Notes under the pieces: model-generated
What the model saw: the letters and a program-made list of their open reading frames with translations, nothing else
Databases searched by the model: none
Told to the model about the DNA's origin: nothing
Shown: one piece after another, positions 1 to 64,000 of the stretch
Layout: each line of letters opens with the position of its first letter
Numbering within the stretch: the stretch's first letter is position 1
From: Octopus vulgaris
Taxonomy: Eukaryota
NCBI GenBank assembly: GCA_951406725.2
Contig: OX597819.1
Span: 88,598,001-88,662,000, forward strand
DNA length: 64,000 nt
Reading direction: 5' to 3'
Position numbers and translations under genes: made by a program

Positions 1-67
1 CGAAGTTTAAAAGTGTTTAGTTAACTAGAAATTGTGTTGAAAACTGCCGTTCAAAAGGAAAAGATCC
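1..67. mobile_element. Right end of a GGATCTTT-family MITE (truncated by window start)
   Basis: Matches the right end of the elements at 12595-13826 and 16797-17212 (cgaagtttaaaa...aactgccgttcaaa...aaaagatcc). Confidence 0.8.
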
Positions 68-99
68 ATAAAGTCTCGTATAAGTTACTCATCTTTTGG

Positions 100-330
100 T
101 GGCGACGACTAAATATGTGGAAAATATCTGCATCTCTTATGTATAAGTCGACTCTTGTTTTTAACTGGTAACAAATGAACGTTTGGCAGTTGAATGATAA
201 GCCTGCAATGAAGATGCACAAAACCATGGACACCCTTGACAACAGCATTAAATTCGACATGGATCTTCCAGCGACACATGGTTTCCTAAATCTGTTCAAT
301 TTCACCGGTGAAATATATATGTAATTTCTT
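100..330 (+). mobile_element. Degenerate Penelope-like reverse transcriptase fragment
   Basis: Plus-strand translation MHKTMDTLDNSIKFDMDLPATHGFLNLFNFT resembles the PLE RT C-terminal motif (LNS...IKFT.E......FLD); stops nearby. Confidence 0.4.
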
Positions 331-939
331 GTAAAGAAATATGTAGAAGATATTGAATATCTGCTGAGCTTAAACATCACCGGAAAGGTCAATAACCTCA
401 CGAAGTGACTCACCTCTGGTTGTGATGCCATAGAACGATTGGTCAACATTTTCTTAAATACTTTCTTATAAACTGTTTTTAACATCTTATTATAATCAAA
501 GAATGTGTATATGTATTTTAATACTTTTGTGACACCCAGTACTAAACACAACAAAGCTTATACAAACCTTTATATTTTACTTTTGACTATCTTTTTTCTA
601 AAAAAGGGAAACCGGTCAAGTGAATAAACATCTTTAAAAATGCATTTTCAAACCTTCTTTCATATATATATATATATATATATATATCCTTCGAAACGTA
701 GAGTAGATGAAACCTTTAGCGACTGAAGAAGGGGTTTTTTCTTTGTGTTAATTGTCCTGTACTCTATTTTTTTGCTGTTTTTAAAAAAATGTCCAATTCC
801 TTTGGTTTGTGTCTATGTTTTCGTTTCTCATTGTGTTCGACGTCCTTTTGGTGTCCTGTACTCATATATGTGTGTATATGTACATGTAGAGGTAGGTACG
901 TACATATATGTTTATATATATGCATATGTTTTATTTATT

Positions 940-941
940 TA

Positions 942-977
<36 letters not shown>

Positions 978-1125
978 TGTATGTGTGTGTGTGTATGTAT
1001 ATGAATGTATGTATGTGTATGTGTGTTTGTGTATGTAAATATATATACATGTGTGTATGTGTGTGTGTGCGTGGGTGTGTTTGTCTATATATGTATGTGC
1101 GCGTGTGTGAGTATACATATAATTA
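940..1125. repeat. Compound (TA)n/(TG)n microsatellite
   Basis: Directly visible dinucleotide runs. Confidence 0.9.
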
Positions 1126-1329
1126 AAAGTGAATACACATGGTCACTTATTTTCCTTTGTTTGTGTTCAGAGACATGAAGCAAATATTTACAAAAAATTT
1201 TGTTTGTTTTTTTCATAAATAGGGTGTTACATATAGATACATCGTTGGCTTGTCATGATTTATTTTCGTTCTGTTCTAGCCATTATTTAGAGTTGTAATG
1301 GTCTTCACATGAATATAAAGAAGCATTAT

Positions 1330-1330
<1 letters not shown>

Positions 1331-1413
<83 letters not shown>

Positions 1414-1438
1414 ATATATATATATATATATATATATA
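1331..1438. repeat. (CTAT)n followed by (TA)n microsatellite
   Basis: Directly visible. Confidence 0.95.
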
Positions 1439-1564
1439 AGTATGTATGTATATATGTATGTGACGGACTTTAAAAAGATTTTTGTCATGCTATCTAAATA
1501 CTGCAAGTCGGCACGAAATTGTTGGCTAATGGCTATAATGGAAGAATAGTCAACGTTAGTAAAA

Positions 1565-1964
1565 TCTTTATATATAAAAGTGAGCTTGTGTGCTGTCTGT
1601 CTCCTACGATTTAGATTACTAACTACTCCCACATTTTGCGGTGCAGTTTAACCAAAACCGGGTATCTTATAGTCGTGATTCATATCGAGCCCTTCTGGGT
1701 ATTAGCACGCGTCTACGATGAGTCTACGATTTAAACAAGAATTTACCATCAATTTTTCCCATTTTTAATGTATTTTTGGCATATATAAGGGAAGTAACTC
1801 TCTAAAAATTTATTATTAAATCTCAGAACGCAAAAAGCTACAGTAACATCCCCCACCCCTTTGTGGTTAGCCATATTGAGATGGCTATTATACTTTACAT
1901 CTCTAAAAATGCTTATATAGTTATTTCCCTTACAAACCCGAGCAACGCCGGGCGATACTGCTAG
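1565..1964 (+). mobile_element. Non-autonomous Helitron
   Basis: Starts TCTTTATATATAAAAG after an A, ends with hairpin cccgagcaacgccggg then CTAG before a T; no TSD; same termini as 48002-48388. Confidence 0.8.
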
Positions 1965-2475
1965 TAAAATATAAATATATAAAATATTTAAATGTTATTT
2001 TATACGCTGTAATATTTGGAAACTGCGTACGAGTTATAAATTAGGTGACATACATTTCATAAATATCCATTCAAACATACGGAATACATAGATAATGTGA
2101 TTAAGCCACAGTTCACTTCTTACATGGAGAGCCTGAAATTAGCACGATTAATTGTGACTGGTTTTTGTTGTTTCATCAGGAGTAACTATTAGTGTTTATC
2201 GGAGAGAGAGAAAGAGAAAGAGGGGGGAAGGTTGATATCTAACAATTTCTTTTCTTAGGTTCCAGGTCAGTAATTAAGGGGCTTAGTTGATTCCATCGAT
2301 GCCAGTATTTGACAGGTATTCTATGTTATCGACCTTGAAAGGATTAAAGATAAAGTTAACCTCGGCAGGATTTGAACTCAGAGTGTAAAGAGCTAGAGCA
2401 AATACTTGGTAGCATTTTTCTGACGCTCTAACTGATCCCGCTCCCAGTTTCAACTAATAAATAATTGTTTCTGAT

Positions 2476-2772
2476 TTAAGCACAATGCCAGCAATTTTGA
2501 GGGAAACAGACCTCAACAGAACCGTATGCCCGTCCCCTTGTGATATATACTATATCCTTCCATATCGAGGACAGGCATTTTTCAATCTTCTCTTTTTCGA
2601 AGTGTTTAAACCTACTGTCTTGTGAACAGAAGGTTTTAAACACTACGGTCCACTTCTCAGTCTCTAACACAGTGGAGGAGGGTGATATCACAACAACACC
2701 TCCCTCCTCCCTCATTCTTTTAAAATATTCCTGTTGCATACCTACAGGAGTATCAATATTTTCGGTTGCCAC
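2476..2772 (-). mobile_element. Truncated ORF1/gag-like N-terminus of a non-LTR retrotransposon
   Basis: YITRGRAYGSVEVCF resembles FISRGIKFATVWLLF of the ORF1-like frame at 3531-4637. Confidence 0.45.
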
Positions 2773-3530
2773 TGCGGCAACCGCCGAAAACTTTTAAAAA
2801 ACAGTGTTGTCACAACTGCCAACAACAACATTGCTCTCCACAAGAGCACATTTTTCATGTATAATTAATGGTTGAAATTAATTTCATGGTTGAAATTAAT
2901 ACAAATATACAAAAAATTAAATTTGTTCCCCACAAAACTGGGAAACCTATAAAAAAAGTTTTTCTCTCAAAGACGACAATAATATTTTTTAATAAAACAG
3001 TCCAAAAAAAAAAAAACTGTAAAACCGGTGAACAAAACAGTTCAACAATGTTCAACAACAAAATCCAATTGGTAATCCAACAATGAAACAACAGCAATAG
3101 CAACAACACAGCAAAAACGCTTACGGAGAGGAAGAAAAACAAGTCAAAACAGCAGTGAGGGAAGCAATCTTCTTTATTTCATATAATTTGCCACAGGGAC
3201 ATTACACAGATGGAAGCTTTGCGGGCTGGACATGGACATTAATGGTATGAATGATGGTGATGCAAAAATGATGATGATGGGAGAAGACGAAAAGTGCCCG
3301 CCGACTTTCGCTTCTCTAAAACATTGTTCTTTTTTTCTTTTTTTTTTAAAAAAACACAATGAGGCAATAAACCTCTTACACAGTTCAAAATTAAAAATAA
3401 AACACAAACACGAGGTAATAATCCTCTCACTTTTTACATTTTTAGTCTCTTTTTGAGGTAATACACCTCTTCAATTTTTCCGCCCGGCCAGGCTCCTCGC
3501 TTCATTGAAGCACCTGGTCCGTTCCGAACT

Positions 3531-4637
3531 TCAAGGTTTCAACATAAATCTGAAGGAATCCTTCGGGAAGGAGTTCGTTATCTTCCATAGATCGTTCTCC
3601 CATAAGACCTCCGCAGCCACCTGCGAAGGCCACTCAGGGTCCTCCGTGTAGGACAGAAGCCCCTCCCACCGGCACTTCCTTTCAATTTTTTGGATTTCAT
3701 TTTGCAAGGTTCCTCCCTTGTGGAAGAGGACCAAAAATTCCTCCTCCAGCAGCACACCCGCCAAAGGAGAATCGGGACACGCCGGCAGCGTGTCACAACC
3801 TGCCGGCAATGTCCCGTTTTTCTTTTTTTCTTCCCTTGGGCTGCGGGAGGGTGGTGTTCCCTTGCTGTGTCCAGTAGGTCCTCCTTTTCTCCCGCAGCTC
3901 TCGGGTTCTTCGGTGGGCAACCATTGTTGCCCACCTTTCGCTTTCGTTTTTTCGAGGAGGTGGAAACCTCCTCGACATCCTCCTCCTTCTCTCCCTCCAT
4001 TGAGGGAGCAGGAAGTGGTTCCTCTGTTAACTGTTCCAGGATCCTCTTTTGTCCTTGGGGCAGTTTTTCTTGATGTTGCCGGTCTCCAGGCACAGGTGAC
4101 ACTTGGAGGGGGGCGTCCCTCGAGCATCACCGGATACCTAGATCCGGCCATCCTCAAAAATTCTGGGAAAACCAGACTTTCGGCTGATTGGGTCCATAGG
4201 GTCAACACAGCTTTTGACCCCTCCCAATCAGCCGCAGGCAAAATTTTTACGTTGAGCAGCTTGGTACTGCTACCACCCAGACCCCGGCGAATAGAGTCCT
4301 CTATCCAATCGGGCCCAACTCCGGGTGGTAAACCGCAGATCCAAGCTTTCAATAATTTCTTTTCACAGTAGCTTGGAAGAAACATTATTTCATTCCCCTC
4401 GAGGGGCCGGCTTGCAAAATCGCAAGCTTCTTTGGGGGAGTCAAATAGCAACCAGACTGTTGCAAATTTGATTCCCCGTGAAATAAATTTAATAGCTGGC
4501 ATGTATTCTGCCAGCTCTTTCAAAATTGTGGCTTTGGGAAGACGGTTATGGTATCGAGCAATTTTGAATAAGTCCTCAACACCACCGTCTTCCTTTCGAG
4601 CTCTTTTAGCCATGATTTGGGAGGTGTTAATTCCCAC
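3531..4637 (-). mobile_element. ORF1/gag-like protein of an L1/Tx1-type non-LTR retrotransposon (frameshifted)
   Basis: RRM-like region (ICGLPP...LEGRPP) followed, after a frameshift near 4105, by a degenerate zinc knuckle KCHLCLETGNIKKNCP (CX2CX4[H>N]X4C); GC-richer than flanks. Confidence 0.65.
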
Positions 4638-6141
4638 ACTAATATTTCCTTTGCCATTTTTTTTTTTAATAAAAAGTTCAAATATAGTTCGTCAATACGT
4701 TTTCAAATAAAGAAAGATACACAAAAAAAGAAAGAAGACACAACAGAAGGGAAGAAAAAATAAAAGTAACAGTTCAAATAAAGTTCTTTTTTTTTTAATA
4801 AATGATAGCTGTGAAAAGAGAGTTCAAATCCAGGCAAAGAAATAAATTTTCGGCCGAAAGGTACTCCTGGCCAATTCTTTTAATCCACGTGGGCACAAAA
4901 ATTTTCAAATACAATTTATCACAATTATGTGAGACAACACACACGTCTCCGCCGCAAGGCAGACAAAAAGCTTCGAATTCAGTAAGGACTCCCTGCCTGT
5001 TCAAAAAATTAAAACCAACAGGCAACAAATCCTACCGGACTCAAAAAGCAAAAAGTCTTACCTTACAGCGTCTTTCAGTTCAACTTTCGCCAGCTGCATG
5101 CCAGCGTGACGACTTTTAACAGGTGCTGTTTTTGTTCTTTTTTCTTTTTAGGACGGAGTTCAGACCGAGGCGTCCTCTTAGTTCAAACAGAAGCAAGCTT
5201 CTTACCACACAGCCATTCCTGCGGGATGATCATTTTTATTGTTCTTATTTTTTTTTTATTTGACAAAAGAAAATTACCATCCGTAAATATGGAAATACCT
5301 AACAGAATTCTCCCTCAGTCTCACTTCTTCCAACTTCTCAGTTTGACTCGGTTTGCTTCTTTTCACCAACGTTGTCAAAGAGTTACGACGTATCTCCCTC
5401 TCTTTTCTTGACGCTTGCCACAGGAGTAACATTCGTCTCTTACATTCTCTACTCGGCAACTTTCAGAGAGGTAAATTCTCTTAGTGTCTCCTTCAGCCGC
5501 GTAGTAGTAAATGACAATGAACACAGGCACCTACACTATGGACAACAGAACTAGCCTTTATATACTAGTTTCAAATTCTGGCACAAGGCCAGAAAATTCA
5601 TGAGATGGGGTAAGTCTATTACATCGACACCAGTTCTCAACAGGTACTTATTTTATCGACCCCGAAGAGATGAAAGTCGAAGTCGACCTCAGTGGAATTT
5701 GAACTCGGAACGTAAAGACGGGCGAAATGCTGCTAAGCATTTTGCCCGGCTTGCTAACGGTTCTGCCAGCTCGACTCTTTAATACCGGTTTCAAATTTTG
5801 GAACAAGGCCAGCGTTTTCGAAAGAGGGGATAAGTCGATTACATCGCCCTCGGAGCTCAACTGGTACTTAATTTTTCGACACCCCAAAAGGGTGAAAGGC
5901 CAAGTCAACCCCCGCGGAATTTGAACGCGGAACGTAAAGATGGACCAAAAACCGTCGGGTATTTTACCCAGCGTACTAACGATTCTGTCAGCTCACTGCC
6001 TTCCAGCCTTTATATGTCAATAACTCGAAGTGGTCTTGCAACAGAAAAACAGCCATTTTAACTTCATTACTTCAGTCATCTAATCCATGGGCACGGGATT
6101 AACTAACATCTTTTCGTTACGTACCTCAGTATCATATAACC

Positions 6142-7268
6142 TGTTACGGTTGGCTAAGTGCATTTCGGGTTTAATTAGTGTAGTGTTTCTGGTGACCCAC
6201 ATCGTGGATATGGTTCCAGTATGTCTGGTGAAAATGTGACAGTCTTTTGTTTAGTGGGAGACTGATGAGTTTTGGAAGGACCTGTGACCTCGTGCGGTTG
6301 AGAAAAGGGTCAGGAGAATGTGAGAGAAGAGGACAGATTAAGGGCTGAGAGCAAATAGAGATAGGGTATAAGCAGTAAGGGACAGATAGAGAGGAAGAGT
6401 CTGGCAGGCGATAGAGATAGGCAGTAAGATCAGATAGCAAATAGAAAGGCTATAAGAGGGAGATGAGGGAGTGGAAGCGAGGACAGAGACGAAGTGAGGT
6501 CTTGGCAGTTGGGAGTTGGTCGTCAGGAAGGACGGATCTGGGGAGTCGTTGAGCGGTCGTCGAGGAACACGGACGGACTCTGGAGGTCAGAGCGAGTGGA
6601 TGGAACCTTGGATTTAGGGAGCAAGCGTTGGAATTCCTGGGAGCGAGCTGGGATGCGAGGAGGCCTAGGAGCAAGCGATTGGAATATGCACAGAGGAGAA
6701 TTAGCAGAGTATTCAGAGGATTTGGCAGGATTGAGAGGAATGGGACACTGGCGATTCAGTTAGGAATCAAGGTATGTGATTTGTGCATTGAACAGTGGAG
6801 AGAAAAAGAAGGACTCTGTCGATGTAGTCGATAAAGAACATTGTGAATTGAGTAAAGGACTTGTTGAATTGTAACGTGAATTGTTGTGATACGAACATTG
6901 TATAATGTATCGAAGTGTTCTGATTGGACTGTGACGTATCGTGAACATTATTTGATCTGGACTTGTTGTGTCGTTACTGAACACTGTTATATTGTTACAT
7001 GCATGCTGTTAAATGCTTTGATGTATCTTGATGTTGATTGTAATTGTCGTATAAACTGTTGTTTGAATATAAGCCAGTGTTGCCAGTTGTTGCCTTGCCT
7101 CTTTGGGTTGTATCTCGGGTTGTGCCTCTGTATCTCTGTGCTGTTGAGGTTGTGGCGGTATCTATCTGTATCTCCTCTCTCCGCCTCTTTGGGTTCCGTG
7201 GCGGAACTTGTGTGTGAGCCGTTCGGGACGAGCGACGACGACGGGCGATTCCGCTCCGTTCCGTAACA
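6142..7268. mobile_element. Solo LTR (Gypsy-like, 1127 bp)
   Basis: Termini TGTTACGG...CCGTAACA (TG...CA, 8-bp inverted ends) flanked by 4-bp TSD AACC (6138-6141 and 7269-7272). Confidence 0.8.
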
Positions 7269-7406
7269 AACCGTTTGATTCTGGTGACTCTAACGTTCAA
7301 ATCGTTATAATTCATTCATTGATAGGGGGAAATGTAATCTGTGGGAAAACCACAGGAAACGCTTATTTTAACTGCTTTATTGCGTACAAGAGTATATGAA
7401 GTATCA

Positions 7407-8389
7407 AAGATCATGTTTTCTTTTTTCTTTAGAAACTGATACTTCAAAGATACAAGATACTGTTTCCCAACACTTCTGAGATTATTTTATTTTGATAAGG
7501 AGCTATAATATGTTACTTGACCTTTAAATTGATAACAATGACTAAATTGGTTTCAACTACTAAACTGGAGACGTCAAGACTAAAGCGGAATGCCTGCACA
7601 CACTGCAGACAATCAAATTATAAACTACAGAAACCATGAAAATATTTATTAAAAATACAATAGGCGCAGGAGTGGTTGTGTGGTAAGTAGCTTGCTTACC
7701 AATTACATGGTTCCGGGTTCAGTCCCACTGCGTGTCACCTTGGGCAAGTATCTTCTACTTTAGCCTCGGGTCGACCAAAGCCTTGTGAGTGGATTTGGTA
7801 GACGGAAACTGAAAGAAGCCCATCGTATATATATATGTGGGGGGGGGTGTCTGTGTTTGGGATCTTTACCTTTTGACCTACAGATTTAAAAAATAAGATC
7901 ATGTTTTCTTTTTTCTTTAGAAACTGATACTTCAAAGATACAAAATACTGTTTCCCAACACTTCTGAGATTATTTTATTTTGATAAGGGGCTACAATATG
8001 TTACTTGACCTTTAAATTGATAACAATGACTAAATTGGTTTCAACTACTAAACTGGAGACGTCAAGACTAAAGCGGAATGCCTGCACACACTGCAGACAA
8101 TAAAATTATAAACTACAGAAACCATGAAAATATTTATTAAAAATACAATAGGCGCAGGAGTGGTTGTGTGGTAAGTAGCTTGCTTACCAATTACATGGTT
8201 CCGGGTTCAGTCCCACTGCGTGTCACCTTGGGCAAGTATCTTCTACTTTAGCCTCGGGTCGACCAAAGCCTTGTGAGTGGATTTGGTAGACGGAAACTGA
8301 AAGAAGCCCATCGTATATATATATGTGGGGGGGGGTTGTGTGTCTGTGTTTGGGATCTTTACCTTTTGACCTACAGATTTAAAAAATAA
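7407..8389. repeat. Tandem duplication, unit about 488 bp
   Basis: 7407-7894 is repeated nearly identically from 7895; unit includes a SINE 5' half and the first ~35 bp of the MITE TIR. Confidence 0.9.
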
Positions 8390-9275
8390 TTTTTTGTAAC
8401 TAAACTCTTTCAAACTTCGGACACTGGTAGAATGTGTCAAATAAAACATCTTTTACTGTTAGCATTTTTGAGAAAAACTTATATTAACGAAGTTATTTCA
8501 CGTTAAAGTTCTCGTATTTCGGTAATTTCAACCAATCAATGACGTGTGTTCAGCTGAATAAAATTACTGCTGTTGTTTTTCAGCAAGAACTTCCGGTGGT
8601 GTATATTTCGTTTGTCACTGTTAATTGTGACAACCCTAATCCTAAAACCTTAACCCAAACCCTAACTCTAAAATCCTAACCCTAACCCTAACACCCTAAC
8701 CCTAAAACCCTAACCCTAAAACCCTAACTCTAAAACCCTAACCCTAAAACCTTAAAACCAGTACAAACGCACGAACGATGTCACAAATAACAGTGACAAA
8801 CGAAAAATACACCGCCGATAGTTGTTGACAAACAACGGCAGTAATTTTATTCAGCTGAACACACGTTATTGATTGGTTGAAATTACCGAAATATGAGAAC
8901 TTTAACGTGAAATAACTTCGTAAATATAAGGTTTTCTCAAAAATGCTAAGAGTAAAAGATGTTTTATATGACACATTCTACCAGTGTCCGAAGTTTGAAA
9001 GTGTTTACTTACAAAAAATCATTTTTTAAATCTGTAGGTCAAAAGGTAAAGATCCTGTGTTTGTAATCCCACCCGCCCGCCCGCCCAACATCGCTTGACA
9101 ACCGATGTTGGTGTGTTTACGTCCCCGTAGCTTAGCGGTTCGGCAAAAGAGACTGATAGAATAAGTACTAGGCTTACAAAGAATAAGTCCTGGGGTCGAT
9201 TTGCTCGATTAAAGTCTGTGCTCCAGCATTGGCCGCAGTCGAATGACTGAAACAAGTAAAAGAGTAAAAGAGAAA
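8149..9275 (+). mobile_element. tRNA-derived SINE (family A, aggcgcaggagtgg...aagagta), split by the MITE at 8353-9055
   Basis: 5' half 8149-8352 and 3' half 9064-9275 join to match the intact copy at 35162-35563. Confidence 0.85.
8353..9055. mobile_element. MITE with ~280-bp TIRs and telomere-like (CCCTAA)n core
   Basis: GGATCTTTACC...GGTAAAGATCC termini, 8-bp TSD TGTGTTTG (8345-8352, 9056-9063), degenerate CCCTAA array at about 8632-8757. Confidence 0.9.
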
Positions 9276-9885
9276 GAGAGTATGGGGCAGGAGCGAGAGG
9301 ATTGGGAATCCTCTCCTCCTAGTAAATCCATATTCTTAAAAAGACGGCAAGAAAAAGACAAGGGGGCGGGAGAAGATTAACACTAAATCTCAGCCTAGTA
9401 CTAGGGTCATGGATTGTGCGTGGATGTAGCACAAGTGAGATAAAGAAGGGATAGATAGGGAGTGTGATGATGAGGAGAAGGATGGATGTGCTGGCAATGA
9501 GCGAGACAAAGATGAAAAGTAAGGGAGAGTATCAGTTTGTGGTTGTAACTGGACGAGTGTAGGGGGTGGTATTGCTGGTGAGTGGGCGTGTGAAGAAGAA
9601 TGTGGTGGAGTGGAGGGAAGTGTCTTCGAGGTTAATCTGGGTTAAGATGAGGTGAGGAGGAGAGATGTATGTTTTTTTTTTTAGTGAAAATGGTCCAGGG
9701 AGTGAAAGGAGTGAGGAAGGAGTAGAGGAGTTCTGGAGGGAACTGACAGAGTGTGCAGATAGGATGGGGAAAAGTGGTTATGTAGTGGTGTTGGGTGATT
9801 TGAATGCACGAGTGAGAAATGAGTAAGTAGAAAATGTAGTAGGAAGATATGGGGTCAGATCACTTCTTAGTACTGGGTAAGTTGA

Positions 9886-10318
9886 CGTTAGCACGCCGGG
9901 CGAAATGCTTAGCGGTATTTCGTCTGCCGCTACGTTCTGAGTTCAAATTCCGCCAAGGTCGACTTTGCCTTTCATCCTTTCGGGGTCGATTAAATAAGTA
10001 CCAGTTACGCACTAGGGTCGATATAATCGACTTAATCCGTTTGTCTGTCCGTGTTTGTCCCCTCTGTGTTTAGCCCCTTGTGGGTAATAAAGAAATAAGA
10101 AACGTTAGCACGCCGGGCGAAATGCTTAGCGGTATTTCGTCTGCCGCTACGTTCTGAGTTCAAATTCCGCCGAGGTCGACTTTGCCTTTCAACCTTTCGG
10201 GGTCGATAAATTAAGTACCAGTTACGCACTGGGATCGATGTAATCGACTTACTACCTTTGTCTATCTGTGTTTGTCCCCTCTGTGTTTAGCCCCTTGTGG
10301 GCAGTAAAGAAATAGGTA
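9886..10318 (+). mobile_element. SINE family B tandem dimer
   Basis: Two units containing gactttgcctttcatcctttcggggtcgat...aagtaccag (Meta-domain-like) and ending aaagaaata. Confidence 0.85.
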
Positions 10319-11054
10319 TGCTCAAAATGGAATGCTAGACGAGTGACAGGGTGGAGGGAGGTTGTGAAAGTGAGTGAACTGGATAGGAGAGAAAAGGAGC
10401 AGGGGTATGTAGAGAAACTGAGAGGTGAATATGAACAGGTTAAGAAACGGGAGGTAGGAGATGTGGAGGAGGAGTAGGAGGCTTTTAGAAAGGCAGTTAT
10501 GAGATGTGCCTCTGAGGTATGTGGTACACGAGTGACTGGAATGGGTGCGAGGAAGGGTAGTGAGTTGTGGAATGAGCAGGTAAGGGATGCGATGGCAGAG
10601 AAGAAAAAGGCCTTTGAAAAGTGGTTGCAGAAAGGAGATGGAGAGGCTTATGATCGCAACAGAGAAGTGAAGAGGACAGTAAAGTAAGTGGTGAGGGTAG
10701 CGAAATGGGAGGCGAGTGAAAGGTTCGGGAAAAAGTTGAGTGAAAATTTTGTAAGAACTCAAAGAAATGTTTTGGAAAGAGGTACAGAGAGTAAGAAAGG
10801 TGGTCGGAGGAAGGGAAGAAGGGGTGAAGGATGTAAATGGAAATTTGTTGAAAGGAAGTGAGGATGTACAAAGGAGATGAGCAGAGTATTTTAGTGAGCT
10901 GTTAAATGTGGAGGATGTTAGGGAGGCAAGTATAGTAGCTGTAGGGGAAGAGAGGAGAATACATGTTGTTGGGGAAAGGAACTATGGCGCAATTGGAAGA
11001 AAGGAGGTGAGAGAATCCCAGCGCAAGATGGTAAACCGGAAGACGCCAGGCTGG

Positions 11055-11686
11055 GCGTAACGCTTAGCGGTATTTCGTCTGCCGTTACGTTGTGAGTTCA
11101 AATATCGCCGAGGTCAACTTTGCCTTTCATCCTTTCGGGGTCGATAAATTAAGCACCAGTTACGCACTGAGGTCGATGTAATCGACTTAATCTGTTTGTC
11201 TGTCCTTGTTTGTCCCCTCTATGTTTAGCCCCTTGTGAGTAATAAAGAAATAGGTATTTCGTCTGCCGAAGGCGGCGAGCTGGCAGAATCGTTAGCACGC
11301 CGGGCGAAATGCTTAGCCGTATTTCGTCTGACGCTACGTTCTGAGATCAAATTCCACCGAGGTCGACTTTGCCTTTCATCCTTTCGGGGTCGATTAAATA
11401 AGTACCAGTTACGCACTGGGGTCGATATAATCGACTTAATCCGTTTGTCTGTCCTTGTTTGTCCTCTCTGAGTTTAGCCCCTTGTGGGTAGTAAAGAAAT
11501 AGGTATTTCGTCTGCCGCTACGTTCTGAGTTCAAATTCCGCCGAGGTCGACTTTGCCTTTCATCCTTTCGGGATCGATTAAATAAGTACCAGTTACGCAC
11601 TGGGGTCGATATAATCGACTTGATCCGTTTGTCTGTCCTTATTTGTCCTCTCTGTGTTTAGCCCCTTGGGTAGTAAAGAAATAGGT
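11055..11686 (+). mobile_element. SINE family B trimer/nested cluster
   Basis: Three units; the middle full-length copy 11269-11501 is flanked by the direct repeat ggtatttcgtctgccg. Confidence 0.85.
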
Positions 11687-12594
11687 ATAGATGAGTGTAC
11701 AGGGGAATGCCTAAAGAAAGGGGGAGTGACAGTGATTGAATGGTCAGTAAGGCTTATGAATGTGTAGTGCCTATATAGTGCCAGTGTAAAAGGGGAAAGG
11801 AGATAAATGTGTGGAAATTTTATGGGCATAAGTCTGTTGTGTGGTTGGTAAACTGTATGGGAGAATTCTGATTGTTAGGGTGAGGAACCAAAGAGTATAC
11901 TAGAAGAGGAGCAGTGTGGTTTTATGAGTAGAAATAGGGTACAGATCAAATATTTGTAGCAAGACAGATGTGTGAGAAGTTTTCGGCAAAAAGGAAGAAC
12001 GTGTATTGGGCCTTTATGGGCATAGATAAGGCATATGACCAAGTGGATAGGAATGCAATGTGGCTGGTGTTGCGGTTGTATGGAGTAGGTGGTAGATCTT
12101 TGAGAGCTGTTCAGAGTTTCTATAGACTATATCTTGTGGCATTTTACAGAAATAAATGTTCCAGAGTGTGAATTACATGGTTCGTACAAAAATAATTTAC
12201 TCCAGAGGTAAGTAGTATTTGAACCCGGTCAAACTAAGGCGTTTGACCCGGTCATAAAAACAAAAACAAAAACAAAAAAAATAGTGTGGTAGATATTAAA
12301 CTACTTCCTCTAAACGAATATGACAAAAAAGTGCGCGCTCGCGAAAGGGGGTGGAGGAGAGGCCTCGGAAAATTCACATCGTGAATTTCCGAAAGCGTCT
12401 GAGGGTCTGACCCGGGCACAAAAACAACAAAAAAATAGTGTAATATATGTAAAAACAACTTGCTCTAAACGAATATGCTCTATAGAAAAATTAATGCGAC
12501 ATGTGCAACCGGTGTCAACTACCATTTATTTTTGTTAATATTTATTCCAGATATTTACTTCGTAAATAAATTAATAGAATTCAATAATTATAAC

Positions 12595-13826
12595 GGATCT
12601 TTTCGGTTTGAACGGCAGTTCTTTCTAGCGGTGTCATATGAAATTGTCACCTATAATTATGACCCTAGTATCGATCTATTGCATTTCAATCTATTTTAGG
12701 GTTAGGGTTAGTTAGGGGTTGGGGGAAGGGTATCTTTTTTTCTTCACAAATGTAAATAAACCCAATCTGTTTCTTAAACGAGGGACATATTCATACGGCA
12801 CAGAATGTTTTTTTTCACCTCAAATACGTCAGTGATTGGTTGAAATTGCAGAAATTGAAGAAAAAAAACAACAAATATCTTACAAACTATAGAATTTGGC
12901 GAAGTTTCGCTTGTCGTAGCACAACTTTTCCGACTTCGCCAATTTGGCGAAGTTTCGCTTGTCGTAGCACAACTTTTCCGTCGATTTCCGTAAAAAACTT
13001 TTATTTTTTTACATAAGTAATGAGAGCGAAAGAGACTAAGAGGAAGCGATTTTATGACGAGGGAAGTTTGTCTTTGAAGTTACCGTCTAGGGGATAGGGG
13101 AAGCATTGATGTACATGTGTGTGTGTGTGTTTGATGGGGTGTGGGAGACAGTATGTTGTGTAAGTGAAGTGCTTCTGTTAGTGTGTGTGAAGAGACAGAG
13201 AGAGTAATGTGTGAAAGAGAGAGATAACTGAAATTTTTTACTCGGTGTGTGTGTATATGTATGTATGTATGTGTGTGTGTGTATGTATCTATGTATGTGT
13301 GTGTGTAAGTATGTGTGTGTATGTATGTATGGCCGATTCATCGTAATTACGATGAATCGGCCATACATACATACACACACACATACATAGATACATACAC
13401 ACACACATACATACATATACACATACACCGAGTAAAAAATTTCAGTTATCTCTCTCTTTCACACATTACTCTCTCTGTCTCTTCACACACACTAACAGAA
13501 GCACTTCACTTACACAACATACTGTCTCCCACACCCCATCAAACACACACACACACATGTACATCAATGCTTCCCCTAGACGGTAACTTCAAAGACAAAC
13601 TTCCTCGTCATAAAATCGCTTCCTCTTAGTCTCTTTCGCTCTCATTACTTATGTAAAAAAATAAAAGTTTTTTACGGAAATCGACGGAAAAGTTGTGCTA
13701 CGAAAGCGAAACTTAAAGCCAAGAGAAAAAGATGTTTTATAAACACATTCTACCAGTATACGAAGTTTAAAATTTTTAGTTACCTAGAAATTATGTTAAA
13801 AACTGCCGTTCAAACCGAAAAGATCC
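12595..13826. mobile_element. GGATCTTTTCGG-family MITE carrying a large palindromic insertion
   Basis: TIR GGATCTTTTCGGTTTGAACGGCAGTT / AACTGCCGTTCAAACCGAAAAGATCC, perfect 8-bp TSD ATTATAAC; body matches the 416-bp copy at 16797-17212 apart from ~12896-13714. Confidence 0.9.
12950..13714. repeat. Spacer-less ~765-bp palindrome
   Basis: Symmetry axis between 13346 and 13347 (ggccgattcatcgtaa|ttacgatgaatcggcc); arms nearly identical reverse complements with small indels. Confidence 0.9.
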
Positions 13827-14331
13827 ATTATAACTAAACGGAAGACCAGTTATAATTAATGAATTCTATTAATTCATTTACGAAGCAAATATCTGGAATA
13901 AAAAAATAGTGTGGTAGATATTAAACTACTTCCTCTAAACGAATATGACAAAAAAGTGTGCGCTCGTGAAAGGGGGTGGAGGAAAAGGGGGAGGAAAATT
14001 CACATCGGTCAAGTTTCTACAGATAAATATCAAAACATTTTTAATAATAAAAATGAAACTCGAGTACAATGTGACTGAAGACACGCAAAGCTGTTGCAAA
14101 TTCTACTGATTGCATAGTATTTTTATGCTTGTAACCTAGAAAAGATTATACATGCGCATGATCAGTTTATATGAGTGTTTGAGTGTGTGAAAGAAAGAAA
14201 GAAAGAGTTGTTTTTTTTTTGTATACATATATATATAGCTATGAGGGAAACTTTTATTGCAGAACTTTACAATAATAGGTAGCAACCAGAAGTTATTGAA
14301 TTTATTTTTTTAAGCAATATCTGCTGTAGAC

Positions 14332-14419
14332 ATGGCTCCGTCTCACCGATACCAGGACAAAGTTGTCATTGTTACAGGTGGTGCCCGTGGAATTGGGAAA
14401 GGATGTGTTGAAACATTCG
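14332..14419 (+). CDS. HSD17B14: HSD17B14-like SDR (17-beta-HSD14 / L-fucose dehydrogenase), copy 1, exon 1
   Basis: MAPSHRYQDKVVIVTGGARGIGKGCVETF with Rossmann TGxxxGIG; ends G|gtaact (phase 1). Confidence 0.92.
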
Positions 14420-14605
14420 GTAACTATATTTGTTTAAATTAACTTGTTTTAGATTTCATGTGTGTGTGAGAGTATATATATATCATTAGGGTTCAACCAA
14501 ATGTAAATTTTAAATACAGAAAATTTAGAAATAGCAGCCAAAGACTGATTATTCCTATTTACCACAGATATAGCTATATAATTATTTACCTTTATTTTAG
14601 TAATG

Positions 14606-14642
<37 letters not shown>

Positions 14643-16008
14643 TCGGTAGCCACAACACACACATTTTTTTCTCTCCTTGTTTCTTTCTATGGTCGAGCGT
14701 AGGCTCGAAACGTAAAAGACTTTTTCAATTCCTTAGCCTTATACTAATACACCTATTTGTTTTCCACACCACCTGTCTTCGTCTTTTGTTTGTTTTTTTT
14801 TTCGTTAATTCTCCTCCTATATATATACACACAGACACATACATAAACACTAAACAGCAAAATCTTTTTGGTAATGAAAATTTACGACTGTGTGTGTGCG
14901 TATACACACACAAAAGCGTAGATTTTCATTACCCAAAACTTTTTGCTGTTAAGAGCTCCATTTAAGGACGGACACACACACTCTCTCTCTCTCTCCTATG
15001 CAACGTATTATGTATTTAATACGCAGCTAATGTCATTTCCTCATCTTTACAGAGGTCTGTAAACGTAGGTTTCGCATTATACGTAGGTTTCACATTATAC
15101 TTGTATTAACATCAAAACAATAGACCATTGAGAAAAGTGCGTTGCAAAAGTTCTGAAATATTTATTTTTCTTCTCTGTAACTGCTCATTTTATTATATTT
15201 TTTTTTTTACAAACACATAGTAAGCACTTCGTAAATTTTTTATCACGGTTCATTGTGAGACGGGCGGAGTTTCGGATCAGAGCACCCACATAAGTTAGAT
15301 TTTCTCCGTTTTCGCGGGGTTTTATTCTCTCTCTCTCTCTCTCTCTCTCTCTACTGCGGTCTTTGAACTGATTGGGAGAATCTTTCTAGGAAAAAAATTT
15401 TGAAATCTATATATTTTCTTCACCACCATATATTTACTTCACCTCCTATGAACCGATTTTGGCCCCCTTTTGTTTTTTTTATATTTTGTTTTTTTTTGCA
15501 CTACGCATTTAAAAACCATGGGAGAAGCCCTTTCGGTAAAAAGAAAAAAAATTTTAAATATTTTCAGACGAAAAGGTGGGTGATTTAAGAGGCACTTATC
15601 TGATCCGCTATTGTTTCTAGCATATCGCACGACCACCTTTCTCGTTTCTTTATCACTCTATGTATTGATGTCTTTCAAAATTTTCAATTTTTTTTTTTTC
15701 GTTAAATCATGCCCTTCCTCCCTGCACCTCATTTCGAAAGCTATGATGATGAAGAAATTGAAAAAAACCCCGTCAAAACGAAGAAAATCCAACTTTTGTG
15801 GGCGTCCTTATCCGAAACTTTGCTGTAAGAAGTATCAAATAACTATTCGTCAACGAGATACGCCCACCTTGGCAGAGGGTCATATATCCACGTGTGCGTA
15901 CTAACAGCTTACGCATATTAACCAAACGCAAAAAGCGGGAAGAAATACCGCTATGCATTTTGTCCGTTGCGGTAACGATTCTACCTTCGGGGCAGAAAAA
16001 GGCGGCGA

Positions 16009-16417
16009 GCTGGCAGAAGCGTTAGTAAGCCGGGCGAAATACGTAGCCGTATTTCGTCGGCCGTTACATTTTGAGTTCAAATACCGCCGAGGTCGACTTT
16101 GCCTTTCATCCTTTCGGGGTCGATAAATTAAGTATCAGTTACGTACTGGGGTCGATGTAATCGACTTAATCCGTTTGTCTGTCCTTGTTTGTCCTCTCTG
16201 TGTTTAGCCCCTTGTGGGTAATAAAGAAATAGGTATTTCGTCTGCCGCTACGTTCTGAGTTCAAATTCCGCCGAGGTCGACTTTGCCTTTCATCCTTTCG
16301 GGGTCGATAAATTAAGTATCAGTTACGTACTGGGGTCGATGTAATCGACTTAATCCGTTTGTCTGTCCTTGTTTTGTTCCCTCCGTGTGTAGCCCCTTGC
16401 GGGCAGTAAAGAAATAA
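16009..16417 (+). mobile_element. SINE family B tandem dimer
   Basis: Full unit starting aaggcggcgagctggcagaa plus a second unit starting at ggtatttcgtctgcc (16232). Confidence 0.85.
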
Positions 16418-16796
16418 GATTATCAGTGAAATTGAGTAAACGGAAACTATATGAATGTTTATATATTAGTTTCCCGGATAAAGAACACGAACATCTTATA
16501 ATAGATGTTATTAGTGTCCAAATTTTATAAAAGTATTGAGTTTTCAGTATTGAAAATAATCATGTTATAGTGTTTCACGTTCAGGAAATTCAAAACCTTT
16601 CAATTTATTAAGGATGGAAATTACAGTCGTAAACGAAATGTATTTATATAAAAAGAAATATATTGAAGACAAAAAGAAAAGTGGAAACGCTTGTAAATAT
16701 AACACAAACCCGTTTCTTCTTAAGAGAGAAAAAATACAGATTAAAATAATCACGCGACTACCGTCTTACGAAGTCATTTCAGACGTGACTATCTTG

Positions 16797-17212
16797 GGAT
16801 CTTTTCGGTTTGAACGGCAGTTCTTTCTAGCGGTGTCATATGAAATTGTCACCCATAATTATAACCCGAGTATCGATCTATTGCATTTCAATCTGTTTTA
16901 GGGTTGGGGTTATGGGGTGGGGGAAGGGTATATTTTTTTCTTCACAAATGTAAATAAACCCAATCTGTTTCTTAAACGAGGGACATATTCATACGGCACA
17001 GAATGTTTTTTACCACAAATACGTCAGTGATTGTTTGAAATTGCTGAAATTGAAGAAAAAAAACAACAAATATCTTACAAACTATAGAATTTTCTCAATA
17101 AAGCCAAGAGAAAAAGATGTTTTATAAACACATTCTACCAGTATACGAAGTTTAAAATTTTTTAATTACCTAGAAATTATGTTAAAAACTGCCGTTCAAA
17201 CCGAAAAGATCT
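16797..17212. mobile_element. GGATCTTTTCGG-family MITE, 416 bp
   Basis: Same TIRs as 12595-13826; 8-bp TSD CTATCTTG/CTATCCTG (one mismatch). Confidence 0.9.
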
Positions 17213-17944
17213 CTATCCTGTCTTAATTTTTCACAATTTTTTTAAATGACATTTTGCTACAATTTTTAGCAGAACCTCCCTGGTTGGTTCGTGTCTGCGA
17301 CATTAAAAAGTGTTTTTTTTTTAAGTTTATTTTTTTTTTATTGCAACTCATGACCGACAAAAATTAGGTCGTCTTGTTTTCTTGTGGCAATTGGATCGAA
17401 ACTGAAATCGGAAAATACGCCAAAACGAAATCAACAAAAAGAACTTAGTTTCTATATATTCACTGCCATAAGAATAGGAACCCCTGTTCGTGATGAGTTG
17501 ACTGCAGAAGTAGATGTTTTGTAAGAAAGAAAAACTGAAAATGGAACAAGCACTATTGTTCTCTTAGTATCTGTACGTTGACATGTAGAAATGGTATTTA
17601 GAGCAAACAACAGCTTTTGCGAATCTCATTTGTTGCCTAAAATGGATTGTACATCTTCATTTGAAGATATTCGTTTTACATTTAAGTTTCCATTGATGAT
17701 ATATAGAGAGAATATTTCCTCGTTTCCGTTATTAATTAGATTTATCTCTTAAAATATTACTGTCTCTTCATTTGCACCTCCCCTTCAATAAACTTCGTTG
17801 TATTTTTTTAGTACATGCAGAGAACTAACTGAGTTTATACATAGAAAGTGACTATTACAGAAAATTGATTGGAAATGGATTTTTACAAAAAAAAAATGTA
17901 ATAAACTATCTGTTTAATTAACCTTGAAGCTTATAAGCATGCAG

Positions 17945-18345
17945 TATCGTTAACACGTCGGGCGAAATGCCGAGCGGTATTTCGTCTGCCGTTACGTTGT
18001 GAGTTCAATTTCCGCCGAGGTCGACTTTACCTTTCATCCTTTCGGGGTCGATAAATTAAGTACCAGTTACGCACTGGGGTCGATGTAATCGACTTAATAC
18101 CTATGTCTGTCCTTGTTTGTCCCTTCTATGTTTAGCCCCTTGTGGGTAATAAGGAAATGGGTATTTCGTCTGCCGTTACGTTGTGAGTTCAATTTCCGCC
18201 GAGGTCGACTTTGCCTTTCATCCTTTCGGGGTCGATAAATTAAGCACCAGTTACGCACTGAGGTCGACATAATCGACTTAATCCGTCTGTCTGTCCTTGT
18301 TTGTCCCCTCTGTGTTTAGCCCCTTGTGGGTAGTAAAGAAATAAG
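17945..18345 (+). mobile_element. SINE family B tandem dimer
   Basis: Two units, junction at about 18160. Confidence 0.85.
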
Positions 18346-19707
18346 TATTATAAATTCATTATCAATTTTACCGATCAGCTTTGCACTGCATATTAAACCG
18401 GAAAAATATGCTCCCTATTTTTTTCCTATACCTGCTAACACTGACTAACATGCTGTCATCTAGCATCCAGTTTAATACCTGTAATTGGTAAGACTAACTG
18501 TAATGGATATATAATTCTGTTCTTTTTGAATTATATACCCACTCTATTGACAAATATATGAAAATACAAAAGTAGACTTGATTAAGCAAAATAAATATGT
18601 GACTACATAAGTCACATAAGTAGCTTGTTTTAATATCCTTTTTAGTATTTTATTTATATTTAAGATTTAACATTTTTTATAACGACACATCTGTTTTTAA
18701 CTTTAATGACAAAATTGTTAAAGTAACTTCTAAGGGTCTAAAGATAATAATTATACTTCTATAATAATTAAGGTTCAGGTGTGGCTGTGTGGTAAGAAGC
18801 TTGCTTCCCAACCACATGGTTTTGGGTTCAGTCTCCCTGTGTGACACCTTGGGCAACTGTCTTCTACTATAACTTGAGGTCAACCAAAGCCTTCTGAGTG
18901 GATTTGGTAGACAGAAACTGAAAGAAGTCTGTTTGTGTCTTTGTTTCCGTGTTTGACAACTGTTGTTGGTGTGTTTATGTCCCTGTAACTTAGCAGCTCA
19001 CCAGATCTAAAACTAAAACTCAAGGTGGTGCTCCAGCATGGCTGCAATCAAATGATTGAAACGAGTAAAAGAATAAATCCTTTTAGTAATTTTTCATGCT
19101 GGCATGGTCTGGACAGTTTGGCCAGAGAGCTGCACCAGGCTCCGATCTGATTTGGTTTGGTTTCTATAGCTGGATGTCCTTCCGAACACCAGCCATTAGT
19201 CCCATGCTTTGATTTGCTTTGGGGGTCTATCATACTGCTTAAGATAGCCCTGCATACACAAACTATGAGCTTCCACAAAGTTTCCTTCTACCAAATTCAC
19301 TCACAAAGGCATTGGTCTGCCTGGGACTATACTAGAATACATTTGCCCAAGATGCCATTTAGTGTGATTGAACCCAAAACCACATAATTGTGAAGTGAAC
19401 AACCACACATCGCCTGTTCTACATCACCTGAATTAGCCAACAGTTTTACAATCACATTTAATGAAATCATTACCATTAATCACAAGAGTTCTTTAGTTTT
19501 GTATGGATTTTCACCCTGAAAATATATGTATATTCCCAGAAAGCTTGTATTCGATTGAAACTTGGTCACATGTTGAATGACAGGGAAATGAAACAAAAGT
19601 AAACTTGAATACCTTTAAGTCAGGTATTTCAATTTAAAAAAAAAACAGTTTATGAGCATGGGAAACCTTTATTTTAACGATTAGCCGTTTCCTGTTATTT
19701 AAACTAG

Positions 19708-20063
19708 TTACCCTGCACCTGTAAGCAAAAGCAGGGTATTGTAGTTGCTCATCTTCGTCTGTGTGTTTACAAAATTACTGGAAAACAGCTGAACGGATTT
19801 TCCCCGAATTTGGCAGAAACACTCATTTGGTGAGTGGCTCAAACTCATTATTTTGGTTTCATTGTCTTCAAAACTGGTGGACGGGTGAATCAAAATGTCT
19901 TCTTTTTTTTCTGTGTTACGTATGCATAAACGATAAGCAGGGGAAATAACTTTTGATGTTTTGAAATATGAATTCGTCTGCGATTATATTAAATTCAATT
20001 TTATTTTATCCCTGTGTGCAAGTAGCATATGCATTACCCCTCCGATGCCTTTTTTAATTTTCA
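19708..20063 (+). mobile_element. DINE/HINE-like (Helentron-associated) insertion
   Basis: Absent from the aligned position in paralog 2 intron 1 (..ctagt|atgatattgt..); starts with short inverted repeat taccctgc...gcagggta; family assignment is an inference. Confidence 0.5.
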
Positions 20064-20109
20064 TATGATATTGTAACACCGTTTTTTCTTTTTCTTTTTT
20101 TTTTTGCAG

Positions 20110-20148
20110 TAAAGGAAGGTGCAAAAGTTGCCATCTGTGACATCCTTG
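20110..20148 (+). CDS. HSD17B14: HSD17B14-like copy 1, exon 2
   Basis: Polypyrimidine tract + cag; (V)KEGAKVAICDIL; G|gtatgt; acidic residue after beta-2 typical of NAD-preferring SDRs. Confidence 0.92.
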
Positions 20149-20526
20149 GTATGTAAAATGATTTATTATACTGTCAAAATCTATTATCTGTTGATTTAGT
20201 TTCACACACACACACAGAAATGTGTCTATAAACAAACAAAACACACAAACATATAACAAAGCAAATAGAAAATAAAAACAAAAAAAAAAAACTCAAGGGA
20301 CATTCACAGTAAATTTTAGATTGATGCTCAAAGAAGGAAAAAAATTAATAGGATAGAAGTACATTCTGGACATTGTTCATTGTTGGATACTAGTGGAAAG
20401 TCATGGAGGGACAAGAGAAAGAAAAAAAGACCTTGGAAAAACCATGCACGGTTTAGGTTCACAATATATGTGTACATGTGTATGATTTTGTTTCTTCATG
20501 TATATGTTTCTGTGTGTGTATGTCTC

Positions 20527-20898
20527 TTTACTCTCTTGTTTGTCATTGACTGCGGCCATGCTGGAGCACCACCTTTAGTCAAGCAAATCGACTCCAGGAC
20601 TTATTCTTTGTAAGCCTAGTACTTATTCTATTGGTCTTTTATGCCAAACCGCTAAGTTACGGGGACACAAACACACCAGCATCGGTTGTCAAGCGATGTT
20701 GGGGGAACAAACACACACACATATTTATATATGCATATATACGACGGGCTTCTTTCAGTTTCCATCTACCAAATCCACTCACAAGGCTTTGGTAGGCCCG
20801 AGGCTGTAGTAGAAGACACTTGCCCAAGGTGCCATGCAGTGGGACTGAACCTGGAACCATGTGGTTTGTAAGCAAGCTACTTACCACACAGCCACTCC
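20527..20898 (-). mobile_element. SINE family A
   Basis: Reverse complement of the 35162-35563 type. Confidence 0.8.
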
Positions 20899-22215
20899 TG
20901 ATGTGTGTGTAAATATGTACAAAGTCTATTTGCATAGTAAAACTAAATGTTGCCAAATTATTCCATTGGTCAGGAGAAGACAACTGTTAACTACACTTAG
21001 ATAATTTGCAGCTTAAAATACTAATACTACATGAAAAAGAAATCTTGAGTACTACTCCCACACTCTGACTGGAATAATAATGTCTAGTAGTTTAATAAAT
21101 GGTTATTAGTTTCTGTAGCTAGGTGCTAAATGATTGGCTGTAGTAAGAATAACCAAAATAGACATGACAAATATTTAGTCTTTTCATTCACTTGTACTAC
21201 ATTGATGCTAATCTCGTGTATTAATTCCTTTCAAAACTTTAACCAATGCCTTATATATACATGTATGTATACACACAAACACACACACACACACACACAC
21301 ACACAATGTGCATGCTGATGTGTTTGTATGAGTGATTTTTGTATTTTCCCTCATCTTGACATGTGCTTGCTGTTTGTAAACAAAAGCATTGCATTTATAC
21401 TGGCTGTGTTGTTTGATTACAGTCCACCACAAAAGCATATGCAGGTTTCATAACATGTTGCACAATGTTCATAAACAAAAAAAGCACTTTCAAGTGGTGT
21501 CGTTTGTTTCCAGCTCTCCTTGTAACTATGCCTAGCCTGTTTGTTGTTGAACAGACCGGAGGATTATTGACTTGCTTGGGAACAGGTGAGGCTTGGCATC
21601 AGAAAGGGTTATAGAAAACTGCTTCAACACACTCTTGTCTTCTCCATGCAAGCAAAGTCAAGTAGACATTAAAATGAAGCCGAGAAGAATGCTTTGTATA
21701 GTTAAAACAAAATATTTTTGCTTAATGGTTTAAACTGAAAGGTGAATAGCCTGCTTTAAGATCATAAGCTTATTTACAGCATATGTCAAATTTTACAATC
21801 AATAAAGGAAGACCAAATAACAATCTGTTTTGGTGTTGGTTATTAGTCTAAATTATATAGGTGTTCCAGCAATAATACAGACTGGTAGATGCAGTTGTAG
21901 TAGCAACCAATAAAGTAAATAATAAAACATTATATAAAGCAGTGTATAGCCCAGGCATAAGTGGCTGTGAAAGTAATCAATTTACTTTGGAACAAAGAGG
22001 TTCTAAGTTCATTTCCATTGTGCAGTGCTGCTTTTGGTAAGTCCCTTCTAATGTAGCTTTGTGCTAACCAAAGCTTTGTGAATGTTAAACAAAAACCCAT
22101 CAGATGTACATCAGGATAAATAAAATCAATATATTGTTCTTAAAATATCTTGTATTTAGTTCTAGGTTATGCCTTATCTTTCAGTAAATTAACTAAAGCT
22201 ACAGCTCTCAAATGT

Positions 22216-22440
22216 GGAGGCGCATGGCTTAGTGGTTAGGGTGTCAGCATCATGATCATAAGATTGTGGTTTCGATTCCTGGACTGGGTAACTCGTTGTG
22301 TTCTTCAGCAAAGCACTTCATTTCACGTTGCTCCACTCCACTCAGCTGGCAAAAATGAGTCCAGCTAGGGACCACATATGCCATAGAAACCGGGAAACCA
22401 GGCCCATGAGCCAGGCTAGGCTTTAAAAGGGCACTTTTAT
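22216..22440 (+). mobile_element. tRNA-headed SINE (third family)
   Basis: A/B-box-like head ggcttagtggttag...ggtttcgattcc followed by body shared with the minus-strand copy at ~54146-54482. Confidence 0.7.
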
Positions 22441-23699
22441 TTATTTACAGCTCTCAAATGGCCACAATTCAGTGCGTGAACCCAATAAAAATTAACTGCC
22501 ATATCTGCTTTTCCTCCACGTGCTCTCCAGATTATGTCATTCAGTATTAGGTGGTATCCTTCCACTGCATTGTTTCATTACTCAAGTTTCTGAACTTTAA
22601 ATAGTTCACTTGAACAGGCAGTAGGAAGCCATTTCAAAACTGGATTCCTTCATGAACGCCAGATATTCTGTAGTACTTATGACACCACAGGGTTATGAAA
22701 TCAACCTCCACTAATTAAGAAATCACAACAGCCCTGTGGCAAGAGTCGTTGCTCTTTTAACATATGGAATTATTCCTAATTACAAACATGGTCCACTTCC
22801 TCAATCAATGTATAAGCATAAGAAGAAGGAATATCTTATTAATCAGTAGAATACTATCTCCCTATATAGTTTCCTGTTTCTCTTTCTCATTCCAAGATCA
22901 AATCACCTCAAAACCTTTCGTGTGTAAAGTTGTTGTAGTCACGGTGTAGAAGTGCATATAACCTCACCCTGTTCTCTGAGAAGATTTTCATTTTAATCTT
23001 TATTATAGAGGATGATTTACTTTACATCCTTTCCCACCTACCCCCAACCCACCCTGCTTCCCTTTTGCCAATCTGCTACTAGAATTCTAAACGACATCTT
23101 TGTAATTAGTGACTAGCCGTGAGTGAAGAACACATGAGAACAGAACTATTAGTGCCCCTTGCCAATAGTCAAACAGATATTTCAGAATATTGAAGCAAAT
23201 CTTTCAGCTCGTAAAATGTAAATGTGAATTGTTGCAGCCAATGAAGATGATGGCGTTTACATTCGTCCATGGCTAAACGAAATCTGTTTGGTAAATTGCC
23301 TGTAGATGTAAGTATTATTGTAACACGACTTCATGTAAATGGTTAAAAGAACTCTTTGCCAGAAACAATTGACTTTCTTCCAGCGGCTAAGTAATTAACT
23401 CGCTTCTCTTAAGACTTGAGGATGTGCCAGATGCCATAATATATTATCATTTGCCAAAACAGCAGCATGGCACAGCCAGGACATCAGTGTAAGAGGAGGA
23501 CAGGGAAGAGATCTTCTTGGACAAAGCATACCTAAGGAAGTTCCGATCCAAATTGCATTTGATAGTTCCTGAATAATTATTATCTGCTACAGATTTCTTA
23601 GCTATAATTTTTTCCCCTCACTCAAGATAATTGCCAGTTTTATCCATTGATAAAATGTTTAGCAAGTGAATATAGCAGCACTGTTTCAAATTATGATGC

Positions 23700-23736
<37 letters not shown>

Positions 23737-25296
23737 TGATTGTAAAAGAAATATCTGTATAGAGTATATTTAAATGTCAAAAAAATACTTCGGAATTCTA
23801 ATGATTGCTGTTATTTAACTCCTGGATCAACCCTAATTGACTTGAGCTAAAAGCAAAGGCATGCCAGCCATAACAATGTCACCTGTTTTTCGCTTTTTTT
23901 TTTTTTTTGCCAAATGTATGGCGCCCTTAATTTTTTTTTTTTTTTCAAGATAGTAAGCTATGATACGAAGGAGATTTTGCTGCTATATGCAAGTCACTGT
24001 AAGAGCTTCTTTTAGTGGCTTTTTTCATCATTTTTTTGTGTTATTAGTTGGGTATAGATCTGGCTGAGATAAATACTTTTTCAAAAATAAACGTAAAATT
24101 AGTATAAAAAATATACTTAAATTTTAAAGAAATTTCTTTTGGGTGGACCAGGAAATAAAATATAAAAAAAAAAGGAAAATCTATCAGGTATGGCTGTGTG
24201 GTTAAGAAGCCCAGTTTGCAACCACATGTTTTCAGGTTCTGTCCCACTGCATAGCAACTTTTCAAAGTGTCTTTTTCTATAACTCCAGGCCAACCAGTAC
24301 ATTATGAGTGAATTTGATAAACAGAAACTGTGGAAGCTTGTTGTGTGTGTGTATGCACATGCACGCATTTATTCCCCACCTTCACTGCTTGACCAACAGT
24401 GTTGCGTTGTTTACATCCCTGTAACCTAGCAGTTTGGCTAAAGAGACAGACAAAATAAATATCAGACATAAAACAAAACAAAAAACAAGCACTGAAGTGG
24501 ATTTGTTCAACTAAATCCCCTAAGGCAGTACTCTAGCATGGCCACTGGACTGAAACAAGTCAAAGATACAAGATTTCATGTCAGGCCTTTTATATAGAAA
24601 AACTATAGATCTTCCTTCACCCATTTATTGATTTTCTAAAGTACACTTCAGAAGAAAACTGTTCAACAACACAGCACCCATGACTTTTGGAAACATTTTT
24701 TTTTCACACTTTAGAATTGCTGAATTCTTGAATAAACTACCTGCATCAGTTGTTAGATGTTGAGACACTACATCCTTCAAAACTTCTATGCTTCTAGAAA
24801 TTCACCAATGGTACACCTAGTGACATCCTACCCCTATTTTTCACTGTTCACTTCCTGTGCGTATTCTATGTGCTGTTCATGCAGTTTTTTTCCTTTTTCT
24901 GATGAGTTGTAGTGCAACTGAGCACTGTATGCAATAAGTTCATTATATATATATAATTTTTTCATGTCAAACATTGTACAGCATTTGATGACATATCATC
25001 ATCATCTGGTTAACGTACATTGTTCTTATTTAGCTCCATGTTATCCCTGATCAAGTAGCTCTATGAATGGAGGCCTTAAACTAACCTGTGGTTTGAGCAT
25101 TCTGGCACTGATATTCAGTGTTTTATTCAAACATATTGCAGGCATGGCTGTGTGGTAAGAAACTTGCTTCCCAATCACATGGTTCCTGGTTCAGTCCTAA
25201 TGCATGGCACCTTGGGCAAGTGTCTTTTACTATAGCATCAGGCTAAACAAAGCCTTATGAGTGGATTTGGTAGATGTAAACTGAAAGAAGCCCATC

Positions 25297-25327
<31 letters not shown>

Positions 25328-25859
25328 TCCCCTCCCCCAACTGGTGTTGGTGTATTTACATCCCTGTAAATTAGCAGTTCAGCAAGAGGTTGATAGAATA
25401 AGTACCAGGCTTTAAAAAAAAAAGTGTACTGGAGTTGATTCTTTCAACTAAAATTGTTCAAGGCAGTGCCCCAGCATGGCCACAGTCTGACTAAAATAAG
25501 TAAGACAAATGATATCTATGACTACATTATTTGCTATGTCTTACTTCTAAGCAAGTACAAAAGTGACTTGAAGGTAACTCAGGTGTTATTTCTAACAGGC
25601 TGACTGACCTAAAGAGACTTCTTCTATTTAAGCATTCTTCTTTTGCTTTATATTTGTTCGTCATTGGACTGTGGTCATGCTGGGACACCACATTGAATGG
25701 TTTTACCTGAACAAATCAACCCCAGTACTTACATTTAAGTCTAATACTCATTCTATTGGTCTCGTTTACTGCACCACTAGATTACAGGGACATAAACCAA
25801 CACTGATCATCAAACAATGTGAGGTGACAAATGTAAGTGCAGTGATACACACATATACT

Positions 25860-26260
25860 CACACAGAAACATAGATGCACACATGCATACACACACACAC
25901 ACACACACACTTGCTCACACACTCGCTCGCGCACTTGCTCACATGCATGCTCACTCAGGTGCACACTCTTGCTCTCGTGCATGCTCTCGCTCGCTCACAC
26001 TTGCATGCTCTTGCTCGCTCACATGTGCGCGCTCTCACTCACTCACACTTGCACGCTCTCGCTCGCACACTTTCTCACTCACTCACTCTCACTCATGTAA
26101 ACTCACTCACTCACTCACTCTCACTCATATAAGCTCACTCACTCACTCAGACTCGTATAAGCTCACTCTGAGGCATGCTCACTCACTCTCAGGCTCACTT
26201 ACTCGGGCATGCTCGCTCACTTGCTTGTTTACTCACTCACTCACTCAGGCACTTTTCCAT
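25860..26260. repeat. Low-complexity (CA)n/(CACT)n/(GCTC)n microsatellite
   Basis: Directly visible; explains His/Thr/Ser/Leu-rich ORFs. Confidence 0.85.
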
Positions 26261-29200
26261 GCTCACATAGCTGTATCATTTATAATTTGTTGGGGTGGAT
26301 TTTCCATGACTGGATACCCTTCCTGTTGCCAACCCTTAGTTATTTCTTTACATATCAATATTTATAGAAATGTTTTGATACAATATAGTAAGTGAAAAAA
26401 ATCTGATAAATCCTCTTTCATTTATCTTTTACTTGTTTCAGTCATTATACTTTGGCCAAGCTGGGGCACCACCTTGAATTTTAGTCAAATGAATCGATCC
26501 CAGTACTTATCTTTCTTTTAAGCCTGCTACTTATTCTATTGGTCACTTTTGCCAAACTGCTAAGTTATGGGGATGTAAACACATTAACGCTGGTTGTCAA
26601 GCTAGACACACACATACACACAATGGGATTCTTTCAGTTTCCGTTCACCAAATCCACTCACAAGGCTTTGGTCTGTCCAAGGCTATGAAAGACAAAGAAG
26701 CAAGAATGTGAGTGTGATAGAATGGTGAATATCAATAAAAGTGGAGCATAGTAAGAGAGAATTGATACCAATGAGTGATAGAAAAGAGATTGCAAAAGAG
26801 TGAAAACTAGCAATAAAGAAGTGATGGTAAGATTATGGGGAACTCTAAATCCATTCCTTGTTGCACAGTTGGGAGAAATATAGCTCTAGTAGGAGGGCAC
26901 AGTGATAAGAGAAGGTGTGACAGCTAAGAAAGTAATGAGGAGGTGGAGAGAGTAGATAGACCTACTATGAACATGATTGGTGGAAGAAATCCAAATATAG
27001 ATATATATCCTACCTCTATCACTACCACTGGGCAGGGGAAGAGTTCTTTCTTTACATCACTTTTTCATGCTTGATTGGGTTACACAGGTTTTCATCGATA
27101 CAGCGCTTTGTCACTTAACACCATCATTTGTTAGCTCCCTCATGAGGTTTTACCATTTCAGGTCAGCCTTCACCACTTAGTCTCATGCCTTCTTTAATCT
27201 TCATTAAAGAACATTACCTTCTTCATAGATAATGCTCTTTGCTTCTTTACGCAATCAACATCCTCCATCTGCATCACATGCCTGTACTACCATCATTTCT
27301 CTCTTGATTTTTTCTCAGCTCATTTGTGTTCTGTCTTTCATGTACACTAACATTACTCATGCAGCCATACAAGTGAGTATTTAAATAACTAGTCAGTAGT
27401 CCATCTCATAAAACCATGATTTTCTGGCCTCATTATGTGGTCTTCAACCTCCAGGTAATTATGCACCATCCTTGTCATCATCATTTTCTTTTCGTTTTTA
27501 TTTATAGGAACAAAATTGCCATTCCAGTGTTTGTAGTTATTGCCCTGCTAATTAAGTGCAGTAGACTGTGAAAAAAGATGTTCTATTTTATAGTGATTGA
27601 ATAATTAGTTCAATTGATAGTAACTCTTTGACCATTGGTCTTACACGTTTGTATATGTGTGCATCTGTTTGTGTATGGTTGTCTGGTATGTGTTGAACAT
27701 TATTATTATTATTACATATCAGGTGGCGAGCTGGCAGAATTGTTAGCATGCCGAGCGAAATGCTTAGCAGTATTCTGTCTGTGACGAGTTGGCAGAAACG
27801 TTAGCACGCCGGGCGAAATGCTTAGCGGTAGCAGTATTTCATCTGCCGTTACGTTCTGAGTTCAAATTCCGCTGAGGTCGACTTTGCCTTTCATCCTTTC
27901 GGGGTCGATAAATTAAGTACCAGTTACGCACTGGGGTCGATGTAATGGGCTTAATCCATTTGTCTGTCCTTGTTTGTCCCCTCTGTGTTTAGCCCCTTGT
28001 GGGTAGTTAAGAAATAGGTATTTCGTCCGCGGCTATGTTCTGAGTTCAAATTCTGTCACAGTCAACTTTGCCTTTCGTTCTTTTCGGGTCAATTAAATAA
28101 GTACTAGTGAAACACTGGGGTCGATGTGATTGACTAACCCCCACCCCTCACAAATTTTCAGGCTTTGTGCCTCTAGTAGAAAGGATTATTACTATTATTA
28201 TTTCAAATAAGGCGGCAAGCTGGCAGAATAATTAGCACGGTGGACTAAATGCTTAGCAGTATTTCATGTTTTTATGTTCTAAGTTCAAATTCTGCCTAGG
28301 TCAACTTTCACCTTTCATTCTTTTGGGGTTGATAAAAGAAGTACCAGTTGAGTACTGAGGTCAATGTAATCGACTTACCCCCTCCCTGAAATTGCTGGCC
28401 TTGAACCAAGCCAAAATTTGAAACCATTATTACAAATAAGGCAGCAAGCTGGCAGAATCATTAGCATGTTGGACTAGTTCTTTAGCAGTGTGTCTTTGTT
28501 CTGAGTTTAAATTCTGCTGAGATCAACTTTGCTTTCTATTATTTAAGGGTTGATGAAATAAGTGTGAGTTAAGCACTGGGGGTTGATTGACTTACTCCCT
28601 CACTCAAAATTGCTGGCCTTGTGCCAAAATTTAAAACCATTATTATTCATTATTAGTATTATAGTTAGTAGTATTATTTATAATAACATTATTATTATAA
28701 TAAATTAACCACCACCTTTTATTGTTCTTATGATACAGGACTTATTTCAGCCCATATTTTTATTGGAAGTTACCCAGTTTTGGGGTTTTTTTATAGTTTT
28801 TTTTTGTTTTTTGTCGCCCTATGAATATTATAGAAAATTCAACAGTATGTATGAATGTGTGTGCATTTATATGCTTACCTGTATCATATATTTGATTAGA
28901 AAAGTATTGATTCCTCTCATGATGAAGGCATTCTATACAATAATCTAGAGGTCTTCATGAACAGCTGTGACTTTGGAGTTCTCCTCCCCTATACTTTAAC
29001 CTAGGGAGAAGAAATGCATTGTAAAAAAAAAAAAGTAACCCTCTTGAGCAGATGGTTGGAAGCCAAATTGTTGTAGGTGATTATGAAAAATATCATTGAA
29101 ACCTTCTGACACCATTCTACTATTCTTCCTTATGCAAGTACAGCTTCCAGTCCAGATGTCTTTTGCAATGACATTCAAAAGTCTAAATGATAAGTAAGTA

Positions 29201-29814
29201 CAGTAGGGCTGTTCTTCCCAACTAGTCTGTTTGTGCTTGGGCAATTGTATGTTACTCTGTGAAGAAATCTCCATAGGTGAATGCCATACTCTGTATATCC
29301 TGAATTATGTACACTGAAGTTTTCTAGAGTTAGATTTGTAACTTTTATGTCATACAGCTTCTTAGATCAGATAAATTAACATAGAATCCATACCAGAATG
29401 GAAAATGGACATAAAATGATGATTATATATATATAGGCACAGACATGGCTGTGTGATAAGAAGGTTGCTTCCCAACCACATGGTTCTGGGTTCAGTCCCA
29501 CTGCATGGCACCTTAGGCAAGTGTCTACTACTATAGCCTTGAGCTGAAGCAGATGGAAGCTGAAAGAAGCCTATCATATATAAGGGAAATTTCCAAATTA
29601 GGTTAGTAGGGATATACAGTCCTACTGGGTACCATATTCACTTTTACTGGTTAATAATGATGGCTAACCTCCGTGAGTGTAGACAAACTCGAGTTAGTGT
29701 ATTTTAATATCCTCAATAGATCTTCACATTGGTACATCCATATGTCTCTATAGAGACTGGATGTTGTCTGTAGAGAAGAAATATTAAATTAATAATCAAG
29801 AACAGATTTAGATA

Positions 29815-30088
29815 CATTATTTACATTTGACGGATATTTGTCCTCATTTTGCTTGTTGTTAACACAACATTTTGGCTTATATACCCTCCAGTCTTCATCA
29901 GGTGTCTTGGGGAAATTTTGAACCTGGGTTCTCATTCCTAAGGTATTTTTCGAAATTTCCCCAAGACTCCCTGATAAAGGCTGGAGGGTATTTCAGCCGA
30001 AACAGTTTAACAACAAACAAGATGAGGACAAAGATCTGTCAAATGTAAATAATGTACATAATTCCCCATCTCTTAAATATAAATGTAG
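29815..30088. mobile_element. Palindromic PLE-like terminal-repeat element with decayed hammerhead motifs
   Basis: Inverted arms each with gacac-CTGAT(G/A)A-aggctg...cagcc-(G/A)AAA; flanked by AGATTTAGATA/AGATTTAGGTA (29804-29814, 30089-30099). Confidence 0.75.
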
Positions 30089-31777
30089 AGATTTAGGTAT
30101 CCAGTTTTATTCTGCAGTCTATCACATCTTTCCATTTGTGCACCTACTTATGTTTCTGCTGCAACTCAAGGCGGCAAGCTGGCAGAATAATTAGCATGGT
30201 GGACTAAATGCTTAGCAGTATTTCATGTTTTTATGTTCTGAGTTCAAATTCTGTCTAGGTCAACTTTCACTTTTCATCCTTTTGGGGTTGATAAAAGAAG
30301 TACCAGTTGAGTACTGAGGTCAATGTAATCGACTTACCCCCTCCCTGAAATTGCAAGCCTTGAACCAAGCCAAAATTTGAAACCATTATTACAAATAAGG
30401 CAGCAAGCTGGTAGAATCATTAGCATGTTGGACTAGTTCTTTAGCAGTGTGTCTTTGTTCTGAGTTTAAATTCTGCTGAGATCAACTTTGCTTTCTATCC
30501 TTTAAGGGTTGATGAAATAAGTATGAGTTAAGCACTGGGGGTTGATTGACTTACTCCCTCACTCAAAATTGCTGGCCTTGTGCCAAAATTTAAAACCATT
30601 ATTATCCATTATTAGTATTATAGTTAGTATTATTTATAATAACATTATTATTATAATAAATTAACCACCACCTTTTATTGTTCTTATGATACAGGACTTA
30701 TTTCAGCCCATATTTTTATTGGAAGTTACCCAGTTTTGGGGGGTTTTTTATAATTTTTTTTTGTTTTTTTTGTTTTTTGTCGCCCTATGAATATTATAGA
30801 AAATTCAACAGTATGTATGAATGTGTGTGTATTTATATGCTTACCTGTATCATATATTTGATTAGAAAAGTATTGATTCCTCTCATGATGAAGGCATTCT
30901 ATACAATAATCTAGAGGTCTTCATGAACAGCTGTGACTTTGGAGTCCACCTCCCCTGTACTTTAACTTAGGGAGAAGAAATGCATTGTAAAAAAAAAAAA
31001 AGTAACCCTCTTGAGCAGATGGTTGGAAGCTAAATTGTTGTAGGTGATTATGAAAAATATCATTGAAACCTTCTGACACCATTCTACTATTCTTCCTTAT
31101 GCAAGTACAGCTTCCAGTCCAGATGTCTTTTGCAATGACATTCAAAAGTCTAAATGATAAGTACAGTAGGGCTGTTCTTCCCAACTAGTCTGTTTGTGCT
31201 TGGGCAATTGTATGTTACTCTGTGAAGAAATCTCCATAGGTGAATGCCATACTCTGTATATCCTGAATTATGTACACTGAAGTTTTCTAGAGTTAGATTT
31301 GTAACTTTTATGTCGTACAGCTTCTTAGATCAGATAAATTAACATAGAATCCATACCAGAATGGAAAATGGACATAAAATGATGATTATATATATATAGG
31401 CACAGACATGGCTGTGTGATAAGAAGGTTGCTTCCCAACCACATGGTTCTGGGTTCAGTCCCACTGCATGGCACCTTGGGCAAGTGTTTACTACTATAGC
31501 CTTGAGCTGAAGCAGATGGAAGCTGAAAGAAGCCTATCATATATAAGGGAAATTTCCAAATTAGGTTAGTAGGGATTTACAGTCCTACTGGGTACCATAT
31601 TCACTTTTACTGGTTAATAATAATGGCTAACCTCCGTGAGTGTAGACAAACTCGAGTTAGTGTATTTTAATATCCTCAATAGATCTTCACATTGGTAAAT
31701 CCATATGTCTCTATAGAGACTGGATGTTGTCTGTAGAGAAGAAATATTAAATTAATAATCAAGAACAGATTTAGATA

Positions 31778-32273
31778 CATTATTTACATTTGACGGATAT
31801 TTGTCCTCGTTTTGCTTGTTGTTAACACAACATTTTGGCTTATATACCCTCCAGTCTTCATCAGGTGTCTTGGGGGAAATTTCGAACCTGGGTTCTCATT
31901 CCTAAGGTATTTTTCGAAATTTCCCCTAGACACCTGATGAAGGCTGGAGGGTATTTCAGCCAAAACGTTCAAACAACAAACAAGATGAGGACAAATATCC
32001 ATCAAATGTAAATAATGTACATAATTCCTCATCTCTTAACCATTCGTTATTGTATTTATTTTGAGATGCCCTCTGTTTCTTCCAATTATTTTAAATATAA
32101 CAAAGAATTTAGTAAAATATCTTCGTTATCATTAAGGTAGTGTTAGGAACATAAATTGTGACTAAGATTTGGTGGAAGATTTGAATTCAAAACTTATGGA
32201 AACAAGACATTTATACTAAAGAGCCAGAGCCGGTTTCAGCCGGGTTGGTAACGAAGGTTAAATATAAATGTAG
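31778..32273. mobile_element. Duplicated copy of the palindromic HHR element, with nested TTAA insertion
   Basis: CTGATGA at 31934-31940; perfect 11-bp flanking repeat AGATTTAGATA (31767-31777, 32274-32284). Confidence 0.75.
32040..32257. mobile_element. piggyBac-like non-autonomous element (TTAA TSD)
   Basis: TTAA|CCCATTCGTTA...TAACGAAGG|TTAA; the duplicated copy shows the empty site catctcTTAAatataaatg near 30068-30085. Confidence 0.85.
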
Positions 32274-32739
32274 AGATTTAGATATCCAGTTTTATTCTGC
32301 AGTCTATCACATCTTTCTTATGTTTCTGCTGCAACTCAGTGCACATGGCAAAATTTTGAACCTTGGTGTGCATTTTGGTGTTAATTTCCACTTTAGAGTG
32401 TTATTAACTACATTTCTGAATTAAAAACAAGTTCAATCAAAATGCATCACGCACATGGTGTTAGTATTCTAAAAATAGTCTATATTCTGACCTTTTCAAC
32501 TCTGCTGGTTAAAAAAACAAGTGACAAGCTATCCAAGAATGGGTCTGTAGTCAGCAAATGTATTTTTATCCTTTTGAATGGTAGTATATTTTGTATCAGG
32601 TCGCTTAGTGTATGTTGATGTTACTATTGTTACTATTATTATCATCCCTATCACTACTACTCCTACTACTCTTATTACTATTATTGTTAATAATGAGCTA
32701 TTGTTCTATTTAATTTGCTAATTTTATAATTAAATTAAA

Positions 32740-33729
32740 GGTGGAGGTAAAAATCATGGACCACACTCTGTTTGAGATTTTTGGTGGGGTTTTATTTTTA
32801 CATGAAAACACTATATCCAGGGCAGAGATTCTGAATCTACAAAAAAAATCTGCATTTCAAAATTAAATCCCCATCGCTAAATTTCTTAAATTTTCACTTT
32901 TTTTTTTAATTTTGGGTTGCAAAATACGTAGAAAAATACAAAGATATTATGATTCTGAAAAAAAAAGTTTTGTAAAATTTCAATTTTTCTAAAAAATAAG
33001 CATCCCCCTCCACTCTGCTCTGACAAGAAATGAAATTAAAGTGTTTTCTCTACTAATGTTTCAATGCATGCATAGAATTATAAAATAGCAGATGCAAAAA
33101 GTATCTAAAGAGAAAAACTTGACATGCTAGAAACACATTTTCAAAATTTTAATGCGTTACCAAAGAAGAAAAAATTTCAAAATTTAAATCCGCCCCAACT
33201 GGAAAGCTGACAAGCTAGAAACAACAGCCAAACCAAGGATCGACTTTCTAAATATGGATTACCAAAAGGGAATAAAAATTTTTTAAATGTCATTTTGGTG
33301 TGTGTGCGTGTGCAAAAAAGTCTAATTTTTACATACTTCTCTTAGTTCCAAAAGACCCCGCCGACCACAATATGTTGGGTTATGTTCGCCATGAAACATT
33401 AGAGAAAACGCTTAATTTCACTTCTTGTCATAGGGGGGAGGGGATGTTTATTTTATTTTTTTTTTTTTTTTGAAAAATTGAAATTTCACAGAATTTTTTT
33501 TTTTCCAGAATCATAATCTCCATATTTTTCTATGTATTTCACAAAAAAAATTTTTTTTTAAGTGAAAATTTAAGGAATTTAGGGTGGATGGAGTGAAGGG
33601 GGAGGAAATCTAAATTTTGAAATGCAGATTTATTTTGCAGATTTGGAATCTCAGCCCTCAATATATTGTGTTCCTGTAAAAAAAAAAAAAATCGCAAAGG
33701 GTGTGCAGTCCATGATCTTTACCTCCACC
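32740..33729. mobile_element. MITE/foldback with long degenerate TIRs
   Basis: GGTGGAGGTAAAAATCATGGAC / GTCCATGATCTTTACCTCCACC; inverted similarity extends ~300 bp; 8-bp TSD AAATTAAA/AAATGAAA. Confidence 0.75.
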
Positions 33730-34539
33730 AAATGAAATTTATGGATATCGTTAATTTTATTCCCTTATTGTATTTTAATCTTTATAATTAAATTTATTTA
33801 TTTAGGAGTTTATATTGAAGCAGTTACTCTACTTGCTACTGTTTACTAGATTTCTATTCTAATTTTAGTATTGCATATCATGCACTCACTTAAATCAATT
33901 AAATGTGTGTTTAGATTGATGAAGACCTCATGATGTGCTCTTGCATCTATGGTTTATTAACCAGCGTCGCACTACTGGCACTCAAGCCCCGTACTAGTAG
34001 GGTATTAAGTGCACCATCCGAGCATGATCGTTGCCAGAGCGGATCTGGCCTCTGTGCCAGTGGCATGTAAAAAACACCATTCAAGCGTGATCGTTACCAG
34101 CATCGCCTTACTGGCACCCACGCCAGTGGCATGTGTAAAAGATTCGAGCGAGGTTGTTGCGAGGCCCCATGCCGGTGGCAGGTAAAAGTACCCACTACAC
34201 TCTCGGAGTGGTTGGCATTAGAAACTCTGTCAGATCAAGATTGAAGCCTGGTGCAGCCATCTGGTTCGCCAGCCCTCAGTCATTCATCCAACCCATGCTA
34301 GCATGGAAAGCGGACGTTAAACGATGATGATAAATTTCTTCAACACCCAATTTGTACTATTTGCTTCCTCTACTATATGGTTTGGTTCTATTAATTATTT
34401 CCCAGGTAATTTCATATTTCTTACCTTTTATGGACCGAATTAATTATTCCAGGTTCTTTTGAAAGTCTAAAAATTCTTATGATATAAATGAATATATTTT
34501 GATTTGAATTTTTTTTTTTTCTTTTCAATTCTATTTCAG

Positions 34540-34637
34540 ATGATGTAGCTAAAGCTACAGTAGAAGAAATGAACAAAATGGGACCTGGAGAAGCATTTTA
34601 TATCAACTGTAATTTACGTGATGAAGCACAAATCAAA
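34540..34637 (+). CDS. HSD17B14: HSD17B14-like copy 1, exon 3
   Basis: tttcag|AT; (D)DVAKATVEEMNKMGPGEAFYINCNLRDEAQIK|gtaagg; phases match exons 2 and 4. Confidence 0.9.
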
Positions 34638-35161
34638 GTAAGGGAGTATAATGTTTTATGAGATGATGAAAGACTATCAAGTGCATGGAACATTTAAGGC
34701 CTATACAGCAAGAGAAAACTATTATCCTTCATTTTTTACTTGCTTTAATCACTGAACTGCAACTATGCTGGGGAACTGTACGGACATCTATTTATAGTAC
34801 TATAACAACCAAACTAGCCCTGATTCTCTCATCCCCACCACCGTTAATATCTGATCACCTACTACATCAGATTTCCATTATCATTTCACAGCCACTTTAT
34901 AACCTTCACTACCCCTCCCTCCCATTGCTACCCAACCTGTAGATCTGACATCTGCTATTCTCCATCTCTTATCTCTTTGTCTAGCCTCTCTTGACCCCAC
35001 TCAGCATTCACCTGCCTGTCCTCCTCCCACTGCAGTGTAGTATATTCATTTTTCGTTTTCAATCTATCCAACATTGGAACTGGTAACATCCATTTGCCCT
35101 TGTCCTTATAATCAAACCATTCTCTTTTTTTTTTTTTTTATTCCCCTAATGGACATTATAT

Positions 35162-35563
35162 AGGCGCAGGAGTGGCTGTGTGGTAGGTAAGTAGCTTGCT
35201 AACCAACCACATGGTTCCGGGTTCAGTCCCACTGCGTGGCATCTTGGGCAAGTGTCTTCTGCTATAGCCCCGGGCCAACCAATGCCTTGTGAGTGGATTT
35301 GGTAGACGGAAACTGAAAGAAGCCTGTCGTATATATGTATATATATGTGTATGTGTGTGTGTATGTGTTTGTCCCCCTAGCATTGCTTGACAACCGATGC
35401 AGGTGTGTTTACGTCCCCCGTCACTTAGCGGTTCGGCAAAAGAGACTGATAGAATAAGTACTGGGCTTACAAAGAATAAGTCCCAGGGTCGATTTGCTAG
35501 ACTAAAGGCGGTGCTCCAGCATGGCCGCAGTCAAATGACTGAAACAAGTAAAAGAGTAAGAGT
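35162..35563 (+). mobile_element. SINE family A, near full length
   Basis: tRNA-like head (gtggctgtgtggt...gggttcagtccc), internal (TA/TG)n, tail aagagta repeats; more than ten further copies in the window. Confidence 0.85.
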
Positions 35564-35951
35564 ACTGGGATTTCTTCATTTGTTCACAGATCTGCCTAAC
35601 AAATTTTTTAATTGGATTTCTCCCCCCTTTCTCAACAAAATGAACTACAATAATATCATCTTATGATAATTCTGCTTGTCATTGTGTTACTTAGCCCATT
35701 GGTAATGCTTTTCACATGATCAGAGCAAAAGAGGAAGAAAGAAGAGGTAGAGAGAAGCATCCATGACATAAGGTAGTGGGAATGTAATTGTAACACTTTC
35801 ATGTGATTAGTTGAAGGAAAAGAGAGGAGAGAAAAAAGATAAGGTAATGGGTGAGACAGAAAGAGGGAGAAAGAGAGAGAGCAAAAGACAGAAGCGGCCA
35901 TGATGTGAGGTAGGGGGAACGTAATAATTTTAGGAGAGGGGTGATGTTCTG

Positions 35952-37096
35952 GAATCTTTTCAATCTGACCAACAGATTTTTTAATTAATCTTTTTTAACT
36001 AAACACTTTGAAACTTTGGATACTGCTAGAATGTGTCATGTAGAACAGGGTTTACTCTTAACATTTTTGACAAAATTTTGTATTTTAGAAGTTATTTCGT
36101 GTTAAAGTTGTCAAATTTGGGGAATTTTAACCAATCACTGACGTGTGTTCAGCTGAAGAAAGTTACTGCTGCTGTTTGCGAACAAACTTCTGGGTCCACC
36201 CCCATAACAAAACCCTTCTTTTATAACCAGAGATGTTTTTATAGCAACATATGTTTGCTGTATCAGGGTTGATTTGAGGCTAGATAACAAAATTATTACT
36301 GAGACAGACCAACGACGGAGCCTGTATGTGGTTGCATGACCTGCTAGAAAAAGTAGCCAAACTTTTTTTATATACAGAATAGAAAAACCTCTATCCTCTG
36401 ATAGACCATGTAGAGTCCATTATGTCTGGGTAGAAAGATGGAATGGTCACACTTGGGACGTCTTTGATCATATCTGTTCAATCAAATCCAACATGGGACT
36501 AAAGAAGTGACGAAGGGAATGAGACAAGCCAATGAGAGAGCCTTTACCTGGTCACTCAAGTTGCTAGAAAGAGCAACCAAATCTTCCTGACAAAAAGAAA
36601 AGTGAAATTTCCATCTTCAAGAAAAATAAAAAATAATGCAAGTTTATATTATTTTATAATGTTTGCTTAAGGATTCATTACTTCTAGAAAGGAATAAGAC
36701 AAAATGGTCGATCCATTACAATCAGCTATCCTGTGGTTAAAATAATATTCTTCACTGAATGATGAAGCAGCTAAAGTTAAAGAAAAGTTGAAAGAATAAA
36801 AGATAGCAAGTATCCATATTCCAAATATTGGGATTCCCTTATAAAATAATAAAAACTTGCATTATTTTTTTCTTGAAAACAGAAATTTCATTTTTCTTTG
36901 TGTGAAGAAGATTTGGTTGCTCTTTCTAGCAACTCGAGTGACCAGGTAAAGGCTCTATCATTGCCTTGTCTCGTTCCCTTCATCACTTGTTGTTTAGTCC
37001 CTGTTCTACATGATACATTCTACCAGTATCCGAAGTTTCAAAGTGTTTAGTTAAAAAAAAATTTTTTTTAATCTGTCTGTCAGATTGAAAAGATCC
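35952..37096. mobile_element. GGATCTTTTCAA-family MITE, internally rearranged
   Basis: TIR G(a)ATCTTTTCAATCTGAC / GTCAGATTGAAAAGATCC, perfect 8-bp TSD ATGTTCTG; body related to 8353-9055. Confidence 0.8.
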
Positions 37097-37856
37097 ATGT
37101 TCTGATGGTGAGGTTAGAAGGAGGAGGGAGATAGAGAGGGTGGAGGTGGTGACTGGAAAGTGAAAAGTATTTTTTAAAATTGAACTAAGTTTTTTATATC
37201 GCCTGTCACTTAACACATGCACATAAGTGCAATTCCGTGAAATATTCATACTTATATACATGGCAGTTATCTGCAATTTAACTAAAGGTTGTATCATATG
37301 TACAGAATTTTTTTTTTTTTTTTGGCAAAAATGGAAAAATAAGAGTGAATATTTATTTTATGAGTGTTGTGTATTAAGTCTATAAAATTGTACATAAAGT
37401 ATATAAAGTACATTAAGTAGTCATTGTATTCCAATTTCCTTCACTTTTCAATATTTAGCAGATGAGTAACTAACATTTGATACAGACACCACAGCGGCTA
37501 CGCTATCAGGTCTTTTGGATAAAGTTTTCAGAAATAACCCAATAGGTTTACCATTAATTCTGTGAAATATTCATGGGTCCCCTAGTTGAGTATTATTCCT
37601 TCACTGTTAAATGTGTTTAACTTCTGCCTCTTTAATGATTGCATCCTTACTTGGCCTATGGAATCCTTGCTTGGCACAATGTTCCAATAGCTTGGGTATT
37701 CTAGAAACAGCTGTTAGAGACTATGAATGCCTTTTTATTACATATCTAAATTAAATGTCCTTGTTAAGTCTTGTCAAACGGTTTGTCTTTTCATTTCTGT
37801 TTTAATCTATAGGTATTTGTATTATAATTTAATATTCATCTTTTCTCTTTTGCCAG

Positions 37857-37923
37857 AACACGATTGAAAAGGTGGTTGAGAAGTACGGCACCATTGACTG
37901 TTTAATCAACAATGCTGGCTACC
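37857..37923 (+). CDS. HSD17B14: HSD17B14-like copy 1, exon 4
   Basis: tgccag|; NTIEKVVEKYGTIDCLINNAGY(H) with SDR NNAG motif; C|gtaagt. Confidence 0.93.
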
Positions 37924-38525
37924 GTAAGTTGACTTCTGTACTAAACTGATTTTTTTTTTTCAACATAGTGTTTGTATTACAAACCAGTGAAGGTGCTTTT
38001 ATGTGGTTGATTGATTTACCAGAAAGTGCAGATAATTTTTTGTCATCACATCACACCTTATCTTATAAAGGAAGGTTATTTTCAATAATATGGTCTGGAT
38101 ACAATGTGTCAAAGTAAAAACTCTGGATATTCAGGGCTGAAATACCTTAATGCATTTGAATAATGGATCTGTTTGATCTAAGCTGACTTGGAACTAAACA
38201 GCAACAGTAACATATTGATAACTTCCAAAGTCATAAATCCCCAGATTTATGAGGGAGAGGGATATAATGATTGTTTGCTTTTATCTTTTTCTTTTTAATC
38301 TGAAGTGGATCTAAATTCAAGCAGCTCTATGATCAAAACTGATCTGGTCATTATTATCAAATCTTGCTAATACAGTTGTGACATCTTGATGCCTTCTACT
38401 TTCCACCACATTGGTGACCCCTTGACACCTTCTCATTGCCGCCATAGTTGTGATGTTTTGAAATATTCTTCACTGTAGTACTGATACACTAAATAACTTT
38501 TATCATATGAATATTTTTTTTCCAG

Positions 38526-38617
38526 ATCCTGGACATTATCCCATTGACACTGTTACATCTGAAAGCTTTGCCAGTCTCATGCAATTAAATGTCGCTGCTG
38601 TGTTCCTCACATGCAAG
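38526..38617 (+). CDS. HSD17B14: HSD17B14-like copy 1, exon 5
   Basis: ttccag|; (H)PGHYPIDTVTSESFASLMQLNVAAVFLTCK|gtgatt. Confidence 0.92.
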
Positions 38618-41600
38618 GTGATTTTCCTCATTTCTTCATTTCTGTATTCTTCTCTTATAATTGTTATTGGTATCATTTCTTTCCATCCTGTCTTAATTTT
38701 TCTGTGTTAAAGATCTTCCATTATATGCAAACGGCATTCTCTTTTTCGTACAACACTCATTGTGGATCCATCACACATGTCAATTCAATGAAGGTCAGCA
38801 CACATTTGCATCCTGTTTTCCACGTGGAGGATGAAAGGACAATGCAGGAGTGTAAACAAAGGAATATCAATACCTAGACTTGTACTAGTAACTGAGAGTT
38901 GCAGTTAGATTTGTAGAAAATGTACATATTCCCAAGCATAATGGTGACACTCATTTACAGCTATTGCGCAATGTCATTCAATTCTAATCTTCCAAGAAAT
39001 CATTCTCGACAATGAAGAAATATTGCCTGGTTTGGAAGTAGGTGAAAGTTGGTGACAGAAAGGGCATCTGGTCCTTGAAAACCTACCTTAAGTTCTATCC
39101 AACCCATGAAAATATGAAAAAGTGGACATTAAAATGATGATAGTTGGGAATGTGCATGTTTATGCATTTTAAGTAATTTTCAAATAAGTGTTTTATTTGC
39201 AATTATGAATTTTCAAAAAAAAAAAAAAAAACTGTGATAGAAACACAGGATTTGGACATGGTAACAAACATATATGCCTATCCACATACATTCTTGTAAT
39301 GTCATCTGATATGGATATGGGTGAGGTTTGCAGAAATGGAGGAAAATAATAATGATAGGATGTTCACACATATTTCAAAGGTCAAAAAATTAAGATCAAT
39401 TTTCAAAACATGTTGATGTATAAATAAAAATAGTAAGAATAGAATGTTTGAGAGCCAAGCTAAATGTTGTACAATATTCTGTTCCACTTCTGTTTCGAGT
39501 TCAAATTACACATGAAAGTCTCTAAAGGAAATACCAGCAATTTTTGTTTGATTCCTTTGACTCTGTTCAAGGAAAAATGTCCATGTATTTTCCACAGTAT
39601 TTTCAGTTAAGTCCAAGATTTGTCAATTTTATTTGATTCTTAAATTTGAATAATACCGAAACTTTTGCACATTCCCAACAAGCTTTTTACTCGTACTCTA
39701 ACCTCTCATCTGACATAAAGCCACCTCCCTCAATACTACTTCCTACTTCTGTTGAAGTGTCTTGTAAATTATTTGGTGACCTCATTGCTGATGGTGCTAT
39801 GTTAAAAAAAAAACAAACACCCACTACACTGTGTAAATTGGGTGGCATTAGGAAAGGCATCCTTTGAAGGTTGTCTCCTTTCCGTAACCTTGGATAGGGG
39901 CCCATACTGGGTACTATCAGCCGGAGCCAGCTGAACTGGGACTTGTGTCAGGCAGGGTCGTCACTCCCTGAAGTAGTGAAGAAAATCACTACCCACTACC
40001 TTCCATACTACTCATCAAATAATATAATAATTAGCAGTACTTGTGGAAATTTCAGTGACAGTGAGAAGTTTATAGACAAACAGGAAATATGTAATTTCTA
40101 TTGAACCTATAATTTGTTTGAAATATTTGATTCTTTAGAAAAGTCCAAATAGGGAGTATTGGACATGCAGTTTTAGAATACATCATCTCTGAAAGTCTTT
40201 GTTATATGCACATACCATATATTTTGCCTGATTTTCTTACATCTAGCCCAGGCCTGTGCAAAACTGATTTTATACGCAATTCCATTGTCTCCCAAGACGA
40301 AAGGATGTCAACAACAAGGAAAGGCATCCAGCCATAGAAACCATGCCAAAACAGACAGTAGAATATGGTGTAGTCTTCTGACAAACCAGTTCCTGTCAAA
40401 CTGTCCAACCCATACCAGCATGGAAAACTAATGTTAAATGCTGATGTATATCTTGTTTCAGTCATTAAACTGCAGCCATACTCATGCACCATCTTGAAGG
40501 GTTTTTGTAAAAAAGAAGAAAAAAAAAGACTTATTTTTAAAGTCTGGTAGTCATTCTATCCATCTCGTTTGTCAAACTGTTAAATTACAGGGATGTAAAC
40601 AAACGAACACTAGTTGTCCGACTGTGGGGGATAAACACATACACACATGTTCATGATGGGCTTCCACACACTCTCCATCTACAAAATTCATTCAAGACAC
40701 TGGTTGGCCCAGGGCTATAATACAAGGCATTTTCACCCACCAGGTACCACATAGTGAGACAGCCCAAAACCTTGTGGTTGCAGAGCGAGCTTCTTGACCA
40801 CACATACATATAACATAATACTAATAGTTTTACTCATTTCTCCAATGAAAGTCTCCACCTGAATTGTTGGATATCTCCTCTTCATGACAAAGTAATTTAT
40901 TCCTCCTTGTGAATATTTCATAGTGATCTGCTTCACACAAACCCTGAGTCACTTAGATTGTACAGAATCACCTTAATATTTTTATTCAAGAAGGCAGCAA
41001 GCTGGCAGGAACGTTAGAACACTGGGTGAAGTGCTTAGCGGTATTTTGTCTTGTTTTTACAATCTGAGTTCAAATTCCACCAAGGTCGACTTTGCCCTTT
41101 CAGCCTTTTAGGGTCGATAAATTAAGTACCAGTTGCATACTGGAGTTGATCTAATTGACTGGCTCCCTCCTCCAAAATTTTGGGCCTTCTGCTAGAGTAA
41201 AGAATATTTCTATTCAAGGCAGCAGGCTGGAAAAATCATTAGCACACCGGGAAAAATTCTTAGCAGCATTTCATCTGTCTTTTACATTCAGAGTTCAAAT
41301 GCTACCAAGGTCAATTTTGTTTTTTATCCTTTCAGAGTTGATATAAAAAGTACCAGATGAGTACTGTGGTCAGTATTATTGACTTACCTCATCCCCTGAA
41401 ATTGCTGGCCCTGTGCCAAAATTTGAAACCAATATTTCTATTCAATAGGCACAAGCATGGCTGTCTAGAAAGAAATTTGTTTCCCATCTACATAGTTTAA
41501 GGTTCATTGTGGCAACTTGTGCAAGTGTCTTCTACTATAGCCCCAGTCCAACAAAAGCCTTGTAAGTGGATTTGGTTGATAGAAACTGGAAAAAGTCCAT

Positions 41601-42617
41601 CATATATTAATGTATACACAGTATAAGAAAATATGTATATGTGTGTATGTTTGTCCTCACCACTGTTTGATAGTTGGTGTTATGTTTTCATCCGTGTAAC
41701 ATAGCTCTTTTGCAAAAGAGACCCTGTGAATAAGTACCAGGCTTAAACAAAAAGTGTTGGGATCAATTTGATTGACTAAATTCTTCAAAGCAGTTCAGCA
41801 CCAGTCCAATGACTGAAACAGAAGATCACTAGTCCAAAACCGAATGCATTACAACATTTAGTTTCACCCACCACCTTCTCTGTTTCTGAGTTCAAATCTT
41901 ACTAAAGGTCCCCTCTGAAAGTCAATGCTCTGAATATGATCAAAATAAGTACTAATGAAATCTCAAGGTCAAGTTCCTCTACTCAACATTTCACTACCAA
42001 GTTGATCTTATGCCCTTTTACCCAGCCATTACAATCAAATCTCGGTTATCGACGCAAGGATCCAAGCTTCAGATTATCTAAATAGATTCTGAAGTACATG
42101 AAATTAATCAATGCAAGACTATGGTAGAAAAAGTTGCATAAGTTGTCTCACATTGAGGTTGAACCAAGTGATTACAAATCACTCTCTTTAGCCACATAGC
42201 CAGGCTAAGGAAACTCATGACATTTTTTCCAACATCATCATTATTTGACAGTTATTTTTCTGGTATGGGTTGGAGGATTCAATGTGAATAGACAAGCCAG
42301 AAAGCTGTGCCGAGTTCTAATGTCTGCTTTGGCATGGTTTCTACAGCTTGATGCCCTTCCTAATGCCAACCTCTTCACAGAATATGCTGGGTGCTTTTTA
42401 CATGGCAGTAGCACTGGTGAGGTCAACAAGTACTCACAAGACAAGACCCCTTAACAGAGTTGGGTATAGAATTGAGAGTTCATCTGGAAAGGGAGAGAGA
42501 GAAATGTAAAGTCAAGGTACAAGGTGAGTATGAGAAACAGAATAGGATTGAGGAGCAGAAATGTTTTGTTTTACAGTGTTGTATATGATTTTTTTATATT
42601 TTTTTTTTTTTATCTAG

Positions 42618-42722
42618 TATGCTCTTCCATACATACGCCCTGCCAAAGGTAATATTATTAATATTGCTAGTATGGTGGCTCAACTTGGCCAGATAGACTC
42701 TATACCTTATACAGCAACAAAA
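42618..42722 (+). CDS. HSD17B14: HSD17B14-like copy 1, exon 6
   Basis: tctag|; YALPYIRPAKGNIINIASMVAQLGQIDSIPYTATK|gtaagt; catalytic Ser and YxxxK. Confidence 0.93.
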
Positions 42723-43064
42723 GTAAGTAGTATCATAAATTTTCTTTTTCATTTTTCTTCAAAAATTAAATACAAATACAACACTGACTTTCTGGATACT
42801 GTTGATCCAGAACCTCTAATAATCCACACCAATTTACAAGCAGGAACTTCAAATTCTCACGGCCACCAGATTAGTTTACAGGATTGTTGCATAGATTAGT
42901 ATACCTTGCAAAGTACACTATCAATGAACTTGTATCATTATACAGGTATCTATATTTCATTTAATTATACTGTGTAACACTATTTTTGCCCTTGGGTAGC
43001 AGCTGTTATTTCCTAGAAAGTGTAAAAAATTACTAACATTTTCTTCCAACTTTGTTTTTACAAT

Positions 43065-43207
43065 TGCAGCGTGGAAGGTGTTTATAAGCCATTTAAGAAA
43101 CACACAAAAGCCGTTCAATTCACTCCAACATTTAAGTTTAATTTGTCAAAATATTTTCGGCGCTAAAATCCGCGACCTGTTCACTGACAAAAATCCGTGC
43201 TGCATCT
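43065..43207 (-). mobile_element. 143-bp non-autonomous element with a hammerhead ribozyme, 15-bp TSD
   Basis: Flanked by CTTTGTTTTTACAAT at 43050-43064 and 43208-43222. Confidence 0.75.
43142..43191 (-). ncRNA. Minimal type I hammerhead ribozyme with G3-C8 core variant
   Basis: Minus strand: UUUGUCA-GUGAACA-GGUCGC-GGAUUUUA-GCGCC-GAAA-AUAU-UU-UGACAAA; 7-bp stem I, palindromic stem III AAUAUU. Confidence 0.65.
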
Positions 43208-44999
43208 CTTTGTTTTTACAATATTTATTCAAACCCCAAAGAAACCCTCTCAACACATTGCCATGATGCTCCCCAACTATTCTTGCTCATAATCAGAGAT
43301 ATACATATCGTCAGCCACTAAGGGACATGCTCAAGTGGTTAAGGTCAAGCAAATCTATAGTATTGAGCAGAATATTTACCTTAACAATATTTCTGCTTCA
43401 GCAACTCCTGAATCTGTCTGAAATGTAATGAAAAATAGGTCAGTTTCAAAACATTGATGTCCAGGATTACTAAATAGAAGCAAATAGGAAATAACACTTA
43501 CTGACCAAAGTCAAAAATTAATATTTTGTTATATAAGTAAATTTAATATTTGAGTGTGTTCACCAAGGTGACTACCCCTGATTCAGAAAAGACTGTAAAC
43601 TGGAAAATTTTTAGAACTTAGGGTTCCTAAAAATGGATGTTGTATCTACATTTATTAAATCATACTACACTTTTGATAAGCTTGTCAATCCTGGTCAAGT
43701 AAACCTATGATAAAAGTCATTCCAGCCATGACCATTTTGTTCTTTTTTTAAGGGTGTCTGACATTACATTGTCATATATATCCTTTTCCTAAAAACAGCA
43801 GGGTAGAATGAGAGATTTAGATGCTCTTTCTAACAGCTTGAGGGATTATATAAAAACTCCCTCATTGGCTCAGCCGTGAATAAATATGTGCAGGGAACCT
43901 ATAGTAGAGGAAGACCTGGGACAAGGTGGTGAAGCATGATCTTTGAACTTTGGGCCTCGTGGAGGTAATGACTAGTGACTGAGACCTTTGACTATGTCAT
44001 GCTTAAGACCCATCAAGCCAAGTGAAACCATTGTCATAGCAGATACTGGTGTCACGCAACTGGTACCCATGCCAGTGGCACATTAAAAGCACCCATTACA
44101 TTCTGAGTAGTTGACATTAGGAAGGATATCCAGCTGTTGAAACCATGCCAAATTGGACTGGAGTCTGGTGCAGCCCCTCAGCTTGCCAGCCTTGGTCAAA
44201 CCATCCAATCCATGCCAGTATGGACAACAGAGGTTAAGTGATGATGATGATGTACCAACTTATTTTTAGCTCATTTTTATACTGAGAATACAACAAGCCT
44301 CCCCTCTCATATTGGTCACTCAACCTACTAGGGATACCAGCCAAATTTTCACTCTTGAAAGGAGGATATTTTGGACAAAATATTTGACACCACAAAGTGG
44401 TAATGGTCCCTCTTTCCATACATAATTAGTGAGTTTTAATTGCTCTTTTTAGCAGGTAATGTAACCCCACTGGATCATTTGATCAACAATGTATTATTCT
44501 ACTGTTGCATTAAAATAAGCAATACAAAATTTATCAACAATTTCAGATAAAATAACTTTACATAACTTCATCTGTTCTCTGTTTTATAAAACACTATGGA
44601 TTTAATGACCTCATACTTCATTCATTGTCAACTGATATATTAGTGTGTATACCTTGGCCTGTGACTGAACTCAGTATATCAATATTTCAAGCAGTTTCCA
44701 TACTCTTACCAACTTTATTATATCTGCAAACTCTCAATCCCATCAACTTTGTAATACACTGAAGATCAAATAAGAAATTAATACCAAATTTTGAATAGAA
44801 ACTTTAAAAGAAAAATTGTGTTAAAGTTAACATTTATTACCTTAATTTATTATACTTTGGTATAAAAAAATTATGAATAACAGGTTTTTCAAGAGGTTCA
44901 TGCATAAGTAACTGATTATCTAAAAACTTTAATTATAATTTTAAAATTCATTGCATGTCTAGTTATCCCTTGTAAGGCATCAGTGCACTGCAGTACAAT

Positions 45000-45700
45000 G
45001 TAAAAATCTTGGAAAGATATTGAAAAATATACAAACAGCTTAAAATATATATTTTTTTAAATGCTGTTGAAATTTAGAAAAAATTTAGAGAATATAGAAA
45101 CAACTGTTTATATTGTTTATATATTTAGGGAAAAAATAAATTCTTTTTTGTATTTGATTTGTGAGATTCTTGATGTTAAAACAGATTTTGTCATATACCA
45201 AGAAGGGCATTATGCCAATAATGCACCAATTCTATTTCACCTCTTTTATTATTTATTAATTGGTTAATCATTTAATCAGTTGCCTAATTTATCGTTTAAT
45301 TATTTGGTCAATCAATCAGTTAGTTTTATCAGTACTTTTATCACAATTGATGGTCATATCTACCCAGGTCTCAGACAAACCTAGCTGATTGAGTGAGTGA
45401 CTGATTGATTGATTGACCGAAAGATTAGTCAAACAATAAATAATTTAATTGGTTAAATGGTCAACTAATTGACTAATAATAATCATAAAAGTGAAATCAA
45501 CCAGTGCATGTGTTTATTATTGGCATAATGAACTCCCAAAATACAACAAAGTAGAAAATGTAGAAACAGCACTGTTAATAATTTTCTTTATTTTTCCCTA
45601 AATTTTGCCTACCATCTTTTATTAATTATATTAATGAATAACTCTGTTTCAAGGATGTTCAAGCATTAGTACACATCTTTCTAAAGATTTGAATAATTTT
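45000..45700. repeat. Old degenerate inverted repeat (foldback/MITE remnant)
   Basis: cattatgccaataa / ttattggcataatg, ggtcaatcaatcag / ctgattgattgattgacc and tttagggaaaaa / tttttccctaaa are arranged symmetrically. Confidence 0.5.
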
Positions 45701-45860
45701 TTAAAATACTGAGGTACATGTAGATACTCTTTACAGAGTACCTGTGCATTGCAGTACAATGTTTGGAAACCACTGTCCTAGATGTTCATAGAAATTGTTT
45801 TGTGAAATGTAAAGCCGTTACCATTATTTAACATGCTTATTATTTATGGTTTGTTGGTAG

Positions 45861-45928
45861 GGTGCTGTTGTAAGCATGTCAAAGAGCATGGCTATCAGTG
45901 AAGCTAAACATGGTGTTCGAGTAAACAC
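45861..45928 (+). CDS. HSD17B14: HSD17B14-like copy 1, exon 7
   Basis: ggtag|; GAVVSMSKSMAISEAKHGVRVN(T); AC|gtgagt (phase 2). Confidence 0.93.
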
Positions 45929-46822
45929 GTGAGTAAAATTCTTTCTAAATATGAAACCCATTTTGCAATTGTCACCTGAGAGAGATCAGTAACCTTGTTT
46001 ATTGTGAGGCACCACTAAAAATTTGGTTTCAAAGTAATAGTGGTGATAATAACAAGCACTCAGAGAGTGCAAATCTCCACCAAGGCAACACCAGTGTCCT
46101 CTCAACGATTAGCCGGAGATGATTTTTAAAATGAGAATATCTGAAATAAACTTGACTACTCTTACAAATGAGAATACTAAAAAATGAACCCGGCCGCTCT
46201 CAAAAATTAAGTAAAAAAAAAAAAAAAACAGCAAGGGGCAGAAGCATTTAAAAAAGAAAAAAATTAAATTCATAGTTGAAAAAAATCAAAAATCTTAATT
46301 TTAATCATAATAATGGATAGGAGTAAACATTTTCCCTTTCCTTAATACTAAAAAGAGCATAATATGAGGGAGATCTGGTTGTTATTTCTAGCAGGTTGAT
46401 CAACCAAACAGAGTACCTCATTGGCTCATTTGTTGAGTATAAGTAAAACAAACATTAGCAAACACACGCATACACACACACAATAGTTCCAGGGCTGGTC
46501 CCAGGAATTTTTCGAAGGAAGGGCAGAAGGGAATACAATTCCAAGAGAAAAGGACATAACATTATTTAGGAGGGTGCACTTCTTGATGGGACCTCAGGCC
46601 CCCACTTGGGTCTGCCCCCGAGTTCATTGATGTTGGCAGTGGGGAAAAGAGAACTGTTTGTAATGGATTGATACTCTCACATGTGTGAGTGTGAAATTGT
46701 TTCTTTTTTGCACATTTTGCAATGGTAATGCTGGTTGTTGTTTGATAGATATCTGAGATGTGGCTTATAATCTTGGAAAAATGCATAATTTTTAATATTT
46801 AAAAAAATTTTTTTTTTTTAAG

Positions 46823-46919
46823 AATTTCTCCTGGAAACATATTGACACCTTTGTGGTGGGAAGTAACAAACAAGACGGAAACACCAGAAAAATTTTACCA
46901 AGATGCATTAACTCAACAG
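46823..46919 (+). CDS. HSD17B14: HSD17B14-like copy 1, exon 8
   Basis: tttaag|A; ISPGNILTPLWWEVTNKTETPEKFYQDALTQQ|gtaaga. Confidence 0.93.
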
Positions 46920-47070
46920 GTAAGAAATATATTTCACATTTATTTTTGATTGCAAGATTAACCACTTACATTCAGTGCCACTGCATGGCACCTTCTACTA
47001 TAGCCTCAGGCTGACCAAAGCCTTGTGAGTGGATTTGGTAGATGGAAACTGAAAGAATTCCATTGTGTGA

Positions 47071-47115
<45 letters not shown>

Positions 47116-48001
47116 CTCACACAATGGACTTCTTATATACATGTGTGTGTGTGTGTGTCCCACCAAACATCGTTTGACAACCAACGCTGATGAGTTTGTC
47201 CCCATAACTTAGTGGTCCGGCAAAAGAGTCCAATAGAATAAGTACTAGGCTTCATCATCATCATCATCGTTTAGCATCCGTTTTCCATGCTAGCATGGGT
47301 TGGACGGTTCTACTGGGGTCTGTGAAGCCAGAAGGCTTCATCAGGCCCAGTCAAATCTGGCAGTGTTTCTACGGCTGGATGCCCTTCCTAACGCCAACCA
47401 CTCCGAGAGTGTAGTGGGTGCTTTTTACGTGCCACCCGCACAGGTGCCAGACATAGCTGGCAAACGGCCACGAACGGATGGTGCTTTTTATGTGCCACCG
47501 GCACGAGGGCCAGGCGAGGCTGGCAATGGACACGAAACGGGGCAGTGCTGGCAACGGTCGCGAAACGGAAGGTTCTCTTACATGCCACCGGCATTGGTAA
47601 CACATCTGCAATTTCCATTGATCGATTTTGATTCTTACAAAGAATATATCCTGAGGTCGATTTGCTCAACTAAAGGTGGTGTTCCAGCATGGCCACAGTC
47701 AAATGACTGAAACAAGTAAAGGAATAAAAGGTGTCTGCAACATTGCAACAGAATCTGTCCCTAGCCATTCCTACCCAACAGCTTAAACTTACAGTCACTA
47801 AACAACCTGCTGGATTAAAACCAAGCAAAACTGGGTTTATCTAACAAAATACCCCTAATAGCAATGTTTCTCAACCAGTTTTTGCCTATGAACCCTTTTG
47901 ACCCCTATTTTGCTTGGATGTACCCTCATAGCCATTTGATTTTTTTATAAATCATATATTGAAAAATTAAGATATTTTGTGTATTGCAGAATTATAAGCA
48001 A

Positions 48002-48388
48002 CTAGCTGTATCGCCCGGCATTGCTCGGGTTTGTTTCGACCCTTTAGAATTGGAATTTGTGAAAAGTAAAAATTTTGCATTATGTAGCTTATTTTCTTTA
48101 AGTGAACATTTTTCTGGTTGAAATACACTGAAAAATGGCGACACAGCAGTAAAAAAATCATAAAAAATAGGGATTTTCATAGAAAAAAAGCACCTTTATG
48201 ATGTAAATAATTTTTGGTCTTAACATGGTCCAATTTGAATTTTATCTTCTACGGACTGAAGAGCAAGCCTTCTTCTATCATACACTCTATTTTGGTCAAC
48301 TTGCACTGCAGGGTCTCGGAGGAGATAGTGTTAGTTGAAGGCTACCAAACCTGCCACACACAGACAACGTCAGCTTTATATATATAGA
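48002..48388 (-). mobile_element. Non-autonomous Helitron
   Basis: Minus strand A|TCTATATATATAAAG ... cccgagcaatgccggg hairpin ... CTAG|T. Confidence 0.8.
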
Positions 48389-49104
48389 TTTATTGTACAT
48401 AATTTTTGATGACAAAATCTTATATGGACCCCGGATGAAAAATACTGCATTTATAACATCAATCAACAAAACACTTCTGGAACAAGTGATGCGCCACAAC
48501 CAGTTGTACAGCATCCCACCCACAAGAATCAATGTAGGATGGATCAAAATAATCATTGTGAGCAATAAAGTTTCTCATATATTTCATTTTCCATCTTTAT
48601 CATTTGTTATTTACTCAACAAACACTGAAAAATTCCTGAGATAGATCCAGTGACAATTGTGTAAATACTGTGGATGACGTCAGGTACCCATAGGCAATGA
48701 ATGTGCTTTATTGGTTAACTACTAGGAACCTGCCCAATACTTAAATAATTACTTATACATACACACACACAGATATATTATGATGATGGTAGTCTCTCAT
48801 GGTCTGAGAAAGACAGTTCTGCAATTTCTTGCTGAACAATACGCATGATTTGTTTATAGTGATCAAATGTTTGTAATGTACATTAGCTTACTCTCTCCAT
48901 CAAATCATCATTGCCTGAACAGGTGCCTGGTGCACCACACATTAGGTGTCAAAGTGGTTGCAGAGTAACATGAGATGAAGTACTTTGCTCAAATACAACT
49001 CACCACACAGTCCAGGAATATCATGTTTGTGTGTGTGTGTGTATAATATATACATATATATATGTTTGAACATGGTCAATCCCATATTCAAATGTTAGGT
49101 CTGC

Positions 49105-49410
49105 CTAACTGGTTCCCATGCCAATGACATGTAAGAAGCACCATCCAAACATGGCCAGTGCCAGTGCCCCCTGACTGGCTCCTGTGCTATTGGTGCATAA
49201 AAAGCACCATCCAAATGTTACTGATGCCAGTGCCCCCTGTCTGGTTCCTGTGCTAGTGACATGTAAAAAGCACCATCCAAACATGGCCGATGCCAATGCC
49301 CCCTGACTGGCTCCCATGCCGGTGGCACATGAAATGCACTATCCAAACGTGATCGATGCCAGGGCCACTTGACTGGCTCCTGTGCCAGTGGCATGTAAAA
49401 AGCACCCACT
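49105..49410 (+). repeat. ~61-68 bp minisatellite inside a SINE/RTE-related repeat
   Basis: 4-5 units of tggctcc..tgcc..tggcatgtaaaaagcaccatccaaac..gatgccagtgccccctgac; related arrays at ~33960-34200 and ~47400-47600. Confidence 0.75.
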
Positions 49411-51702
49411 ACTCTCAGAGAGGTTAGCATTAGGAAGGGCATCCAGCTGTAGAAACCTTGCCAAATCAGATTGGAGCCTGGTGCAGCCACTGGCTTTCCA
49501 GACCTCAGTCAAACCGTCAAACCTATGCCAGCATGGAAAACAGACATTAGACGATCATGATATGACTGTTTCCATCTACCAAATCCACTCACAAGGCTTT
49601 GATCGGTCAGGATCATAAAAGAAGACACTTGTCCAAGGTGTGAAGCAGTGGGACTAACCTTAAAACCATGTTGGGAAGCAAACTTCTTACCATATAATTA
49701 CATTCCACCTCTTTGAAGATTTTATTATGCTCTTATTTTTTACTTTTTCTTTACTGTGCAACATGCTTTGAAGCACACTCATGTTATTTTATTTCCCTAT
49801 TCATTAGAATTTCATTGGTGGGAGTCAATACTTTGATATTTTAAAGTTTAAGAAAATTTAGTTGTCAAAAGGAAGTTGCTATTCCACTATTATTTCTCTA
49901 TAGGAGGTTAAGGTTAATGTGCTATCTGTTAGATATTTTAAAGGGTATTCTTAAAGTTCAGACCATCCATTTTCCCTTCCATGTCCCAAATGATCTGACA
50001 AGAATGTCATTTCCAAATGTCATGTTGCTAAAGAAATCTAAAAGCCATTGAAATTTAATTTCTTAAGAAACACAGATAATTAATGAATGTAATTTCAAAT
50101 AAATGTATTGATGATTAGTACAAAAAAAAGTTACTATACCAGATATCTTTTAATATTAGATATATTGCACACACAACAATATCCTTAATGGTGCACCTGT
50201 TTGTGACATCTTTTCTTAAAATATGCTCCTATATATATATATATATATATATATATTATGAGACACATAATCCATTGTTATCACATACATAAGGAATCAA
50301 ATTTTCGTCTTGCAAACATGATATGCAGTGATATATTATCAGATATGCTCAAACGTGTAACATATACAATTCTATGCATGTTATTATCAGACATGCACAC
50401 AAGTGTTTAGTTATATTGTAGTCTTTCTGTCTTACATACACACACATATCTTACATGTTTTGTCTCACATCTACTTAATATTGTCAGTACAAACACACAT
50501 AAATATAATATTAAATTCAATACTGACTTGGCTAAAAGCTAGAAATTAAGCAGGATTGATTAAGGAAGCTGTCTCTATGCATTAAATTTTAAACTTTGGA
50601 GTTTCTTCCTTTGTCTCTCTTGACAGAAGTTGACATTAATGCTAATTGTTCTTTTCATTAGTAATGTAATTTCAGTTCATTAAAAAAACTGGGGGGCTTT
50701 CTGCAATAAGGTTTGTCTGCACTTAACTATTTGTAAAAGATACCTTGTAGAAGTTTTGAATTTTATATATAACATTTAGTGTTACTTTAAAGTAAGTCCC
50801 TATCAAGTACGAAAGTGAGGGAGAGAAAGAAAACATGCTGAACTATTGAATGATTTAAAGGTATGAGGGTCTTGCTAGACTCAGTGAAGATAAGGTCAAT
50901 AGTTCTCTCAACAGATTGATAGTAAAATGCATCCAGTCCACACAGTAAAGTGGTTGGTATTTGGAAGGGCATCCAGCAGTAAAAAGTATGCCAAAGCTTA
51001 TGTCACCTATGTTTGTGTCACATAAAAAACCACTCTGTCCACTCTGCTGGGAGTTAGTGTTAGGAAGGGCTTTTCAGCTGTAAAAACCATGCCAAAACAG
51101 ACACAGAAGTCTAGTGCAGGCTCTTGCCTGGTTAGCTCTTGTTAAACCATCTAACCCATGCCAGCATAGAAGGCAGATGTTAAACGATGCTGATATATAT
51201 ATATTTTGAGTGTGTGTGTGCACATAGGTTGTATCTACTGCTTACAGTAGATGCATCCTGAGTAAGTTGATATCTATTCATGTGCAGTTTATTTTTCCAA
51301 CTTCAACCCACTTGTCTCTCTCTCTCTCTCTCTCTCTCTTCACTTGAGGTTTAATCTGAATATTACTTTAAATGAGAACTAAATGTTTTTATACACATGA
51401 TTAAGCCTTAATCTATTGGTCTGCCACTTTTAGTGTCAGAAATAAGAAAGGGTCAATTTAAGTTGGAGTCTTTCCAAGAATGTAGTTGATTGCTCGTTAA
51501 ACCTAAACTTGAAATATCTCTCAGACTACTTCATATTAAGTAAATATGCAAGTAAACAAACAGCTACTCTAGCTCTCTTTCTCTCTCTCTCAGAATGGAG
51601 TACAAAAAAGTCAGTATTTTATCCACTTATCAAGCAACAAATGACTATATCTAATGTAGAACAACTTTCATTAATTAAATGCTTATGTTCTTTCTTTTGC
51701 AG

Positions 51703-51852
51703 GTTTTGGGCCATATGGGATCGCCTTCTGATATCGGTACAGCATGTCTTTATCTAGCAGCTGATGCTAAATTTTGCACTGGCATTGACATTAATGTTTC
51801 TGGGGGAATAGATTTATCTTCTGGCTGCAAGGTCGGTGTTACACCATCTTAA
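51703..51852 (+). CDS. HSD17B14: HSD17B14-like copy 1, exon 9 (stop)
   Basis: ttgcag|; VLGHMGSPSDIGTACLYLAADAKFCTGIDINVSGGIDLSSGCKVGVTPS*; FCTGI..V.GG..L..GCK matches HSD17B14 C-terminus as recalled. Confidence 0.93.
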   Translation, partial: VLGHMGSPSDIGTACLYLAADAKFCTGIDINVSGGIDLSSGCKVGVTPS

Positions 51853-52013
51853 GATACTCAAAACAATGGTAAGAAAAGGAAAAAGATAAATTGTGTGAAA
51901 TAAGTTATATTTTTCAACTTTGGGATTTATATTTTCCTACAATAACTTAAATGCTTTTGTATGTGCATTTTTTAAAATATATATTTGCTTGTAATTTAAT
52001 GTGTTTTCAAGTC

Positions 52014-52019
52014 AATAAA
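52014..52019 (+). promoter_or_regulatory. Putative polyadenylation signal AATAAA
   Basis: About 160 nt after the stop codon, followed by a T/GT-rich tract. Confidence 0.6.
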
Positions 52020-52908
52020 GACTTTATTGCTTTTGTCTGTTGGAATTTTTTTGTAGTTATTATATAATTAGTTTAATGAGAATATCAGGAATTTTGTATC
52101 ATCTCATGTTTTATCAAAGCTAAGATATTCTGAATAAAATATCAGAAAGGTGCTTTTGAAAAAGGGATTTTGTAACAGTCAGACCATGAACTCCATTTTA
52201 ATATCTTTCCCCAAGTATATGTAAATGGAGAGTTTGCACCAACTCAGAATTGAAACCTCACTGGAATTTCAACTTGTTGAAAGCCAATTTAGAAAGATTC
52301 AGTATTAATGCTTGCAGGAAGGTAGAAAGCTGGCAAAATCATTGCTGCACCAAACATGCTTAGTGATATTTCTTCCAACTTTGTCCTAAGTCCAGATTTG
52401 GTCCTTCATCCTTCCAGGGTTGATAAAATAAGTACCAGTTGGGCACTGCGATTGATGCAGTTGAGTTACTGCCTCCCCCAAAATTACTGGCATTGTGCCA
52501 TAATTTAAAATCAATATTAATGTTCCACAACTATGTAGGTTTGTGATTAGTTCCATTGCATGGCACCTTGGCCAAGTGTCTTCTATTGCAGCACCAGGTT
52601 GACCAGTGCCTTGTGAGTCAATTTCATAGATGGAAACTGTGTGGCAGCCATTTCATGTGTGTGTGTGTGTGTGTGTGTGTACGTGTGTACACATATATAT
52701 ATGTATATTTGAGTAGTTGAATGAATTATCTTATTAAGGATAATTCGAATTAACAGATACCTGGGTAGCAAATTCACATCAGAAAAAAAAAAAGGTTGAA
52801 GTTACGTGCCTAGGGCATAGATTACGTGCTTTCATGTGGAAATTTGTATGTTTATTTTAAAAATATAAATATATGAAAGAATGGAGCTGAACGACGAATT
52901 AACAAAAT

Positions 52909-53003
52909 TCCTTTATTTTCGACATATGTTTCGAAGGCTGCATATTCCTAATTGCGAATGAATAAAGAGTACATTATGCCGCTTTCTCATCAGGAAAGCA
53001 AGG
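52909..53003 (-). ncRNA. Type I hammerhead ribozyme (minus strand)
   Basis: CUGAUGA (52987-52993), long stem II, GAAA (52929-52932), CAUAUG stem III, GUC cleavage triplet (52921-52923). Confidence 0.75.
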
Positions 53004-53040
53004 AACTTATGTCAACATACATTTTGATGTTGACATAAGT

Positions 53041-53152
53041 TCCTTGCTTTTCCTGATGAGAAAGCGGCATAATGTACTCCTTTATAATGTACTCCTTATT
53101 CCTTCGCAATAAGGAATATGCAGCCTTCGAAACATATGTCGAAAATAAAGGA
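53041..53152 (+). ncRNA. Type I hammerhead ribozyme (plus strand)
   Basis: Stem I UCCUUgcUUUUC/GAAAAuaAAGGA, CUGAUGA (53053-53059), stem II GAAAGCGGCAUA/UAUGCAGCCUUC, GAAA (53129-53132), palindromic stem III ACAUAUGU, GUC at 53138-53140. Confidence 0.8.
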
Positions 53153-54568
53153 ATTTTGTTAATTAGTCGTTCAGCTCCATTCTTTCATATATTTATACAT
53201 ACATATATATATATATGTATGTATGTGTGCATGCCTTTGTGTTTGTACCCCACTACCACTGCTTGACAAACAGTGCTACTTCATTTACATCCCTATAATG
53301 TAGCTGTTTGTCAAGAGTTTGATAGAATTAACACCAGACTTTAAAATAAATCAATTTCATTGACTATACCCTTTAAGAATAGCTGCAATCATAAACGATG
53401 ATTTTGATAAAACCTCAGAATAGCTGCAATCAAATGACTGAATGAAATAAAAGACTACTCTGAAAAACCTAAACCTTGTGTATAATACGCACCCCTTCTC
53501 TAACTTGAGTCAAGGAGGTCTATATAACGTCCTTGGTTTGTAAAAATGTATACGGTAACGTCCTTTATTATTACTGTATATATAACAATGCAAACGTGTA
53601 GCATTTTTGTGCATTTTGTTTGCAGAAAATAAAGAAATAACAGTAATAACGTTTAATAAATGTTGCTTACTGCAAGTTATGGATGATCCTTTTATGCCTT
53701 TATTGCTTTCAGGCTTAGCTTAAGGTATTTTCGCGCCCACCATCACAAAATGCGTCGGAATACACCTAGCCAGACATTGCTTAGAAAATAATTTTCATTT
53801 TTAACCTCATATATAGCATGCACTAGGGATTTTGACCTTTAAATTTTGGGAAAAAAATGCAGATTATACTCGAGGATTTACGGTGAAAGAAAGAAAGAAA
53901 TATATAGAAATTGCATTTATGTGTTATTTGCTGATGTATATCAGCAAAAGATGTGAACAATAGTGAGAAAACAGAAAAGGTCTCTTCATATGAAAACAGT
54001 CGAGTTATACCCTCACACACACATATATACTGCACAGGACGTCCTGTTCTCCCAACAAACTTTTTTAAATAGTTTCATCTGACAACCTGATAAAATAAGA
54101 ACTAAAAATAAATTAATAAATATTAGAACAATTAATAAATATTAGATGCTGATCTGAGACCCCCTTCGGTCATGACTGACCATGGGATTGCACCTAGAAA
54201 GTTACCCTCCCAGGCACAAGTCCGGGCAAGGTTGTTTATGGAAGACCAGCAGTCGCCCATGCATACCAGCCTCCCCTCTCCACGCCACCAGTGTTATCCA
54301 AGGGAAAGGCAAAGTCCGATACAGCTTGGCACCTATGACATCGCAACTCATTTCTAGAGCTGAGTGAACTGGAGCAACGTGAAATAAAGTGTCTTGCTCA
54401 AGAACACAACACGCAGCCCAGTCCAGGATTCGAACTCACAACCTCACGATCGTAAGCTCGACGCTCTAACCACTAAGCCATGGGAAACTATTAGAACATT
54501 AATTCATTACTAGCAGAACCCGTAGAAATTCCACGATGTAAGTCAGCATATTTGAAAATACTATTATA

Positions 54569-54998
54569 CAGGGTTATCCAAAAAGAATGAACCAATTTCA
54601 TTACGCATTATTTTAATTAGTTTGAGTTTTCTATTGCTTGTCCTAAGTCGCAAATATTTACTCACAATCTACTTTTATATCCTGTCTTACAAGTGTTCAA
54701 TGTGGCCATCACCTGCAGCACAGGCAACATCAATGTGATAAGAGAATTCCTCCCAGACGCCTTATCAGCATATCACGATCCACTGAGCTGATCACTGTTA
54801 TTGTTTGAGGTGTGGCAGCCATTCAAAACTTAAAAAACTCCACTGCTACCCACTAACGTCAGTGGCCTTAAACATCGAATAACAACAGCAATCAGTTGAT
54901 TGTGAGTAAATACTTGTGACTTAGCTGGAGTTTTCTATTGCTTTTCCTTATTAAAATATTGCATAACGAAATCGGTTTATTCTTTTTGAATAACCCTG
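54569..54998 (-). mobile_element. Tc1/mariner internal-deletion derivative
   Basis: TA|CAGGGTTATCCAAAAAGAAT...ATTCTTTTTGAATAACCCTG|TA; retains transposase C-terminus VWEEFSYHIDVACAAGDGHIEHL* on minus strand. Confidence 0.85.
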
Positions 54999-56053
54999 TA
55001 TATAAGAATAGAATGAGTAATTCAATGAGATATGTTAACAATATAAACTGTGAAGAAGTGCTTTGAAAATAAATCTCCTGCAGATGATTAAAACTTGTAA
55101 CTTTATAATTTAAACAAACGATGTGTTTCAATTTGATTATTTGACCAAATGATATTTGATACTTGGAACAAGCACAAAAATAAGTAGGTACGTTTAGTTG
55201 TCGTGGTAGTAGTAGTTAGTAACAATAAAGGTAACGGTAACTTTGGGTAGTACCAACTAGAAATAGAAGCATATTAGAAAATTAATAAACAATAATTTGG
55301 ATACGGAAAATGAAGTGGTAGAAGATAAGTGTTGCAAGGGAAATAACTCTTCCATCATTTAATAAGTTTATGTGTAAGTGAACTTAAGGCTGAAATCCAA
55401 ATTGTGAGCCCTTACAAATGTTCTGACGAAGGGATGTAATGCCAGAATATGCTAAAAGATGGTGGGAGAGAGGAAACGGTAATCGTTGGTTAAATAGCGT
55501 ACGTAAGTAGAAACGGAGAAGCTTTGGCCATAATTTCCGCCAGCTAGCCAAGTCTCCAGAGAATCCTTGCGCATATTGCAATCTCAGACGACTACCTCTA
55601 CACCAACGAGGACAACTTGCGGCCCGCAGGGCTTTCTGAATGGCTTGCATTACGATGAGTTATTTCTCATGTGGCCCGCTTCACCAAAAATCTTCCGCGT
55701 GCTTGTTCTACACCAACACGGCAGAGAACTGCCCGAATATTTACAGGGAGCGAGCCCTCGCCAAGAAAGACACCAGGGAGGTCATTCCCCGGCCTGATGC
55801 AGCAAAAAGAAGAAACATCGATTACAAAATTGATTTCTTCGCATAAAAACATATTTGCATGAAATAGCAATAAGTAACTTGCACATTGTAGCAACCACAA
55901 GAGATTAGAAACAAAATTCAAACTCAACGTAAAGGTAAAGCTAGATACAGAAATACATTTTAGCTTGATGCTTGTGTAGTTGGCAGTATAGTTTAACATC
56001 AACTACAGTGCGACTGGGCTTGTAACTGTCAATTGATTGCGACATTAATATCT

Positions 56054-56284
56054 ATTTCTTTACTACCCACAAGGGGCTAAACACAGAGAGAACAAAAAAG
56101 GACACACAAACGGATTAAGTCGATTATATCGACCCCAGTGCGTAACTGGTACTTATTTAATCGACCCTGAAAGGATGAAAGGCAAAGTCGACCTCGGCAG
56201 AATTTGAACTCAGAACGTAACGGCAGACGAAATACGGCTACGCATTTCGCCCGGCGTGCTAACGTTTCTGCCAGCTCGCCGCCT
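56054..56284 (-). mobile_element. Young full-length SINE family B
   Basis: Perfect 17-bp TSD TTGCGACATTAATATCT (56037-56053, 56285-56301). Confidence 0.9.
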
Positions 56285-56651
56285 TTGCGACATTAATATC
56301 TTGCACAATGTAGCATTGGCAGAATCGTTAGCAGGCTGGAAAAACGCTTATAGGCATTTTGTCAGTCTTTGCCCTGAGCTCAAAGTCAGGAAAGTGTTGC
56401 AAGGGAAATAACTCTTCCGTTATTTGATAATTTAGTTGACGTGTAAGTGATAAGCTTAAAATACAAAAATATTAAAACATTAATTCATTACTAGCAGAAC
56501 CCGTGGAAATTCCACGATATAAGTCAGCATATTTGAAAATGCTATGTTAATATAATTGGAAAAAAAAAGCAAGGTGGTAAGCTGGCATTCGTTTGCACAT
56601 TGGGAAAAATGCCTGGCGGTATTACGTCCGTCTTTACAGTCAGAGTTCAAA

Positions 56652-57055
56652 CGTCGCTAGGGTTGACCTTACCTTTTATCCTTTCGAGATCGATAAAGTA
56701 CCCGTTGAGTTATCTAGTTGGTTTGGCTGCCAGCAACAATTTCTGTTCGAATTGATTTCATATTCAGTGTAATGAACTCAAGCTGAAGAAAATTCTAACT
56801 GGGCCCCACCTGTACTTAGTTTTTTAATGCTGTCGCGGATAAAAGGTGGTCAGCGTCGCTAGGGTTGACCTTACCTTTTATCCTTTCGAGATCGATAAAG
56901 TACCCGTTGAGTTATCTAGTTGGTTTGGCTGCCAGCATCAATTTCTGTTCGAATTGATTTCATATTCAGTGTAATGAACTCAAGCTGAAGAAAATTCTAA
57001 CTGGGCCCCACCTGTACTTAGTTTTTTAATGCTGTCGCGGATAAAAGGTGGTCAG
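56652..57055. repeat. Tandem duplication, unit 202 bp
   Basis: 56652-56853 repeated at 56854-57055 with one visible substitution. Confidence 0.92.
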
Positions 57056-57541
57056 CTCGGTGGCTGACACACACAGTAATTGAATAGACAACCAGCCACT
57101 TAGCATCGCGTTGTTGTAGTGCTTGAATGGCACTGTAGCGTATCTGATATCCTCACTGTTTGAGAGACACAATAAGAATGATCTCGTTTGAGATTACAAC
57201 CATCTTTGGCTAGTTTGACCCTGTTGTGTCCATTGATCTGATTGGTTGGCATCTAGCACGGTTTGTAAAGGAATAATAGAAAGGGTTGAGATCGATAGAG
57301 AAATTATAGCATGTAAAATGAGTTGGTAGTCTAACTGTCAAGTGAAATTTAATTATAGGAAAGAGTGCCCTAGCGTACTACGTAAAATAAGTATGAAGTT
57401 CAGTATTTGGTTTATAATGTGGAGTGGGGTTAAGTGGTGCTAAGTGATACGTGGGAAGGTTAATGGGAGGTAATAAGAGGTTAAGTAGGTGCTAATAACC
57501 TGTAAAATAGGGATTAGCAATATTTAAAGGATAAATAGGAT

Positions 57542-58200
57542 TTAGCGATTTTTTGAGAATACGAATTGGCCTTTATACAAACAAAAATTATTTTTCTCGT
57601 CTCTTTTATTAAGTAGATGTAATTTGCCCATTAAGATAAATAATTTTTCATTTACACAGAGATTACAGCGATTATTGTTAACATTATATGAGGAAGTTTT
57701 GGCTAGGATACGCCATTCTAAACTATAGTTGATATTTTGTCTTTCAATTCCCAAATGAAACTACTATATCCGGTAGAGTTCGCTTTACTTCTCTTTCTGA
57801 AACTTGATGGATGGGAGTTATATCTAAGTACCATTACATTTTTAGCTGTTCCAATATAAGATTTTTTGTAATTATTTACGAGTACATCGCTTTGGTAGAT
57901 AACGTTTTTAGTTTTACATATATTGCAGAATTCACAATTGTTTTTATCGCTGTAGCCACATAGATTATTAAGCTTATCTGTGCGTATGTTATGTTGAGGG
58001 AGGATATTGTGTATAAGGTAGTTATCTGCGTTATTTGAGGACGAGTTATAAGGGATAACGTTTATTATATCTGTCGATTGATTGCTATGTTTTATGTTGT
58101 TATTTTTCCTAGTTTCATAGAAGGCATCTAGCTTTTTATTGATGATAGAGGCTACGGTAGTAGCTAGGTTGCTAGTTAAGATATGGCCTACTCTAATTTT
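57542..58200 (-). mobile_element. Penelope-like element GIY-YIG endonuclease fragment (Naiad-like), frameshifted
   Basis: NVIYQ...SYIG...LRYNSH.SSFR...FIWELKD, then after a frameshift near 57737 LEWRIL...RCNLCVNEKLFI...LLNKR. Confidence 0.8.
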
Positions 58201-59157
58201 ATTCCTATATATGTATGTGTATGTATGTGTGTGTGTGTGTGTGTACAATAACCTCAGGCCGACCAAAGCCTTCTGAGGGGATTCGTACACGGAAACTGAA
58301 GGAAGACTGTCGTATATATGTGTATATTTGTGGTGCGCGTGCGTTTGTACCCTACCATCGCTTGACAACCGATGTTGCTGTATTTACGATCCAGTAGTAA
58401 GTACTAGGCTTACAAAGAATAAATTCTGAGGTCGATGTCTTCGAGTGAAGGCGGTGCTCCAGCATGATCGCAGTTACATGGTTCTCTTTTTATTCTTTTA
58501 CTTGTTTCAGTCATTTAACTGCGGCCATGCTGGAGCACTGCCTTTAGTCGAGCAAATTATACTACCTGTCTCTTTTGCCGAACCGCTAAGTTACGGGGAC
58601 GCAAACACACCAGCATTGGTTGTTAAGCGATGTTGGGGAGACAAACACTGACACACAAACATATACACACACACACAAACATACACATATATATACATAT
58701 ACGACGAGCTTTTTCCAGTTTCCGTCTACCAAATCCACTCACAAGGCTTTGGTCGGCCCGAGGCTATAGTAGAAGACGCTTGCCCAAGGTGCCACACAGT
58801 GGGACTGAACCCGGGACCATGTGGTTGGTAAGCAACCTATTTACCACACAGCCACAAACAATAAAAAAAAAACTATGCCATTTTAATCTCGAGCAACGCC
58901 AGGTATTTCTGCTAGTATATATATACAAGTTGGTTATTTGGAACATTTGAAGAGAGCTAATTAAGTTTGTAAACTAAATGAGAAAAAGTGCGTAGGAGTA
59001 GAACCTAAGGTATGTATGCATATATATATACATAGGGGCCAGCCAATTATGTCGTTACATTTGTATATGGGTGGAGCCTGTTTCACAAAGCTTGTCACAA
59101 AAAGATAACCACAACTTGTGGATTTCATTTTCGTAAGTGAAAGCGATATCTGTGGAC

Positions 59158-59245
59158 ATGGATTCGTCTCTCCGATACCAGGACAAAGTTGTCATCGTTA
59201 CTGGTGGTGCCCGTGGAATTGGGAAAGGATGTGTTGAAACATTCG
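59158..59245 (+). CDS. HSD17B14: HSD17B14-like copy 2 (tandem paralog), exon 1
   Basis: MDSSLRYQDKVVIVTGGARGIGKGCVETF, same 88-nt length and G|gtaact donor as copy 1. Confidence 0.9.
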
Positions 59246-59294
59246 GTAACTATATCTGTTTTAATTAAATTCCTCCTCCTCATCATCATCATAA

Positions 59295-59295
<1 letters not shown>

Positions 59296-59372
<77 letters not shown>
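59296..59372. repeat. (CT)n microsatellite
   Basis: Directly visible. Confidence 0.95.
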
Positions 59373-59377
<5 letters not shown>

Positions 59378-59673
59378 CTTTCTTATTTCTTTACTGCCTA
59401 CAAGGGGCTACACACAGAGGAGACAAACAAGGACAGACAAATAGATCAAGTCGATTATCTCGATCCTAGTGCGTAACTGATACTTAATTTATCGACCCCG
59501 AAAGGTTGAAAGGCAAAGTCGACCTTGGCGGAATTTGAACTCAGAACGTAACGGCAGACGAAATACGGCTACGCATTTCGCCCGGCGTGCTAACGTTTCT
59601 GCCAGCTCACCGCCTTGGGGCGGAGCCGGGGTAGCCCATATAACCTCTCTGTATCTATCTGTCTATCTATCTG

Positions 59674-59713
<40 letters not shown>

Positions 59714-60434
59714 CCATAAAACTTTAGCGTGCTGAGTTTTGCAAAAATTCGGAAGCTTGGATTTCTCTTCTCTTTAATTGCTCTCTATAGATTTTTTGCT
59801 TGTTTTTGTAAAAACAAGCTGTAAAAACTGTTATGTAAGTTAGTTATATAACAGTTCATTCTAACAAGTACTATTTAATAGTGCATCAACAAGATACCCC
59901 CACCTTGGAACAGTGTCATCAATAAACATTCTACATTTCAACAACTCAATGCTTCGCTTCTGAGAAAGGGAGATAGCTGACACATTACATACATACTCTT
60001 AGCAGTTTGAAAATAGGGAAAACTTTCTGGAGTTCGTTTTTTCTCTACTCTTATTGTTTAGTTTTCTGTGTACAGTTCCCCATGTATTATCCCCAAATAT
60101 GAGCCTGATTACTGCCTTATGAGTTTATATTGAGATAAAAATTATAATTTCATAGATTCTAGTGAGGTGGTAATTGCCTAACCAATTTTTTCTCTTTTGC
60201 TTTTTCTTTAATGCATATCTCAGTTTTTTGGGGGTTTTTTGTTTAAAAAAATGAATACGTCCGAATTTTTTTATAAACACAATGGTTGCTCCTACATTCA
60301 GAATGTTAGGAGAGACTAGGTTGGAAAAAATATTAAGAAACTGTGTTATGAGGTTAGCAGCGTCGTTTAACATCAACTGTGACGGCGCGTGGTTTAGGGG
60401 TTGGGTGAGAATAACGTTAAGAGTACATGTACCT

Positions 60435-60850
60435 ATTTCTTTACTACCCACAAGGGGCTAAACACAGAGAGGATAAACAAGGACACACAAACGGATTAAG
60501 TCGATTATATCGACTCCAGTGCGTAACTGATACTTATTTAATCAACCCCGAAAGGATGAAAGGCAAAGTCGACCTCGGCGGAATTTGAACTCAGAACGTA
60601 GCGGCAGAAGTAATACCTATTTCTTTACTACCCACAAGGGGCTAAACACAGAGAAGACAAATAAGGACACACAAACGAATTAAATCGATTATATCGACTC
60701 CAGTGCGTAACTGATACTTATTTAATCAACCCCGAAAGGATGAAAGGCAAAGTCGACCTCGGCGGAATTTGAACTCACAATGTCACGGCAGACGAAATAC
60801 CGCTAAGCATTTCGCCCGGTGTCCTAACGTTTCTGCCAGCTCGCCGCCTT
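60435..60850 (-). mobile_element. SINE family B dimer with TSD
   Basis: Two units flanked together by AGAGTACATGTACCT/AGAGTACATATACCT. Confidence 0.85.
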
Positions 60851-61348
60851 TTCAGAGTACATATACCTGAGGAGTGCTCAGCCGCTTGCAAGTTAATTTC
60901 ACGAGGAAGCTGTTCTGTTGATCGGACCAACTGGACCCCTCATCGTCGTAGCCAACGGAGAGCCAGTTTAACATCAACTATAGTGTGATTGGACTATTAC
61001 TTGCGAAATGATTGTGGCATTTCATTCATCTTTACGTTCTGAGTTCAAATTCCACCAAGGTCGACTTTGCCTTTCATCCTTTAGGGGTTGATGAAATATA
61101 TACCAGTTGAGTATTGGTGGTGATGTAATTAACTAGCCCTCTCCCACAAAATTTCAGGTCTTGTGCCCATAGTAGAAAGGATATAGGGGAATTAGGATGG
61201 CAGTTTGAAAACCACTTATAGCTCATGTAATTCTGTGTGGGTTTGAGAAAACTTTCAATAGCATTTCTTGAAACGTATTGAGGAGTCTTCCCTTTTTTTT
61301 CACTTTTTTTTTTTGACATCTTTTAACAAAAGCTATTGGTTTTTGTCA

Positions 61349-61798
<450 letters not shown>

Positions 61799-62520
61799 AT
61801 GATAATAATTTGTTATTTGCAAGGTGAACAACAAAAATTCAAATGATGACTTGCAAACTGATTATGGTTATACTTGAAGGCAGTGACCGGGCAGAATTGC
61901 TACTGTGCTGGGCAAAATGCTTAACTGCATTTTATCCATCTTTATGTTCTGAGTTCAAATTCTGTCGAGGTCGATTCTGCCTTTCGACATTTTGGGGTTG
62001 AAAACATAAGTACCAGTTGAGCACTGGGGATTGAAATAATCGACTTACCCCTTTCCCAAATTTGCTGGCCTTGAGCCAAAATCTGAAACCAATATAATAT
62101 ATCTGCTGATGCTTTGTTAGGTGCATGAGTTTGAGTACTTCTGGCTGATGAGACACATGTTGAAACACTGATATCCTAGACTATACTAGAATATATTTGC
62201 CCAAGGTGCCGTTTTGTGGGGCTGAACCCCAAAACCTCACATTTGCAAAGCAAACAACCACACAACCAAAATATAAGGTTTCACATCACCTATACTCAGG
62301 AGGTATAGCAAGATTCTAAAGTTAGGAGTGAGAACATAAAAATAAAGGTGCTTTGACACAGACCAAACAATATTTAATTCATATAAAAGGTGCCAATTTT
62401 GAAAAATGTGTTCAAATGGAACAGTCACTTCCCTTGCTTCCCTATTAGCTATGCCACTACCTGTACTACCAATCGATCACATTTAATGAAATCATTACCA
62501 TTAATCACAAGGGTTCTTTA

Positions 62521-62717
62521 CAGTTCTATATTTATTTAAGAGACGAGGAATTATGAACATTATTTACATTTTTTTACATTTGACGGATATTTGTCCTCAT
62601 CTTGTTTGTTGTTAACACAACATTTTGGCTGATATACCCTCCAGGCTTCATCAGGTGTCTTGGGGAAATCTGGAACCTGGGTTCTCATTCCTAAGGTATT
62701 TTTCAATGTTGTTGTTA

Positions 62718-62763
<46 letters not shown>

Positions 62764-63371
62764 TATTATTATTCGGGTCACTACCTGAAATCAAACTCGA
62801 GACAACAGGGTTGGAAGTTCATGTTGTTGTTATGCCTAGTGTGCCATATATTTGGGGGGTGGGGATGTTGTACTAATGAATGTCTAAAAAAAAAAAAAAG
62901 TTTTTTTTTTTTTTTTTTTTTTTTTAAACCGAAAATTATGTTTGTTTTAAACCTTGAGATTACATAGAGAGTATTTTGCGTAGGATATGAGCAGTTCCCA
63001 TGAGCACAATCTTTTGAACTTCTGCCATTTTTGGGTTTCCTGGTATCTGAGTTAGGTAGCTATCAGCCCCTTTTGCTATCATTCCCAGGGCACCTATGAC
63101 AACAGGTATTGTTTTAGTCTTCAGCTTCCACATTTTGCTGATTTCTATTTCAAGATCTTTATATTTGCTTAGTTTTTGGTAGGTCTTGACAGATACGTTT
63201 ATATCGATTGGGACAGTCATATCAATGAGGAGGCATGTTCTTTGTTTGAAGTCTTTCAATATGATGTCTGGCCTATTTGCATCTATCTTCCTGTCAGTTT
63301 GAATGGTGAAGTTCCAGAGGAGTGAGATGTGGTCATTTTCAAGCACTGGGGGTGGTTTGTGTTCCCACCAG

Positions 63372-63429
<58 letters not shown>

Positions 63430-63712
63430 TATTATTATTCGGGTCACTACCTGAAATCAAACTCGGAATCTTGAGGTTAGTTAAGAGCATGGGTTACTAA
63501 CCCCAAGATTCTGAGTTTGATTCCAGGCAGTGACCTGAATAATAATAATAATAATAATGATGATGATGATAATTACATAGAAAAGTACCTTAGGAATGAA
63601 AACTTAGATTTGAAATTTCCCCAAGACACCTGATAAAGGCTGGAGGGTATATCAGCCAAAATGTTGTGTTAACACCAAACAAGATGAGAACAAATATCCG
63701 TCAAATGTAAAT
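62521..63712. mobile_element. Composite palindromic HHR/PLE-like element with 12-bp TSD
   Basis: TSD AAGGGTTCTTTA (62509-62520, 63713-63724); empty site visible in paralog 1 intron near 19485; inverted arms match 29815-30088. Confidence 0.85.
62799..63375 (-). mobile_element. R4/Dong-clade non-LTR retrotransposon 3' fragment (restriction-like endonuclease)
   Basis: ORF WNFTIQTDRKIDANRPDIILKD...LLIDMTVP...KLSKYKDL...IPVVIGALG with PD..D REL motif; flanked by (TAA)n, the known Dong target type. Confidence 0.85.
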
Positions 63713-63964
63713 AAGGGTTCTTTAGTTTTGCCTGGGTTTCCAACCTGGAAATATATATATATTCCCTGAAGGCTTTTATTCAATTGAAATTATGTTGAAT
63801 GACAGGGAAGTGAAACAAAGTAAACTAGGATACCTTCAAGTCAGGTATTTCAATTAACAAAAAAACTTAATAAACATGGGAAATATTTACTCTAATTATT
63901 AACCATTTTTTTGTTATTTAAGCTAGTATGATATTGTCATAACTTTCTTTTCTTTTTCTTGCAG

Positions 63965-64000
63965 TAAAAAATGGTGCAAAAGTTGCCTTTTGTGACATCC
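63965..64000 (+). CDS. HSD17B14: HSD17B14-like copy 2, exon 2 (truncated by window end)
   Basis: ttgcag|TA; (V)KNGAKVAFCDI, homologous to 20110-20148. Confidence 0.88.

Follow-up and report, generated by a model that had tools for sequence, protein, structure and literature searches.

A natural G3-C8 hammerhead core in a short Octopus vulgaris insert that appears to be the end of a young Penelope-like element

The tertiary Watson-Crick pair between positions C3 and G8 of the hammerhead ribozyme (HHR) is established by structure and by engineered swaps. A natural compensatory core change, U3-A8, is known (PMC3088659); in the published literature, of which our coverage is incomplete and in which an earlier example is possible, we found G3-C8 only as an engineered variant and no natural case. 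Among Penelope-like elements (PLEs), reverse transcription is initiated internally, at two places within the start of the open reading frame (ORF), with uncut RNA as template, the nuclease prefers ATT, the HHR needs the element's protein, and a C3G/G8C double mutant partly rescues the HHR (Frangieh et al. 2024, PMC11167929). Here, we describe a 143-bp insert which, to judge from its sequence, comprises the HHR and the nine initial codons from one end of a young PLE encoding a reverse transcriptase (RT) and a GIY-YIG endonuclease, and whose hammerhead core carries the full G3-C8 swap.

The insert lies in the window, by which we mean the whole stretch of 64,000 nucleotides analysed, and is enclosed by two identical 15-mers at 43050-43064 and 43208-43222, a repeat that is not extendable on either side; the perfect 15-bp duplication claimed in a sequence-only reading of this DNA is thus real. 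The same reading had placed a complete type I hammerhead with a GUGAACA core on the minus strand, and stem I, core, stem II, GAAA, AAUAUU and U16.1-U17 could all be located, with G3 at 43184 and C8 at 43179. The individual features are the following.

43050..43064, no strand: target-site duplication, copy at the 3' end of the element (exact 15-mer match)
43208..43222, no strand: target-site duplication, copy at the 5' end of the element (exact 15-mer match)
43065..43207, minus strand: short PLE insertion, made up of the last part of the pLTR (5' UTR with hammerhead) and the ORF start
43204..43207, minus strand: 5'-end hotspot of the family (+1, AG), likely transcription start (cap site), with a splice-acceptor-like site as the rival
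43185..43191, minus strand: hammerhead stem I, 5' strand (UUUGUCA, pairing with UGACAAA over 7 bp)
43178..43184, minus strand: core positions 3-9, GUGAACA, with G3 at 43184 and C8 at 43179
43159..43177, minus strand: extra G (43177), then stem II and loop II, the window copy having the GCGCC variant
43155..43158, minus strand: G12, A13, A14 and A15.1
43150..43155, minus strand: palindromic stem III, AAUAUU (A15.1 to U16.1), predicted dimer interface
43148..43149, minus strand: predicted cleavage site after U17 (43149), from hammerhead numbering
43142..43148, minus strand: hammerhead stem I, 3' strand (7 bp)
43065..43092, minus strand: beginning of the PLE ORF, with the start codon at 43092 and nine codons reading MAYKHLPRC

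The core has U4, G5 and A6, A9, G12, A13 and A14, the pair A15.1-U16.1 and a base other than G at position 17, and positions 3 and 8 form a Watson-Crick pair, which is G3-C8 here and C-G or U-A in relatives. Stems I and II surround the core and the motif ends in stem I, as seen in the minimum free energy (MFE) fold, in pair probabilities and in covariation across lineages; the 50-nt HHR folds into these two stems (MFE -12.5, z -2.3), and the fold of the whole 143-nt insert is unremarkable (z -0.5). An extra G stands between A9 and G10.1, as in PLE hammerheads, and the PLE ORF begins at nucleotide 116 of the insert (window 43092). Stem II reads GCGCC in the window copy and GCGAC in the family (GCGCC occurs in 1 of the 100 matches listed), and the window copy is predicted to fold in a shifted register (G9a-C11.1 probability 0.9). 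A strict descriptor, allowing any Watson-Crick 3-8 pair and requiring a stem I of at least 7 bp, matched once on the two strands of the window and in none of 30 dinucleotide shuffles of it; besides the insert, the window holds no further copy of the G3 family. Rfam gave nothing at the gathering score anywhere in the window, and no hammerhead at E<=5 in four loci, three of which are canonical C3-G8, so the swap alone cannot account for the miss; this result lowers the standing of the motif as a member of Rfam and not the prediction that it works like a hammerhead. The literal CUGANGA consensus does not match the window HHR, and the earlier suggestion that searches built on it pass over the motif was right. 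Elsewhere, the window contains tandem units of ~184 bp of a very common SINE-like repeat (9885-11700, 16084-16375, 17976-18333 and 60430-60780), open frames resembling pieces of other retroelements (3534-4691, 10325-10981 and 62963-63493, all minus strand) and a direct duplication of ~490 bp (7407-8390).

One earlier proposal, that the insert represents a minimal non-autonomous ribozyme retroelement family, did not survive comparison with the genome, where the 143 nucleotides correspond to the pLTR end of an ORF-bearing PLE. Searching the 2.8 Gb genome with the insert gave 1,186 first-look candidates, and many of the 40 scored were 97-99% identical. The insert is 97% identical to the matching part of two ORF-bearing copies (L068 and L070) and 95.9-96.6% identical to both pLTRs of another (L067), and the flanks of the top 30 matches show a longer element on both sides: upstream of the HHR unit come ~1.2 kb of repeat-rich 3' UTR and then the GIY-YIG/RT ORF, and downstream the copies continue into the ORF start. 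All 12 of the 12 fetched loci found by an endonuclease fragment read on into the HHR unit. Near-complete copies (L067, L068) run from an HHR-pLTR through an ORF of ~1,100 codons to a second HHR-pLTR, and thus have a pLTR with an HHR inside at both ends, the ORF of L068 starting within the HHR unit. This single ORF encodes an RT, with visible DKSG, DVVSLYPS and YVDD motifs, followed by a CX3CX2C linker and, at the C-terminus, a GIY-YIG domain that Pfam recognises above its cut-off (E 1.7e-5). Pfam returned no match on a 654-aa fragment and only a weak RT match in one relative, a search of solved structures gave weak RT matches only, and the closest named protein is an Octopus vulgaris hypothetical protein (98% identical). 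Short and long copies carry common subfamily markers, and the young and the older subfamilies each include ORF-bearing members. In one copy (L070:2971-5991, minus strand) the RT has ~60 extra, IFD-like residues between motifs A and B and the endonuclease is C-terminal; the insertion is common to a sister family and may mark an undescribed PLE subclade. A 53-bp match (83%) to the ORF of the sister element lies in the window itself (32631-32683), and at another locus (L033, ~3080-3300) a sister-family pLTR is inverted directly behind a G3-family copy, across a TA repeat.

The swap is a property of the family. A core pattern with positions 3 and 8 left free matched 7,405 times in the genome, compared with 2 matches for the reversed control, so the copies of the motif number thousands; both G3 and C8 are kept, in 94 of the first 100 matches listed, and the stems covary across related PLE families, which supports the sequence-only reading on these points. 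Loop II defines four successive subfamilies, and G3-C8 is the majority state in each, the mean divergence of G3-C8 copies being 1.6, 2.4, 3.7 and 6.9%. C3 is present in only 29 core-pattern matches (19 C3.C8, 9 C3-G8 and 1 C3.A8), from which all nine C3-G8, the single C3.A8 and eight of the C3.C8 copies were fetched. The C3.C8 copies fetched are point variants of the G3 family; the nine C3-G8 copies and the C3.A8 copy come from other, related PLE lineages, with a different sequence behind the HHR. We therefore rejected the possibility that the nine C3-G8 matches are an ancestral subfamily of the G3 family, and since they belong to other lineages, these have the 18-nt context in common with the G3 family, positions 3 and 8 being the only ones in it that differ. 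One such relative, a young sister family, has intact ORFs of 1,309 aa, is 55% identical to the G3 family over RT-EN and has a C3-G8 core, with compensatory changes in which A-U replaces G-C in stem II and C-G replaces U-A in stem I. Further relatives were sought in metagenomic data (37 loci, with 20 flanks from 15 loci long enough to scan). An HHR lies behind the ORF in five loci, two C3-G8 and three U3-A8 (L134, L151, L152), each of which has the extra G as well as a perfect palindrome, and 14 of the 20 scanned flanks had no parsed HHR; four HHR matches scored at least 7, versus a shuffle mean of 0.33 (0.07 when a Watson-Crick 3-8 pair is demanded). Three different Watson-Crick 3-8 pairs thus occur within one PLE group. 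In an RT tree of 20 rows, rooted by midpoint only, the G3 family stands beside the C3-G8 sister (99/97 support) and the other states lie outside. Because the related families with the same context in this genome are C3-G8, because the metagenomic relatives are C3-G8 or U3-A8, and because the tree nests the G3 family beside a C3-G8 sister, G3-C8 is most simply seen as a true, derived compensatory swap. U17 is common to the G3 and sister families and would avoid a G3-C17 mispair; G3-C8 is stated to work better without C17 in PMC3884650, with data not shown there.

How short copies such as the insert arise can be approached from their ends, which we scored in 78 loci selected by their core pattern and by order along the chromosomes, representing older subfamilies, after seven duplicates were dropped. 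The 5' end falls between +1 and +20 in 74 of the 78, three running upstream, and the 3' end at +143-151 in 28 and at +195-207 in 38, so that 66 of the 78 end at one of two sites, like an optional 3' tail. An inverted partner arm accompanies 48 loci, as expected of PLEs, and a same-strand neighbour only one, which argues against tandem arrays of the retrozyme kind. In 26 inverted pairs the two arms agree in class; in three others (L085, L091 and L093, around 1350-1650) the arms come from different subfamilies, with several loop II differences, and such mixed arms suggest two RNA templates in one event. Two other copies (L012, L018) have duplications of 11-14 bp. We also considered that short copies might begin at the cut site of the ribozyme, and rejected this since at most 2 of the 100 copies listed break there.

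In LINE-1 work, a 5' G that the template does not encode is usually the sign that a cap has been reverse-transcribed. Of 26 distinct fetched junctions, 16 have G as the base before the AG start, at a place where C or T stands in the template (p 9e-5 against 25%). A hand tally of the 100 listed matches, which excluded 44 that run upstream and 13 CATG-variant copies, the latter as possibly unrelated, gave G in 28 of 43. Nine of these 28 junctions could have been templated by an inverted arm, and the remaining 19 of 34 still give p 1e-4.

We consider it probable that the insert as a whole is a PLE end-piece with a G3-C8 hammerhead, copied from the 5' end of an uncut mRNA. The PLE protein would nick AT-rich DNA and then take its own mRNA, uncut at the 5' end, as template, with reverse transcription beginning at an internal site and running as far as the 5' start, which is likely capped; where a transcript from +1 has the internal start near its 5' end, a complete copy of 145-210 nt would result. 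ATTGT (43060-43064), the part of the duplication next to the 3' end of the insert, also fits the family sequence (a 148-nt match), which makes a 5-nt microhomology at the 3' junction, and 5 bp of pairing between target and RNA at ATTGT may have primed the window copy. Position +1 would be the transcription start and the G preceding it a copied cap. The double swap may have been fixed because the hammerhead fold is under selection, with a ribozyme that would be slow to cut, would act as a dimer joined at the palindrome and would probably be helped by the element's protein, and with cutting likely not needed for a given jump. ORF-family membership, the two 3' ends (~+143-151 and +195-207), the 5' cluster (+1 to +20) and the inverted arms were observed, as were the target-site duplication, the family-wide G3-C8 pair and the canonical C3-G8 sister lineages, and the reading fits PMC11167929, where internal initiation at two ORF-start sites and an uncut RNA template are reported.

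The HHR is predicted to self-cleave after U17, and its palindromic AAUAUU stem III fits the dimer-forming type of PLE hammerhead to which it had been likened. The active double hammerhead is predicted at -27.2 kcal/mol against -26.6 kcal/mol for two monomers, a gain of 0.6 kcal/mol, and an over-extended palindrome duplex of 10 bp, in which A13, A14 and U17 are buried, exceeds the active dimer in stability (-29.6 kcal/mol). Mismatched G3.G8 copies number 243, compared with 169 for A8 plus T8 and 19 for C3.C8. Among 11 scorable inverted pairs of G3.G8 copies, G8 is on both arms in four and C8 on the inverted arm in seven. G3.G8 accounts for 10 of 100 copies in the oldest class and for none of the 100 listed in the P and M classes; its divergence compares with that of G3-C8 at 4.0 vs 3.7% in the P class and 8.4 vs 6.9% in the O class. 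A clean ancestral G3.G8 subfamily is not supported, the copies being spread over subfamilies and not clearly older. Only 6 of the 243 (compare L227-L256) lie on the largest contig, so duplicated segments of smaller contigs may house many of them. These copies may stem from a master that jumped despite its mismatch, from a copying hotspot or from segments that were duplicated. In the sister family (L170:1637-1680, L169-L176), the conserved position 9 is C in 95 of the 100 listed of 3,378 matches, and older relatives have A9. Because of the 243 G3.G8 copies and this A9C change, selection on catalysis may be weak, and the evidence suggests that cutting is not needed to jump.

Two further readings build on such signs. 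In one, which is unlikely in our judgement, the hammerhead would be an RNA-pairing module: two element RNAs would be joined by the palindromic stem III in one particle, both would be copied per insertion to give inverted arms of mixed subfamily, and the common short inserts would be 'strong-stop' copies from the internal start to the cap. If this were true, the genome would hold a dated record of a core passing from C3-G8 through G3.G8, which still jumped, to G3-C8. In the other, distinctly improbable, the hammerhead would be catalytically dead or nearly so and kept as a folded or dimerising module, which would pair two RNAs per particle or control how the ORF, lying 56 nt beyond the cut site, is translated, with a swap that preserves shape and not cutting. 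The excess of G3.G8 (243) over the mirror change C3.C8 (19), the fixed A9C of the sister family, the lack of copies derived from cut RNA and the mixed-subfamily arms of L085, L091 and L093, which fit two RNA templates per insertion, would all suit a dead hammerhead; yet the catalytically active fold includes the 3-8 pair, the majority state in every parsed lineage is a Watson-Crick 3-8 pair, U4, G5, A6, G12, A13 and A14 are kept in all of them, and other PLE hammerheads cut weakly in vitro (PMC4209133, PMC11167929).

Our preferred reading, copying of an uncut mRNA from its capped start, takes +1 as the start of transcription, and there is only a small chance that this hotspot is instead a 3' splice site, with short copies made from spliced RNA that has a tiny first exon, as with the intron of Drosophila virilis Penelope. 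The sequence upstream of +1 does resemble a branch point, pyrimidine tract and AG, and in D. virilis the 5' end of helix I is where the intron stops (PMC4209133); that intron is located 46 bp after the start site (PMC2377424). The copies, however, retain the AG itself; despite the acceptor-like sequence before +1, no spliced junction was found among the 100 listed matches, nor any retrocopy joined to the candidate donor ~250 nt upstream, and the 56 of these matches that do not continue upstream have no recurrent upstream exon. In the young subfamily, TATAWAWR is matched between -30 and -23 relative to the hotspot (L067:2690-2719), which also speaks for a transcription start, weakly, as the region is TA-rich and the stretch overlaps the branch-point and splice-acceptor-like sequence. 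That the 143-210 bp unit is a separate, non-autonomous retrozyme-like element, spreading from its own transcripts with the PLE protein, has very little to recommend it: short copies have fixed ends and outnumber ORF-bearing ones (9,568 matches to the 3'-side pattern of the HHR, compared with first-look candidates numbering 366 for the endonuclease fragment and 68 for the upstream RT fragment), and animal retrozymes do derive from pLTRs (bioRxiv 10.64898/2026.07.22.740005), but in ORF-bearing copies the end of the pLTR is collinear with the unit, young and older subfamilies alike have such coding members, a same-strand neighbour is present in 1 of 78 loci, and copies do not begin at the cut site as circular or cleaved monomers would predict.

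In the octopus family the full G3-C8 swap is fixed in an animal retroelement of high copy number and recent activity, and the genome also holds canonical sister families. The G3 family and its C3-G8 sister allow a clean natural comparison of what selection maintains in PLE hammerheads, the end statistics (a fixed capped-like 5' end, two 3' ends, none at the cut site, and arms of mixed subfamily) make the mechanism of PLE insertion partly testable, and descriptors of the CUGANGA type miss thousands of motifs in one genome.

The closest known systems include the minimal or dimeric type I PLE-pLTR hammerheads of Cervera and de la Pena (2014, PMC4209133), with which the insert shares the pLTR position, the extra nucleotide between 9 and 10.1, G10.1-C11.1, a short palindromic stem III, mostly single dispersed motifs from truncated copies and inverted neighbours. 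It differs in its G3-C8 pair, as C3-G8 and U3-A8 are the only states reported there, in the inserted base, which is G here and H (not G) in their consensus, and in a longer stem I (7 bp). The Poseidon element PAc of Anolis (Frangieh et al. 2024, PMC11167929) resembles it in an HHR that adjoins the ORF start, two internal RT starts giving a 'tail', AT-rich targets and no sign of cut RNA as template, and its engineered C3G/G8C double mutant is the state that the G3 family carries naturally. The octopus element belongs to a different clade from PAc, with a Zn-finger linker and with RT motifs A and B set apart by a long insertion; its tail is ~60 nt, as opposed to 30-40 bp in PAc, and its start codon comes after the HHR and not within it. 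In protein features it approaches the C-terminal EN+ PLE clades Nematis and Neptune (Craig et al. 2021, PMC8557442): the RT is followed by a CX3CX2C linker and GIY-YIG, the linker CQSNCAVC fits the CX2-5CXXC pattern before GIY-YIG and its short spacing resembles the Nematis rows of their Fig. S2, and the preference for (TA)n and the partial tandem and inverted structure are alike. It is set apart by the ~60 residues added between motifs A and B of the RT, a trait that their Fig. S1 has in Naiad, Chlamys and telomerases and not in the canonical PLE rows. Non-LTR retrozymes (bioRxiv 10.64898/2026.07.22.740005) are likewise small, ORF-less and pLTR-derived, with a type I HHR, but here there are no head-to-tail arrays, the ends are not set by the cut site and every part maps onto an ORF-bearing element. 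The natural U3-A8 covariation (Perreault et al. 2011, PMC3088659) is likewise a compensatory 3-8 change; G3-C8 needs two transversions and is not among the natural variants described there.
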